Assembly (NCBI GenBank): GCA_964622035.1
Contig: CAZUPF010000001.1
Span: 1-49,622, forward strand
Reading direction: 5' to 3'
Length of the DNA: 49,622 nucleotides
Origin: an uncultured Candidatus Saccharibacteria bacterium
GTDB taxonomy: Bacteria > Patescibacteriota > WWE3 > JAUXAW01 > JAYEID01
This document shows positions 1-49,622 of the stretch, piece by piece; the stretch's first letter is position 1; each line of letters starts with the position of its first letter. The notes beneath the pieces were generated by a model. That model was not told the origin of the DNA and did no database searches. It saw only the letters and a program-made list of their open reading frames with translations. Position numbers and translations under genes: made by a program.

Positions 1-310
1 CCCCCTCCCCATCAGCGCACCAAGCTAACGTAGGTAACAGAGCGAAGTGTGGGGTGACTGGCCAAGATTCCAAAGTGAGCGTGGTGTTGAGCAGAGTGGC
101 GCCTAAGCACATCAACACTTCTGGTCGTTTTTCCGCCAGGATCGCACACGCCTTTTGCAAAAACTGCTGTGGCGCACTATCATCCGAGCCTAAATAGATA
201 CTCGTGCTCCTGCCCAGAGACGATAAGAACTGGGTAAGCAAGTGATCTGTGCTCCGTTCCGGCCTTGCCGCCGCCTCTTGTAGCTCCGTTAACAACTCCT
301 TCAGTAACAT
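1..310 (-). CDS. hypothetical protein, truncated by window edge
   Basis: ATG at 310 (minus) preceded by AAAGGGGAAGGGG. Hand translation MLLKELLTELQEAAARPERSTDHLL... stays open for 103 codons to position 1. Absent from the ORF track because no stop is reached. No family recognised. Confidence 0.45.
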   Translation of the reverse strand, partial: MLLKELLTELQEAAARPERSTDHLLTQFLSSLGRSTSIYLGSDDSAPQQFLQKACAILAEKRPEVLMCLGATLLNTTLTLESWPVTPHFALLPTLAWCADGEG

Positions 311-506
311 GCCCCTTCCCCTTTCGCTAACTAACAGACCCCTCCAAAAACTCTGACAACGGACCCTATCATAATGGAATCTATAAGCTGTTTCAAGCAG
401 CTAAGCGAGCCATTGCGCCTTGGAGACTTCTTTGGTAGTATTCTTATCTAAGATAGGTTAATGGGACTGAGAAGCACGAAAACGAAGAAGGGGGAGATGA
501 TATAGT

Positions 507-992
507 ATGTCTACGGGACGATCACCGAGGGTTACCGCCTGGCCTGATAGTGGCCAGACGCCAGCACAGGACTTTGTTAATATCCTTGATGAAGAGGGCA
601 CGAATGTTATCGTGGCCTATGAGAAAAACGCGGGAAGTCCCGAGAACGCTAGTCCCGAAGAAGTCCTGCTCGTGATACTGGAACCACAGTGCCTTGGAGA
701 AGCCGATAGGCTCTGCGGAAGTGGGAGTATTTTTCTGGATGGTAATTTGTTGGAAATTACCGGTGGGAATATTGTGCACACCCTAGCTGAGGAAGGTGCA
801 AGCTTTGTGGTAGTACGGGACCCCAACCAGAAGGTACTCTTCATCGCCGCAAGGCCACAAGCTGTGCCGAAGCTACTTGCAGCGGTGTCTCGCAGGTACC
901 TGAGTTCCGCTGTATTGCGAAGCTTATCGGGTTGGGTCAGCGAGAAAATACGTAAGGGGGGCGAGGTTCCGGAGCCGAACTTACTGGCCTAA
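507..992 (+). CDS. hypothetical protein (161 aa)
   Basis: Intact ORF with GGGGGAG about 10 nt upstream of the ATG. Divergent from the 1..310 gene. No motif recognised. Confidence 0.6.
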   Translation: MSTGRSPRVTAWPDSGQTPAQDFVNILDEEGTNVIVAYEKNAGSPENASPEEVLLVILEPQCLGEADRLCGSGSIFLDGNLLEITGGNIVHTLAEEGASFVVVRDPNQKVLFIAARPQAVPKLLAAVSRRYLSSAVLRSLSGWVSEKIRKGGEVPEPNLLA

Positions 993-1037
993 CAGCTAGT
1001 GAGCGCCGGCTCGTACTTTTGGGGTACGAGCGCGTTC

Positions 1038-2303
1038 TCAGTCAACAAAGGTCAGGGCAACACCCTTTTTGCCCACTCTTCCCGTCCGGCCAATCCGGTG
1101 CACATAATCATTATATGATCCAGGCACATCGTAGTTGATGACATGGGTTATATCCTCTATGTCGAGCCCCCTAGAGGCCACATCAGTAGCCAGTAGAACC
1201 TGAACCTTGTTATCTCTTAGCATCTTTACCGCCCGCAGCCGCTGGGCCTGGCTCTTGTTACCGTGAATTGCCGCGGCCCTAAAACCCCGCGCTGTCAGGC
1301 TTGTTGCCAATTTATTCACTCCCCATTTGGTGCGGCCAAAAACCAAAACCTTCTTAAACTCCTCGTTGGTCAGGAGTTGGTGAAGAATATCTAACTTGTT
1401 TTTGCCCCGAGTCCGAATTATGTCTTGATCAACATTCCGGGGGGTTGCGCCAGTTTTTACCGACACAGTTACCGGGTTGGTTAGAAATTCGTTCATTACT
1501 TTCTCAGTTTCCCTGGGCAGTGTGGCCGAGAAAAACAAAGACTGGCGCTTCTGTGGTAGGAGCGAAACCAGGTGTCGAATATCATGGATGAAGCCCATAT
1601 CCAGCATCCGATCCACCTCATCGAGCACAATGTTTTGACACTGGCCCAAACGCAAAATCCGCCGCTCTTCTAGATCTTTTAGTCTCCCGGGGGTGCCGAT
1701 CACAAAATTCGGCTGGCGTGACAACTGGCGGGCCTGGTTGCTCAGTGACACACCACCGATGCACAGGGTTGAAAAAATCCCCGCCCCTCGGCTAAACCGG
1801 CCAAGCTCATCTTGAATCTGTGCAGCCAGTTCTCGAGTGGGGGTTACGATCAAAACATGTTGGTTTCGGTCTTTTGCTACCTTGGTAATCAACGGCAGCA
1901 AAAAAGCCGCCGTTTTTCCGGTTCCGGTGTTGGCCACACCAACCAAGTCTCTCCCTTCCAATATTGGGTTTATTGCCTGATCCTGAACGGCAGTTGGTTT
2001 GTCAAAGCCGCACGCCAGAACATTCTTTTTTACCGTATCATCTAAAGGAAAATCCGCAAAACTATGCACAGGAGCATAGGGAGTTTCGGCCACATTGGAC
2101 GCTTTTCTGACGAACATTAGGGGATTCAAAGAGGCCCCTTTGTTTCGGTAGCCACCGCGACCTCCGGACCTGTTTTTCTGCCCGCGAAAACCACGGGAAC
2201 GACCACGCTGATAGTTGCTCATTTTGTTAGAATAACGACTTTTAGAAGGAGACGATTCGGAAGGAGGAAGGTACGAGTACCTAGACCAAGTAAACCGACT
2301 CAA
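1038..2303 (-). CDS. DEAD-box ATP-dependent RNA helicase with N-terminal RG-rich tail
   Basis: Motifs read in translation: Q-motif region (TAVQDQAI), I ANTGTGKTAAF, Ia PTRELA, Ib TPGR, II DEVD, III SAT, V ATDVASRGLDI, VI HRIGRTGR. Internal ATG at 2222 (MSNYQRGRSRG...) is an alternative start. Confidence 0.92.
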   Translation of the reverse strand: MSRFTWSRYSYLPPSESSPSKSRYSNKMSNYQRGRSRGFRGQKNRSGGRGGYRNKGASLNPLMFVRKASNVAETPYAPVHSFADFPLDDTVKKNVLACGFDKPTAVQDQAINPILEGRDLVGVANTGTGKTAAFLLPLITKVAKDRNQHVLIVTPTRELAAQIQDELGRFSRGAGIFSTLCIGGVSLSNQARQLSRQPNFVIGTPGRLKDLEERRILRLGQCQNIVLDEVDRMLDMGFIHDIRHLVSLLPQKRQSLFFSATLPRETEKVMNEFLTNPVTVSVKTGATPRNVDQDIIRTRGKNKLDILHQLLTNEEFKKVLVFGRTKWGVNKLATSLTARGFRAAAIHGNKSQAQRLRAVKMLRDNKVQVLLATDVASRGLDIEDITHVINYDVPGSYNDYVHRIGRTGRVGKKGVALTFVD

Positions 2304-2511
2304 ATATCAGTATTAACTACTGACGGACATCTAAGGCTAACGGGGGGAATTGTAGCACACTTGGTCGCCGTTGTCCAGTACATAGCAAGTGCTCCCCCCT
2401 CCCGCCCCGACGGCAATGTGGTCCGTCCGGTCTATGAATTTGTCAAAAGACTGTAGGAATGGGATTTGCAATAGGTAGGCTCTTGGTAGGGCTTGGTTAC
2501 AGCGGAAAGAG

Positions 2512-2540
2512 AAAAAAAGGGGGGGGAAAGAGACCCCCCC
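2512..2540 (-). terminator. intrinsic terminator-like G7/C8 hairpin plus U7
   Basis: In minus-strand RNA, G7 (2540-2534) pairs with C8 (2526-2519) across a 7-nt loop, followed by U7 (2518-2512). It lies 53 nt downstream of the stop of 2593..3138. Confidence 0.6.
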
Positions 2541-2592
2541 TGGTACGCATGTAGTGTACACGCGATAGGGGGGGTGTTTTTGCTTCGTGAGC

Positions 2593-3138
2593 CTACCAGG
2601 AGCCGAATGGCGCAGCGGCGTGAGCAGGCTCGTCGGTCCGCTGGACCCGCGCAAGAATGGTTTTGGGAACAGCGAGGCCCATCTCCTGCTCGTTGATGAG
2701 CACCGCAATCTCGCAGAAGTCGTCCGTAAGGATCTGGCTAACGGTCACCACGTCACCCTCTTCCAGATCCGCCTCCCTGAGGTCATTCGCAAGCGCCCTA
2801 GCGAGGGTGGTCCTTTGGCGCTCGCTAAACCCCGCACTGTCGCCGGGATACTCATCAATCTTGACGATCTTGGCCCGATCCCCCGGCTTCAGCTCGGTTT
2901 CAAGCAACCGGCGCCCCATCTGAAGCACTCCCCCAGTAGCTGCTCTGAGTAGCATATCCCCGAGGTCGTTCGCGGCGAGTATGCCCAACGTTGCGGGCTT
3001 CAGATCTACGATAAACCGCGAAACAGCAGTCCAAACAGGAGCTGGGATATTACCCGCCCCGTCGTCGAGGTCCCTTAGGGTAAACCCAAATTTCTCAAGA
3101 ACTCTCTTCGCAATCTTCTCCGTTAACGTTAGCGTCAT
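2593..3138 (-). CDS. hypothetical protein (181 aa)
   Basis: AGGAGGTG just upstream of ATG 3138, with its own promoter and terminator. Segment RRLLETELKPGDRAKIVKI is faintly FeoA/SH3-like, but no family is recognised. Confidence 0.7.
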   Translation of the reverse strand: MTLTLTEKIAKRVLEKFGFTLRDLDDGAGNIPAPVWTAVSRFIVDLKPATLGILAANDLGDMLLRAATGGVLQMGRRLLETELKPGDRAKIVKIDEYPGDSAGFSERQRTTLARALANDLREADLEEGDVVTVSQILTDDFCEIAVLINEQEMGLAVPKTILARVQRTDEPAHAAAPFGSW

Positions 3139-3214
3139 TATGCACCTCCTAGGGTTAAGTGACGCATGCTGCGGGCTACCACTTTGGTTAGCCCAAGCTG
3201 TTTAAGATGGGCAG

Positions 3215-3243
3215 ATTATAGCGCAAATAGGGGTAAATTACAA
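3215..3243 (-). promoter_or_regulatory. sigma70-type promoter for 2593..3138
   Basis: TTGTAA (3243-3238), 17 nt, TATAAT (3220-3215) on the minus strand, about 75 nt upstream of the ATG. Confidence 0.5.
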
Positions 3244-3306
3244 GTCTATGGGGTAAAGCGGTCTCACCTTGGCCAGTTGCCTTACTACTTAACAAGCTAT
3301 TCGTAA

Positions 3307-3332
3307 CCTCGCGGGCGACTTCGCCCGCGAGG
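3307..3332 (-). terminator. GC-rich hairpin downstream of the ECF operon (no U tract)
   Basis: Perfect 11-bp stem CCTCGCGGGCG/CGCCCGCGAGG with a 4-nt loop, 19 nt past the stop at 3351. No U tract, so termination activity is uncertain. Confidence 0.4.
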
Positions 3333-3350
3333 ACTCCTCCTAAGTGTCGC

Positions 3351-3743
3351 TTAGCGCCTCAGACCAAACCCACCGGAACCGTCCGCCGGACACTCGCCAC
3401 GCGCTGCTCGCCGCTCCTCTCGTGCCTCCATTCGCTCTGCTATCACCTCTTCCGAAAAACCCCGCTCGGCCCAACGGGCGCGAGCCCCCTCACCCATCCG
3501 CTCGTGCAGCTCTTCCCGACTTACGCCCCGCTCTTCCATAATCTCCGGGAAAGTGCTCTCTTCTAAAGCCCCCTCGAGCTCCTCCACACTCATTCCCAGC
3601 GTTTCGGCCTTCGTTTCCAACATCCGCTCCCGACCGAATCCCCGACCGCCAAAACCCTCCTTAACCGCCGCCAGCGCTGGTTGCGCCAGAACCGCTCCCG
3701 CCAGAGCCAAGGTAACTAAACCTGCAAAAAATAGCTTAGACAT
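3351..3743 (-). CDS. secreted Glu/Arg-rich helical protein, last gene of the ECF sigma operon
   Basis: Preferred start ATG 3743 with AAGGGGGGTGA upstream. MSKLFFAGLVTLALAGAVLAQPALA looks like a signal peptide. The mature part has repeated acidic helices (EELEGALEE, REELHERMGE, EEVIAERMEAREERR). Confidence 0.7.
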   Translation of the reverse strand: MSKLFFAGLVTLALAGAVLAQPALAAVKEGFGGRGFGRERMLETKAETLGMSVEELEGALEESTFPEIMEERGVSREELHERMGEGARARWAERGFSEEVIAERMEAREERRAARGECPADGSGGFGLRR

Positions 3744-3795
3744 CTTTTCATCACCCCCCTTCATTTAGTAATACAAACGAGAGGGGGAATTTCTT

Positions 3796-4536
3796 TCAGA
3801 AATCACGGAGAGGGGCGCGGCGAGGAGGTTTTTGCCGGCCCTTAACCTGCGGTACGGATTCTGTTCGCCAGTGGAGACCCCCGCAGCCGATTCCCTTGGC
3901 TAGAAAAACAGCACCCTGCCACTTACCCACTACCCGAACCCGCTGCCCGATCTCAAAATCAGCACCAAAAGGTAGCAGAGTATTCTCGTCCAAAACTACA
4001 GCAACCGTCTCCCCTTGAGGTGTAACCAGCACCACTCGCCGTTCCGCAACCTCGGCTACTTGACCAACTACCCAAGTTCGTCCGGAAAACTGGCTCTGCT
4101 GTAGCCGCTGGTCCCAACGGCGCGCCACCCGCTCACTAACCCCACTCAAATCCAAAAACAATCCCAAAGCCAGAACCAAGGTAACCAGCCCGGTAATAAG
4201 TCCTAAAAAGCTAACTCGGTAAGAGGCCTCGTAGCGCCGCAGCAGAAAAACACCCAGAGCGGTGCTAGCCAGAGCGAAAAGAACACTCAACCACGGGAGG
4301 GTGGCCAAAAAAGGCCGCAAGCCAAAGCTGCCAAACCAGAGATACCCAAACGGCCCAATCGTCCGCAGGCGCCAAAAAACTAACTGGGCGAAGAAGACAG
4401 CCAAAAGTAACACTCCAGCCAAACCCACCCCTAAGAAAACCGTTCCCAGCAGGAAGTAGGCCTTGGATTTCATCCGGGCCTCGCCCCGACCAATCCTCCC
4501 CATTACTTTTTGAGCTAACTGTTCATTTTCGGCCAT
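3796..4536 (-). CDS. polytopic membrane protein, putative anti-sigma factor (by position)
   Basis: ATG 4536 is preceded by AGGAGGGGGG and overlaps the sigma gene stop by 14 nt. Short N-terminus, several hydrophobic helices, then a beta-rich C-terminal domain. Confidence 0.65.
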   Translation of the reverse strand: MAENEQLAQKVMGRIGRGEARMKSKAYFLLGTVFLGVGLAGVLLLAVFFAQLVFWRLRTIGPFGYLWFGSFGLRPFLATLPWLSVLFALASTALGVFLLRRYEASYRVSFLGLITGLVTLVLALGLFLDLSGVSERVARRWDQRLQQSQFSGRTWVVGQVAEVAERRVVLVTPQGETVAVVLDENTLLPFGADFEIGQRVRVVGKWQGAVFLAKGIGCGGLHWRTESVPQVKGRQKPPRRAPLRDF

Positions 4537-5101
4537 AATTCTTGCCCCCCTCCTGAGTGCAGATTCCCCGAGCCAGCTTTTTACCACGGCGCAATCGTGT
4601 GCCTACCGTACCCACGGATATCCGCAATACATTGCTAATTTCAGCATAAGACTTTTCCTCAAGATAGAAAAGAACTAATGGGGCGCTATATTTTAATGGT
4701 AGCTGATCCAGACACTCCCCAAGCAGTTCCTCCGCCTCTTCCTTTTCCAAAATCTCTTCCGGTCCCCGATCTCGCGTTGCTAACCGCTGCAAAAATGGCT
4801 CATCTAGGGGAAGCTCTCGCCGATACTTTTTAATATAATTTAGAGCCCCATTATGCACAATCCGGTAAATCCAGCTAGAAAAACTCTTTTTAGTATTGAA
4901 CCCCCGCAGGTTAATAAAGGCCTTAATAAACGCTTCTTGGACCACATCCTCTGCCCGCCCCCGATCACGCAGGAAGTACCCGGCGTAGCGGAGTAGCTTC
5001 TCTTGATAACGACCAACGAGCTCGGCATAGAGCTCTTGATCCTCACTGCGGACTAATTCCACCAGCTGCTCATCACTAAGATCTTCTGTAGTATTTTTCA
5101 T
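4523..5101 (-). CDS. ECF-type RNA polymerase sigma-70 factor
   Basis: Region 2 (DVVQEAFIKAFINLRGF ... FSSWIYRIVHNGALNYIKK) and region 4 HTH (SYAEISNVLRISVGTVGTRLRRGKKLA). AGGGAGGGA precedes the ATG. Confidence 0.9.
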   Translation of the reverse strand: MKNTTEDLSDEQLVELVRSEDQELYAELVGRYQEKLLRYAGYFLRDRGRAEDVVQEAFIKAFINLRGFNTKKSFSSWIYRIVHNGALNYIKKYRRELPLDEPFLQRLATRDRGPEEILEKEEAEELLGECLDQLPLKYSAPLVLFYLEEKSYAEISNVLRISVGTVGTRLRRGKKLARGICTQEGGKNYGRK

Positions 5102-5153
5102 TCCCTCCCTATATTAATACAATTTGGAAAGAGTTTTCTTTCGCCGGTACGAT

Positions 5154-5201
5154 CTCTAAAAAGAAAAACTCCCCAGGAGGTATAAACCTTTTGGGGAGTT
5201 T
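5154..5201 (-). terminator. intrinsic terminator
   Basis: Minus RNA has a 10-bp stem AAACTCCCCA/TGGGGAGTTT (5201-5166) followed by TTTTCTTTTT. Downstream of the stop at 5226. Confidence 0.7.
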
Positions 5202-5225
5202 CGGTTGCTGGAACAGGGCACTCGC

Positions 5226-5525
5226 TTACCCAACGCGGGCCCAACGGGCACGGGTCTTTGCATCAACGCTAACCCAGAACGCTGCTTGCATCCAAAGTAT
5301 CCCTAAAATACCTAGTAGGGCAAGCTTCGGTAGCGTCATCGGTACCCACACCACCATTAGCGCCTCCAAAACAAGGCACATTCTCGCGATAGCAACCACT
5401 AGGAGAACGCACACTAACAACAACCCCGGGCTTACCCGGCAACGTGCGGCGCGCCTGTCTAGCACAGACGAGGTAACGGCAGCTGTCGCTACCAACAACC
5501 AGGGACATATATAGAATAGAATCAA
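5226..5525 (-). CDS. small hydrophobic membrane protein
   Basis: ORF 5226..5546. The best start is TTG 5525, with GAAGGAGG 5 nt upstream. A terminator follows. Confidence 0.55.
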   Translation of the reverse strand: MILFYICPWLLVATAAVTSSVLDRRAARCRVSPGLLLVCVLLVVAIARMCLVLEALMVVWVPMTLPKLALLGILGILWMQAAFWVSVDAKTRARWARVG

Positions 5526-5630
5526 GGTCGCCTCCTTCTTCTGCAAACTACTGAAACATCTCCCTTTTCCGATTAGGATCTAAGTGTAACAGGAAAAACA
5601 GCCGTGGTCAATCTTATAGTTAGAAGAGGA

Positions 5631-5936
5631 CTAAGAAACAACGAGAATAAGAACAATAACCAGGACAAAGAGAGCTAGCCACGCGGCCGTAGCCACAACT
5701 AGTTTTAGAGCCTCCACCCGCTGCTTCTTTTCCCAAAACAGGATAATTGGGTAGCCCAAACCGATCAGGGACGAGATTAAGACCGAGGCAACAAAAAGAA
5801 GGAGAAGGAATACCGGACCCCAAAAGTTCGCCATTGGGCCGAACCAGTGCTCTCCCTGCCAAAACACCAGCCCCACTAGTCCGCAGTAAACCACCAATCC
5901 CAAAGCTTGAAGAAAGGCAATAAATAAATTACTCAT
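5631..5936 (-). CDS. small membrane protein (about 100 aa, 3 hydrophobic helices)
   Basis: ORF 5631..5966. ATG 5936 (MSNLFIAFLQALGLVVY...) is preferred, with TATACT about 18 nt upstream. Confidence 0.6.
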   Translation of the reverse strand: MSNLFIAFLQALGLVVYCGLVGLVFWQGEHWFGPMANFWGPVFLLLLFVASVLISSLIGLGYPIILFWEKKQRVEALKLVVATAAWLALFVLVIVLILVVS

Positions 5937-5978
5937 CCTCAACCCTCTGCTCACAGTATACACCAATTAGACACCGCT

Positions 5979-6019
5979 GAAAAAAGAACTCCCCTGGAAG
6001 ATGTTACTTCGGGGGAGTT
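5979..6019 (-). terminator. intrinsic terminator after plsC
   Basis: Minus RNA has an 8-bp stem AACTCCCC/GGGGAGTT (6019-5987) followed by CTTTTTTC. Confidence 0.7.
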
Positions 6020-6036
6020 ACGAACGCGGCCAGCTG

Positions 6037-6660
6037 TTATGCGTAGTCACCACGCATCCACTTTGGCAGAAGCTCGGCAATTCGCGGCATGATCTGCGTG
6101 TGAGTCGCTTCCCGTAGCATTACCATCTTTACCGGACTATCGGAAGGGAAATCCAAAGTGAAGACCTCCCCTACTATAATGGTAATTTCTGGTCGCCTTA
6201 GCCGAAGCAGCTCTCCCAATGCTCTATTACACCGCAGTATCCCAACCGGAAGTAGCGGTACACCGCCAGCCCGTGAAGCTAAATAGGCTGCCCCAGGTTT
6301 GGCCTTTTTGAGCGTACCATCCGTCCTCGTCCCCTCCGGGGAAATAAGCAAAACCCGCCCGCTGTCGAGAACCGCCTGCGCCGATCTTAGTGCCCCCCTA
6401 TCAACTTCTCCCCTCCGAACAAAGATAAGGTGGCCCAACGCCTTCCCAATCCGCAAGAAGATATTAGAGCGGTGGGCGTACGCTCCGAAACCAACTATCT
6501 CAAAGGGCAGAACGGCGAGAAGGACCACATCCAGAGCAGCCGTGTGATTAAAAACCACCAGCAACGGCCCGCCCTCAGGAATATTCTCCCGACCCACAAC
6601 CTTTAGCCGGAAGAACACCCGGCACAGAAAGCGAAACACACTAGCAAGTAGTTTGTACAC
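6037..6660 (-). CDS. plsC: 1-acyl-sn-glycerol-3-phosphate acyltransferase
   Basis: HX4D acyltransferase motif (FNHTAALDV) and PEGTR block; N-terminal hydrophobic segment. Confidence 0.85.
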   Translation of the reverse strand: MYKLLASVFRFLCRVFFRLKVVGRENIPEGGPLLVVFNHTAALDVVLLAVLPFEIVGFGAYAHRSNIFLRIGKALGHLIFVRRGEVDRGALRSAQAVLDSGRVLLISPEGTRTDGTLKKAKPGAAYLASRAGGVPLLPVGILRCNRALGELLRLRRPEITIIVGEVFTLDFPSDSPVKMVMLREATHTQIMPRIAELLPKWMRGDYA

Positions 6661-6676
6661 TGCCTCCCCCTCTCTA

Positions 6677-6716
6677 GAAAAAGATCTCCCCTGGAAAACG
6701 ACTATCTCCAGGGGAG
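6677..6716 (-). terminator. intrinsic terminator
   Basis: Minus RNA has a 10-bp stem CTCCCCTGGA/TCCAGGGGAG (6716-6686) followed by ATCTTTTTC. It lies 20 nt past the stop at 6736. Confidence 0.7.
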
Positions 6717-6735
6717 TAGCGCGCCGGTTGGGATT

Positions 6736-7038
6736 TTAGCCCCCGAGAAGAACACCGCCCTCGGTTCCATTCTGCCGACGACATTTCCGACCATATTCCT
6801 TTGCTCCCCGAGCCACCCCCTCAGTTGCGGGAAAAACAACGTAGAGAGCAATACCTATATCGGCAAAGGCGGTTACTATTCCGGGCAGGGGGCCCACCAA
6901 ACGGGGGAGTGCTGGCCAGAACGCCCAGAGCGGTGAGTGCCATGAGCACCCGAAGCCCATACGCCGCAAGACATGAGAGGTGCATCTCCGTTTCTCCTTT
7001 CTACAAATACCTCCGCAACACACACTCGATAATTTCAC
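6736..7038 (-). CDS. questionable small membrane protein, frame ambiguous
   Basis: The tracked ORF has no SD. A 54-codon ORF in another frame (6985 down to 6821, MHLSCLAAYGLRVLMALTALGVLAS...) has AAAGGAG 8 nt upstream. The terminator sits right after the stop of the tracked frame. See findings. Confidence 0.3.
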   Translation of the reverse strand: MKLSSVCCGGICRKEKRRCTSHVLRRMGFGCSWHSPLWAFWPALPRLVGPLPGIVTAFADIGIALYVVFPATEGVARGAKEYGRKCRRQNGTEGGVLLGG

Positions 7039-7062
7039 TATAGCACGCAGAAATACGGGACG

Positions 7063-7560
7063 CTACCGCCCACGCTTGGCGGCGTACATCTTCTTATCCG
7101 CCTGAGCGATGAATTTTTCCAGAGAGGCTAGCTGGTCGTCCCACAAAGCAATACCGCAGCTCATCCCCACCCCACCCAACGCACCGACAATACGGTCTGC
7201 TAATAGCTGCGCACCAGCCTGCGATGTTTCGGGAAGCAGAATAACAAACTCGTCCCCACCCCAGCGGGCTGCGAGGTCGCTGTTACGACAGTTTTCTAAA
7301 ATCGCCCCCGCAATTTGCTGCAAAAGCTCGTCCCCCGCTTGATGCCCGCGGGTATCGTTAATCCTCTTAAAATTATCAATATCGAAAAACGCTAGGGCGA
7401 GGGGCCGCTTATGACGGCGAGCGCGGGCAATTTCCTTTTCGGCAACCTCCGTAAAAAACTGCCGGTTGTATAGACCAGTCAAAGAGTCCCGAAAAACCAC
7501 CCCGCTACCGTGTCGGAAAACACGGAGCAGCGCTTTTGTAAAATCGCGAAGTTCCCCCAT
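7063..7560 (-). CDS. stand-alone GGDEF diguanylate cyclase (no sensor domain)
   Basis: LTGLYNRQFF, DIDNFKRINDTRGHQAGD and an intact GGDEF are present. An RxxD I-site (RNSD) lies 5 residues upstream of GGDEF. Only about 25 residues precede the domain. Confidence 0.9.
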   Translation of the reverse strand: MGELRDFTKALLRVFRHGSGVVFRDSLTGLYNRQFFTEVAEKEIARARRHKRPLALAFFDIDNFKRINDTRGHQAGDELLQQIAGAILENCRNSDLAARWGGDEFVILLPETSQAGAQLLADRIVGALGGVGMSCGIALWDDQLASLEKFIAQADKKMYAAKRGR

Positions 7561-7904
7561 TATTGATCCTCCCGCAACTTTTCCAAATTCTCTTTGGCCT
7601 CAGGCGCGTCCGCAAAGAATTTGGCCAACTTCTCGCAAATATACTCGTTACAGTGGGCGCAATTTTCCTTAGCCTTTTCGATGCAGCACTTGGCGATCTC
7701 GCAAAGACCACAGTAGGTGGCCTTGCGCCCCTCCGTTGGGGTGCAGCCGTCACAGGTAATGTCCTCCGGACCGATCTGCTCACCAAACCGCTCTGACCAC
7801 TCGGCCGCGGTTTTAGCTAGACCATCCTGATCGTCCGTCTGTGTTGCTTTATACGCTGGACACTCAGCACAGTCAATTCCACAATAACCAATTTGTTCAG
7901 CCAT
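7560..7904 (-). CDS. Cys-rich DUF3795-type protein
   Basis: Pattern YCGIDCAECPAY...CDGC...YCGLCEIAKCC...CAHCNEYICEKL...APEAKENL matches DUF3795 as I recall it. Its TAA stop overlaps the GGDEF ATG (TAATG). Confidence 0.85.
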   Translation of the reverse strand: MAEQIGYCGIDCAECPAYKATQTDDQDGLAKTAAEWSERFGEQIGPEDITCDGCTPTEGRKATYCGLCEIAKCCIEKAKENCAHCNEYICEKLAKFFADAPEAKENLEKLREDQ

Positions 7905-7906
7905 TT

Positions 7907-8539
7907 CTAATCACCGCCTCTCAATTTACTTTCAACTACAGTAACTATTCTACCAAAAACATCCTCCACCGTCCCCGAGGCGTCAATGTCCGCCCACCGA
8001 CCGCGGAACTCAAGCATCTGGGGAGCAGCCCGGTATCCCTCGACCGCCCCCTCAAAAAACCGCAGACCCTCCTCCTCGAACTTATCGCCCAGCTGATCAA
8101 AAGTCCTCGCCACACTTTCGCGAATATCCATATCTAAGTAAAGTACCAAATCGGGCCAGACCAAACCGAGGGCCTCCCGGTTAATCCGCAAAACCACCTC
8201 TAGACCGAGACCCCGACCGTAACCCTGATACGCTAAGCTGGTAATAAAACTCCTGTCGGAAACGACTATCCCACCAGCAGCAATGACCGGTATAACCACC
8301 TTTCGCAATGTCTGGGCGCGGGAAGCGGCGTATAAATAAGCCTCACAGACCGCGTCCATCTTCTCCCGGTAGGTTGTGCCCTGTACCGCCCTCCGAATAC
8401 CTTCGGCAATCTCGCTCCCACCAGGCTCTCTCGTCCAAACTACCTGCCGCTCGGGATACTTTTTCTGAAGATATTCAACCAGCTTCTTTGACTGGGTGGT
8501 CTTGCCGGTTCCCACAATAGCCTCGAAAACAATATACAT
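7907..8539 (-). CDS. tmk: thymidylate (dTMP) kinase
   Basis: P-loop GTGKTTQ and TREPGG motif. TAGACT -10 box lies 6 nt upstream of the ATG. A 2-nt gap separates it from the next gene. Confidence 0.92.
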   Translation of the reverse strand: MYIVFEAIVGTGKTTQSKKLVEYLQKKYPERQVVWTREPGGSEIAEGIRRAVQGTTYREKMDAVCEAYLYAASRAQTLRKVVIPVIAAGGIVVSDRSFITSLAYQGYGRGLGLEVVLRINREALGLVWPDLVLYLDMDIRESVARTFDQLGDKFEEEGLRFFEGAVEGYRAAPQMLEFRGRWADIDASGTVEDVFGRIVTVVESKLRGGD

Positions 8540-8573
8540 GGGACGAGTCTAGCACAAGGACCTAGGTGCGGTG

Positions 8574-9377
8574 TTACAAGGGAAAAGTCATACTCTGCTG
8601 AGGTGCGGAGCCAGCTTTCGCGATGGCCTCACGGTAAGCACAGTATTCGCAAGTCTCCCCCGCCGGGGGAATCTGATCGGAGTCGAGGCATTCCTTAATT
8701 TTGAAAATTTCTGGCTCGACCCACGAACTATCGCCCTTGTGGGGAATGATACTCATCACAAACTCCAACCGGCCGTCAAACTGGGGGCGGTTCTTGCTGG
8801 CATTGGCAAAAACAAAGTAGCCGGTATCGCTCACCGTAAAACCCAGCTGGCGAAAGATCCATTGGTAGATCTCCATTTGACGCTTGTACCCCTGCTTATA
8901 CTCGTCATCTAAAGAAATTTCTCTGCTCGTGCTCGTGGATTTGTAGTCCACAATAATAAATTCTTCTTGGGGGGTGGTCCAGATATCATCCACAATACCG
9001 CAAATTTCTAAGTTGGTGGGTTTATGTAGTACGGAGGCGCCTTTGTAGTTGTAAAAATCGTCCCGCCATTCGGGCAGGTCGGGGTGTTGAAGAGGAACCG
9101 CGTCAATACCGTACTTTTCCATCAACTTATGCTTTTCGCCATTGGCCCGCAGCAAATCAAACTCGTTCTTAAGTAGTTGGTCTACCGCACTATTTAGCGA
9201 CCAGCCGGGCATACTCGGCCGACCGAAGCCCTGCCGCCGATCCAGATAGAAACACCGCGGGCACGCCAAAAACCGATCAATCTTGCTGCGACTGATCCGA
9301 AACGGCTCTTTGGCATTCGGCTGATACAAATTTCTTTGCCGTCGGCGGTACCTATTCATAACTAAATTTTTTGGCAC
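8574..9377 (-). CDS. PD-(D/E)XK nuclease, Cas4/RecB-like with four Cys
   Basis: N-terminal CPRC, IVDYK nuclease core and C-terminal CEYC. The ORF begins at GTG 9377; ATG 9359 is an alternative. Confidence 0.75.
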   Translation of the reverse strand: MPKNLVMNRYRRRQRNLYQPNAKEPFRISRSKIDRFLACPRCFYLDRRQGFGRPSMPGWSLNSAVDQLLKNEFDLLRANGEKHKLMEKYGIDAVPLQHPDLPEWRDDFYNYKGASVLHKPTNLEICGIVDDIWTTPQEEFIIVDYKSTSTSREISLDDEYKQGYKRQMEIYQWIFRQLGFTVSDTGYFVFANASKNRPQFDGRLEFVMSIIPHKGDSSWVEPEIFKIKECLDSDQIPPAGETCEYCAYREAIAKAGSAPQQSMTFPL

Positions 9378-9397
9378 TTGAAAATGGGCCTGAGGAA

Positions 9398-10249
9398 CTA
9401 CTCGGCAATCTCAACTTCAACGCTGTCAGTTCTACCACCGCCCCCACCACCCCTCCCCATATCTTGAATAACCATCTTGGGACCGCCGTCGTAGGTCACT
9501 GTGGCCTCCCCGGCTCCTTCCGTTCCCGGAGCCCACTCGATCCCAACTTTGTTACCGGCCTCACCCCCCGCAGTGGTTCCCGGAGCGAAGGTGACTTCCA
9601 CCATCCGGCCATTCTCATCCCGACCATCAGTTCCTGGGGCATACTCCCATTGGCTCATCTTGTCAGGCAGCGAAGGCAGACTACCATCAGCGTCAGCATT
9701 GGGATCTAGCCAAATATAACGAGTCTCATTCACCACCTTGACCGCTTCGTCAACACTTATAACAACCTCTACTACCCGCTCTGTCTCCTCAGCAATATCC
9801 ATTTGCGTCTCGACAATATGCTGCTGTACTCCCTCAGAACCCTCGACGGTAAGCTGCATTTGGGTCATTACCCGCTGCTGCTCTCGCGTCCTTTCCCGAA
9901 TTCGCTCAACCACTACCGAGTCGTTGGCTCCCTCCGCGTGCTCCAAAGCCCGCGTTTTCTGCACTTGGTAACGGTCCAAAGAAAGCTCCAACGCATCGTC
10001 ATCGTCAGAGAAAGCAGCATAGTCCATTTCTTTGATCCGTTGCTCGGTGAACTCGTCGAGAAGCTCGGCTTTAGCCGCTTGATCGAAGGTTAGAAATTGT
10101 TGGACGGCTTCTTTGACTTTTACCAAAAGGTAGAGGGGAGAGGTGGGAAGTAGCTGCTCTTCAACATCCTCCGCCGCCAAAGCGGGAGTGGCAAAACTGA
10201 GGCTAAACAGGGCAAAAGCCAAGAGTGTGGGGGCTAGAAACTTCTTCAC
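9398..10249 (-). CDS. secreted DUF5667-like protein with Gly-rich C-terminus
   Basis: GTG 10249 gives signal peptide MKKFLAPTLLAFALFSLSFATPALA. PTSPLYLLVKVKEAVQQFLTF...AELLDEFTEQRIKEM fits my recollection of DUF5667. The longer tracked ORF (to 10330) would overlap rlmN. Confidence 0.7.
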   Translation of the reverse strand: MKKFLAPTLLAFALFSLSFATPALAAEDVEEQLLPTSPLYLLVKVKEAVQQFLTFDQAAKAELLDEFTEQRIKEMDYAAFSDDDDALELSLDRYQVQKTRALEHAEGANDSVVVERIRERTREQQRVMTQMQLTVEGSEGVQQHIVETQMDIAEETERVVEVVISVDEAVKVVNETRYIWLDPNADADGSLPSLPDKMSQWEYAPGTDGRDENGRMVEVTFAPGTTAGGEAGNKVGIEWAPGTEGAGEATVTYDGGPKMVIQDMGRGGGGGGRTDSVEVEIAE

Positions 10250-10280
10250 TGAGTTAAAACTAGCACAACTTACAAACCTG

Positions 10281-11264
10281 TCAAGTCCCAACACCCAGTT
10301 GGCCGCAGGCGGCCTTAATATTACGGCCAAAACGATAGCGCTGGGTAACAGTGAGGCCCCGCCCTTCCAAAGTCTTTTTAAACCGGCGAACCTTCTCGGG
10401 CGGAGAGGGTTTAAACTGGGCCGCCGTCACGTTATAGCTAATAAGGTTAACGAAGCAAAGCCTTCCCGAAAGCAGGGTCGCCAGCTCCTGCGCGCAGCTG
10501 GCCGAATCGTTGATACCCGCAAGCAGCAAGTACTCCACCATCACCCGCCGATTAGTTTTTTTAATATAATCATCAACCGCCCTCAGGACCGCAGCGAGTG
10601 GATATTTACCATTGACCGGTAATAGCTCACTACGCAATTTGTCATTGGGAGCATGGAGGGAAACGGCTAAATTGACTTGGAGATTTTCTTCCGCCAAACG
10701 CCGAATCCCAGGAACAATCCCCACCGTGGAGATGGAAATCCGCCGCGCTCCCATATTGAATCCGTCAGGATCATTTAAAATCCGGATCGCGGCCAGCACA
10801 TTGTCGTAATTTAGTAACGGCTCCCCCATTCCCATAAAGACAATATTAGTAACCTTTTCTCGGCGGGCGAAAAGTAGAACCTGGGCCACGATTTCAGACA
10901 CACTCAAATTGCGTCGGAAACCCATCTGGCCGGTAAGGCAGAACCGGCACCCCAGCGCGCACCCCACCTGCTGCGAAACACAAACCGTGCGGCGGTCATC
11001 ATGGCGCATTAATACGGCTTCGATCTGCTCACCATCGTCTAAGGTAATTAAACACTTGGTCGTTTGGCCATCTGCTGAGGTGGAGAGCTGATGGGAAATA
11101 GCTAGAGGACACGCCTTAGTCAGTTCGGCCCGCAGGGCTGCGGGCAGAGCGATTGCCTGCTGCCAATCAGTAACTAAATCCTGAAACAGCGCCTGCTTGG
11201 CTTGGCACAGGCGGTAGGTCGGCTCACTTGCCAAGATTTTCTCCAACTCTTCAATGTCTACCAC
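10281..11264 (-). CDS. rlmN: 23S rRNA/tRNA adenine-C2 methyltransferase (radical SAM)
   Basis: CALGCRFCLTG (CX3CX2C), GMGEPLLN and C-terminal ACGQL. GTG start lies 6 nt after a TAAGAT -10 box. Confidence 0.9.
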   Translation of the reverse strand: MVDIEELEKILASEPTYRLCQAKQALFQDLVTDWQQAIALPAALRAELTKACPLAISHQLSTSADGQTTKCLITLDDGEQIEAVLMRHDDRRTVCVSQQVGCALGCRFCLTGQMGFRRNLSVSEIVAQVLLFARREKVTNIVFMGMGEPLLNYDNVLAAIRILNDPDGFNMGARRISISTVGIVPGIRRLAEENLQVNLAVSLHAPNDKLRSELLPVNGKYPLAAVLRAVDDYIKKTNRRVMVEYLLLAGINDSASCAQELATLLSGRLCFVNLISYNVTAAQFKPSPPEKVRRFKKTLEGRGLTVTQRYRFGRNIKAACGQLGVGT

Positions 11265-11360
11265 TCCCCCATCTTACCAAAAACGGGCCTAGGCCACCTG
11301 GGGTTTGGCCTCCCACTTGCCCCTCTCGCCGTTTTGGTGCTAGGGTTACATTGTGCGCCT

Positions 11361-12176
11361 ATGAAAAGAAAATTCTTAGTGGTCACAATTGCCCTGGGCC
11401 TGCTGGCACTGTTAGCTATAGTTGCCCAACGCCCCCAATCTCCGGAGGAGGGCTCCCGCGATCTTGAAAACATTCCCCAAAACCCCCCTAGCCAAGTTTG
11501 CGCCAAAATTTCCCAACCGGGGGATGTATATCATTGCCTGGCAGTTGTAAACCAGGATCCAACTTTTTGCGAAAAAATGGGGCGGGGCGAGGACAAGAGT
11601 GTCTGCTTAGCCTTGGCCAATAAGGATCTGTCACTCTGCCAAAAGATCAAAGACAACGAGACTAAACAAATGTGCCACCAAGAACTAAGTTTCAAAGCCA
11701 GCCAGATCGATTACTGTGACGGGGCGAGCGATCCCGACAAGTGTTATTTTTCTTTCATCCATCGACTTTATTGGCGAGGGCGTTCGGGTGAGATAACAGC
11801 AGAGTATTGCCAAAAGCTTAGCGAGTCTGCCGGCGGAGAGTTGGCTTTCCGAGACACCTGCTGGGCGCTTAAGAATCACAATCCGACCCTTTGCCAAGGC
11901 AATGAGCACTGTTTGTCCTTTTTTGAACAGCCACTATCTTTTTGTATAAATAACAAACTCAAGAGTAGCGAGGACGACTGTCTGCGCGATCGGGCATTAA
12001 CTTCCCGGGACCCCGCCCTTTGCGAACGGATTGGTGACGAAGAAATTCGGGACCGGTGCTACGGCAGCTACTCGACACACATCTCGCCCGACCTGGCTCT
12101 TTGTGAAAAAATCATCGGTAAGATGACGAAGAATGCGTGCTATACGGAGTACGCCATCAATCTTTCTGAAGACTAG
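11361..12176 (+). CDS. secreted or anchored Cys-rich repeat protein (18 Cys)
   Basis: ATG 11361 gives MKRKFLVVTIALGLLALLAIVAQ. About eight repeats follow of the form C-x10-14-C-(E/Q)-K-I, e.g. CLAVVNQDPTFCEKM, CLALANKDLSLCQKI, CLRDRALTSRDPALCERI, CYGSYSTHISPDLALCEKI. Confidence 0.75.
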   Translation: MKRKFLVVTIALGLLALLAIVAQRPQSPEEGSRDLENIPQNPPSQVCAKISQPGDVYHCLAVVNQDPTFCEKMGRGEDKSVCLALANKDLSLCQKIKDNETKQMCHQELSFKASQIDYCDGASDPDKCYFSFIHRLYWRGRSGEITAEYCQKLSESAGGELAFRDTCWALKNHNPTLCQGNEHCLSFFEQPLSFCINNKLKSSEDDCLRDRALTSRDPALCERIGDEEIRDRCYGSYSTHISPDLALCEKIIGKMTKNACYTEYAINLSED

Positions 12177-12279
12177 GGCGGGGCTTGGGAAGGGACATTG
12201 CAAATTTTCGCATAACGCCACTGCGGCCGCATAGCGTTTATAGACTATCCCCACGATTACCAGTTCTTCTCGGCGGCGC

Positions 12280-14103
12280 TCACTTAGCTACTTTTCGCGC
12301 AGTGCGAACCCGGGCGGTATGGTCAAGAAGCCTCTTCCTCATTCTCAGAGACTGGGGTGTAATTTCCAACAGCTCATCTTTAGCCAAAAAACCAAAGCAC
12401 TGCTCCATACTTAGCTCGAGAGTAGCGTGCGGCAGGACAATTGTTTCTTCGGCCGCGGAGCGGACATTAGTTAGGCGTTTTTCCTTGCAAACATTAATCT
12501 CGATATCGTTTTCACGAGCATTGGCCCCAATAATCATCCCGCTGTAAACTTCGGCTTTTGGTCCAACGAAAGTCACCCCCCGGCCTTGAGCCACCCGTAG
12601 TCCGTAAGTAGTAGCCTTACCGGTAGTGGCGGCTAGTAAAACACCTTTGCGGTTTTCGGGAGGCATTGCGCCTATTTTTTCGTAGCACAGAAAGATGGAA
12701 CTCAAAACCGCCGTGCCTTTAGACAGGGTGAGCAAAGTATTGCGAGAACCCAAAAGTCCCCGAGTCGAGATCTTAAAAACCAAACGCGAAGAATTGTCGG
12801 TCAGCTGTTCCTGTGAAATGAGGGTTCCCCTCCGCCGCCCAATCTCCCCTTGAATCGCCCCCAAGTAATCATTTTCGACATCGCAGGTAAGCTCTTCCAC
12901 CGGCTCCAGCTCTTCTTCGTCCACCGTTTTGGTGATCACTTGGGGCCGACCGACCTCGATCTCAAACCCTTCGCGACGCAGGTTCTCCAAAAAAACAGTG
13001 AGGTGCAGCTCCCCGCGTCCGGAGAGAATCATTTGCCCCGCGGAGGTGATTTCCAGCCGCATCGCGATGTTGGTCTGTAACTCTTTTTCAATCCGCTTTA
13101 AAATTTGTCGGCTGGTGAGAAACTTTCCTTCCCGACCCTTAAAAGGAGAAGTGTTTGGCCCAATAGAAATACTGAGCGTCGGTTCAGTAAGTTCTATTAC
13201 CGGTAGGGCCTCGGGCTTATCGATAGCCGTAACCGTATCGCTGATATCGGCACCGGTAATCCCGGTAAGAGCGACAATTTCCCCCGCCAGTGCTTGAGGG
13301 GTCTCCACACGGTGTAATCCCTTATTTACATAAACCTTATCCACTTGGACCGCCTCCTTACTACCGTTGGGTTTCAGCAACAGCACCTGTTGTTTGGGGG
13401 TAACTCGGCCCCTGGTTATTCGTCCAATAGCGTATTTCCCCTGGAAATCATCCCAATCTAGGGCCGAGACTAAAAATTGTAGCGGGCCTTCTGCATCTTG
13501 GGCCGGCGCCGGAATATTCTCGAGAATAGCCGCAAAAATTGGTGCCAAGTCGGACGGCGCGGTAACATCTATCGGTTGCTGATTCCAGGCCTTTCCCTCC
13601 CGACCAATAGCATAGAGAACCGGAAACTCAAGCTGCTCGTCACTACTCGCTAGCTCCAAAAACAGATCGCCGATTTTGCTCAAAGTTTTCTCAACGCGAG
13701 CAGTTTTCCTGTCTATTTTATTGATGACGACAATAACTTTTAGGTTTGCTTCAAGGGCTTTTTTCAGTACAAACTTTGTTTGCGGCATTGGGCCCTCTTG
13801 AGCATCAACTAGGAGGAGAGCCCCATCGGCCATATTTAGGGTTCGTTCGACCTCACCACCAAAATCAGCGTGTCCGGGAGTATCAATGATGTTTATCTTC
13901 GTCCCCTGATACTCGATAGCAGTGTTTTTCGCCAAAATGGTAATCCCCCGCTCTTTTTCCTGATCATTAGAATCCAAAATCCGCTCCTGATTAATCTCCG
14001 CTTCGTTGGTGCGAAAGGTTTTCGATTGTTTGAGTAGGCCATCCACCAAGGTCGTCTTGCCATGATCGACATGGGCAATAATGGCCACATTTCTTAAGTT
14101 CAT
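12280..14103 (-). CDS. typA: translational GTPase BipA/TypA
   Basis: G1 AHVDHGKTT, G3 DTPGHADF, G4 NKID, length 607 aa with EF-G-like domains. TATAAT lies 13 nt upstream of the ATG. Confidence 0.95.
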   Translation of the reverse strand: MNLRNVAIIAHVDHGKTTLVDGLLKQSKTFRTNEAEINQERILDSNDQEKERGITILAKNTAIEYQGTKINIIDTPGHADFGGEVERTLNMADGALLLVDAQEGPMPQTKFVLKKALEANLKVIVVINKIDRKTARVEKTLSKIGDLFLELASSDEQLEFPVLYAIGREGKAWNQQPIDVTAPSDLAPIFAAILENIPAPAQDAEGPLQFLVSALDWDDFQGKYAIGRITRGRVTPKQQVLLLKPNGSKEAVQVDKVYVNKGLHRVETPQALAGEIVALTGITGADISDTVTAIDKPEALPVIELTEPTLSISIGPNTSPFKGREGKFLTSRQILKRIEKELQTNIAMRLEITSAGQMILSGRGELHLTVFLENLRREGFEIEVGRPQVITKTVDEEELEPVEELTCDVENDYLGAIQGEIGRRRGTLISQEQLTDNSSRLVFKISTRGLLGSRNTLLTLSKGTAVLSSIFLCYEKIGAMPPENRKGVLLAATTGKATTYGLRVAQGRGVTFVGPKAEVYSGMIIGANARENDIEINVCKEKRLTNVRSAAEETIVLPHATLELSMEQCFGFLAKDELLEITPQSLRMRKRLLDHTARVRTARKVAK

Positions 14104-14158
14104 AGTTAAGGAGATGATTATACCGGGTTTTTAGCGGGTTGCAAGCCCGCGGGGGATT

Positions 14159-14722
14159 TTATCGAGAGCTAAGGAGCAACATAGCCGCTTCAAATTTCGG
14201 ACGGATAATCTCTTTTGATTCTTCAAAATGGAGCTGGTCCCACTTGTTTTCTAGTTTCTTCCGAACCGAATCCTTGGCCTCTCCCTGATCTTTATTTTCG
14301 TACACAAAGGCCGCCTTGAATATCCCCGCAATACCATCAAAAGCGCTCAAAGCATCGGCCTCGGCAATTATTTTCTCCTCGATAGTCTCCCGATTATTCT
14401 GCTGAGAACCGCGGTGATTTAAAATACACTTTTTCACCAGCTCAATTTTTTCGGCGGGATACTGGAGCTCTTTTAATTTCTCTCCCGCAATTTTCGCCCC
14501 GGTAATGTGGTGGTCATCCCGACCGTGAGTTATTGAACCGATATCGTGCAACCAAGCAGCAAGCAGAATAACCTCCTTGTCCCCTCCCAGCTCATCAGCT
14601 AATTTTCCAGCGTAACTTGCCACGGGAGCAAAGTGGAATGGGAAAGGCTCGTAGCCGTACTTGCTACTCGGTTTTTTACATTCGCTCTCGACGAAATTTT
14701 TAACTTCCTGAATTATGTCCAT
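14159..14722 (-). CDS. HD-domain phosphohydrolase
   Basis: HD motif (AAWLHDIG) plus downstream His/Asp (ILNHRG, EADALSAFD). Confidence 0.85.
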   Translation of the reverse strand: MDIIQEVKNFVESECKKPSSKYGYEPFPFHFAPVASYAGKLADELGGDKEVILLAAWLHDIGSITHGRDDHHITGAKIAGEKLKELQYPAEKIELVKKCILNHRGSQQNNRETIEEKIIAEADALSAFDGIAGIFKAAFVYENKDQGEAKDSVRKKLENKWDQLHFEESKEIIRPKFEAAMLLLSSR

Positions 14723-14882
14723 CTATGAAGACTACTTTAACACGAAGCGGGGGCTGCTGTAGTGAGTACCCTGCTCCCCAGAATATTTTCTTTCTATAAG
14801 TTGCTTTGCGGTAGTTTTATTGCTACTATTACTGACAGAATTTACCCAAGAGAAGTAAGAGAGCCAATAAGGAGAGTGAGCT

Positions 14883-15332
14883 ATGGAACCATGTACTTCT
14901 GAAATGCGGGCAGACTCTTGTAAGAAGGGGGCAAGAGTGTTAATCACTCTGTCCCCAGAGCTCCTTGCCGAATCGGTGGGAGAGGGGGAGACGGTGGTTG
15001 CGGTTGGAGGGAAGCTGGGAGTCAGAATTCCCGAGCGGTTACTCATCTTCGAGGCCTTCGGACGAGGCGCCGAGGCCGCTCGTCGCGAACGGAAGCTCTC
15101 GCTAGAAGTGGTTGCCGAGGTGGCTAAGGTTCGTCTCAGCGAACTGCAAGCACTGTTGGACCCCGAGCTGCTTTACAACATCGGGCGGGCGGTAGCCAAC
15201 CGAATTGCTGAGGCCCTCGGCTATTCGGTGCCTGAGCTGATCGCGCGGGGAGGCTACGAGGCCTTCCAATGCCCAATCTGCGATTTCTACGTGCGCAAGG
15301 GGACCGCCTGTGCTTTCTGTGCAGAAACGTAG
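14883..15332 (+). CDS. putative DNA-binding protein: AbrB-like N-term, XRE-type HTH, C-terminal zinc ribbon
   Basis: AAGGAGAG lies 7 nt upstream of the ATG. VLITLSPELLAESVGEGETVVAVGGKLGVRIPE is AbrB/SpoVT-like; RRERKLSLEVVAEVAKVRLSELQALL is HTH-like; CPIC...CAFC lies at the C-terminus. An intrinsic terminator follows. Confidence 0.7.
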   Translation: MEPCTSEMRADSCKKGARVLITLSPELLAESVGEGETVVAVGGKLGVRIPERLLIFEAFGRGAEAARRERKLSLEVVAEVAKVRLSELQALLDPELLYNIGRAVANRIAEALGYSVPELIARGGYEAFQCPICDFYVRKGTACAFCAET

Positions 15333-15349
15333 CGCGGTGCGCCTTCGGC

Positions 15350-15383
15350 GGGCAGAAACTTCAGTTTCTTGCCCGCTTTTTTA
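15350..15383 (+). terminator. intrinsic terminator
   Basis: GGGCAGAAAC / GTTTCTTGCCC stem (one bulge) with a 4-nt loop, then GCTTTTTTATTT. It lies 18 nt after the stop at 15332. Confidence 0.75.
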
Positions 15384-15425
15384 TTTGATTCCGAAACCCA
15401 CCGGAGGGTGTGCTAATCTTGGCCA

Positions 15426-16040
15426 ATGCTTCCCTTTGGCCACACGGCCGTTGCTTACCTAATTGCCCAAATTCCTCGTTGGCGGGGGCGAGCCTTGAAT
15501 CGAGCGGAAACCCTTCTGGTTCTTTTTTGTGGGAGTATTTTTGATCTGGATCTCTTGGCACTAGCTCTTTTGGGAATCCCGGGAGCTCTCCACCACTACT
15601 ACCCCGGGCACACTCCCCTACTGGGACTGGTTTGGCTGGGTTTTCTCTACATTGTGCTACGCCGATCTTTTCCCCGGCGGGTTTTCTTTTGGGCTGGGCT
15701 GGCAATGCTGGGACACCTAATTTGTGACGACTTGAGTTACTGGTTCTCCCTATGTGGTCTGGAGCACCCGGTCACCCAACCACAGATCTTCTGGCTGTTT
15801 CCTCTTGATCCGCGCCACCTACCGGAATTGCGCTACGCGTGGGAAGTTTACTTACAACAAAGGCCAACATGGCAAACATTTCTCAACTGGTATCTGGTTT
15901 CCCGACCGCTCCTTTTTTATCTAGAAACTAGCGTAGTTTTAATCGCGCTGGTTATTTTTCTCCGCAATCGGGGCAAATTAGCTCCAGCAGATAGGGAAAA
16001 AGAGAAGGGCCAAAACCATATAGGCTTTGACCCTCGATAA
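15426..16040 (+). CDS. polytopic membrane protein, YdjM/DUF457-like metal-dependent hydrolase (tentative)
   Basis: N-terminal MLPFGHTAVAYL and GHLICDDLSYW resemble that family. It has 5-6 hydrophobic helices. The 3' end overlaps the convergent 15952..16770 ORF. Confidence 0.6.
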   Translation: MLPFGHTAVAYLIAQIPRWRGRALNRAETLLVLFCGSIFDLDLLALALLGIPGALHHYYPGHTPLLGLVWLGFLYIVLRRSFPRRVFFWAGLAMLGHLICDDLSYWFSLCGLEHPVTQPQIFWLFPLDPRHLPELRYAWEVYLQQRPTWQTFLNWYLVSRPLLFYLETSVVLIALVIFLRNRGKLAPADREKEKGQNHIGFDPR

Positions 16041-16770
16041 CTATGCGCGCTGTGCATAGGTGCTGTCGGCACAGACTCCGTGTTGTCGTTAGGTTTCCAC
16101 TCCTCAAGAAAAAAGGGTCTAAACTGACCGCGTCCTCATCAGAGAAGTGTATCTCGTACCGACTGAAGTCGTCAGTCTTCGGGACGATAAACACCCAAAT
16201 AAGTTCCCGAAAGAGCCGCTCTCCCTTTGAGTTCTTAACGGACCGGGTGTGAAGGACACTAGCACTCTTGTGGTCTCCGCCGTTGGTGACCACATAGATG
16301 TCCCTGTAGAATTTGTGCGCCTCCTTCACCGCCGCCGCGGTCGATTCGCTTTTGGTTTTCACCGCAAGCACCGTGTCCTTATCTGGGTCTTTTGGACTGT
16401 AGTACTTGTTGTCCCCAAGGGGGTACTCCTTCTGCAGCTCCACCTCCGTCACCACCAGCTCAACCCCCTGCACATCCAAAGGAGCACTGAGTCCCGGCAC
16501 CACGATCGGGGTCGCCGTTGGCAGCGGCGTGTTCGTCGCTGTCGGCCTTGGCGTATTCGTCGGCACTGTGGTGCTCGTCGGCAGTGGTGTATTCGTTGCC
16601 GCCGGCACTGGAGTATATGTCGGCAGTGGCGTATACGTCGGCAACGGTGTGTACGTCGGGAGTGGTGCCGCGGTTGCCTCGGGCGGCACCTCTAAAGGCC
16701 CGTCCTTACAGGCCGAAACCAACAGCATCAGCACCAGAAAAGCCACTACTACCCTTCTTTGACGGTACAT
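15952..16770 (-). CDS. lipoprotein with Pro/Thr-rich linker and beta-rich domain
   Basis: GGAAGAAGGAGG SD, lipobox LLVSAC, and 3x PLPTYT plus further PT repeats. The last ~30 codons read through a terminator-like hairpin, so the true 3' end is doubtful. Confidence 0.75.
   Translation of the reverse strand: MYRQRRVVVAFLVLMLLVSACKDGPLEVPPEATAAPLPTYTPLPTYTPLPTYTPVPAATNTPLPTSTTVPTNTPRPTATNTPLPTATPIVVPGLSAPLDVQGVELVVTEVELQKEYPLGDNKYYSPKDPDKDTVLAVKTKSESTAAAVKEAHKFYRDIYVVTNGGDHKSASVLHTRSVKNSKGERLFRELIWVFIVPKTDDFSRYEIHFSDEDAVSLDPFFLRSGNLTTTRSLCRQHLCTARIVIEGQSLYGFGPSLFPYLLELICPDCGEK
15994..16033 (-). repeat. copy A of a 40-nt terminator-like hairpin element
   Basis: GGGAAAAAGAGAAGGGCCAAAACCATATAGGCTTTGACCC is near-identical to 17030..17070. 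The stem has G-U pairs only valid in minus-strand RNA. Confidence 0.6.
16610..16663 (-). repeat. 3 x 18-nt tandem repeat encoding PLPTYT
   Basis: Units 16610-16627, 16628-16645 and 16646-16663 differ mainly at synonymous positions. Confidence 0.85.
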
Positions 16771-16829
16771 CTCTTACCTCCTTCTTCCTTAAACTATAGA
16801 AACTAGGTTCATCTCCTATACTCCGCCAG

Positions 16830-16858
16830 ACTATACACCTACTGGGGGAGGTTTGCAA
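16830..16858 (-). promoter_or_regulatory. sigma70-type promoter of the lipoprotein gene
   Basis: TTGCAA (16858-16853), 17 nt, TATAGT (16835-16830) on the minus strand, about 60 nt upstream of ATG 16770. Confidence 0.5.
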
Positions 16859-16960
16859 GGGACCGGGGCTTGACTTCCCCCCCAAAACCGCTACTCTCAG
16901 AGCCGGTAGTGGCACCATGTCCGAAAAATGCCCAAACTACCCCCGCCATGGACCAACAGT

Positions 16961-16980
16961 GCAATATGTTAACATATTGC
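16961..16980. promoter_or_regulatory. perfect 20-bp palindrome GCAATATGTTAACATATTGC
   Basis: Read directly. It lies between the ABC terminator and the lipoprotein promoter and is followed by CTAGACTCTAG. Confidence 0.5.
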
Positions 16981-17030
16981 TCTAGACTCTAGGATTACCA
17001 CACTCCCCACCAAATCCCCCACCACGCCGT

Positions 17031-17070
17031 GGAAAAAAGAAAAGGGCCAAAACCATATCGGTTTTGACCC
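17031..17070 (-). terminator. intrinsic terminator of the ABC exporter gene (copy B of the 40-nt element)
   Basis: Minus RNA GGGTCAAAACC-GATAT-GGTTTTGGCCC (one G-U pair) is followed by TTTTCTTTTTTCC. It lies 24 nt after the stop at 17094. Confidence 0.75.
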
Positions 17071-17093
17071 TATTGTGATGTGCCGAAATGACC

Positions 17094-18830
17094 CTAGCTT
17101 TCCGTCTGCAGCCGAACCATTTCAGCATAGAGCGGACAGCTGTAGATCAACTCCTCGTGGGTTCCCTCGGCCACCTTCTCCCCGCCAGCGAGGACAACAA
17201 TCTTATCGGCACGACGTATCGTGGAAAGGTTGTGGGCGATGATAACCGCCGTCTTGCCTGCTAGAATTGCCTCCATCTGGGTTTGAATTTCCCGTTCGGT
17301 GATGGCATCTACGGCATTGGTGGCTTCGTCCAGAATCAGAATCGGGCTATCGGCCAGAATCGCTCGGGCCAGAGCCACCCGCTGCTTTTGTCCGCCGGAG
17401 AGACGAATCCCCCGCTCACCTACTCTCGTCTGGTACTTTTCGGGCAAGGATTCGATAAACTGCCAGATCCCCGCCAACTCCGCCGCCCGAGCGATTTCCT
17501 CCAAACTCGCTTCTGGTCGGGCAAAGGCGATGTTTTCGCAAATTGTGGCATCAAAAATGAAAACATCGTCCCCCTGCGGCACATAGGCAAAGAGTTGGAG
17601 TAGCGCGGGCAGGGACCATTCGGTGATATCGATCCCCCCAACCAGGATCCGACCACGCTGGATTTGCCAGAGACCGGTGATGAGTTTACGGACAGTAGTC
17701 TTTCCCGCACCGGACGGGCCGACGAGGGCAACTATTTGCCCGGGCGCGATATCCAGGCTGAGACCGCGAAGCGCCCCGTTACTCCCATCGTACTTCCCAC
17801 TGTAGGAGAAGCACACCCCTTCCATAGTAATTCCGACCGGCGGAACGGTTTGGTGTTCTGACAACTGACTACCCACCTGCGGTTGCTGCTCCAGAAGATC
17901 AACGAGTCGAGCAGCGCTTTCACTAGCTTCGGCGGCGCGCGTGAACAGGCGCGCGAATCGCCAGAAAGAGTGGAACAGCTTCTCGGTCAGGATACTGACG
18001 TAAACCAAGCCAGCGATATCTAGCGTACCCTGATAAAGTTGCCAAATCCAGATGGCGAGGATGGATCTTCGAGCCACCGAAAGGAGGCGCAGGCGCCAGC
18101 GGTTGCTGAAGTAGATACCGATTCTCGCTTCAGTAGTGCCATCGGCCACGATATCATCATGCAAATCATGGTACATGTGCAAGAATCTCGCCTCTTGGCT
18201 AAACATCCGCGCCGTCTCCACCGATTGGACCATCTCGGTACTCTTAGCCCACTCTTCTTCATAGCGATCGTGGCGACGCTTCTTCAGTGGTTGTCGTCGT
18301 CGGTAATCAACGATCGATACCCACATAAAGACGGCTAGCGCCGCGGCGGCCACCCCAACCACCCAAGGACTGAAGATCAGAAGTGGGATGATCGTCAGAA
18401 TAGCCTGGATTAGCGTCGGGACGAACTCCCAACTTAGCGCCTCCAAAATCTCCACCACTTTGCTAACCCCACGATTAACCTTGCCAACCAACGCCCCCGA
18501 GTTGTGCTTCTGGTGCCAAGCCATCTCCATCTCCAGAAACTTACGGATCGCTTTGGTCTTCAAAAAGCGATAGATGGGATACTCGTGGCGGACGATGATA
18601 TGCCAATCTACAGCATTATCCAGCCGCATAAACAGCTCGTCATAGAGCAGTAAGCCGCCCAGAAGACCGGCCCAAACAAGCATCTCCGTCCGCTCACCAA
18701 AGAGGCGAATGGCTCCACTGATTACATAGCCCTCAACAATCTGCAGAGCCTCGTAAACCACAATCAACCCTAAATACCCTCCAAAAACCCGGTGAAAAGG
18801 CTTAAGGAGTTGCCAAAGTTTCTTAATCAT
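17094..18830 (-). CDS. ABC exporter, fused permease/ATPase (MsbA-like)
   Basis: N-terminal 6-helix domain, Walker A GPSGAGKTT, signature LSGGQKQR, Walker B ILILDEAT, H-loop IIAHN. GGGAGGGGAG precedes the ATG. Confidence 0.92.
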   Translation of the reverse strand: MIKKLWQLLKPFHRVFGGYLGLIVVYEALQIVEGYVISGAIRLFGERTEMLVWAGLLGGLLLYDELFMRLDNAVDWHIIVRHEYPIYRFLKTKAIRKFLEMEMAWHQKHNSGALVGKVNRGVSKVVEILEALSWEFVPTLIQAILTIIPLLIFSPWVVGVAAAALAVFMWVSIVDYRRRQPLKKRRHDRYEEEWAKSTEMVQSVETARMFSQEARFLHMYHDLHDDIVADGTTEARIGIYFSNRWRLRLLSVARRSILAIWIWQLYQGTLDIAGLVYVSILTEKLFHSFWRFARLFTRAAEASESAARLVDLLEQQPQVGSQLSEHQTVPPVGITMEGVCFSYSGKYDGSNGALRGLSLDIAPGQIVALVGPSGAGKTTVRKLITGLWQIQRGRILVGGIDITEWSLPALLQLFAYVPQGDDVFIFDATICENIAFARPEASLEEIARAAELAGIWQFIESLPEKYQTRVGERGIRLSGGQKQRVALARAILADSPILILDEATNAVDAITEREIQTQMEAILAGKTAVIIAHNLSTIRRADKIVVLAGGEKVAEGTHEELIYSCPLYAEMVRLQTES

Positions 18831-18880
18831 CTCCCCTCCCTACATTAAGTTTTAATGGTGCTTTAGTTTTTGTCTCCCCT

Positions 18881-18915
18881 AACAAAAAAGACGCCGCGGT
18901 TTTCACCGCAGCGTC
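18881..18915 (-). terminator. intrinsic terminator 50 nt upstream of the ABC exporter start
   Basis: Minus RNA GACGCTGCGG-TGAAAA-CCGCGGCGTC (10 bp, one G-U valid only on minus) is followed by TTTTTTGTT. Confidence 0.75.
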
Positions 18916-19189
18916 TAGCCGCAAGGAGCCGGGGTTCTTGTTATCTAAACCGCCACCTCTTACGTCCAAACGCCACGGCCAAAAGGTTCTCATCCATAGA
19001 GATACCGGCCGCGAAACGCGGGTCAGTTTTTACTGCTGTAATCAAGCGCAAATAAAACATAATCAATAAGCTGTTTCTTCCTACTAACTCGGGCTTTTTC
19101 TCGTCACCCGAGAAAGTGAGGCCCCAGACTATCAGATGCGTGCTGGGCTGTCAAGCTACGGTTCCGCGGTCATCCGCACCGAATAATTA

Positions 19190-19495
19190 CTACCCACCGG
19201 GCTTGCCCGTGGACCAAATCAAAAACAATCTCTTTTTGAACCCGCCACACTTCTCTCTTTTTTGCTTCTGCTGCCTCTCTACCTCTCGAAAGCTTATTTT
19301 GTAATAAGCGGCAATATATTTCACCAGCTCCAAAACATCCGCCAGCTCGGCCGCTTCCTCAATCAGCTTTCTCTTTAACTCTTTTTCGAACTCAGCCTCG
19401 CCAAGAGTCCGCATATCATACCCATCCTTATTGGCCTCCATAATTTTGGGAATTTTGTCTCTGATGAGCTTACGGTGGTAGTATCTCTTGCGCAT
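19190..19495 (-). CDS. MazG-like all-alpha NTP pyrophosphohydrolase (tentative)
   Basis: KLIRDKIPKIM, ELADVLELV and KREKCGGFKKRLFL fit the family pattern as I recall it. TAGAAT lies 9 nt upstream of the ATG. Confidence 0.6.
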   Translation of the reverse strand: MRKRYYHRKLIRDKIPKIMEANKDGYDMRTLGEAEFEKELKRKLIEEAAELADVLELVKYIAAYYKISFREVERQQKQKREKCGGFKKRLFLIWSTGKPGG

Positions 19496-19674
19496 TGCTT
19501 CCCTATTCTACCAAATAAAAAGATAGCAGAATATTTCAACTCTATGGGGCCAAACGATAGGCAGAATAAGGGGTATTCGAAATACTAGGGGGTTTGTGGT
19601 ATCATTTACGGCGCACGAAGAGAGACCAAACTAACTAAGCGCACCCATAAAACCTAGAGGAAGGAGAAGAGACC

Positions 19675-20475
19675 GTGGGAAGAGTGGTGGTAGTAGACCA
19701 CGTACACGTGGTCTGGAACGGAGTAAACCGGGAGCATGTCTCGGTTACCCTCGAGGAGGTCGTGGCCGCAGCACAGCTGGAGGACTTGCTGATTGGCCTA
19801 ACGCCCCACACCAGAGACCCATGCCACCCGGATACTGTAGTAAACCTGGAAGATCTTGCAGCGCAGATCGCCGCCCTCAACGCGGAGGATCTGGTCTCCC
19901 TGGGAGTGGAGACCAATATCCTCCCAGTCTGGATAAGAGGCAGCATCGCAGGATTCCGCACCGACCTGGAATACATTCCGCAAGCAGAATGGAAGTTCTT
20001 GGGCGGCTTGGTGGTGGCTAGCCTCCACTTCACCAGAGAACTGGGATATCCAAAACTGGAGAACTCAGACACGTGTGCACAGCAAGCCCCCGCCCGGATG
20101 CTCGGCGCCTATCTAGCAATTCTGGCAACGCGGCCGCCCCTAAAGATTGACGTCATCGGGCACCCATTCAAGCACGTATCCGCGCCGGCCACGTTAGCAC
20201 AGCTGCACACCCTCGCCCAAGCGGCGAAACGGAAACATGTGGCTCTGGAGGTTGCGATCAAGGGGGTTCTCCGCTCGCACGGCCCGATCCAGTGGCCATG
20301 GATTGTGGAAGCACAATGCCTGAGAATCCTGATCAACACCGGGGTGGATCTCTACCTGGGCACCGATATCCACACCCCCGATCAGCTAGAACATCTGGGT
20401 AACATCCAGTTCGTCGCCCAGGAGCTAATCAAAAGGGGCGTGCGGCCCGAACAAATCCTCAACTGGGAGGAATAG
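19675..20475 (+). CDS. PHP-like / metal-dependent phosphoesterase (tentative)
   Basis: GTG start with GGAAGGAG SD. DHVHV near the N-terminus, VIGHPF and LGTDIHTP are His/Asp metal-ligand-like motifs. GC-richer than its neighbours. Confidence 0.65.
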   Translation: MGRVVVVDHVHVVWNGVNREHVSVTLEEVVAAAQLEDLLIGLTPHTRDPCHPDTVVNLEDLAAQIAALNAEDLVSLGVETNILPVWIRGSIAGFRTDLEYIPQAEWKFLGGLVVASLHFTRELGYPKLENSDTCAQQAPARMLGAYLAILATRPPLKIDVIGHPFKHVSAPATLAQLHTLAQAAKRKHVALEVAIKGVLRSHGPIQWPWIVEAQCLRILINTGVDLYLGTDIHTPDQLEHLGNIQFVAQELIKRGVRPEQILNWEE

Positions 20476-20499
20476 GATAGGGGGCGAGGTCTTACCGTA

Positions 20500-20964
20500 C
20501 TAGAGGCGTTGGGTGGAGTCTATACTCCCCTGACGCCTTTTCTCTTTCACCAGGAGCACCACACTCCCCACTACACCGACCAGAAAGCCGATTGGACAGA
20601 CAAAAATAGCGATAATAAAAAACACCGCCTCGTCACCGGAACCGGCCGGACCCCAGAAATCAGGACCAAAAAAGTGGATAAGCAGACCATAAACAAGGTT
20701 GTGCAGCAAAATACTGGGGAGAAAAATGGCCACGGAAGCACCGGTCAAAAGCAAAAACTTTCTTAATGGCCCGGCAACAATGTGGCGCCGAGTCAGAACT
20801 ATTAACGCCACCCCCAAGAGAAGGAGGGAGGCCCCCGAAGCAATCATGAAAGGCAGCCCACCAACTTTTCTAAACCCCACAAAGACCATTATGCCCACGA
20901 GCACGGCAAAAAGCGCTGTCAGAGCGCAGAATACGGTAATTGTGGCTCGCCTTCCTCGCACCAT
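20500..20964 (-). CDS. membrane protein (4 hydrophobic helices)
   Basis: Hydrophobic 154-aa ORF. TAGAAT lies 9 nt upstream of the ATG. Confidence 0.65.
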   Translation of the reverse strand: MVRGRRATITVFCALTALFAVLVGIMVFVGFRKVGGLPFMIASGASLLLLGVALIVLTRRHIVAGPLRKFLLLTGASVAIFLPSILLHNLVYGLLIHFFGPDFWGPAGSGDEAVFFIIAIFVCPIGFLVGVVGSVVLLVKEKRRQGSIDSTQRL

Positions 20965-21323
20965 CTCGCCCCCATTCTACAGCACTCTATGGCAGAAACC
21001 AAACGGCCCCTTTCCCCTCCCCCACCGATTTGCTAAAGTCTAGCTAGATGAAGATTCCTCTTACCACAATCTTCAAACTAGTTTTCGTTTTAGTGTTGGG
21101 CTGGTGGGGGGTTTTTCAATATAAAAGGATCCCAACGGCGGTCGTTACGAGAATGCTCTGGCCCAGTACGCCGAACACGCCAAAGATTTACAGGGGATTG
21201 AAATAAAACCCTTGCTTTGGGGCGAGAGTTTGGAATTGGACTAATTTTGGGCCTTCGACTAGACTGGTCTTAGCTAACTATGCACCCCTTTACAACCTCC
21301 CCCTATACTGCTACAGTGAGCCA

Positions 21324-22001
21324 ATGGAAATCAACTCAATTCCGCAAACCAGTACCCCCGAACCAGTCCCGGGCGTTTCTAAGGTAAGGCAGCTTCGCCT
21401 TCTTCTCAGCAGACTTCCCAAAATTGACAAGAAAACACTAGTAACCGTTCTGGTCATCGCCGCGCTGGCCGCAACGGGCTACTATTTCCGTGGCCAAGTC
21501 TTTGTAGCCACCGTCAACAGTCGGCCAATCACTCGCTGGACGCTACTCAGACGACTCGAGCAGCAGGCGGGAGCACCAGCTCTGGACGGCCTAATTACCG
21601 AGGCCCTAGTGTATCAGGAAGCCGCCCGGCAGGGTGTTAAGGTCACCGATGAAGAGCTTGCGGAGGAGATTGCCCAACTGGAGATCAGCCTTGGCGCCCA
21701 AGGCCAAGAACTCGACCAGCTTCTCGAGGCTCAGGGAGTCACTCGGGACGAGATGCGCGAGCAGGTCCGGCTCCAAACCCTAGTCGAGAAAATGGTTGGA
21801 CAGGATGTGGGAGCCACCGAAGAAGATATCAGCGAGTATCTGACCACCAACAGCGAATTTCTACCCGAAGACACTGATCCGGACGAATTAAAAGAAACCG
21901 CACGAGTCCAGATCGAACAGCAGAAGCTAAGTATGGCAGTGCAAAACTGGCTTGGTGAGCTCCATGAAGGGGCCAAAATTAACTACTGGCTAGAGTTATA
22001 A
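21324..22001 (+). CDS. SurA N-terminal-domain chaperone-like protein, membrane anchored
   Basis: A TM anchor is followed by VATVNSRPITRWTLLRRLEQQAG...LITEALVYQEAARQGVKVTDEELAEEI, typical of SurA_N-type domains. No PPIase domain is present. Confidence 0.7.
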   Translation: MEINSIPQTSTPEPVPGVSKVRQLRLLLSRLPKIDKKTLVTVLVIAALAATGYYFRGQVFVATVNSRPITRWTLLRRLEQQAGAPALDGLITEALVYQEAARQGVKVTDEELAEEIAQLEISLGAQGQELDQLLEAQGVTRDEMREQVRLQTLVEKMVGQDVGATEEDISEYLTTNSEFLPEDTDPDELKETARVQIEQQKLSMAVQNWLGELHEGAKINYWLEL

Positions 22002-22202
22002 ACCAGATACCAACCCCGCTGCAAGCACCGCAATTCCCCAATCTCCGTTTGACCCACATTTAGAGCCAGAGGCTACCAGTAATCCCGAAAACAGTGCCGC
22101 ATACTGTATATAGCATTGACGAGGGGGGTGGTCTTACTATAGAGTAGCCTTACACCTACTTGGAAAGTTAAAAAGAGGATATAACAAGAAAGGAGCGAGG
22201 GA

Positions 22203-22874
22203 GTGAGAACCTTGAAAAGATGGATTATAGCGTGGTGTGCGGTACCTAGCTGGAGCGGGACCCTGATCGGTCTGCTGTGCTTTATCGGCACATTAGTCAT
22301 GTACCACACGCCCCAGCAAAGGTGTGACAAAGCGCTGTACTGCCTAGCGATAGGCACGATAGTGACTGCTCTCCTACGGCTAGTTCGCCGGCTGTTCATG
22401 AGCTATGCCGGAGGGAGAGAGGGCATCTTCATCCGGGTAGACTCCGAAGGGGTGGTTATCGACCATGGAGAGACCATCTGGGGCAAGGGGAAGAACGTGA
22501 GATGGTGTGGCTTCGGATTCTACAGTACAAGCAGCCCCAAGGTGCACATTTGCTTCAAGGAGCGGGCACTGACACTAACCATCCGGTTCACCCCCTTCAT
22601 AAGCAGGGAGGACCTGCGGTGGCTCTATGAGCACTTGCCGCCCCGCGGGGTTGGTGCTGATCTGGAAACGATGGTCTGGCTCGCCCTTCAGCCACACCTC
22701 ACCACCCTCCCCTCAGCAAGTGAGATGGGAACCCAGCAAGAACAGCTTGACCGGGTCCTGGAGATCATCGCACAGGATAGTTTCCGCAACAGCCTGCCCT
22801 CCAACCTGGGCGGCTTTAAGGTGCGCATCCAGCCCAAGGAGCTGTGCGCCACAGTAGCGATACCGCGCAGATAG
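22203..22874 (+). CDS. two-TM membrane protein of unknown function (paralog of 23624..24397)
   Basis: GTG start with AAAGGAGCGAGGGA, followed by terminator 22907..22937. Shares block order and short motifs with 23624..24397. Confidence 0.7.
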   Translation: MRTLKRWIIAWCAVPSWSGTLIGLLCFIGTLVMYHTPQQRCDKALYCLAIGTIVTALLRLVRRLFMSYAGGREGIFIRVDSEGVVIDHGETIWGKGKNVRWCGFGFYSTSSPKVHICFKERALTLTIRFTPFISREDLRWLYEHLPPRGVGADLETMVWLALQPHLTTLPSASEMGTQQEQLDRVLEIIAQDSFRNSLPSNLGGFKVRIQPKELCATVAIPRR

Positions 22875-22906
22875 CGCAAGCAGCAACAGATCGGGTAGCA
22901 ATCACG

Positions 22907-22937
22907 CCAGGTAGCCAATACGGTTACCTGGTTTTTT
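22907..22937 (+). terminator. intrinsic terminator
   Basis: CCAGGTA / TACCTGG 7-bp stem with an 11-nt loop, then TTTTTT. Confidence 0.75.
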
Positions 22938-22962
22938 CTTTCTCTAAAATGGGTTTACTCCC

Positions 22963-22990
22963 AAAAAAGCAACTCCCCCTTGCGGGGGAG
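22963..22990 (-). terminator. intrinsic terminator of the RRM gene
   Basis: Minus RNA CTCCCCC-GCAA-GGGGGAG is followed by TTGCTTTTTT. Confidence 0.75.
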
Positions 22991-23020
22991 CCACTTTTAG
23001 CAGATTAAAAATCAGCTAGT

Positions 23021-23317
23021 TCACCGATAACCACCACCACCACCAAAACCGCCCGCATCACTGCGAGGCTGCTTGGGTCGGGCTTCGTTAACCGTTAGGG
23101 CACGGCCATCCGTATCTTTACCATCAAACATCTCAATAGCCGCCTTGGCCTCATCGTCTGTGTTCATCTCGACGAAACCAAAACCCTTGGAACGACCCGA
23201 ATAGCGGTCGGTGATAACATCGGCGCTAACTACCTCACCAGCCTGGGCAAAAAGCTCACCAAGCTGTTCGCTAGTTACGCCGTAGTCCAAATTACCGACG
23301 TATAGTTTCTTATTCAC
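23021..23317 (-). CDS. RRM-type RNA-binding protein with Gly-rich tail
   Basis: RNP2 LYVGNL, RNP1 KGFGFVEM and tail GGFGGGGGYR. GTG start with AAGGAGGTGA. Confidence 0.92.
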   Translation of the reverse strand: MNKKLYVGNLDYGVTSEQLGELFAQAGEVVSADVITDRYSGRSKGFGFVEMNTDDEAKAAIEMFDGKDTDGRALTVNEARPKQPRSDAGGFGGGGGYR

Positions 23318-23418
23318 TTGTTATCACCTCCTTCACCATGTAGGAAATTTCTTTGAAAGCCTTCCGAAGAGTAGGGGGCTAAAAGAAAAACCTCACTAAC
23401 TAATCAATAACGGCTGAG

Positions 23419-23447
23419 ATTGTAACACAAAAGCGTAAACAATGCAA
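23419..23447 (-). promoter_or_regulatory. sigma70-type promoter of the RRM gene
   Basis: TTGCAT (23447-23442), 17 nt, TACAAT (23424-23419) on the minus strand, giving a 5' UTR of about 100 nt. Confidence 0.55.
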
Positions 23448-23529
23448 GCGAACACCCATCAGCCACCACCGTACACCACCCCCCCACCAATTGCAAGCCC
23501 TTAAGAGGCCAAGGCAGCAGGAGTACAAC

Positions 23530-23558
23530 TTGACCGCAGGCGGAATATACCATAATAT
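23530..23558 (+). promoter_or_regulatory. sigma70-type promoter of 23624..24397
   Basis: TTGACC (23530-23535), 17 nt, TAATAT (23553-23558). Confidence 0.55.
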
Positions 23559-23623
23559 AAGCTAAGAGATTCTATTCGTGGGAAGATTTTTCACCCTTAA
23601 CCTAAGAAAGGAGAGGTGAAAGC

Positions 23624-24397
23624 ATGTTCGAAAATAAAAAGGTGCGAGAGGCGGTCGCCCAGGCAGCGCGGAATGTCTGGGGTATAGCCACTATATTAGC
23701 TACGGTGGTGGTAATGCTCATGCTCCTCGCCACAGTCGCCTACTACGAGGCGCAAGGCGGACAACAAGTCGGTTTTCCACCGTGGTTGCTGCGTCTAGCC
23801 GCGGGAACTTGGGGGGCACTACTACTGCTTTCCGCTTTCATTCTGCAAAGAATCCGAGACGAGTATGTGTCCTACAACAATCTCGGAAAGCGCTTAGTGT
23901 ACATCGAGGTCCGCCGCACGGATGGTATGATTCTAACTAGTACAGGGGTAGCCCGCGGCGAATTTTACTGGCGCAAGGATACCAAAGCGGTCCTGTACGT
24001 AGTGGCTCTCCCCAACAACAACAGGATTGACACGGGCGAGCAAACGGGAATAGCCCACTTGGAAGTGGGAGGCCAGAGCGTGCTGGCAACGGTCCACTAC
24101 TCGCTAATCGCAGAACTCGACGGGGGATTCAGCCCCAGAGATCTTCTCGACATGGGCAGTCCGGGGGTGGATTCTTGGTTCAAAAGGGAGTTTCTCGCTG
24201 CCACCGCCGGAGTGGGAACTGAGCTGGCTGAGGCCGCAGGGGAAGACCCAAATCCTCACATGCTTGCGGAGATCATCCGAGGACGGGTGCAAGCGCACAG
24301 CTCCTTCCAGTTCGGAAATCTACCACAGAACCTGAAGTGGCTAACCGTTCGTACCCGATTAGATCTCCCAGGCAGCAGTGCCTGGCTCACGAAATAG
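23624..24397 (+). CDS. two-TM membrane protein of unknown function (paralog of 22203..22874)
   Basis: AAAGGAGAGGTGA SD. Two N-terminal helices are followed by a beta-rich then a helical region. Confidence 0.75.
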   Translation: MFENKKVREAVAQAARNVWGIATILATVVVMLMLLATVAYYEAQGGQQVGFPPWLLRLAAGTWGALLLLSAFILQRIRDEYVSYNNLGKRLVYIEVRRTDGMILTSTGVARGEFYWRKDTKAVLYVVALPNNNRIDTGEQTGIAHLEVGGQSVLATVHYSLIAELDGGFSPRDLLDMGSPGVDSWFKREFLAATAGVGTELAEAAGEDPNPHMLAEIIRGRVQAHSSFQFGNLPQNLKWLTVRTRLDLPGSSAWLTK

Positions 24398-24505
24398 CAG
24401 GGCGAAACCCGATCCCCAGGCCCACCCACTCTCCGAGTGTGCGGGCCCTACTTTTGCCCAGTGGAAAGCAAAAAGTGCTTCTGCTACAATAATGGCGGAG
24501 ACCGG

Positions 24506-24580
24506 GCCGGGATAGCTCAATGGTAGAGCAACGCTTTCGTAAAGCGTAGGTTAGCGGTTCAAGCCCGCTTCCCGGCTCCA
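24506..24580 (+). tRNA. tRNA-Thr: tRNA-Thr, anticodon CGU, CCA encoded
   Basis: Hand-folded cloverleaf: acceptor GCCGGGA/TCCCGGC, D stem GCTC/GAGC, anticodon stem ACGCT/AGCGT with loop TTCGTAA, T stem AGCGG/CCGCT with loop TTCAAGC, discriminator T, CCA. Confidence 0.93.
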
Positions 24581-24592
24581 ATCACTAAAACC

Positions 24593-25360
24593 ATGGCGCA
24601 AAAACGCAACCAGAAACAGCAGTCGTATCAGTACAAACCCCGGTCAGCGGGGGGTCCCGACTGGAAAGTTCTCCGGCGGCTCTTCACCGCCTTACTGGGT
24701 ATCGTAATTGTCCTTACCGTTTTTTACTTCCTCGCCGTTCCCCTGCTCTCCAATATCAACACCTTTTGGAGCTTTCTCCGCCCCGGGGCAAACACCGCCC
24801 CCTCAAGCAGTGATGCTATCCCCCCCTCCCCACCCTTCGTGAAAACTCTACCACCAGCAACTAGTGAAGAAGTTATCACTATAGAAGGCTTCTCCGAACC
24901 CGGCGCCAAAGTCAAATTGTCATTAAACGGCAGCTTCCAGGCCGAGACCCTAGTGGACAAAGAAGGAACCTTCGGCTTTACCGAAGTAGGCCTTCTAGAA
25001 GGCGAGAACGTAATTTATGTCCAAGCCGAGGATAAAGCCAGAAACGAAAGTAAGCCCTCAGAGGGGCAAACCGTCATCTACGATAAGGAGCCGCCTGACC
25101 TGGAAATAGAGTCCCCCACCACCGGCACAAAAATTGAGCAAGAAGAGGGGCGTAATGTCGCGGTGCGGGGAAAAACTGAGCCAGGTTGCCAGGTAACCGT
25201 TAATGAACACTGGGTAATGGTTGATCGTGATGGGGCGTTTAGTCACGCCTACCGCCTGGAGGAGGGTGAGAACAAATTGGAGATTCTCACTAAAGACAAG
25301 GCCGGTAACGAAACAAAATTAGAGCTACTGGTCACCTACGAACCCCAAGAAGAGAATTAA
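24593..25360 (+). CDS. membrane-anchored protein with two Ig-like repeats
   Basis: An N-terminal TM anchor is followed by two ~90-aa beta repeats (ITIEGFSEPGAKVKLSLNG... and VAVRGKTEPGCQVTVNEH...). Confidence 0.75.
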   Translation: MAQKRNQKQQSYQYKPRSAGGPDWKVLRRLFTALLGIVIVLTVFYFLAVPLLSNINTFWSFLRPGANTAPSSSDAIPPSPPFVKTLPPATSEEVITIEGFSEPGAKVKLSLNGSFQAETLVDKEGTFGFTEVGLLEGENVIYVQAEDKARNESKPSEGQTVIYDKEPPDLEIESPTTGTKIEQEEGRNVAVRGKTEPGCQVTVNEHWVMVDRDGAFSHAYRLEEGENKLEILTKDKAGNETKLELLVTYEPQEEN

Positions 25361-26646
25361 GGTACTACCGTTAGCCTCTCTAACAAGGCCAAAAGGGCCC
25401 AAAATTCCAACGCTAAATCGTTTTTGAAGTAGGGGACATCTACTAAACCGTGGGCCAGGATGTAGATCAGCGCGGCCCCAAATCCCAAGGCACGATAACC
25501 ACCCAACCGCAACACTGTTTTTAGCCACCGGACAGTAAGCATTAAAAACACCACTAGCCCGAAAAGCCCCATCTCCGCCCAAAAATTAAGGAAGATATTG
25601 TGGGGATACTCCAACAGCTCATCGTCGCAAGTCCGAAAACCCTTGTAAGCCTCTTTAAACCCCGAAAGGCCGGCCCCTAAAAGGGGGCGCCCCCGAAGCA
25701 GGTCCTGCGTCCCTTCCCACAGACAAAGACGAATTACAGCTGTATTCTCCGAAACCCGGATTGGCGGAGAAGTTCCTGGGGGTGCTAAGCGCGGCACCGC
25801 CAAGAAGATAAAAAATAGGCAAAAAAAGGCCAACAAGTAGGGAAGTAGCGGTATTTTAGCCCAAATTTTTCCTACTGGCCGCGTCGGCCGGCCGGCGCCA
25901 AGTATCCCCTCCCCTCCCCCACCACCGACGCTGAAAAACCGATCGGCCAAAAACAGAAAGAGTAGTCCTGCGGCTAGACCAACCACTGCCCCCACTGATT
26001 GGGAAAGAAAAATCGCCAAAAGCAGCGCCCCCACCAACCACCCGCACCGGCGCTTATCTTGGTGACCACCCCTCAGCAGGCCAACCGCCAACACCACTAG
26101 GGGTCCAAGGTATAAACCCAAAGCATTGGCTGTGTTATAGACCCCATGAGCCCGGCCCTCAGCCATCTCGTGCCCAGTAACCACAAACCACCCAAAAAGA
26201 CCTTGAGATATTGCCAAAATGGAGAGCCAAAGACCAGAGAAGAATAATGAATGTAGAAGCAGGAACAGCGTCTCTTTAGTCCGCACCACATCCTTAATAA
26301 TAAAATAGATCAGGACTGGCTCAGCAATGTAAGCCTTGAAAATACCCCAAGCGCCGCGTTTGTCTGGGGAAACACCAACGGAAAGCAGCCCTGCCAAAAC
26401 AAAGAGGGTGACCGGCCACTCCCGTCGGACCACACGCCGCAATGCGGTTACCAAACTTGTACCGCCCCCCGTAGTAATCTTTTCCCAAAGCCAAGAAGCG
26501 GCGGTCAGGAAAATTAGGATCTCTAACAAAGTCGTGGGGTACTCCCCCACCAGCGGAATCGGGGCCAGCCGAAACCGCAGCACATAAAGCGGTGCCGAAG
26601 CCAAAGTTAAACCAAGTAGCCATACTGTACGACCGTAGGTCCTCAT
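25357..26646 (-). CDS. O-antigen ligase/polymerase (Wzy)-like membrane protein
   Basis: Polytopic protein with LSQSVGAVVGLAAG and EYPHNIFLNFWAEMGLFGL blocks, typical of Wzy_C. ATG 26646 (MRTYGRTVWLL...) lies 1 nt after the upstream stop. Confidence 0.7.
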   Translation of the reverse strand: MRTYGRTVWLLGLTLASAPLYVLRFRLAPIPLVGEYPTTLLEILIFLTAASWLWEKITTGGGTSLVTALRRVVRREWPVTLFVLAGLLSVGVSPDKRGAWGIFKAYIAEPVLIYFIIKDVVRTKETLFLLLHSLFFSGLWLSILAISQGLFGWFVVTGHEMAEGRAHGVYNTANALGLYLGPLVVLAVGLLRGGHQDKRRCGWLVGALLLAIFLSQSVGAVVGLAAGLLFLFLADRFFSVGGGGGEGILGAGRPTRPVGKIWAKIPLLPYLLAFFCLFFIFLAVPRLAPPGTSPPIRVSENTAVIRLCLWEGTQDLLRGRPLLGAGLSGFKEAYKGFRTCDDELLEYPHNIFLNFWAEMGLFGLVVFLMLTVRWLKTVLRLGGYRALGFGAALIYILAHGLVDVPYFKNDLALEFWALLALLERLTVVP

Positions 26647-26647
26647 T

Positions 26648-27877
26648 TTATTCAACCCCCACCACCAAACCAACCACGATCCATAACCACAAAACAATCG
26701 GCGAGTAGAAAAGGGAATTAACAAAGCTCGCCTCGAGAAAAAGCCCTACCAGACCGGCCAAGAGAGGTAATGCCAAGAGCGCATTACGATTATGTTCCTG
26801 CCAGGCCCCCCAGGCAACGCGACCATAAAGCCAAAGGTAGATCAGCAAACCAACTACCCCCGTTGTTGCCCAAACTAAAAGTAGGCTGGAGTCGGAACCC
26901 GCCCCCGAATGCTCTCTCCCCAGGGGAACCCCCCGCTCACTGCGGAAAAACCCCTGACGCTCTTGAGCATAGCGAAAGGCGTTAAACCCCACTCCCAGCA
27001 GCGGGTATTCCTTAATAATCTTGAAGGTCTGCTGCCAGGAAACAAGCCGCAGACTGGCCGAGTCTGCCGGGTCAGTGACCCCAGCTAATCTCGTCTGAAC
27101 GCGAGGAACAAGAAAATAGGCCCCAAAGAAAAGACCCACCATCAGCAAGAGAAGCTTTCGGGATTTGAACAAGCCAAAAACGCCAATAACGACGGCCAGC
27201 ATCCCCCAAGCACTGCGAGAGAAGGTGAGGATAAGCGCCGCGCCCAGTAACAAATAACTAATAGCGAGTAAAACCCTAGGCGTGGTGGAATTCCTCCGGC
27301 TATCAAGAAATCTACCGGTCAGCAAGCTGAGACAAAGAACAAAATAGGCCCCTAAAAAGTTGGGGTCCAACCAAGTAGAAACCAGCCGCCCCTGATGAGG
27401 ATCCCAACCCAGTGCGGGATCAAGATCGGAAAGATTAGGAAAAACTAGCAACTGCGCAAAACCCAATAGTGCCAGAACAATCCCGCTAAAAACTAAAACA
27501 TTAGCGATTTGCGATCTGAGACCGGAAACTATCCTAACAAGATCACTTACCACAAAATAGACTCCCGCATAAATTACCCATCGCCCCCAATAAGCCGCAG
27601 CTACCGCCCACTCCCCCATCCCAATCCACCGTTTACCGTTAAGTAGGCAGATGAGGGACCACAACGAAAAGGCCGCAATGGGGAACCATAGTGGTGGCAG
27701 CTCGAGACTTTTTTCCACGCCCAAGCGCCAAAACAACCAGAGAAAAACCAACAACGCCGCCACAATATCCCAAAGATAGAGCCGCACCCCACCCCCCAGC
27801 CCGGGAAGTCTTCCGAACTGCCCCAAGCAGAAGGAGAGAATTAGAATATAAAGTAGTAGCTTAGTTAGCTTTATCAT
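26648..27877 (-). CDS. O-antigen ligase/polymerase (Wzy)-like membrane protein, second copy
   Basis: Polytopic protein with an LTFSRSAWGMLAVVIG block. Overlaps the glycosyltransferase stop by 17 nt. Confidence 0.72.
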   Translation of the reverse strand: MIKLTKLLLYILILSFCLGQFGRLPGLGGGVRLYLWDIVAALLVFLWLFWRLGVEKSLELPPLWFPIAAFSLWSLICLLNGKRWIGMGEWAVAAAYWGRWVIYAGVYFVVSDLVRIVSGLRSQIANVLVFSGIVLALLGFAQLLVFPNLSDLDPALGWDPHQGRLVSTWLDPNFLGAYFVLCLSLLTGRFLDSRRNSTTPRVLLAISYLLLGAALILTFSRSAWGMLAVVIGVFGLFKSRKLLLLMVGLFFGAYFLVPRVQTRLAGVTDPADSASLRLVSWQQTFKIIKEYPLLGVGFNAFRYAQERQGFFRSERGVPLGREHSGAGSDSSLLLVWATTGVVGLLIYLWLYGRVAWGAWQEHNRNALLALPLLAGLVGLFLEASFVNSLFYSPIVLWLWIVVGLVVGVE

Positions 27878-29036
27878 GGCCCAAAATTTTCAGAAAGAAT
27901 TCTTCCATTTTTCGCGTCGAGCCACTTCCCGCACTTTCATCCTGCGCCTTTTCCCGCCCCGCAGCCCCCATTGTCTCACGGAGAGGGGGGGACTTACAAA
28001 GCTTCACTAACGCCGCTGCCAGCGCCTCGGGATCTTCTGGAGGGATCAAAAACCCAGTACGCTCATCATCAACCAGCTCTACCGTCCCCCCCTTTCGCGT
28101 ACCCACTACCGGTAAGCCAGCGAGCATCGCCTCCACCACCGCTGTGGGAAAAGACTCAAAACCGGTAGAGGGTAGGACAAAAATATCAAAAGCCCTGTAG
28201 AATACCGCCGGGGCTTCCTGGAATCCCACAAAAACCACCCCCTCCTCTAGACCCAAAGAACGGACCAGCTCCCGCAACTCGTCCTCGTTACCCCCACGCT
28301 GACCACCACCGCTACCGACAACCACCACTTTGAAATTAGTGCCCATTTCTTCAACACTACCTTTGAGAATAGCGACCGCGCGAAGTAGCACCGCAACGCC
28401 CTTCGCCGTCACCAGCCTTCCCACCGAACCAATGACCACATCGCGCGCGCCCACGCCCCACACCTCGCGAAGTTTGGCTCCCTCCGCAGAGCTAACCGCT
28501 GCCAACACTCGCCCAAAGTAGTTCTCGTTATAGATTACTTGCGATTTCTCCGACACCCTACCGCCATAAAACTCCCGCACCGCCTCCGAGCTCCAGACAA
28601 TACCCGCAGTTAGCAGTCGAAATAACTTAAACAACGGCTTAACATAAAGGAAATCGTGAACCCAAACCACCAGCGGCACTCGACTTAGCTGGGCGGCAAC
28701 CGCCGCCGTATAGTAGGCCCGAGAGGTGCAAGCGACAACTAGCTCGATTCCTTCCCGCTTAATAATTTCCCGCAGCTCGAAGATAGTCTTGAACCAGCGC
28801 CAGAAAACCAGAGGGTTAGCTGTCTTCAGCCGACCGAAAGAGATGGCCACCACTTTCGCCCCTGCCTGCGCAAAGCGCATCTCCGCCCGCTCGTTCCCCA
28901 TTGCGACCGCAACTATGGGAGAAAACCGCTCCCGGTCGAGAAGGGTAAGGTGGGTCTCCAAAATCATTTCGGCCCCACCCCAAAACGGGGCGTGATCTAC
29001 ATACAAAACCTTTGTGGCCCTAGATTTATCAAACAC
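27861..29036 (-). CDS. GT4-family glycosyltransferase
   Basis: EX7E-type block ESFPTAVVEAMLAGLPVVGTRKGG. Likely GTG start at 29036, overlapping the flippase stop (GTGTTTGA). Confidence 0.85.
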   Translation of the reverse strand: MFDKSRATKVLYVDHAPFWGGAEMILETHLTLLDRERFSPIVAVAMGNERAEMRFAQAGAKVVAISFGRLKTANPLVFWRWFKTIFELREIIKREGIELVVACTSRAYYTAAVAAQLSRVPLVVWVHDFLYVKPLFKLFRLLTAGIVWSSEAVREFYGGRVSEKSQVIYNENYFGRVLAAVSSAEGAKLREVWGVGARDVVIGSVGRLVTAKGVAVLLRAVAILKGSVEEMGTNFKVVVVGSGGGQRGGNEDELRELVRSLGLEEGVVFVGFQEAPAVFYRAFDIFVLPSTGFESFPTAVVEAMLAGLPVVGTRKGGTVELVDDERTGFLIPPEDPEALAAALVKLCKSPPLRETMGAAGREKAQDESAGSGSTRKMEEFFLKILGHDKAN

Positions 29037-30303
29037 TAGCGTCCTGCCGTACCTTACGGCTAAACTCCCGAAACACAAACCAGGCAAGGAGAGAGAGAAC
29101 GAGCAGCTCGGTCACCCCGGTTATCGCCGCCGCCGCCAGCAGAGAGTAACGAGGGATAAAGAAGAAGTTTAGACCCAAATTCACAACTAGCGCTCCCCCG
29201 TAAACAAAGGGCAGAACTCGCTGCCGCTCCAAAGCCAGCAGAGTATGCATTAAAAGAGAGGTGATAAAGAAAACCGGCAGCGCCAGCAGGAGTAGCCTAA
29301 GTGCGGGAACGGCCTGGCCAAACTCCGCCCCGGCCAGAAAACGAATCAGCCACGGAGCCAGCGCCTCCCCAAAAACCACGCCCAAAACAGAAACCACCAG
29401 AAGGGATAGGAATGACTGCCGAAAGAGTTTTTCTGCCGCCGGCCAGCTCTCTTGGAACCGACGAACCAGCAAGGGGTAAACCGCGCTCATGAAAAAGAAA
29501 GGCACCGTCAGAGTAACCTCCAAAATCTTGAAGGCCGTACCGTAGTAACCCACCACCGCGCTATTTACCCGACCCCCCGGTAGCGGCAAGACCGAAAGCA
29601 TAAAGGAGTCAATCTTAAAATCAAGAATGTCGAAAATCAGGGCCAAACCAATCGGCAGCGTCAGCCGCAGCAGTTTACTAGCCAAGACTCTCTCCCATTT
29701 TATTTGGCGCCAGTCAATGAACCGCCTGGCCCAGAAGATACCCATTACGACCATTAGTAAATTTCCCAAGAGGGAACCCAGCGCCACCCAGAGAAGATCA
29801 CCAGAAAAATGGATCAGCCCAGCTACCAGACCCAGGTTTAGCAGAGCTCCTAAAACTTGCGCCGCCACCTGAAACTTCTGCTGAGAGTTGGCCTGAAAAA
29901 TAGTCTGCGTCGAAGAAAAGACAGCCATTAGGAAAAGGGTACTCAGGTTCAGGCCTGCCCCCAGCTTTACCAACGGGGAATATGGCAGGAAACGTAAGAC
30001 CACCAGGGCCACGACAGTAAAAAGCCCGGCCAGGCCGAGGCGTATCAGAAGCAGATTGGCGAAATAGCGCTGGGTGTTCTCTTCTTTTTTGGAGATTTCC
30101 CTGATCACTGTCGCGTTAAAGCCGAAATCGGCCATAATCCAAAACAGGGTCGGAAAAGTGATCATAATCATGAAATCACCAAAACCAGCGGGGCCAAAGT
30201 GCCGAGTAATCAGCATCGTTACGAGGAGGGTAGAAGAGGCGGTGATGGCTTTACCAACAAGCTGCACGAGGGTATTTCTAGCAATCTTTTTCCGCGCCGA
30301 CAT
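29029..30303 (-). CDS. polysaccharide flippase (Wzx/MOP family)
   Basis: 12+ hydrophobic helices with a typical N-terminus (KKIARNTLVQLVGK). ATG 30303 lies 6 nt after an extended -10 box, TGCTACAAT. Confidence 0.75.
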   Translation of the reverse strand: MSARKKIARNTLVQLVGKAITASSTLLVTMLITRHFGPAGFGDFMIMITFPTLFWIMADFGFNATVIREISKKEENTQRYFANLLLIRLGLAGLFTVVALVVLRFLPYSPLVKLGAGLNLSTLFLMAVFSSTQTIFQANSQQKFQVAAQVLGALLNLGLVAGLIHFSGDLLWVALGSLLGNLLMVVMGIFWARRFIDWRQIKWERVLASKLLRLTLPIGLALIFDILDFKIDSFMLSVLPLPGGRVNSAVVGYYGTAFKILEVTLTVPFFFMSAVYPLLVRRFQESWPAAEKLFRQSFLSLLVVSVLGVVFGEALAPWLIRFLAGAEFGQAVPALRLLLLALPVFFITSLLMHTLLALERQRVLPFVYGGALVVNLGLNFFFIPRYSLLAAAAITGVTELLVLSLLAWFVFREFSRKVRQDASV

Positions 30304-30327
30304 GGGGTAATTGTAGCACAAACACAC

Positions 30328-30356
30328 TTGACCAGAGACGCTAGCTGCGCTAATAT
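30328..30356 (+). promoter_or_regulatory. sigma70-type promoter of 30364..31944 (leaderless)
   Basis: TTGACC (30328-30333), 17 nt, TAATAT (30351-30356). The ATG lies 7 nt downstream. Confidence 0.6.
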
Positions 30357-30363
30357 ACCGCCA

Positions 30364-31944
30364 ATGAGGAGTGTAGTTTTCGCTCGAATACCACTTCTGC
30401 TACTAGTTTTAACCATCGCCACCACCGGTGCAGCCTCTGCGGTCACCAACCTCCAACCTCTTGACAGCGAAGATATAAACTTTGGCAGTTGCATATGGAG
30501 TCTTGAAACAATGAGCTGCGGCCCCTCACTGAAAGAGGAAACGGTTAGGTTTACCAATGTCTACAGCAGCTCCACCATTAACGAGACCGTTTACAAGATG
30601 GGAGTATTCAACTCTGGCTATGCTAACAAAGCTTTCGCGGTTTATAACCCCGAAACCGGCTACTCGAAAGACCAAATTTTTCGCTATGACACAAACATAC
30701 CAAAGGATTCAGAGGGCCAAACGTTCATCCGGTTTTCCCCAGAAGCGGATTCGGTCCAAAGTTGTATCGATAATCGAGAAACTGAGTGCTCGTTAAGCTC
30801 CACAATCTACATCCAACCCTACTACTGCAACACCAACACCTCACCTCCTGACTGTCACGTCAACGACGGCCTGGAGATCAACGCTCAAGGAATTGCCGTT
30901 TTTGCCCTTCCAAGCATCAGCTACTCCAGTACCAATTTTGACTTCGGGCAGGTTGAAATCGGTCAAACCAAAACTCTTACCCTAACAATCACCAACAACT
31001 CATCAAACGAGACCTTTCGCTTTAAAATATACGAATTTTCACACGACTTTGGCTCGGATCAGACAGGGGAAACCCGAACTGTTAACGCCGGCGGCAGCCA
31101 AGATCTTAATATTACTTTTACACCAGCTTCAACGGGAACCCAAGCAACCACGACCTACTTCACCGACACGAGAGTGATTATTGGCAGAATAATAGGGTTG
31201 GGTTTGGCGATTAATTTAAGTGGTGAGGGGATCGAGCCCCCATCAGCAGAACCAGAACCACCAGAGGAGCCTGTGACGGAGCCGGAAACCGATACCCCAT
31301 CAGCGACAACGGAAACCACGAGCGCGACGGAGGTGGTAGAGACCACCCCCAACACCACCACCGCACCAACTCTGCAAACGGAGACTGAGCAGGCAGAGGC
31401 AACCGAGACCACACCAACAACCCCAGCTGCAGATGCCGCACCAGTTCCAGTCTGGGTCGCGAAGGGGAACGAATACAAAGTGACAATCTCCGCGCCGTCG
31501 ATACCTGCAAAACTTAAAGAGAGCGAGAGCTTCGTCATCCGTGGTAAGGCCGACCCATTTGCCAAACTTATGCTGTATATCTACAGCGACCCGATTATTG
31601 TTGAGATCCTGGCCGACGGAAATGGGGACTGGACCTACGCACTACCTAGAGGAATTGGTGCCGGAAAGCATGAGATCTTCGCAGCAGTAATCGAAAGTGA
31701 TGACGAGCTGACTGAGCCAATCAAAGTTGCCGAGTTTGAAGTTATCTCCCAAGCCCAAGCGGCCGAAGCCGCGCCCGCTTCCAAAGTCGCTGCAAAGAAG
31801 GAGCTGGGTTGGGTAATCCCGGCACTAGCAGTAATGGCCGCGGCTCTATTATTAACATCAGGATACTACTGGATGGCTTACAGGAAAATCTGTAGGCAAG
31901 TTACTAACGAGGGCGAAGGGACCACCACCGACAGCCTCAACTGA
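30364..31944 (+). CDS. surface protein: signal peptide, ASH/Ig-like beta domains, Pro/Glu/Thr linker, C-terminal TM anchor
   Basis: MRSVVFARIPLLLLVLTIATTGAASA, FDFGQVEIGQTKTLTLTITNNS, EPPSAEPEPPEEPVTEPETD... and C-terminal LGWVIPALAVMAAALLLTSGYYW. Confidence 0.75.
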   Translation: MRSVVFARIPLLLLVLTIATTGAASAVTNLQPLDSEDINFGSCIWSLETMSCGPSLKEETVRFTNVYSSSTINETVYKMGVFNSGYANKAFAVYNPETGYSKDQIFRYDTNIPKDSEGQTFIRFSPEADSVQSCIDNRETECSLSSTIYIQPYYCNTNTSPPDCHVNDGLEINAQGIAVFALPSISYSSTNFDFGQVEIGQTKTLTLTITNNSSNETFRFKIYEFSHDFGSDQTGETRTVNAGGSQDLNITFTPASTGTQATTTYFTDTRVIIGRIIGLGLAINLSGEGIEPPSAEPEPPEEPVTEPETDTPSATTETTSATEVVETTPNTTTAPTLQTETEQAEATETTPTTPAADAAPVPVWVAKGNEYKVTISAPSIPAKLKESESFVIRGKADPFAKLMLYIYSDPIIVEILADGNGDWTYALPRGIGAGKHEIFAAVIESDDELTEPIKVAEFEVISQAQAAEAAPASKVAAKKELGWVIPALAVMAAALLLTSGYYWMAYRKICRQVTNEGEGTTTDSLN

Positions 31945-32074
31945 GTAATCGGCTGGCTGAAGACCGCGCGGCCGCGCTGAGAAAGTCTTCTATCTCCGAA
32001 ACGGCTTGACGATCCTTGCTGCGATCAAACTTTTCAACCACCAGCCTTTTCCAAGCCAAAGTTGTGTCTAGAGA
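31945..32074. repeat. 130-bp direct repeat, copy 1 (orphan duplicate of the 3' end of gene 33166..33654)
   Basis: 125/130 identical to 33174..33303 by hand alignment. The minus-strand frame reads SLDTTLAWKRLVVEKFDRSKDRQAVSEIEDFLSAAARSSASRLLS* with a stop two codons upstream and no start. Confidence 0.9.
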
Positions 32075-32105
32075 CCCACATCAAGGGCCTGGTCCTTGAT
32101 GTGGG
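32075..32105. repeat. perfect 12-bp inverted repeat with 7-nt spacer
   Basis: CCCACATCAAGG-gcctggt-CCTTGATGTGGG immediately abuts repeat copy 1. Confidence 0.85.
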
Positions 32106-32134
32106 ACATAGCACAAGAGCCCGGCGCAGTGAGG

Positions 32135-32143
32135 TGCTATAAT
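32135..32143 (+). promoter_or_regulatory. extended -10 promoter (TGCTATAAT) of the DHH gene
   Basis: TGnTATAAT match lies 13 nt upstream of ATG 32157, with no SD. Confidence 0.55.
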
Positions 32144-32156
32144 TCCTCTACCCAAG

Positions 32157-33209
32157 ATGAACTACACCGCACCGTCAACGGAGTTTCGGCGAGAGTTTCT
32201 CAGTCTCGTTGGCCAAGCACAGACAATCCTACTTACCGCCCACGTTTCCCCAGATGACGACTCAATTGCTTCAGTTTTATCCCTGTTTTACATACTAAAA
32301 CTAAAGTATCCCAAGAAAACACTACGAATCGTCTATACCGGCCAGCCGACCAAAAAGTACCAAAGCTTCGCCAACAGCGATCAGGTAGAGTTTGTGGAAG
32401 ATTTGGCCAACCACCTAGGAAAGGCCGATCTGCTCATTTTTCTTGATGGGAGCCAGTACCACCGCTTCTCCAAGCAGCCCGAGAAATTGCAAAGGTTTGC
32501 CGGAGACACGATTTGCATCGACCACCACAGCTCACCAATTGACCAATTTAGCCTAAGCCTGGTAGCTCCCACCATATCTTCCACGGCCGAGATCGTCTAT
32601 CTCAGTCTCTGCCAGGACGAGTCAATCGACAAACCGCTAGCGGAGCTCTTCCTCCTGGGAATTCTTGGTGATACAAATAATTTCAGCTACCTCAAACCCC
32701 ACCAAACCGACACTCTGATTACCGCGCAGAAACTGCTCTCAATTAGTCAGGTCGAAATCCAAACGTTCAAAGCACGCTACAGCACTATCTCCACCAAAGT
32801 CTTCGATCTGGTTTCCGCGTTCGCAGAAAACACCCAATTCCACAAACTCCCCGGCTGGCCGCCCTTCCAAACGAGTCATATCACCCGCAACTACCTCGAA
32901 GGCAGGCAGTACACCGAAAACGAAGTCGCCGACGCTTGCCACACCTACATGAGCTATTTTCTAAGGAGTATTACCGACTACCAGTGGGGATTTGTCACCT
33001 ACCCTCTTTCCGGCAGCGATTGCAAAATATCCCTGAGATCTCTACCCGACAGCGTCAACGTCCGAGAGATAGTTGAACGAATGGAAATAGGTGGTGGGGT
33101 GAACCTATCCGCTGGGGGCACCTTTAAAGCCGAGAGCGATCAAGAGCAACAACCGGCCGAGTGCCTCAGCCAGGTAATTGATTGGCTGAAGACCGCGCGG
33201 CCGCGCTGA
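32157..33209 (+). CDS. DHH/DHHA1 phosphoesterase (NrnA-like)
   Basis: Motif I HVSPDDDSIAS, II DGSQ, III IDHHSS, IV GILGDTNNF, plus a DHHA1-like GGV..AGG. The last 12 codons are encoded by repeat copy 2. Confidence 0.85.
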   Translation: MNYTAPSTEFRREFLSLVGQAQTILLTAHVSPDDDSIASVLSLFYILKLKYPKKTLRIVYTGQPTKKYQSFANSDQVEFVEDLANHLGKADLLIFLDGSQYHRFSKQPEKLQRFAGDTICIDHHSSPIDQFSLSLVAPTISSTAEIVYLSLCQDESIDKPLAELFLLGILGDTNNFSYLKPHQTDTLITAQKLLSISQVEIQTFKARYSTISTKVFDLVSAFAENTQFHKLPGWPPFQTSHITRNYLEGRQYTENEVADACHTYMSYFLRSITDYQWGFVTYPLSGSDCKISLRSLPDSVNVREIVERMEIGGGVNLSAGGTFKAESDQEQQPAECLSQVIDWLKTARPR

Positions 33210-33654
33210 GAAAGTCTTCTATCTCCGAAACGGCTTGACGATCCTTGCCGCGATCAAACTTTTCAACCATCAGCCTTTTCCAAGCCAAAGTTGTGTCTAG
33301 AGAAGCGAACTTGTACCCCCCAATCTCGACCGGATCAGCGAGAATCAACTGAATCCAGGTTTCGTGGCCCGCCCACAAACCACCACAATCCACCTCTACC
33401 CCATCAATCACAAATTTATAAAGCTTTTTATCCGGATCATTCTCAAAGAGAACCACCCGCGCCCCCTCTTCATCCACAATCTCCCCCACCACGAAAACAT
33501 CCAAATCGTGAAGATCATCTAAACTGTTGAAGGGGCGAACGCCATAAAGATAAAGCGGGGCCGAACCGAAAACCACAAAATCCCCGGCTATCCGGGAGTG
33601 AATTTTAGCTAAAATGGGCTGAATAGCCTCGAAGAACTGACGATTGATTTCCAT
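33166..33654 (-). CDS. nucleotidyltransferase-fold protein (tentative)
   Basis: G-S...D-x-D signature (VVFGSAPLYLYG...DLHDLDVFV). 162 aa. Confidence 0.6.
   Translation of the reverse strand: MEINRQFFEAIQPILAKIHSRIAGDFVVFGSAPLYLYGVRPFNSLDDLHDLDVFVVGEIVDEEGARVVLFENDPDKKLYKFVIDGVEVDCGGLWAGHETWIQLILADPVEIGGYKFASLDTTLAWKRLMVEKFDRGKDRQAVSEIEDFLSAAARSSANQLPG
33174..33303. repeat. 130-bp direct repeat, copy 2 (functional 3' ends of two convergent genes)
   Basis: See copy 1. It overlaps the last 36 nt of the DHH gene and the last ~46 codons of 33166..33654. Confidence 0.9.
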
Positions 33655-33671
33655 CGTGGGATCCGAAACTT

Positions 33672-34274
33672 CTAGAGATTAACACCAAGCGAAATTAACT
33701 TCTCTTTAAACTGCTCAAAATCTTCGTAAACGAAGGCGTTGATTCCTAGTTCTAGAGCCCCACGCAACTTCTCCTCACTATCATCTGAGTAGACGAGTTC
33801 TTCTGGTTGAACGGCCGCCCGGTGAACCAACTCCTCAAAGATTCGCTTGTCCGGCTTGGTTACCCCCACCTCATAAGAAAAAATAGCAACATCGAAATAT
33901 TTGAGAAATCCAAACCTCTCTTGAAGAACTCTAATCCGCGAGCGAAAGTTGTTGGAGCAAATGCAGGTCTTATAGCCCCGCTTCCGAGCAGTCTCAACAA
34001 CACCCATAACCGCCGAATCGACATCGTAACCGGCACCCAACAGCGTAATCAACTCCTCCTGAGTCCTATCAATACCCCACCGCTCGATTGCCAAAGCCCA
34101 ATACTCTCCCTCCGTAAGCTCGTCCCGTTTGAAAGCCAGCATTGGCTCACCAAACAGAACAAAATCCCGCTCTCCGTCGGGGACCCCAAATCCAGCAATT
34201 TTCCTCTTAAAAGAGGCCATTCCCTCCTTAGTGAAAAAGACCCCATCTAGGTCGAAACAGATTGCTTTAATCAT
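33672..34274 (-). CDS. HAD-superfamily hydrolase
   Basis: Motif I FDLDGV, motif II CSNN, motif III KPD, motif IV SDD. Start ATG 34274; the upstream part of the tracked ORF reads through the tRNA. Confidence 0.85.
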   Translation of the reverse strand: MIKAICFDLDGVFFTKEGMASFKRKIAGFGVPDGERDFVLFGEPMLAFKRDELTEGEYWALAIERWGIDRTQEELITLLGAGYDVDSAVMGVVETARKRGYKTCICSNNFRSRIRVLQERFGFLKYFDVAIFSYEVGVTKPDKRIFEELVHRAAVQPEELVYSDDSEEKLRGALELGINAFVYEDFEQFKEKLISLGVNL

Positions 34275-34300
34275 TGTTACCTGTGGCCAAACAAACGTGG

Positions 34301-34375
34301 TGGTGGGCCCGGAAGGATTTGAACCTTCGGCCTCCTCGATGTGAACGAGGCGCTCCACCCCTGAGCTACGAGCCC
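34301..34375 (-). tRNA. tRNA-Val: tRNA-Val, anticodon CAC, CCA encoded
   Basis: Hand-folded: acceptor GGGCTCG/CGGGCCC (one G-U), D stem GCTC/GAGC, anticodon stem CCTCG/CGAGG with loop TTCACAT, T stem GAAGG/CCTTC with loop TTCAAAT, discriminator A, CCA. Confidence 0.93.
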
Positions 34376-34402
34376 CCCCACCTATTCTACCAAAAAAAGT
34401 CC

Positions 34403-34431
34403 TTGCCGCCCAACCCAGGCCGGAGTATATT
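34403..34431 (+). promoter_or_regulatory. sigma70-type promoter of lepB (leaderless)
   Basis: TTGCCG (34403-34408), 17 nt, TATATT (34426-34431). The ATG lies 9 nt downstream. Confidence 0.55.
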
Positions 34432-34440
34432 AAGTAGGTA

Positions 34441-35028
34441 ATGATGAAAAAGGCGCTAAGGTCTGTCGGCCGGTTTGTTTTGGACACTCTGGAAACAATT
34501 GTTCTTGCCTTAGCTATGTTTGCCATCGGGTACCTTTTTGTTCTCCAACCCCACCAAGTCAATGGCGACTCCATGCTCCCCGACTTCGTCGATCAGGAAC
34601 ACCTCCTCACCGAAAAGGTCATCTACCGACTCCGCGACCCGCACCGTGGGGAGGTTATTGTTTTCAAATACCCCAAGGCCCACGAATACGACTATATAAA
34701 GAGAATTATTGGCCTGCCAGGAGAGACCGTACTAATAGAAGGCGGGCGGGTTAAGATTTTCAACAGCGAGCACCCCAGCGGCTTTTTCCTTGAGGAGCCC
34801 TACCTAGAACCGGGCACTCAGACGATTGGGCGACCCTTTATTCCCACGGGAAAGAAGTTCGCTATTCCTGAAGATCACTACGTAGTTCTAGGGGACAATC
34901 GCACAAAGAGCTCGGATTCTCGAGAGTGGGGAACGGTAAGAAGGGACGAAGTCATCGGCCGAGCGTGGGTTCGCTACTGGCCACCGCGGGCTCTAGCCTT
35001 AATTCCCACTGCTAGGTATGAAGATTAG
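34441..35028 (+). CDS. lepB: signal peptidase I
   Basis: Ser box GDSMLP, Lys box YIKRIIGLPGE and GDNRTKSSDSREWG. Confidence 0.92.
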   Translation: MMKKALRSVGRFVLDTLETIVLALAMFAIGYLFVLQPHQVNGDSMLPDFVDQEHLLTEKVIYRLRDPHRGEVIVFKYPKAHEYDYIKRIIGLPGETVLIEGGRVKIFNSEHPSGFFLEEPYLEPGTQTIGRPFIPTGKKFAIPEDHYVVLGDNRTKSSDSREWGTVRRDEVIGRAWVRYWPPRALALIPTARYED

Positions 35029-35037
35029 CTAGAAAAA

Positions 35038-35298
35038 CTACTGTTGAGGAACGACACTAACTTTTTTCTTTCCCCCCCGGCGAAAAGAAAACTCCACCTG
35101 ACCCTCATTTAGCGCGTAGAGCGTATAATCCCTACCCACGCCGACCCCATCTCCGGGATGAAAAGTGGTCCCCCGCTGGCGAATGAGTATCCGCCCCGGA
35201 CGCACCAGCTCCCCCGCACCTACCTTGAGGCCCAAACGCTTCCCCGCCGGTCTCTTTTTTTGTCGGGCCTTCGAGCCCGCTTGTTTAGTCTTGGCCAT
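35038..35298 (-). CDS. rpmA: 50S ribosomal protein L27
   Basis: MAKTKQAGSKARQKKRPAGKRLGLKVGAGELV...RQRGTTFHPG pattern. The start lies inside the last 14 nt of rplU. Confidence 0.93.
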   Translation of the reverse strand: MAKTKQAGSKARQKKRPAGKRLGLKVGAGELVRPGRILIRQRGTTFHPGDGVGVGRDYTLYALNEGQVEFSFRRGGKKKVSVVPQQ

Positions 35299-35791
35299 TG
35301 GTAATCTCCTCTACTGCCTTGGCGCCAATACCCGGCAACGCCAGCAACTCCTTCTCGCTCAATTTCTTAAGCTTGGCCACCGAGTCAATCCCCGCACTTT
35401 CCAAAGCATTCACTGTCCGCGCTGAAAGCCCCAACCCCACCAGCTCCTCCCCCACTACCTTTGTCTTCCCCTTCGCCGAACCCGCCTTTATCGAAACTAC
35501 TTCAACAATGCTGATTCCCTGCCGGTGTCCTTTATTTTTACGGTAGCGAGATTTCGACTTAAAGCGGCGTACAGATATCTTTTTATCTTTACCGTGCTCT
35601 AAAACTTTCAGCACAACCCCAGCCTTTTCAACCTCGGGTTGGCCAATCTGCACCTTACCACCCAAAGAAACCAAAAGGGGAACCAGGGAAATTTTCTTCC
35701 CTTCCTCCTCAACCAACCGCCCCACCTTTAATTTATCACCCTCGGAAACCAAAAATTGGCTACCGGAAAATTCAATAACAGCGTAGTCCAT
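35285..35791 (-). CDS. rplU: 50S ribosomal protein L21 with C-terminal RpoA-CTD-like helix-hairpin-helix extension
   Basis: L21 core MDYAVIEFSGSQFLVSEGDKLKV...KFKSKSRYRKNKGHRQ is followed by LGLSARTVNALESAGIDSVAKLKKLSEKELLALPGIGAKAVEEI. ATG 35791 lies 10 nt after TAGAAT. Confidence 0.88.
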   Translation of the reverse strand: MDYAVIEFSGSQFLVSEGDKLKVGRLVEEEGKKISLVPLLVSLGGKVQIGQPEVEKAGVVLKVLEHGKDKKISVRRFKSKSRYRKNKGHRQGISIVEVVSIKAGSAKGKTKVVGEELVGLGLSARTVNALESAGIDSVAKLKKLSEKELLALPGIGAKAVEEITNGQD

Positions 35792-35864
35792 CGTAGCAAG
35801 TATTCTACTACAGGAAGGAGCCAAGAGCAAGCAAGACTGCCGGCAACTAGGGACTTGCACAGCC

Positions 35865-36944
35865 TCACATCTCCTGGTGCGCGGCAACCGACTCCACCAC
35901 CCCCAAAGAAATGAGGGTCACGATCAACGAGCTACCACCCGCCGAAACCAAAGGCAGGGGCAGCCCAGTAATCGGCGTAATCCCCAAATTCATTCCAATA
36001 TTGATAAAGATTTGCGCTAAGAGCATACAGAAAACACCTACACACACTAGCATCCCAAACCGGTCGGGTGACCTCCGAGCCACAACCAAGATTCGCCACA
36101 GAAGAACGAAATAAAGCACAAGAAGGATAGTAACCCCCAAAAGGCCCCACTCCTCACCCAAGGAGGCGAAAATAAAATCAGTGCTGCGCTCAGGCAAAAA
36201 GCGCAACTGCGATTGGGGCCCCCGACCAAACCCGCGGCCAAAAATCTGCCCCGAACCTACGGCGATGATCGCCTGCAGAACATTGTAACCACTTCCCAAA
36301 GGGTCGGAGCGGGGATTCAGGAAAGAGTAGATCCGTTGTCGCTGGTAGTCCTTGAGAAAGCCCCAAACAAAGGGGAGAGCGGAAATGCCGCAAAAGGCCA
36401 ACCCCAAAAGGTGTGCTAGAGGCACCTCCGCCATAAAAGCCACCCCGGCCCACAGCACCACAAAGATTAGTCCTGTCCCCAAATCCGGCTGGAAGAAAAC
36501 TAAGACGCAGAAGGTACCCAAGGCAAGAAGGCTTCCCAAGAAGCTTGCTAACGGGATCAACGTTGTTTTACAGAAAAACCAAGACAAGCCAACGATCAAT
36601 CCCAACTTCGCAAACTCTGACGGTTGAAAAAGGAGAGGACCCAGGCTAAGCCAGCGGTTCGACCCCCGCACGGAGGAGCCAAACAAACCAACTCCCACTA
36701 ACAGGGCAAACGATAGAACAAAAATTACTGGGGAGAGAAGTTGAAGATACTTGTGGTCTACCATCGCCACCAAAATCAGTAAAACCACACCAACAACGGC
36801 GAACTGGGTTTGCTTTTGAGCCAGTGCGTGGTCTGTGCTCCAAACTACCAACACACCAAAAAGCAGAAGAAGGGCCGTCACCAGAAGAAGATACTTATCC
36901 AAACGAGCCAAAAACGATGAGAGGCGGTTAGGAAGCACAACCAT
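35865..36944 (-). CDS. rodA: SEDS-family peptidoglycan polymerase, RodA-like
   Basis: 10-helix FtsW/RodA pattern. Called rodA because a second SEDS gene sits in the dcw cluster. Overlaps the ileS stop by 17 nt. Confidence 0.78.
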   Translation of the reverse strand: MVVLPNRLSSFLARLDKYLLLVTALLLLFGVLVVWSTDHALAQKQTQFAVVGVVLLILVAMVDHKYLQLLSPVIFVLSFALLVGVGLFGSSVRGSNRWLSLGPLLFQPSEFAKLGLIVGLSWFFCKTTLIPLASFLGSLLALGTFCVLVFFQPDLGTGLIFVVLWAGVAFMAEVPLAHLLGLAFCGISALPFVWGFLKDYQRQRIYSFLNPRSDPLGSGYNVLQAIIAVGSGQIFGRGFGRGPQSQLRFLPERSTDFIFASLGEEWGLLGVTILLVLYFVLLWRILVVARRSPDRFGMLVCVGVFCMLLAQIFINIGMNLGITPITGLPLPLVSAGGSSLIVTLISLGVVESVAAHQEM

Positions 36945-39900
36945 GAACGGAAAAATCTTTCCCCGGCGTCAGCTCGGCAACTAAGGTTTCCCTCCTAATA
37001 TAGTCCCCAAAACTCTCAACCGCCTTTTTATTCTCCTCAGTATCGGGAAAGGTGGCGATTATCCGCTCATCCAACCGACAATCCGCTTGCCGCCGCGCCG
37101 CTTGGATACTCCGCACCATCTCCCGCGCCCCACCCTCGGCCCGCAATTCGGGAGTCAGCTGCGTGTCCAACTCCACCACCAGCTCCTCCCCCGCAGCAAA
37201 CTCAATCTCCTTTACATTCAACTCGTCTCTGATAATCGAGACAAACTCCTCCGCAACTTTTAACCCGCCTAGCGGCGAGGCAGGCTCCGCACTTTTAACT
37301 TTTAACTCTCCTAGCGGCTGCCGCACCTTGATCTGCGCCTCCCGACGCGCGGCATGTCCCTTTTCGCAAATCTCCCGAACGGCCTCCATCGCCCGAAGCA
37401 CCGGCTCATCAATCAAATAATCGTGCCAGGCCGGCCAATCAGTGAGGTGGACGGACTCCCCAACTTGAAACGCAGCTCCTTTCTTGGGGGGTTGGACCCT
37501 CTCGGAAGCATTAGCAACCAAATTTCGGTAAATCTCCTCAGCCAAGAAAGGTACAAAAGGTGCGAGAAGTTTGGAAAGAATCAAAAGCACACTATAAAGA
37601 GTACGGTGGGCCGTTTTTTTGTCCTCCTCGTCCATCGCCGTCGGACCGACTCGACCACGAATGCGGCGAATATACCAGGTCGAGAGGTCATCAACAACGA
37701 AACGTTCAACCTGCTCCGCAGCCCGAGCATGTTCGTAGCCCTCAATGCGTTCGGTCATGTTCCGGACTAATTCGTTCAACTTTGAAAGAATCCAAACATC
37801 TAAAACCGTGTGGGGAAAGCTGGCAAAAGTGAATTTGTTCTCTCCGGGTTTAAGCTTAAGATCCTGAGCGGGATCAAAGTCATCCAACTCCGCATAGGTG
37901 ACGAAGAACTTGTAGCAGTTCCAAAGAATCAGGAAAAATCGCCGCCGCACTTCCTCTGCTGGCCCATAACCAAAATGGAGTGCGTGGCGCGGATCTTGGC
38001 GAGCATAGAGCCAGCGCATAGCGTCAACCCCCATTTTCTCCGCCGCATCGTCAAACCAAATCGCGTTACCCTTCGATTTGTGCATCTCCTCACCACGCTC
38101 ATTCCTCACCAACTCATGCCCCAAAAGAGTCTGGAAGGGGGCCCGGTCCTCCAATACCACACTCATGGCAAGAAGCGAGTAAAACCAATTCTTAAATTGG
38201 CCCGGAAAACACTCCAGTACCAGATCAGCCGGGAACCACTCCTTCCAGTAATCCCGGTCTTCAAAATATTTCAGCGTCGAATAGGAAACAATTCCCGCAT
38301 CGAGCCAGGGACTACCCACATCGGTAATCCGACTCATCGACTCGCCACACCTCGCACAATTAATTTTCACCGCATCGATCCACGGCCGGTGCGGGGAGTG
38401 TTCGGAGAATTCTTCCCAACCAGCAACGGCCCGTTCCTCAAGCTCCTCTTTAGAACCAATCACCTCAAAGTGGCCGCAGGAACATTCCCAAATCGGCAGA
38501 GCCAAACCCCAGTAGCGCTTCTTGGAAATGAGCCAGTCCTCCATATTATTAAACCAGTCCAGCTCCCGCGCGTAGCCAAACTCGGGAATCCAGTGCACAT
38601 CTTTAATCGCCCGCTTCAGCCTCTCGCGGTAACTCTTAGCCCCCTTGTGCCGCGTGTCGTCCATCGCAATGTACCATTCGTCAACAACGCGCCAGACGAG
38701 CTCAGTTTTACAGCGCCAGCAGACGGGGTAGCGGTGGGTGTGGGGTTTAATTTCAAAAATGTAGTCTTCGGCCGGGTCGCCAACTCCCACCCCCAATGCC
38801 GGGTTATCAAGTACCAACCGTGGCTCGTTCTTAGCGTTCTTTCCACTCAAATCGCCATAGCCTTCCAGGTAATTAGCCGCCTCATCAATGGCCGGCAAAA
38901 TCGGCAATCCGGCCTCTTCTCCTAAACGGAAGTCCTCGGTTCCGCAGCCGGTAGCGATGTGCACAATCCCCGTCCCCTCCTCCTCATTTACCAATTCCTC
39001 CGCCGCCACCACCGAGTGGAAAGTTTCTGGGCTCTCCCCTTCAGCCAGCTGGACGGCCGGAAGAGCATCAAACGGCCCAGTATACTTAAGCCCCAGTAGC
39101 TCTTTCCCCAAGACTTTCTTAACTACTTCGGCCTCGGAACCAAAAATCTTCTCGGCCAGGGAGCCGACTACCCAAAAATTAAGTCCGGTGGTCCCCGTCA
39201 CCAGCCAATACTCCAGCTCCGGATGCACGGCCAGCGCAACATTGGCCGGAATTGTCCAGGGGGTCGTCGTCCAAACCAGAAAACGCTCACCACTTCGGCC
39301 GACGATCGGCAACTCGAAATAGATGGAATCGTGGGTTAGCTCCTGATACTCCTCGCTAAGAATTTCGTGCTGGGAGATTGCCGTCCCACAGCGCGGACAC
39401 CACGGCACCGAGTCACGGCCCTTGTAGAGATTGCCGTCCCGAACAACTTTTTTGAGGAAATGCCAGATAGCGTAGTTGTTTTCATCACTTAGTGTGTAAT
39501 AATCATTACCCCAATCCATAAAATAACCCAACCGCTGTGATTGCTCAGTTTGGATCCGGGCAAACTCTAAAGTGTGCTCCTTACATTTTTCAACAAACGC
39601 CGCAATACCGAAACTCTCAATGTCTTTCTTGGACTTAAACCCCAGCTTCTTCTCCACTTCAACCTCAACCCACAAACCTTGATTATCAAACCCGTTTTGA
39701 AAGCGCTGTTTTTCCCCAAGCATATTGTGAAAACGCTGGTAAAGGTCTTTGAGGGTCCGCCCCCAGGCATGGTGTACCGCCATCGGGTTATTGGCCGTAA
39801 TTGGCCCGTCGAGGAAAGAAAATCGTTTAGCCGAGGAGTCGTTGCGGCGGAGATACTTGGCGAGAATATCGTTCTTCTCCCAAAACGCCAAAATCCGGTG

Positions 39901-39945
39901 CTCCAGATCAATAAAGTTTGGTTTAGCTTCCACAGACTTGAACAT
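36928..39945 (-). CDS. ileS: isoleucyl-tRNA synthetase (type 2-like, divergent signature motifs)
   Basis: 1005 aa. WCPRCGTAISQHE, TTTPWTIPANVALAVHP, WLISKKRYWGLALPIW and VDAMRWLY blocks are present. The HIGH position reads AVHH and KMSKS reads EMHKS. Confidence 0.93.
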   Translation of the reverse strand: MFKSVEAKPNFIDLEHRILAFWEKNDILAKYLRRNDSSAKRFSFLDGPITANNPMAVHHAWGRTLKDLYQRFHNMLGEKQRFQNGFDNQGLWVEVEVEKKLGFKSKKDIESFGIAAFVEKCKEHTLEFARIQTEQSQRLGYFMDWGNDYYTLSDENNYAIWHFLKKVVRDGNLYKGRDSVPWCPRCGTAISQHEILSEEYQELTHDSIYFELPIVGRSGERFLVWTTTPWTIPANVALAVHPELEYWLVTGTTGLNFWVVGSLAEKIFGSEAEVVKKVLGKELLGLKYTGPFDALPAVQLAEGESPETFHSVVAAEELVNEEEGTGIVHIATGCGTEDFRLGEEAGLPILPAIDEAANYLEGYGDLSGKNAKNEPRLVLDNPALGVGVGDPAEDYIFEIKPHTHRYPVCWRCKTELVWRVVDEWYIAMDDTRHKGAKSYRERLKRAIKDVHWIPEFGYARELDWFNNMEDWLISKKRYWGLALPIWECSCGHFEVIGSKEELEERAVAGWEEFSEHSPHRPWIDAVKINCARCGESMSRITDVGSPWLDAGIVSYSTLKYFEDRDYWKEWFPADLVLECFPGQFKNWFYSLLAMSVVLEDRAPFQTLLGHELVRNERGEEMHKSKGNAIWFDDAAEKMGVDAMRWLYARQDPRHALHFGYGPAEEVRRRFFLILWNCYKFFVTYAELDDFDPAQDLKLKPGENKFTFASFPHTVLDVWILSKLNELVRNMTERIEGYEHARAAEQVERFVVDDLSTWYIRRIRGRVGPTAMDEEDKKTAHRTLYSVLLILSKLLAPFVPFLAEEIYRNLVANASERVQPPKKGAAFQVGESVHLTDWPAWHDYLIDEPVLRAMEAVREICEKGHAARREAQIKVRQPLGELKVKSAEPASPLGGLKVAEEFVSIIRDELNVKEIEFAAGEELVVELDTQLTPELRAEGGAREMVRSIQAARRQADCRLDERIIATFPDTEENKKAVESFGDYIRRETLVAELTPGKDFSVHGCAS

Positions 39946-39986
39946 TGCTGTTAGTTGACCACCACCCCCATCCTATCACAACCCCT

Positions 39987-40016
39987 AAAAACAAGAAATC
40001 CCGATGAGTCGGGATT
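39987..40016 (-). terminator. intrinsic terminator
   Basis: Minus RNA AATCCCGA-CTCA-TCGGGATT is followed by TCTTGTTTTT. Confidence 0.8.
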
Positions 40017-40060
40017 AGGTACCGGTAAGAGCCAAGCATAGAAGCTCGGATCCTACCAGC

Positions 40061-40306
40061 TTACTCGGTAATCCTAAAAGTTACACTCGGTGAGGCCTCT
40101 TGAGCCCCAGATGTGGCCTCAGGCATCGCCGAAGGTGAGCCCTCTCGTACCACAGGGCTGACGAAAGATTCCTGCTTCTCCACCTGCGCGGCCTGCTGAT
40201 CCAGCCCCCTGGCCCGCTGGACCAGAATCGTCGTCAGGATAATCCCAACCACCGCCAGCACTCCCAAAGAGAGATAAATAAGTTTCTCAGTATTCATAGT
40301 AGCCAT
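40061..40306 (-). CDS. small single-TM protein (81 aa)
   Basis: TTGCAA-N18-TACAAT promoter with ATG 40306 (MATMNTEKLIYLSLGVLAVVGIILTTILV...) 9 nt after the -10 box. A terminator follows. Confidence 0.6.
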   Translation of the reverse strand: MATMNTEKLIYLSLGVLAVVGIILTTILVQRARGLDQQAAQVEKQESFVSPVVREGSPSAMPEATSGAQEASPSVTFRITE

Positions 40307-40378
40307 CGCAAAGTAATTGTAACACTCAAGCAATTTCCATTGCAAATCTCTGGGCCAATGGAAAGTAAGGAATTAAAC

Positions 40379-41098
40379 TCATCGCAATTGTACCGACGGA
40401 ATAATCTCCTGCACCGCAGCCAAAAACTCCCCAAGCTGTGCCTTACTGAAAGCGGACACTTTTGTAAAAGCGGGATCAAGGCATTCGCGCGGCTCGAACG
40501 CTTGTAAATACCAGGGAACAGTATCGAGAGCAGAAACTAGGTCGCGAAGCTGCTTCGCCAACCTAACCAAACTTTCCTTATCGTGAAGACCGGGAACAAC
40601 TGTTGTTCGCAGCTCAAAACCAACCCCCCCACTAACTAATACTCTGACACTCTCAATTATCAAACTTAGTCCGGAAAAATCGACTAGACCAACTGCAGCC
40701 GCGTATGCCTTTTCCTCGAGGGGAGCTTTAACATCTAGAGCCACATAATCAACTAGCCCCTTCTCCATCGCGCTGCGGAGCACGGTAGGGTTGGAGCCAT
40801 TAGTATCTAGCTTCACTAAAAACCTTAAAGACTTAATCCGCCCCATAAACTCCTCCAAGTCCCTGTGAATCGTCGGTTCCCCACCGCAAACCACCACGGC
40901 ATCTAGAATGCTTTTCCGACTCTGCAAAAACGCAAAAAAATCACGCTCTGGCAACCTCGGTAAGCTTGTCGGCGCGAGAACAAGATCGCGATTATGACAA
41001 AAAGGGCAGCGAAAATTACACCCTGAGACAAAAACAGTACAAGCCACCTTCTGCGGATAGTCGAGCAAAGTAGTCTTCTGCAAACCACGAATATCCAT
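40379..41098 (-). CDS. nrdG: anaerobic ribonucleotide reductase activating protein (radical SAM)
   Basis: CNFRCPFCHN cluster motif; sits next to nrdD. Confidence 0.88.
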   Translation of the reverse strand: MDIRGLQKTTLLDYPQKVACTVFVSGCNFRCPFCHNRDLVLAPTSLPRLPERDFFAFLQSRKSILDAVVVCGGEPTIHRDLEEFMGRIKSLRFLVKLDTNGSNPTVLRSAMEKGLVDYVALDVKAPLEEKAYAAAVGLVDFSGLSLIIESVRVLVSGGVGFELRTTVVPGLHDKESLVRLAKQLRDLVSALDTVPWYLQAFEPRECLDPAFTKVSAFSKAQLGEFLAAVQEIIPSVQLR

Positions 41099-41149
41099 AG
41101 TTACTCGGCTTGAAGGTTACCAAAAAGAGAGAGGTAAGGGAAGAACTAA

Positions 41150-43258
41150 CTAGACATCAAAGGGGCGACGATCACTAAACTCTGCCTGCTTACCATCATT
41201 CCACTGCGCCACGGGACGCAGGTAACCAACAACCCGAGAGTAAACCTCACAGGCTTTTTTGCACTCCGGACAGAACCGATGCTCACCTCTAAGGTAACCG
41301 TGCTCTGGACAAATACTAAAGGTGGGAGTCAGTGTATAGTAAGGCAAGTGGTAGTTTTCGGCGATTTTCCGCACCAAAGATTTAGTAGCCTCCTTCGAGG
41401 GCATCCGTTCACCCAAGAAGGTGTGGAAAACAGTACCGCCGGTGTAGCTCGTCTGGAAGGGGTCTTGGATGGTTAACGCGTCAAAAACATCCCCGTTAAA
41501 ACCAACCGGCAGTTGGGTAGAGTTCGTGTAGTAGGGGGCCGCCCCCATCTCCTGATAATCTTTCTCATTAGCCACGATAATATCCTTATAGAGCTCCTTA
41601 TCCTTCATCGCCAAGCGGTAAGTAGCTCCCTCGGCCGGGGTGGCCTCCAGATTATACATCTGATCATCGGCCGTCTGGAAATCCATCAACCGCTCGCTCA
41701 TAAAGTCCAAAACTTCCTTCAGAAACACCCGCGCTTTCTCATCTTCAAACCCCTTACCGACGAAGTTAAGCGCGGCCTCATTCCCCCCCAAAAGACCAAT
41801 CGTATTAAAGTGGTTACGCCAGTACGCACCAAACCGCTCCTTAACAGCGGAAAGGTAGTATTTGGAGTAGGGATAGAGTCCCTTCTCTGTAAAGTCCTCT
41901 ACCACCCGCCTCTTAATCTTTAAGCTTTCCCGAGCAATCTCTAGCAACTCTTCTAGCCGCCGGAAAACCTCCTCTTTCGACTTAGCGAGGTAGGCGATAC
42001 GCGGAAGATTAATTGTTACTACGCCAATCGACCCCGTCAGAGGATTGGCACCAAAAAGCCCACCACCACGCCGGCGAAGCTCCCGATTATCCAAACGAAG
42101 CCGACAACACATGCTCCGCGCATCCTCCGGCTTCATATCAGAGTTAACAAAGTTCGAAAAATAGGGAATGCCGTACTTGGCCGTCATCTCCCAAATAGGG
42201 TCGAGATCAGAGTTTTCCCAATCAAAATCTTTGGTAATATTGTAAGTAGGAATTGGGAAGGTAAAAACGCGACCCTTAGCGTCCCCCTCCATCATCACCT
42301 CGGCAAAGGCACGATTGAACAACGCCATTTCTTCACCAAACTCGCCGTAGGTCTCCTTCTGCAGCCGCCCCCCAATAATAATTGCTTGATCCTTCAAATC
42401 GCCAGGAACTTTGAGATCCAAAGTAACATTGGTAAAAGGTGTTTGAAAACCGACCCGCGTCGGCACATTCATATTGAAAACAAACTCCTGCATCGCTTGC
42501 TTAACCTCCTTGTAGGAAAGACCATCATACCGAATGAACGGGGCCAAGTAGGTGTCAAAACCGGAAACGGCCTGCGCCCCCGCGCCCTCACCCTGAAGCG
42601 TGTAAAGGAAATTAACTAGCTGGCCCAAAGCGACACGGAAATGCTTCGCCGGTGTGGACTCAATCTTCCCCCGCACCCCACCAAAACCTCGTCGCAAAAG
42701 ATCTTGAAGATCCCAACCACAACAGTAGGGGGCCAAAAGATAGAGATCATGAATGTGTAAATCGCCACGGCTGTGAGCCTCCCGAGCCTCTTTGGGGTAG
42801 ATCTTATTGAGCCAGTACCGAGCAGACATCGCCGATGAAACATGGATATTAAGCCCCTGGAGGGAAAAGGCCATGTTGGAGTTCTCCCGCACCCGCCAAT
42901 CGGTTTGGTCCAGGTAGCCGCCAATTAACTCGTTAACATCAACGAGGGTGCGAATGTCCCGAATGCGGTTGTGGAGATCCCGATAGAGAATATAGGCCCT
43001 TGCCGTCTTGGCATGGCCATACTCAATCAGGGTCTCTTCGACAATATCCTGGATGTTTTCTACCTGGGGAATACCTTCGGGACCGTATTTTTCAGCGATT
43101 TTTTCAACTACCTGATCAGAAACAATCCGCGACCGGTCCTTATCCTTCCCCCCCACCACCTGGGCGGCTTTCCAAATTGCGTTGGCGATCTTCCCTTGGT
43201 CAAAAGGGACAATACGACCATCTCTCTTTTCAATTTTCTTTGGTGGTCGGACAGGCAC
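41150..43258 (-). CDS. nrdD: anaerobic (class III) ribonucleoside-triphosphate reductase
   Basis: ATP-cone KIEKRDGRIVPFDQGKIANAI, Zn ribbon CPEHG...CPEC, and glycyl-radical motif RVVGYLRPVAQWNDGK. Confidence 0.96.
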   Translation of the reverse strand: MPVRPPKKIEKRDGRIVPFDQGKIANAIWKAAQVVGGKDKDRSRIVSDQVVEKIAEKYGPEGIPQVENIQDIVEETLIEYGHAKTARAYILYRDLHNRIRDIRTLVDVNELIGGYLDQTDWRVRENSNMAFSLQGLNIHVSSAMSARYWLNKIYPKEAREAHSRGDLHIHDLYLLAPYCCGWDLQDLLRRGFGGVRGKIESTPAKHFRVALGQLVNFLYTLQGEGAGAQAVSGFDTYLAPFIRYDGLSYKEVKQAMQEFVFNMNVPTRVGFQTPFTNVTLDLKVPGDLKDQAIIIGGRLQKETYGEFGEEMALFNRAFAEVMMEGDAKGRVFTFPIPTYNITKDFDWENSDLDPIWEMTAKYGIPYFSNFVNSDMKPEDARSMCCRLRLDNRELRRRGGGLFGANPLTGSIGVVTINLPRIAYLAKSKEEVFRRLEELLEIARESLKIKRRVVEDFTEKGLYPYSKYYLSAVKERFGAYWRNHFNTIGLLGGNEAALNFVGKGFEDEKARVFLKEVLDFMSERLMDFQTADDQMYNLEATPAEGATYRLAMKDKELYKDIIVANEKDYQEMGAAPYYTNSTQLPVGFNGDVFDALTIQDPFQTSYTGGTVFHTFLGERMPSKEATKSLVRKIAENYHLPYYTLTPTFSICPEHGYLRGEHRFCPECKKACEVYSRVVGYLRPVAQWNDGKQAEFSDRRPFDV

Positions 43259-43263
43259 TGCTA

Positions 43264-44316
43264 CTATCTCTTTCTCAAAAAAGCGGGAATTTCGTATTCG
43301 CGGTCCTCGTCTTCCGAGCTACTGCCCCCCTCTTGATCAAGCTCCTCGAAAAGTTTCTCCATTCCGGGCTCAAACCCGGTGGCGATAACTGTGATCTTTA
43401 TTTGATTAGTCATCCGCTCATCAATCGTCGCTCCAAAGATGATTTCTGCGTCAGGGTGCGCCTCCCCGGAGATTATCTTCGCCGCCTCATCGACCTCGTG
43501 CATAGTCAGATCCTTCCCCCCCACAATGTTAAACAACAACCCACGCGCGCCTTGAATCGAGGCCTCGAGCAAGGGGGACCTAGTCGCGTTCTTAGCCGCC
43601 ACCTTCGCCCGATCCTCACCACTAGCGCGCCCAATCCCCATCAACGCCGAGCCGGCCTCCGTCATGATTGTCCGCACATCAGCAAAGTCCACATTGATAA
43701 GTCCTGGAGTGACGATCAAATCTGAAATACCTTGAACACCCTGACCTAAAACACCATCGGCAATCTTAAAAGCCTCCAAAATACTGACCTTCCGCTCCAC
43801 CACCTCCAAAAGCTTCTGGTTGGGAATGGTAATTAACGCATCGACCTTATCCCTAAGGTTGGCCACCCCCTCGTCTGCTTGGGCCATCCTTTTAGTCCCC
43901 TCGAAATCGAAGGGTTTGGTTACTACCCCCACCGTCAGAGAGCCCAGACTCTTAGCCAACCCAGCGATAATCGGGCTAGCCCCCGTTCCTGTCCCCCCGC
44001 CCAAACCGGCCGTCAGAAAAACCATGTCCGACCCCTTAAGATATTCCTTAATCTCCTCCAAACTCTCCTCGGCCGCCTTCCTCCCAATACCTGGGTCGGC
44101 CCCCGAGCCTAGTCCAGCGGTTGACTTCTTCCCAATCTGAATCTTCACCGGAGCCCGATTAATCTCCAAGGCCTGCGCATCGGTGTTCACTGCCACAAAC
44201 TCCACCCCAGAAATATCCTGGAGGGCGATCATCGAGTTCAGAGCATTACCGCCCCCACCACCAACACCCAAAACCTTTATTTTGGCAATTCTCCCAATAT
44301 CGGGTTTAATTTGCAT
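43264..44316 (-). CDS. ftsZ: cell division protein FtsZ
   Basis: Tubulin signature GVGGGGGNALNSM, T7 region, and C-terminal peptide EIPAFLRKR. Confidence 0.97.
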   Translation of the reverse strand: MQIKPDIGRIAKIKVLGVGGGGGNALNSMIALQDISGVEFVAVNTDAQALEINRAPVKIQIGKKSTAGLGSGADPGIGRKAAEESLEEIKEYLKGSDMVFLTAGLGGGTGTGASPIIAGLAKSLGSLTVGVVTKPFDFEGTKRMAQADEGVANLRDKVDALITIPNQKLLEVVERKVSILEAFKIADGVLGQGVQGISDLIVTPGLINVDFADVRTIMTEAGSALMGIGRASGEDRAKVAAKNATRSPLLEASIQGARGLLFNIVGGKDLTMHEVDEAAKIISGEAHPDAEIIFGATIDERMTNQIKITVIATGFEPGMEKLFEELDQEGGSSSEDEDREYEIPAFLRKR

Positions 44317-44339
44317 AGCAGTCGGCCAGCCTTACTACC

Positions 44340-45611
44340 CTACGGCAGAAATGACTTTACCCATTCTACCACCCTAGCGAAGATTCCACCAAGTTTACCC
44401 CGCGAAACAAGTCGCGAAAGACCCCCCTCTTGCGTAAAATAGGCCCCATAAAGAACCAAACCAACCGCGGCCGCTTGGGCCGGGCTCCCTAGCTCGTCAA
44501 TCAATCCGGTTACTCCCCGAGGCTGCCCAATTCTCAGAGGTAGCCCCAGCACCTTTTTTGCCACCTTCCGAACCCCAAGCGTTCCGGCAGCCCCTCCTGT
44601 AAAAACCGCACCCGCGGGCAACCGCTCCCCCAGATCACTTCTCTTCACCTCCCGACCGACCATTCGGAAAATCTCCGTCATTCGGGCCTCCACAATAGTC
44701 TCCACCAGTTTCCTCGATACCGTTGTCTGCTCGAAGCCCAAATCAGAAACATCAATCTCATCACGATGCTTCCTCGGCTCCCGCTCACCTCCAGGACGAA
44801 GTGGCAGAATCTCCTCGGTGGACAGGCGAATCTTGACCTGCTCGGCCTCTTCCAAGCTCATTCGCAAACCAACTGCCAGGTCGTTAGTTATGTTCTGACC
44901 GCCGATAGGGAGAACGGCCGCATACGCCGGACTGCCAGCAGAGAAAACTAAAATACTTGTCGTCCCGCCGCCGATATCAACCAGAACCGTTCCCAACTCC
45001 TTTTCCGTATCAGTCAGCACCGCCTCGGCCGAAGCCACCCCCTCGAAAACTAGAGAGCTCACTTCAACCCCCACCTGCTGAACACACTTAACCAAATTGC
45101 GCATCACGGTCGCCCCACCGGAGATAATATTAGTCTCGACCTCTAAACGAATACCACTCATTCCTACGGGGTCCTTAATTTCATCTTGGTTATCAACAAT
45201 AAACCCCCGAGGAATAACATGGACAATTTCCCGAGACGAGGGGATAGAAATAGCCTGAGCCGCTTCAGTAACCCGATCGACATCCCCCGCGGTAATCTCC
45301 CCCTCCTGGTTAGCGACCGCCACTACCCCATGAGAGTTCAAAGAAGAGATATGTTTACCGTTAACCGCTACGAAAGCCGAGGAGACCGCATACCCCGCCA
45401 TCCTTTCTGACCCCTCCAAAGACTGAGCAATGGTTTCGACGGCCTCATCAATATCCACTACCACCCCCTTCTTGATACCTCTCGAGGGTATTGTGGAAAC
45501 ACCAATCACCGAAACCTTCCCTTCGGGAGAAATGGAGGCAATAATACTACTAACCTTCGAGGAACCTATGTCAATTCCAGTAACGACACGATCTTTGGGC
45601 ATAGTAACCAA
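44340..45611 (-). CDS. ftsA: cell division protein FtsA
   Basis: Actin-fold phosphate motifs GIDIGSSK and VDIGGGTT. ATG 45602 is an alternative to TTG 45611. Confidence 0.93.
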   Translation of the reverse strand: MVTMPKDRVVTGIDIGSSKVSSIIASISPEGKVSVIGVSTIPSRGIKKGVVVDIDEAVETIAQSLEGSERMAGYAVSSAFVAVNGKHISSLNSHGVVAVANQEGEITAGDVDRVTEAAQAISIPSSREIVHVIPRGFIVDNQDEIKDPVGMSGIRLEVETNIISGGATVMRNLVKCVQQVGVEVSSLVFEGVASAEAVLTDTEKELGTVLVDIGGGTTSILVFSAGSPAYAAVLPIGGQNITNDLAVGLRMSLEEAEQVKIRLSTEEILPLRPGGEREPRKHRDEIDVSDLGFEQTTVSRKLVETIVEARMTEIFRMVGREVKRSDLGERLPAGAVFTGGAAGTLGVRKVAKKVLGLPLRIGQPRGVTGLIDELGSPAQAAAVGLVLYGAYFTQEGGLSRLVSRGKLGGIFARVVEWVKSFLP

Positions 45612-45701
45612 CTAACTAGCCAGGCAGGCAACACGGTGGAGTCACCTAGTTGCCCATCTAATGTAACACCGCCAGCAAGTCTTGGTCAACAACCAGGGAC
45701 A

Positions 45702-46466
45702 CTACTCATATTCTAGCACAGGATTTTTGGCACGCAGGTCTACCTTCTTTAGCAGAACTCCCTGCGCACGGTAGTTTTTGAGAATGGCCAAAAGCGCCGG
45801 GCCGGTATCCGCCTCAGCTCCTAGCAGCACTTCTGGACCAGCAGTCACCTTTAACCGCAGGCCGCCGGTAAGCTCAACCCACCCCACCAAAAAACCATCG
45901 TCAGAGAGCGCCGAAAGGAGGGATAATACGAACGCCACCCCTTCTGAGGAAATCTCTTGACCCAAGGAAAGGGACTGTTCCGGAAGGTTAATAACCGGCA
46001 AGCCCTCCTGCCGCTGGGAAGAAAAAATAGTACCCGTCTCATCCACCAAAAACAGCCGGCCCCGCTGGTCAGAAACTACAGCCAAAGGGACTCTCCTGCT
46101 CACCGCAACAACAAGGGAGTGCGGCAACTTCTTAGCAATTTTGACCTCCCGGTAAGAAAGCTCCTCCTCAAGAAAAGATAGCTCCTTGGTGCTGAGAAGC
46201 AAGATATTCTTCCCCAGCACTCTTTTCTTCACCCCCTGCTCTATTCCCTCCCTCTCCAAATCGTGCCCCTCAGAAGATGTGAACTCGACAGTGATATCTA
46301 CCAAAGAAAACAACGGAGAGACGAAAGCGGCGTAGCTCAGAAAGAGGAGCGGAACTAGGACAAGAAAGACAGATACCAGCCGGGTGTCAACCCGGCGTCG
46401 AACATATTGCTGTCGGCGGCGAATCTGTCTGCCTAGCTTACGCCACCACATTCCCCTAGGAGCCAC
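45702..46466 (-). CDS. ftsQ: FtsQ-like division protein (TM plus POTRA-like region)
   Basis: Single N-terminal TM and a position between murG and ftsA. Overlaps the murG stop by 11 nt. Confidence 0.75.
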   Translation of the reverse strand: MAPRGMWWRKLGRQIRRRQQYVRRRVDTRLVSVFLVLVPLLFLSYAAFVSPLFSLVDITVEFTSSEGHDLEREGIEQGVKKRVLGKNILLLSTKELSFLEEELSYREVKIAKKLPHSLVVAVSRRVPLAVVSDQRGRLFLVDETGTIFSSQRQEGLPVINLPEQSLSLGQEISSEGVAFVLSLLSALSDDGFLVGWVELTGGLRLKVTAGPEVLLGAEADTGPALLAILKNYRAQGVLLKKVDLRAKNPVLEYE

Positions 46467-47577
46467 CCCCAGATAACATCGCCGCTATCTCCCCTGCAAT
46501 ATTCTGCGCCCCATCTAACCGAATTAGATTCTGCGCCCGCTCTCCCGCCCCCCGCCTCTCCGCCAACCCCCTCCTAAAAGATGTCACGCGTCCCAGCAAC
46601 GATTCGGAGGTCAGATCTTTCTGGGGGAGGATTGCCGCCAAACCAATACCCTCCAGCATCTCCGCATTTCTCTGCTGCTCGTTGTGTGATACCCAAGGGA
46701 TAGGCACGAGAATGGCCGGCTTCCCTAACGCAGCCAGCTCGTAAACCGTGTGGGCTCCCCCCCGACCAATAACAAAATCGGCCTGACGGTAAACATCCGC
46801 AATCTCCCCTTGAGAAAAGTAGTCCTTAACAAGATATCGGGTCCGGAGCTCGGTGGGAAGGGAAGCCCGTGCCTGTAACAACTCTTCAGAATCCAAAGAA
46901 CCGCACTGGTGAATTATAAGAAACTCGGCTAGAAGCTTTTCCAAACAACCCGCCACCGCCTGGTTAATAGTTTGGGAACCCTGTTTACCACCAGTAATGT
47001 AGATTGTCGGTGGTTGCCGGCCGGTCCGTACCGGCTCTTTAGCCAGAGATACTATTTCCTTTCTTAGAGGTAACCCGGTCAAGACAATCTTTTTCTCAGG
47101 GAAAAATTTCGCCGATTGGGGCCAGGAGATAAAAATCTTTCTGGCAAACCTAGAGATGAAGCGGTTCGACCAGCCAGATACCACCGTTTGCTCGTGAGTC
47201 ACTGCCGGAATTCCCAGCAGCCACCCCGCAGCCACCACTGGCGCCGCCAAGTAGCCACCGAAGGAGACAATCAAACTAGGACGAATAGTAAATAGCCACC
47301 ACAAAGACTGAAAGAACCCGCCAACCACCCGTAGCCACTCGATTAGGTTAATGGTGCGGTAAACCTTCCCCGCCTTAAGATCATAAAAAGGGATACCGCG
47401 AGCGATCACCTCTCGGTACTCGGCACTTTCAATCCTTACGCCGTGTAGCGCGTATTTGTGCCCAATAAAGAATGGTTGGTAGTGGTCGAGCGCGTCAATA
47501 ACTGCCAGGGCCGAGTTGTGATGACCACCGGTAAAGACCAATCTTGTTGTCTCGTTCACGGAAGCTTCAACATTCAT
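46456..47577 (-). CDS. murG: undecaprenyldiphospho-muramoylpentapeptide beta-N-acetylglucosaminyltransferase
   Basis: GT28 pattern (FTGGHHNSALAV, ITGGKQGS, RGGAHTVYELAALGKPAILVP). ATGA overlap with ftsW. Confidence 0.9.
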   Translation of the reverse strand: MNVEASVNETTRLVFTGGHHNSALAVIDALDHYQPFFIGHKYALHGVRIESAEYREVIARGIPFYDLKAGKVYRTINLIEWLRVVGGFFQSLWWLFTIRPSLIVSFGGYLAAPVVAAGWLLGIPAVTHEQTVVSGWSNRFISRFARKIFISWPQSAKFFPEKKIVLTGLPLRKEIVSLAKEPVRTGRQPPTIYITGGKQGSQTINQAVAGCLEKLLAEFLIIHQCGSLDSEELLQARASLPTELRTRYLVKDYFSQGEIADVYRQADFVIGRGGAHTVYELAALGKPAILVPIPWVSHNEQQRNAEMLEGIGLAAILPQKDLTSESLLGRVTSFRRGLAERRGAGERAQNLIRLDGAQNIAGEIAAMLSGGGS

Positions 47578-48758
47578 CTTCTACTCCCCAAGCCACCCAC
47601 CGCCGAAATATTCAGCAGAATGCCTAAACCAAAAAGGGTAAAAACCATGGACGAGCCCCCGTAAGAAATAAAAGGCAGGGTAACCCCCGTCAGCGGTATC
47701 AGCGCCGTCATCGCACAGAGATTAACTAAAACCTGCAAACTCATCCAACCAATGATTCCAGCAGCCAATAAGCGCGCGTAGTTATCGGGAGCATCCCTAG
47801 CGACCAAAAACCCACGCCAGAGGAAAAGTAAGAATACCAGAACAAGGGCGGTTGTGCCCAAAAACCCAAACTCCTCACCAATAATAGCAAAAATGGAGTC
47901 CCCCACCGTTTCGGGCAGATACTCATATTTTTGACGCGACTCCCCCAATCCCAAGCCGAACAGCCCCCCGGAACCCAGGGCGATAAGAATCTGCCGCAAA
48001 TGGTAACCAGTAGAAAGGGGGTCCGCCGCCGCGGGATCCAAAAAGGTCAGCAGCCGCGCCCGGCGGTAGGGCGATGTCCAAACGAATCCCACCCCAGCCA
48101 GCAAAAAAACCACCGAGCTTATCAATAGTGGTAAAATCTTGGCCCCGGCCACAAAATAGAGCCAAACGCCAACAAAACAGGCCAGAGCGGCAGTGGCAAA
48201 ATCCGGCTCCAGAAGAATCAACCCCCCCATCGCTGAAAGCAGAACATACACCGATATAACATCCGGTAGAGGAGTCTTGACTCCCCGCCGCCCTTGGGGC
48301 GCGAGCCAGGCGGACAGATACAAAACCAAAGCCAGCTTCGCCAGCTCGGATGGTTGAAAGCTTAGGTAACCCAACAGCGGTAAACTGGGTAGAACCCCCG
48401 GAGGGTTAAGCACTATCCAGCGCCGCGCGCCATTAACCTCCGGTACAAATTTATCCAGCAGAGGGAAACTAACAAACCGGGGAATCACCAAAAAAATTAG
48501 CAGACCAAGGGTTATCACGAAGATGGGAAGGGCTACTTGGCGCAAGCGTTGGTAATCAATAAGGAAAACCAGAAAACCGCCCACTCCCCCCAAAACGACC
48601 CAGGAAAGCTGCTTTAACAGGAAATGGTACTTACCACCAAAAACATCGTGGGCGTAGACAACCGAGGCATCGTAGACCATCAAAACACCAAAAACAATCA
48701 GCCCGACGGCGGTGAAGAGGAGAATTGGGTCAGGTTTTTTGGAGACCGGTCGTAACAT
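47574..48758 (-). CDS. ftsW: SEDS-family lipid II flippase/polymerase FtsW
   Basis: FtsW/RodA helix pattern in dcw context. ATG 48758 (MLRPVSKKPDPILLF...) is preferred, because a TATACT box lies inside the longer GTG 48839 ORF. Confidence 0.88.
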   Translation of the reverse strand: MLRPVSKKPDPILLFTAVGLIVFGVLMVYDASVVYAHDVFGGKYHFLLKQLSWVVLGGVGGFLVFLIDYQRLRQVALPIFVITLGLLIFLVIPRFVSFPLLDKFVPEVNGARRWIVLNPPGVLPSLPLLGYLSFQPSELAKLALVLYLSAWLAPQGRRGVKTPLPDVISVYVLLSAMGGLILLEPDFATAALACFVGVWLYFVAGAKILPLLISSVVFLLAGVGFVWTSPYRRARLLTFLDPAAADPLSTGYHLRQILIALGSGGLFGLGLGESRQKYEYLPETVGDSIFAIIGEEFGFLGTTALVLVFLLFLWRGFLVARDAPDNYARLLAAGIIGWMSLQVLVNLCAMTALIPLTGVTLPFISYGGSSMVFTLFGLGILLNISAVGGLGSRR

Positions 48759-48858
48759 ACTTGAAAGAAGAAGCCCCCCAAGACAAAAAGGTGCCACGCC
48801 CTGAGTCAGTATAGCACGGGAGTGGCGGAAGAGGCACACCTAAATACCGTTTAGCCAG

Positions 48859-48887
48859 TTGACTCATAGCTTAAAAGGCGGTAGACT
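48859..48887 (+). promoter_or_regulatory. sigma70-type promoter of the orphan unit
   Basis: TTGACT (48859-48864), 17 nt, TAGACT (48882-48887). Confidence 0.55.
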
Positions 48888-48893
48888 AGGCAC

Positions 48894-49371
48894 GAAGTTT
48901 GCCAATAAAGCAGAGGTACTAAGAAGGAAGGAAGGGAGAGCAAGTATGTCCGAGCTTGGGCGGAGAACGAGTACCAGCAACCAGATAGCCGAGGAGCTAC
49001 GCTGGTTACGGGTGCTGCGCAGGATTAGCGATGCCCTTACCGGCCGAGTATTTTACACCGGTAGGGAGGGGAGGTGAGCCGTGACATTTGGATGCATGGG
49101 CATTAAATTGAGAGTAGGGCGGGTACCACGCCATATCCAGAAGGCCCTCCGGCTCCACAACAGATCCCGAGCCTCCGCGAAAAGTGCCAGGCACCCCCGC
49201 CACCAAAGGGGGAGGCGGTCACGCCGCCAGCAGCGTTGGACAACAGTTGGTGGAAGGGGGTAACTCCCAACAAGCGGCCGGCGATATGGCCGCCCACCAG
49301 GATCGCCTGAGGCTGACATTACTTATGGCAGGTTCTGCGAATAAACCATTCGCGGCGCCTGCCGTCTTTTT
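48894..49371 (+). other. orphan transcription unit: candidate structured ncRNA or two SD-led micro-ORFs (43 aa at 48946..49077; 60 aa at 49081..49263)
   Basis: Bounded by the promoter above and terminator 49327..49371. Hand-counted GC is 67-68 percent. Many local hairpins have G-U pairs valid only on the + strand. No known RNA family signature recognised. Confidence 0.35.
49327..49371 (+). terminator. intrinsic terminator
   Basis: Two-tier hairpin: GGCAGG/CCTGCC outer stem, GCGAAT/ATTCGC inner stem with loop AAACC, followed by GTCTTTTT. Confidence 0.75.
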
Positions 49372-49450
49372 ACCCCCAATTTCACCCGACGGGTACAAAG
49401 GTATTTTTCCGATGTGATAACCCCTTGACCACTCTGTTATACTATGAGTA

Positions 49451-49622
49451 ATGAAGGCTCTCTTACGACGCGGTTTAAGAGTCATCCTCAAATACCTTAC
49501 CCACGCGGTGCTCAGCAAGCACCAACCACAAATCATCGCCCTCGTGGGCAGTCATGAGACGGCCATTGCCCGAGAAGCACTCTACACGGTTCTGCACGAG
49601 CATCTCCCAACCCGCCAAAACA
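49451..49622 (+). CDS. Mur ligase (MurF-like) N-terminus, truncated by window edge
   Basis: Hand translation: MKALLRRGLRVILKYLTHAVLSKHQPQIIALVGSHETAIAREALYTVLHEH... This resembles MurF N-termini, but the P-loop position reads GSHETA. TATACT lies 7 nt upstream of the ATG. Confidence 0.55.
   Translation, partial: MKALLRRGLRVILKYLTHAVLSKHQPQIIALVGSHETAIAREALYTVLHEHLPTRQN

Follow-up and report, generated by a model that had tools for sequence, protein, structure and literature searches.

The window, by which we mean the whole analyzed stretch of 49,622 nt from an uncultured Patescibacteria (CPR) bacterium, carries between ftsW and a conserved hypothetical gene a gap that is probably a self-contained, lineage-specific bicistronic micro-protein operon, an unannotated orphan small-protein unit being its best-supported reading. 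The first-pass annotation had favored a structured non-coding RNA of ~480 nt, with two SD-led micro-ORFs as the alternative. The comparison of four genomes reverses this preference. No excess folding appears outside the terminator in any of them, nor does covariation or an Rfam family, whereas conserved SD and start sites, an apparent stop-start coupling, and in-frame indels favor the micro-ORFs.

According to the mechanism that we propose, a sigma-70-type promoter would start a transcript of ~480 nt that would end at an intrinsic terminator (Table 1). Ribosomes would load at the SD-led ATG and translate ORF1, whose sequence and length would be free to vary, with termination always on or next to the start of ORF2. 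Since the ORF1 stop is located at the ORF2 start in all four genomes, translation of ORF2 would probably proceed through termination-reinitiation coupling as well as through its own SD. ORF2, with a quarter to a third of Arg residues, would be the functional product, most likely a basic peptide that binds nucleic acid or the ribosome.

The gap and its flanking genes

Table 1. Positions of the gap, its flanking genes, and the observed or predicted signals
Feature	Positions	Strand	Remarks
ftsW (left flank)	47574-48758	minus	394 aa; ORF list; Pfam PF01098, E = 1e-89
Gap between ftsW and the neighboring gene	48759-49451		693 nt
Probable ftsW promoter, extended -10 TGCTATACT (alignment block: TGNTATACT)	48808-48816	minus	~43 nt before the ftsW ATG
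Micro-ORF unit promoter TTGACT-N17-TAGACT	48859-48887	plus	Consensus scan and conservation
Predicted 5' UTR	48894-48945	plus	Start site deduced from the -10 box
ORF1 SD GGGAG	48934-48938	plus	7 nt upstream of the ATG
ORF1, 43 aa (MSELGRRTSTSNQIAEELRWLRVLRRISDALTGRVFYTGREGR)	48946-49077	plus	SD-led; start conserved
ORF2 SD GGGAGGGGAGG	49064-49074	plus	6 nt upstream of the GTG
ORF2, 60 aa, pI 12, 25% Arg	49081-49263	plus	GTG start, TAA stop
5-bp hairpin in ORF2 (CCCCC...GGGGG)	49194-49212	plus	RNAalifold columns 124-128 with 137-141
Variable 3' UTR segment with local hairpins	49264-49326	plus
Intrinsic terminator, two-tier stem and T5	49327-49371	plus	Fold and conservation
Palindrome CACCCGACGGGT(G) (alignment block: CACCCGACGGGTG)	49383-49394		Upstream of the neighbor promoter
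Neighbor promoter GTGATA-N18-TATACT with TG	49414-49443	plus	Ends 8 nt before the ATG; scan
5' part of the conserved 277-aa hypothetical protein	49452-49622	plus	ATG at 49452; full length is P0132

On the minus strand, ftsZ-, ftsA-, and ftsQ-like genes are followed by murG and then by ftsW, whose product has its best identity (68-70%) with MAG proteins labeled Patescibacteria, Saccharibacteria, WWE3, or Gottesmanbacteria; an identical 394-aa product is called in two same-species contigs (L161 and L162). The extended -10 at 48816-48808, read by eye on the minus strand, is probably the ftsW promoter, and the block CAGTATA.CACGG around it is conserved in the window and in the relatives L170 and L171. 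The long gap that follows had been singled out in the first-pass annotation and is present, as are ORFs in all six of its frames according to the ORF list. The gap is also GC-rich as claimed, with a GC content of 0.63-0.68 around 49100-49300 versus about 0.50 in ftsW, an excess that is due at least in part to Arg codons. The statement that most junctions in the window are under 150 nt is only roughly true: a crude gene map gives ~17 gaps above 200 nt, some of the long ones being filter artefacts (e.g., 11265-12279 and 29088-30198). Gaps above 200 nt are also seen on this map at 5102-5630 and 6661-7062.

No repeats of the gap were detected within the window, where it is single-copy, and a repeat or mobile element was rejected as the inverted repeats at the flanks cross one another and look like chance. 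Phage and plasmid collections hold no DNA similar to the gap, and exact look-up of 10 gap ORFs among called proteins found none of them. A remnant of mraY, murF, or neighboring genes was also discarded, tblastn giving no match to them in the gap. A replication origin would show clustered DnaA boxes together with an AT-rich unwinding element, placed where the coding strand switches; the gap is GC-rich and has no TTATCCACA-like site with up to one mismatch, and this candidate was set aside.

The gene on the right had been described as murF-like, which is a misassignment: its full-length orthologue P0132, which agrees with the window neighbor in all of the first 57 residues, has no Pfam Mur domain. 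Membership in MurF is defined by a Mur_ligase_M domain with a GKT P-loop. In the neighbor, the N-terminus weakly resembles Mur ligases and GKT is replaced by HET, the motif being GSHETAIAREA versus GSYGKTNTARA in the Mur ligases of the relatives. The neighbor belongs to a protein family of 272-279 aa in which no Pfam domain is recognized and which includes two close relatives (P0130 and P0131, 84-88% identical). No sequence relative was found in the PDB, and a word-index protein search with its 57-aa N-terminus returned no match. In the relatives, a gene for an ECF-type sigma factor is located after the 277-aa gene.

The promoter of this gene follows the consensus GTGAYA-N18-TGTTATACT, which is conserved in L166 and in L169-L173. 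Three of these loci (L166, L172, and L173) lack the micro-ORF unit, and the presence of the promoter in them indicates that the neighbor has a promoter of its own. Given the few nucleotides between the -10 box and the ATG, the neighbor mRNA is probably leaderless or near-leaderless; several other genes of the window have a -10-like box 7-12 nt upstream of their ATG. The palindrome upstream of this promoter is an invariant block in the alignment of the relatives, is present in two copies in L169, and is a candidate operator.

Conservation of the unit and coding evidence

Homologous intergenic regions, whose collection had been proposed in the first-pass annotation, were found in three relatives, L170, L171, and L169. 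The layout of ftsW on the minus strand, gap, and 277-aa gene on the plus strand is also present in L170 and L171, the contigs of P0130 and P0131, and in L174 and L175, and the gap measures 589-616 nt in these loci. Of these, L174 and L175 are nearly identical to L170 and add no diversity, and L169, the contig that encodes P0132, starts inside the gap and shows only its right-hand part and the 277-aa gene. The comparison set comprises, then, four distinct sequences (the window, L170, L171, and L169) from one narrow clade. In their alignment (A2), the mean column identity is 64%, and conservation is seen at the -10 of ftsW, the unit promoter, the SD and start codon of each micro-ORF, the end of ORF2 with its stop, the terminator, the palindrome, and the neighbor promoter.

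The promoter TTGACT-N17-TAGACT lies where the first-pass annotation had placed it, and in L170 and L171 its hexamers are identical and its spacer nearly so. Also, a purine run resembling an SD precedes the ORF1 ATG in 4/4 genomes, and the SDs of the unit match those of other window genes; for example, the ORF2 SD is nearly the same as the SD gggaggggagATG of the gene at 17094-18830. At the other end of the unit, the hairpin with a T5 run reported in the first pass folds with z = -6.0 against dinucleotide shuffles, and a Rho-independent terminator is predicted from its G+C-rich stem-loop followed by a T run. In the three relatives its z ranges from -4.0 to -5.7, and its sequence is conserved in all four genomes. 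This terminator is credible because the genome uses intrinsic terminators after other genes, with comparable hairpin and T-run sites at 22906-22932, 17043-17071, and 6686-6716. Its distance from the ORF2 stop varies between 6 and 65 nt among the four genomes, and the intervening segment (49264-49326), which is absent in L171 (6 nt from stop to terminator) and poorly conserved in L169 and L170, is apparently dispensable. Moreover, the promoter and terminator are conserved wherever the contigs cover them and the neighbor promoter is separate, which bears out the earlier view that the unit is independent of the neighbor's leader.

Outside this clade the unit was not recovered. A synteny search anchored on FtsW over 160 loci gave no DNA or translated similarity to the gap, and the best FtsW relatives in genome and metagenome collections (68% identical) have mraY directly upstream of ftsW instead. 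A clue to the homologous position came from L166, where a minus-strand 273-aa gene matches the start of the gene downstream of the gap in the window. There, L166 has three tRNAs and murF-mraY, and L172 and L173 have a 145-aa gene; relatives with 62-68% FtsW identity carry at this junction mraY, murF-mraY, three tRNAs, the 145-aa gene, ftsQ, or a cohesin gene. A tRNA-cluster remnant, an idea suggested by L166, was rejected as the gap has no similarity to the tRNAs of that locus. Searches with nhmmer and an ORF2 HMM over 175 loci produced matches in the same clade only, and across these loci the micro-ORF unit is confined to the narrow clade of the window.

Both micro-ORFs were recovered with the coordinates and peptides first reported for them. 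ORF1 has 43, 21, 47, and 23 aa in the four genomes (43 in the window and 47 in L171), and its similarity is limited to about the first eight residues. A neutral-redistribution test detected no amino-acid constraint on it. Its stop nonetheless abuts or overlaps the ORF2 start in 4/4 genomes, in the arrangements TGA-GCC-GTG, TAA-GCC-ATG, ATGA, and TGA-GCC-ATG. In L171, ORF1 is called as a 47-aa gene, and in the window it is uncalled; single-sequence AlphaFold predicts one helix with a pLDDT of 85. From this pattern, ORF1 is a probable leader or coupling ORF.

ORF2 is more constrained in size and ends. It has 60, 54, 54, and 56 aa in the four genomes, with a pI of 12 and 25-37% Arg, and its start position is conserved, being GTG in the window and ATG in the three relatives. 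The TAA stop is conserved as well, as is TVG(R/G)RG at the C-terminus; the shared motifs include PGPIPARILRRLRRGRA, and the 3' end forms the conserved alignment block ACAGTTGG.AG.AGGGGGTAA. In a nucleotide-level alignment, the indels within ORF2 are of 9, 15, 12, and 6 nt, all four multiples of 3, compared with 2 of 17 outside the ORFs (Fisher p = 0.0025), where most are of 1, 2, 4, 5, 10, 11, 14, or 25 nt. The in-frame pN/pS (Nei-Gojobori) is 0.56-0.84 in 6/6 pairs versus 0.78-1.69 in the shifted frames, values that are high for a real protein and that come from non-independent pairs and a protein-guided codon alignment, which favors the ORF2 frame. Third codon positions differ most in 6/6 pairs. 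When one sequence is held fixed and the observed substitutions are redistributed at random, BLOSUM62 z values are 2.3, 2.0, 1.4, 0.3, 0.9, and 3.6 in frame and around zero off frame. These comparisons weakly suggest that substitutions in ORF2 are biased to synonymous or conservative changes in its own frame only. Taken with the conserved start, stop, and SD and the in-frame indels, this frame-specific bias, a weak signal of selection, is what would be expected of a coding sequence. Coding on the minus strand was rejected, as none of its ORFs is conserved and no frame there is open in all four genomes.

However, ORF2 displays neither the host-like codon and hexamer usage nor the 3-nt periodicity of ordinary genes. 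With a hexamer score trained on the window genes, both micro-ORFs fall below the 2nd percentile of real genes, and the -0.49 of ORF2 is below all true-gene segments sampled; three-base periodicity in the gap is 0.7-1.7 versus a window median of 1.55, which we summarize as below the median and weak, both tests having little power at 60 codons and Arg-biased composition. The first 57 codons of the neighboring gene score worse still than both micro-ORFs. By our own estimate, the chance of an open 55-codon frame is about 0.24 at 65% GC. At the DNA level, ORF2 of the window is ~50% identical to the other three copies. Among 1.84 billion representative proteins, no ORF2 homologue was found, and ORF2 is called as a gene in no genome.

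Weighing of other explanations

A novel non-coding or dual-function sRNA, in which the function resides in the ~480-nt transcript itself, with the ORFs as incidental or secondary features, would be in keeping with the conserved promoter and terminator, the GC richness of the region relative to the genome, the poor coding-potential scores, and the lack of a protein homologue. In its favor, the 5-bp hairpin in ORF2 keeps its pairing through changed pairs, with C-G, G-C, or A-U as the closing pair and one U-A/C-G change among the four sequences, although so few changes in so few sequences count for little. Nonetheless, we judge this explanation unlikely, as the description of the gap as hairpin-dense does not survive comparison with shuffled sequence, only the terminator folding better. 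For the 486-nt unit taken as a whole, z is -1.8 (plus strand) and -1.3 (minus strand); its 5' half (48894-49120) gives -0.07, and the stretch from ORF1 to the ORF2 stop gives -0.92 in the window and from -0.9 to +0.95 across the four genomes. The segment 49185-49375 reaches z = -3.8, an excess due mainly to the terminator; in 120-nt sliding windows on the plus strand, z falls below -3 only where the whole terminator is included, and a weaker run (about -1.7 to -1.9) is found just upstream of it, at 49150-49329. The covariation terms from RNAalifold are near zero (+0.78 and -1.62 kcal/mol), four sequences giving this check low power. For a structured RNA in general, an excess of folding and compensatory changes would be expected; ORF1-ORF2 shows no such excess, and pair changes were found in the single 5-bp hairpin only. 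Moreover, the hairpin segment 3' of ORF2 is missing in L171, and a pure RNA would not be expected to keep its start and stop positions or to restrict its indels to in-frame ones. In agreement with the first-pass annotation, no known RNA family matches the gap at the Rfam gathering score, a search that covers RNase P, SRP, tmRNA, 6S, riboswitches, T-box, and large ncRNAs; at E <= 10 the sole matches are to two eukaryotic lncRNA models of low complexity, with scores well short of the threshold. Also as stated there, no tmRNA is present: ARAGORN places neither a tmRNA nor a tRNA there, its only tRNAs being at 24506 and 34301. This case shows that a GC-rich gap that looks hairpin-dense by eye need not be an RNA gene.

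The position of small ORFs and a terminator 80 nt upstream of a same-strand operon also brings to mind a leader-peptide attenuator, in which ORF2, with its 25-37% Arg, would sense charged tRNA-Arg and control read-through into the operon of the 277-aa protein and the ECF sigma factor. Attenuators of this kind have mutually exclusive antiterminator and terminator hairpins and no promoter before the regulated gene. Here, a conserved promoter stands between the terminator and the 277-aa ATG, even in the loci that lack the unit, and since the neighbor has its own promoter, the terminator is not an attenuator of it. Also, the best alternative duplexes differ in place among the four genomes, giving no antiterminator at a consistent position, and the spacing between the ORF2 stop and the terminator is variable. 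Compared with the trp, his, and leu leaders, moreover, ORF2 greatly exceeds the length of a classical leader peptide, and none of the genes to be regulated is an arginine gene. Altogether, we hold the attenuator to be very improbable. The idea that the gap is a spacer without function, left behind when the dcw cluster was rearranged, and that its features persist only through the close kinship of the four genomes, has more to recommend it: the junction is prone to rearrangement among the relatives with 62-68% FtsW identity, and the unit occurs nowhere else among the 175 loci or in phage or plasmid DNA. However, divergence is already high, with the signals still exactly placed at the column identity of the alignment and at the ~50% identity of the window ORF2, and ORF2 has stayed open across four in-frame indels. 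A strong terminator conserved in all four genomes is also difficult to reconcile with a spacer, which we therefore consider improbable.

Known small-ORF systems and variation among strains

The micro-protein operon that we prefer resembles translationally coupled bicistronic operons of small ORFs (ATGA or TGA-NNN-ATG) in its adjacent or overlapping stop and start codons, found in 4/4 genomes, and in having an SD per ORF, one promoter, and one terminator. Unlike in those systems, both predicted products are shorter than 61 aa, the coupling is deduced from sequence, and ORF1 is unconserved in sequence and length, as a leader ORF would be rather than a partner protein. The trpL, hisL, and leuL attenuators share with the unit a short ORF rich in one amino acid, a terminator, and a downstream operon, but the unit differs from them in the promoter that the downstream gene has of its own, in having no conserved antiterminator, in an ORF of 54-60 aa, and in the variable distance from stop to terminator. 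SgrS/SgrT, RNAIII/hld, and SR1/SR1P are dual-function sRNAs. As in these, a short independent transcript is predicted here, with a promoter, a terminator, and small ORFs; in contrast to them, no conserved base-pairing or structured RNA domain was found.

Regarding the product itself, ribosomal bL34 and mycobacterial bS22 and bL37 are arginine-rich small proteins. DUF1127 proteins such as YjiS are arginine-rich bacterial micro-proteins (PMC11707872, PMC12501420). ORF2 is similar to all of these in its length of ~55 aa, its extreme basicity, and its predicted Arg-rich helix, placed at residues 17-37 by single-sequence AlphaFold with low confidence (pLDDT 60). Nonetheless, the resemblance is compositional only, ORF2 having no profile or sequence match. 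Both DUF1127 and ribosomal L34, the latter suggested on visual inspection by FQP and an RR-rich motif, were rejected on the Pfam search: at E <= 10, the ORF1 and ORF2 peptides of all four genomes hit neither DUF1127 nor Ribosomal_L34, and ORF2 matched no family at all.

Annotation of metagenomes routinely overlooks small proteins, and bacteria of the Candidate Phyla Radiation have pared-down ribosomes and regulation. On this background, a conserved, strongly basic product of 55-60 aa encoded next to the division cluster could serve as a factor specific to this lineage that binds nucleic acid or the ribosome. If the operon is confirmed, the gain would be modest, one orphan micro-protein family in one clade; its significance would be higher were the locus a diversifying cassette, or were ORF2 a factor that binds RNA or belongs to the ribosome. 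The more far-reaching proposal, that ORF2 is the first member of an unannotated, extremely basic micro-protein family specific to one Patescibacteria lineage and that its locus is an allelic hot spot, is in our opinion decidedly speculative and rather improbable as a whole. Under this proposal, ORF2 could be a lineage-specific ribosome- or RNA-binding peptide, and the contrast between L169 and the window would mean that the cassette has been replaced through recombination, or has been under diversifying selection, between near-identical strains. From 49424 on, L169 is 98% identical to the window over 199 nt, comprising the neighbor promoter and the first 171 coding bases, whereas across ORF1 and ORF2 it is 49-59% identical and closer to L170. 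This pattern suggests either very fast evolution of the cassette or its replacement through recombination among closely related strains. The same-species contigs L161, L162, and L163 are 99.6-99.95% identical to the window, and in L162, the 99.6% identical one, no SNP falls within 48887-49366, 48818-48845 contains four, and there are six over ~2 kb of coding sequence.

The 277-aa neighbour and its promoter region

The gene to the right of the two-ORF unit encodes a protein whose family (272-279 aa) is conserved in Patescibacteria, with no relative found in Pfam or the PDB. Its N-terminus mimics the P-loop region of Mur ligases, but the GKT is lost, the stretch reading GSHETAIAREA. Moreover, a gene for an ECF-type sigma factor adjoins the family member in L166 and L171-L175, the relatives in which the adjoining gene is visible.

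At several window genes, including this one, a -10-like box (TATAAT, TAGACT or TAGAAT) lies 7-12 nt 5' of the ATG, and no SD is present, which suggests that leaderless mRNAs would be frequent in this genome. Among these boxes, the version at the 277-aa gene is kept across relatives. Also, a palindrome upstream of its -35 box shows no variation in the four genomes aligned (the window, L169, L170 and L171), being present in two copies in L169, and may be where a regulator binds.

Features located in the window
Feature	Position	Remarks
Close -10-like box without SD	49414-49451	upstream of the 277-aa gene
Close -10-like boxes without SD	upstream of genes 12280-14103, 32157-33209, 7907-8539, 19190-19495, 20500-20964	
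277-aa gene, 5' part	49452-49622	full length L169:514-1347 (P0132); family P0121-P0143
Palindrome CACCCGACGGGTG	49383-49394	lies 20-45 nt before the -35 box of the 277-aa gene
Two near-identical 13-bp terminator hairpins (AGGGTCAAAACCGATATGGTTTTGGCCCT, GAGGGTCAAAGCCTATATGGTTTTGGCCCTT)	17043-17071, 16005-16035	minus strand
Further unassigned gaps, 350-530 nt	5102-5630, 6661-7062, 18831-19189, 20965-21323	crude gene map

Variation between ftsW and the neighbour

A comparison of window 48939-49451 with L169:1-513, from a relative, gives 98% identity from the neighbour's promoter onward and about 50-60% across ORF1 and ORF2, so that the drop near 49424 looks like an abrupt boundary of recombination or hypervariability. 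Between the window and the same-species contig L162 (strains 99.6% identical), 4 of the 10 SNPs fall within 28 nt (48818, 48824, 48843 and 48845), this cluster being located between the putative -10 box of ftsW and the -35 box of the unit.

Upstream of ftsW, the junction is strongly rearranged among relatives (L166:1979-2226; L172 and L173:4327-5918; L164; L168): depending on the relative, it contains three tRNAs with murF-mraY, murB with two genes of 37 and 145 aa, ftsQ, or a gene with a cohesin domain. In L164 and L168, bAvd/23S_rRNA_IVP genes, accessory to diversity-generating retroelements, are located in the dcw region.

Other gaps and a possibly repeated terminator hairpin

Rfam returned no match at gathering score in the four further gaps. 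The two 13-bp hairpins, spaced about 1 kb apart, may represent a repeated terminator element.
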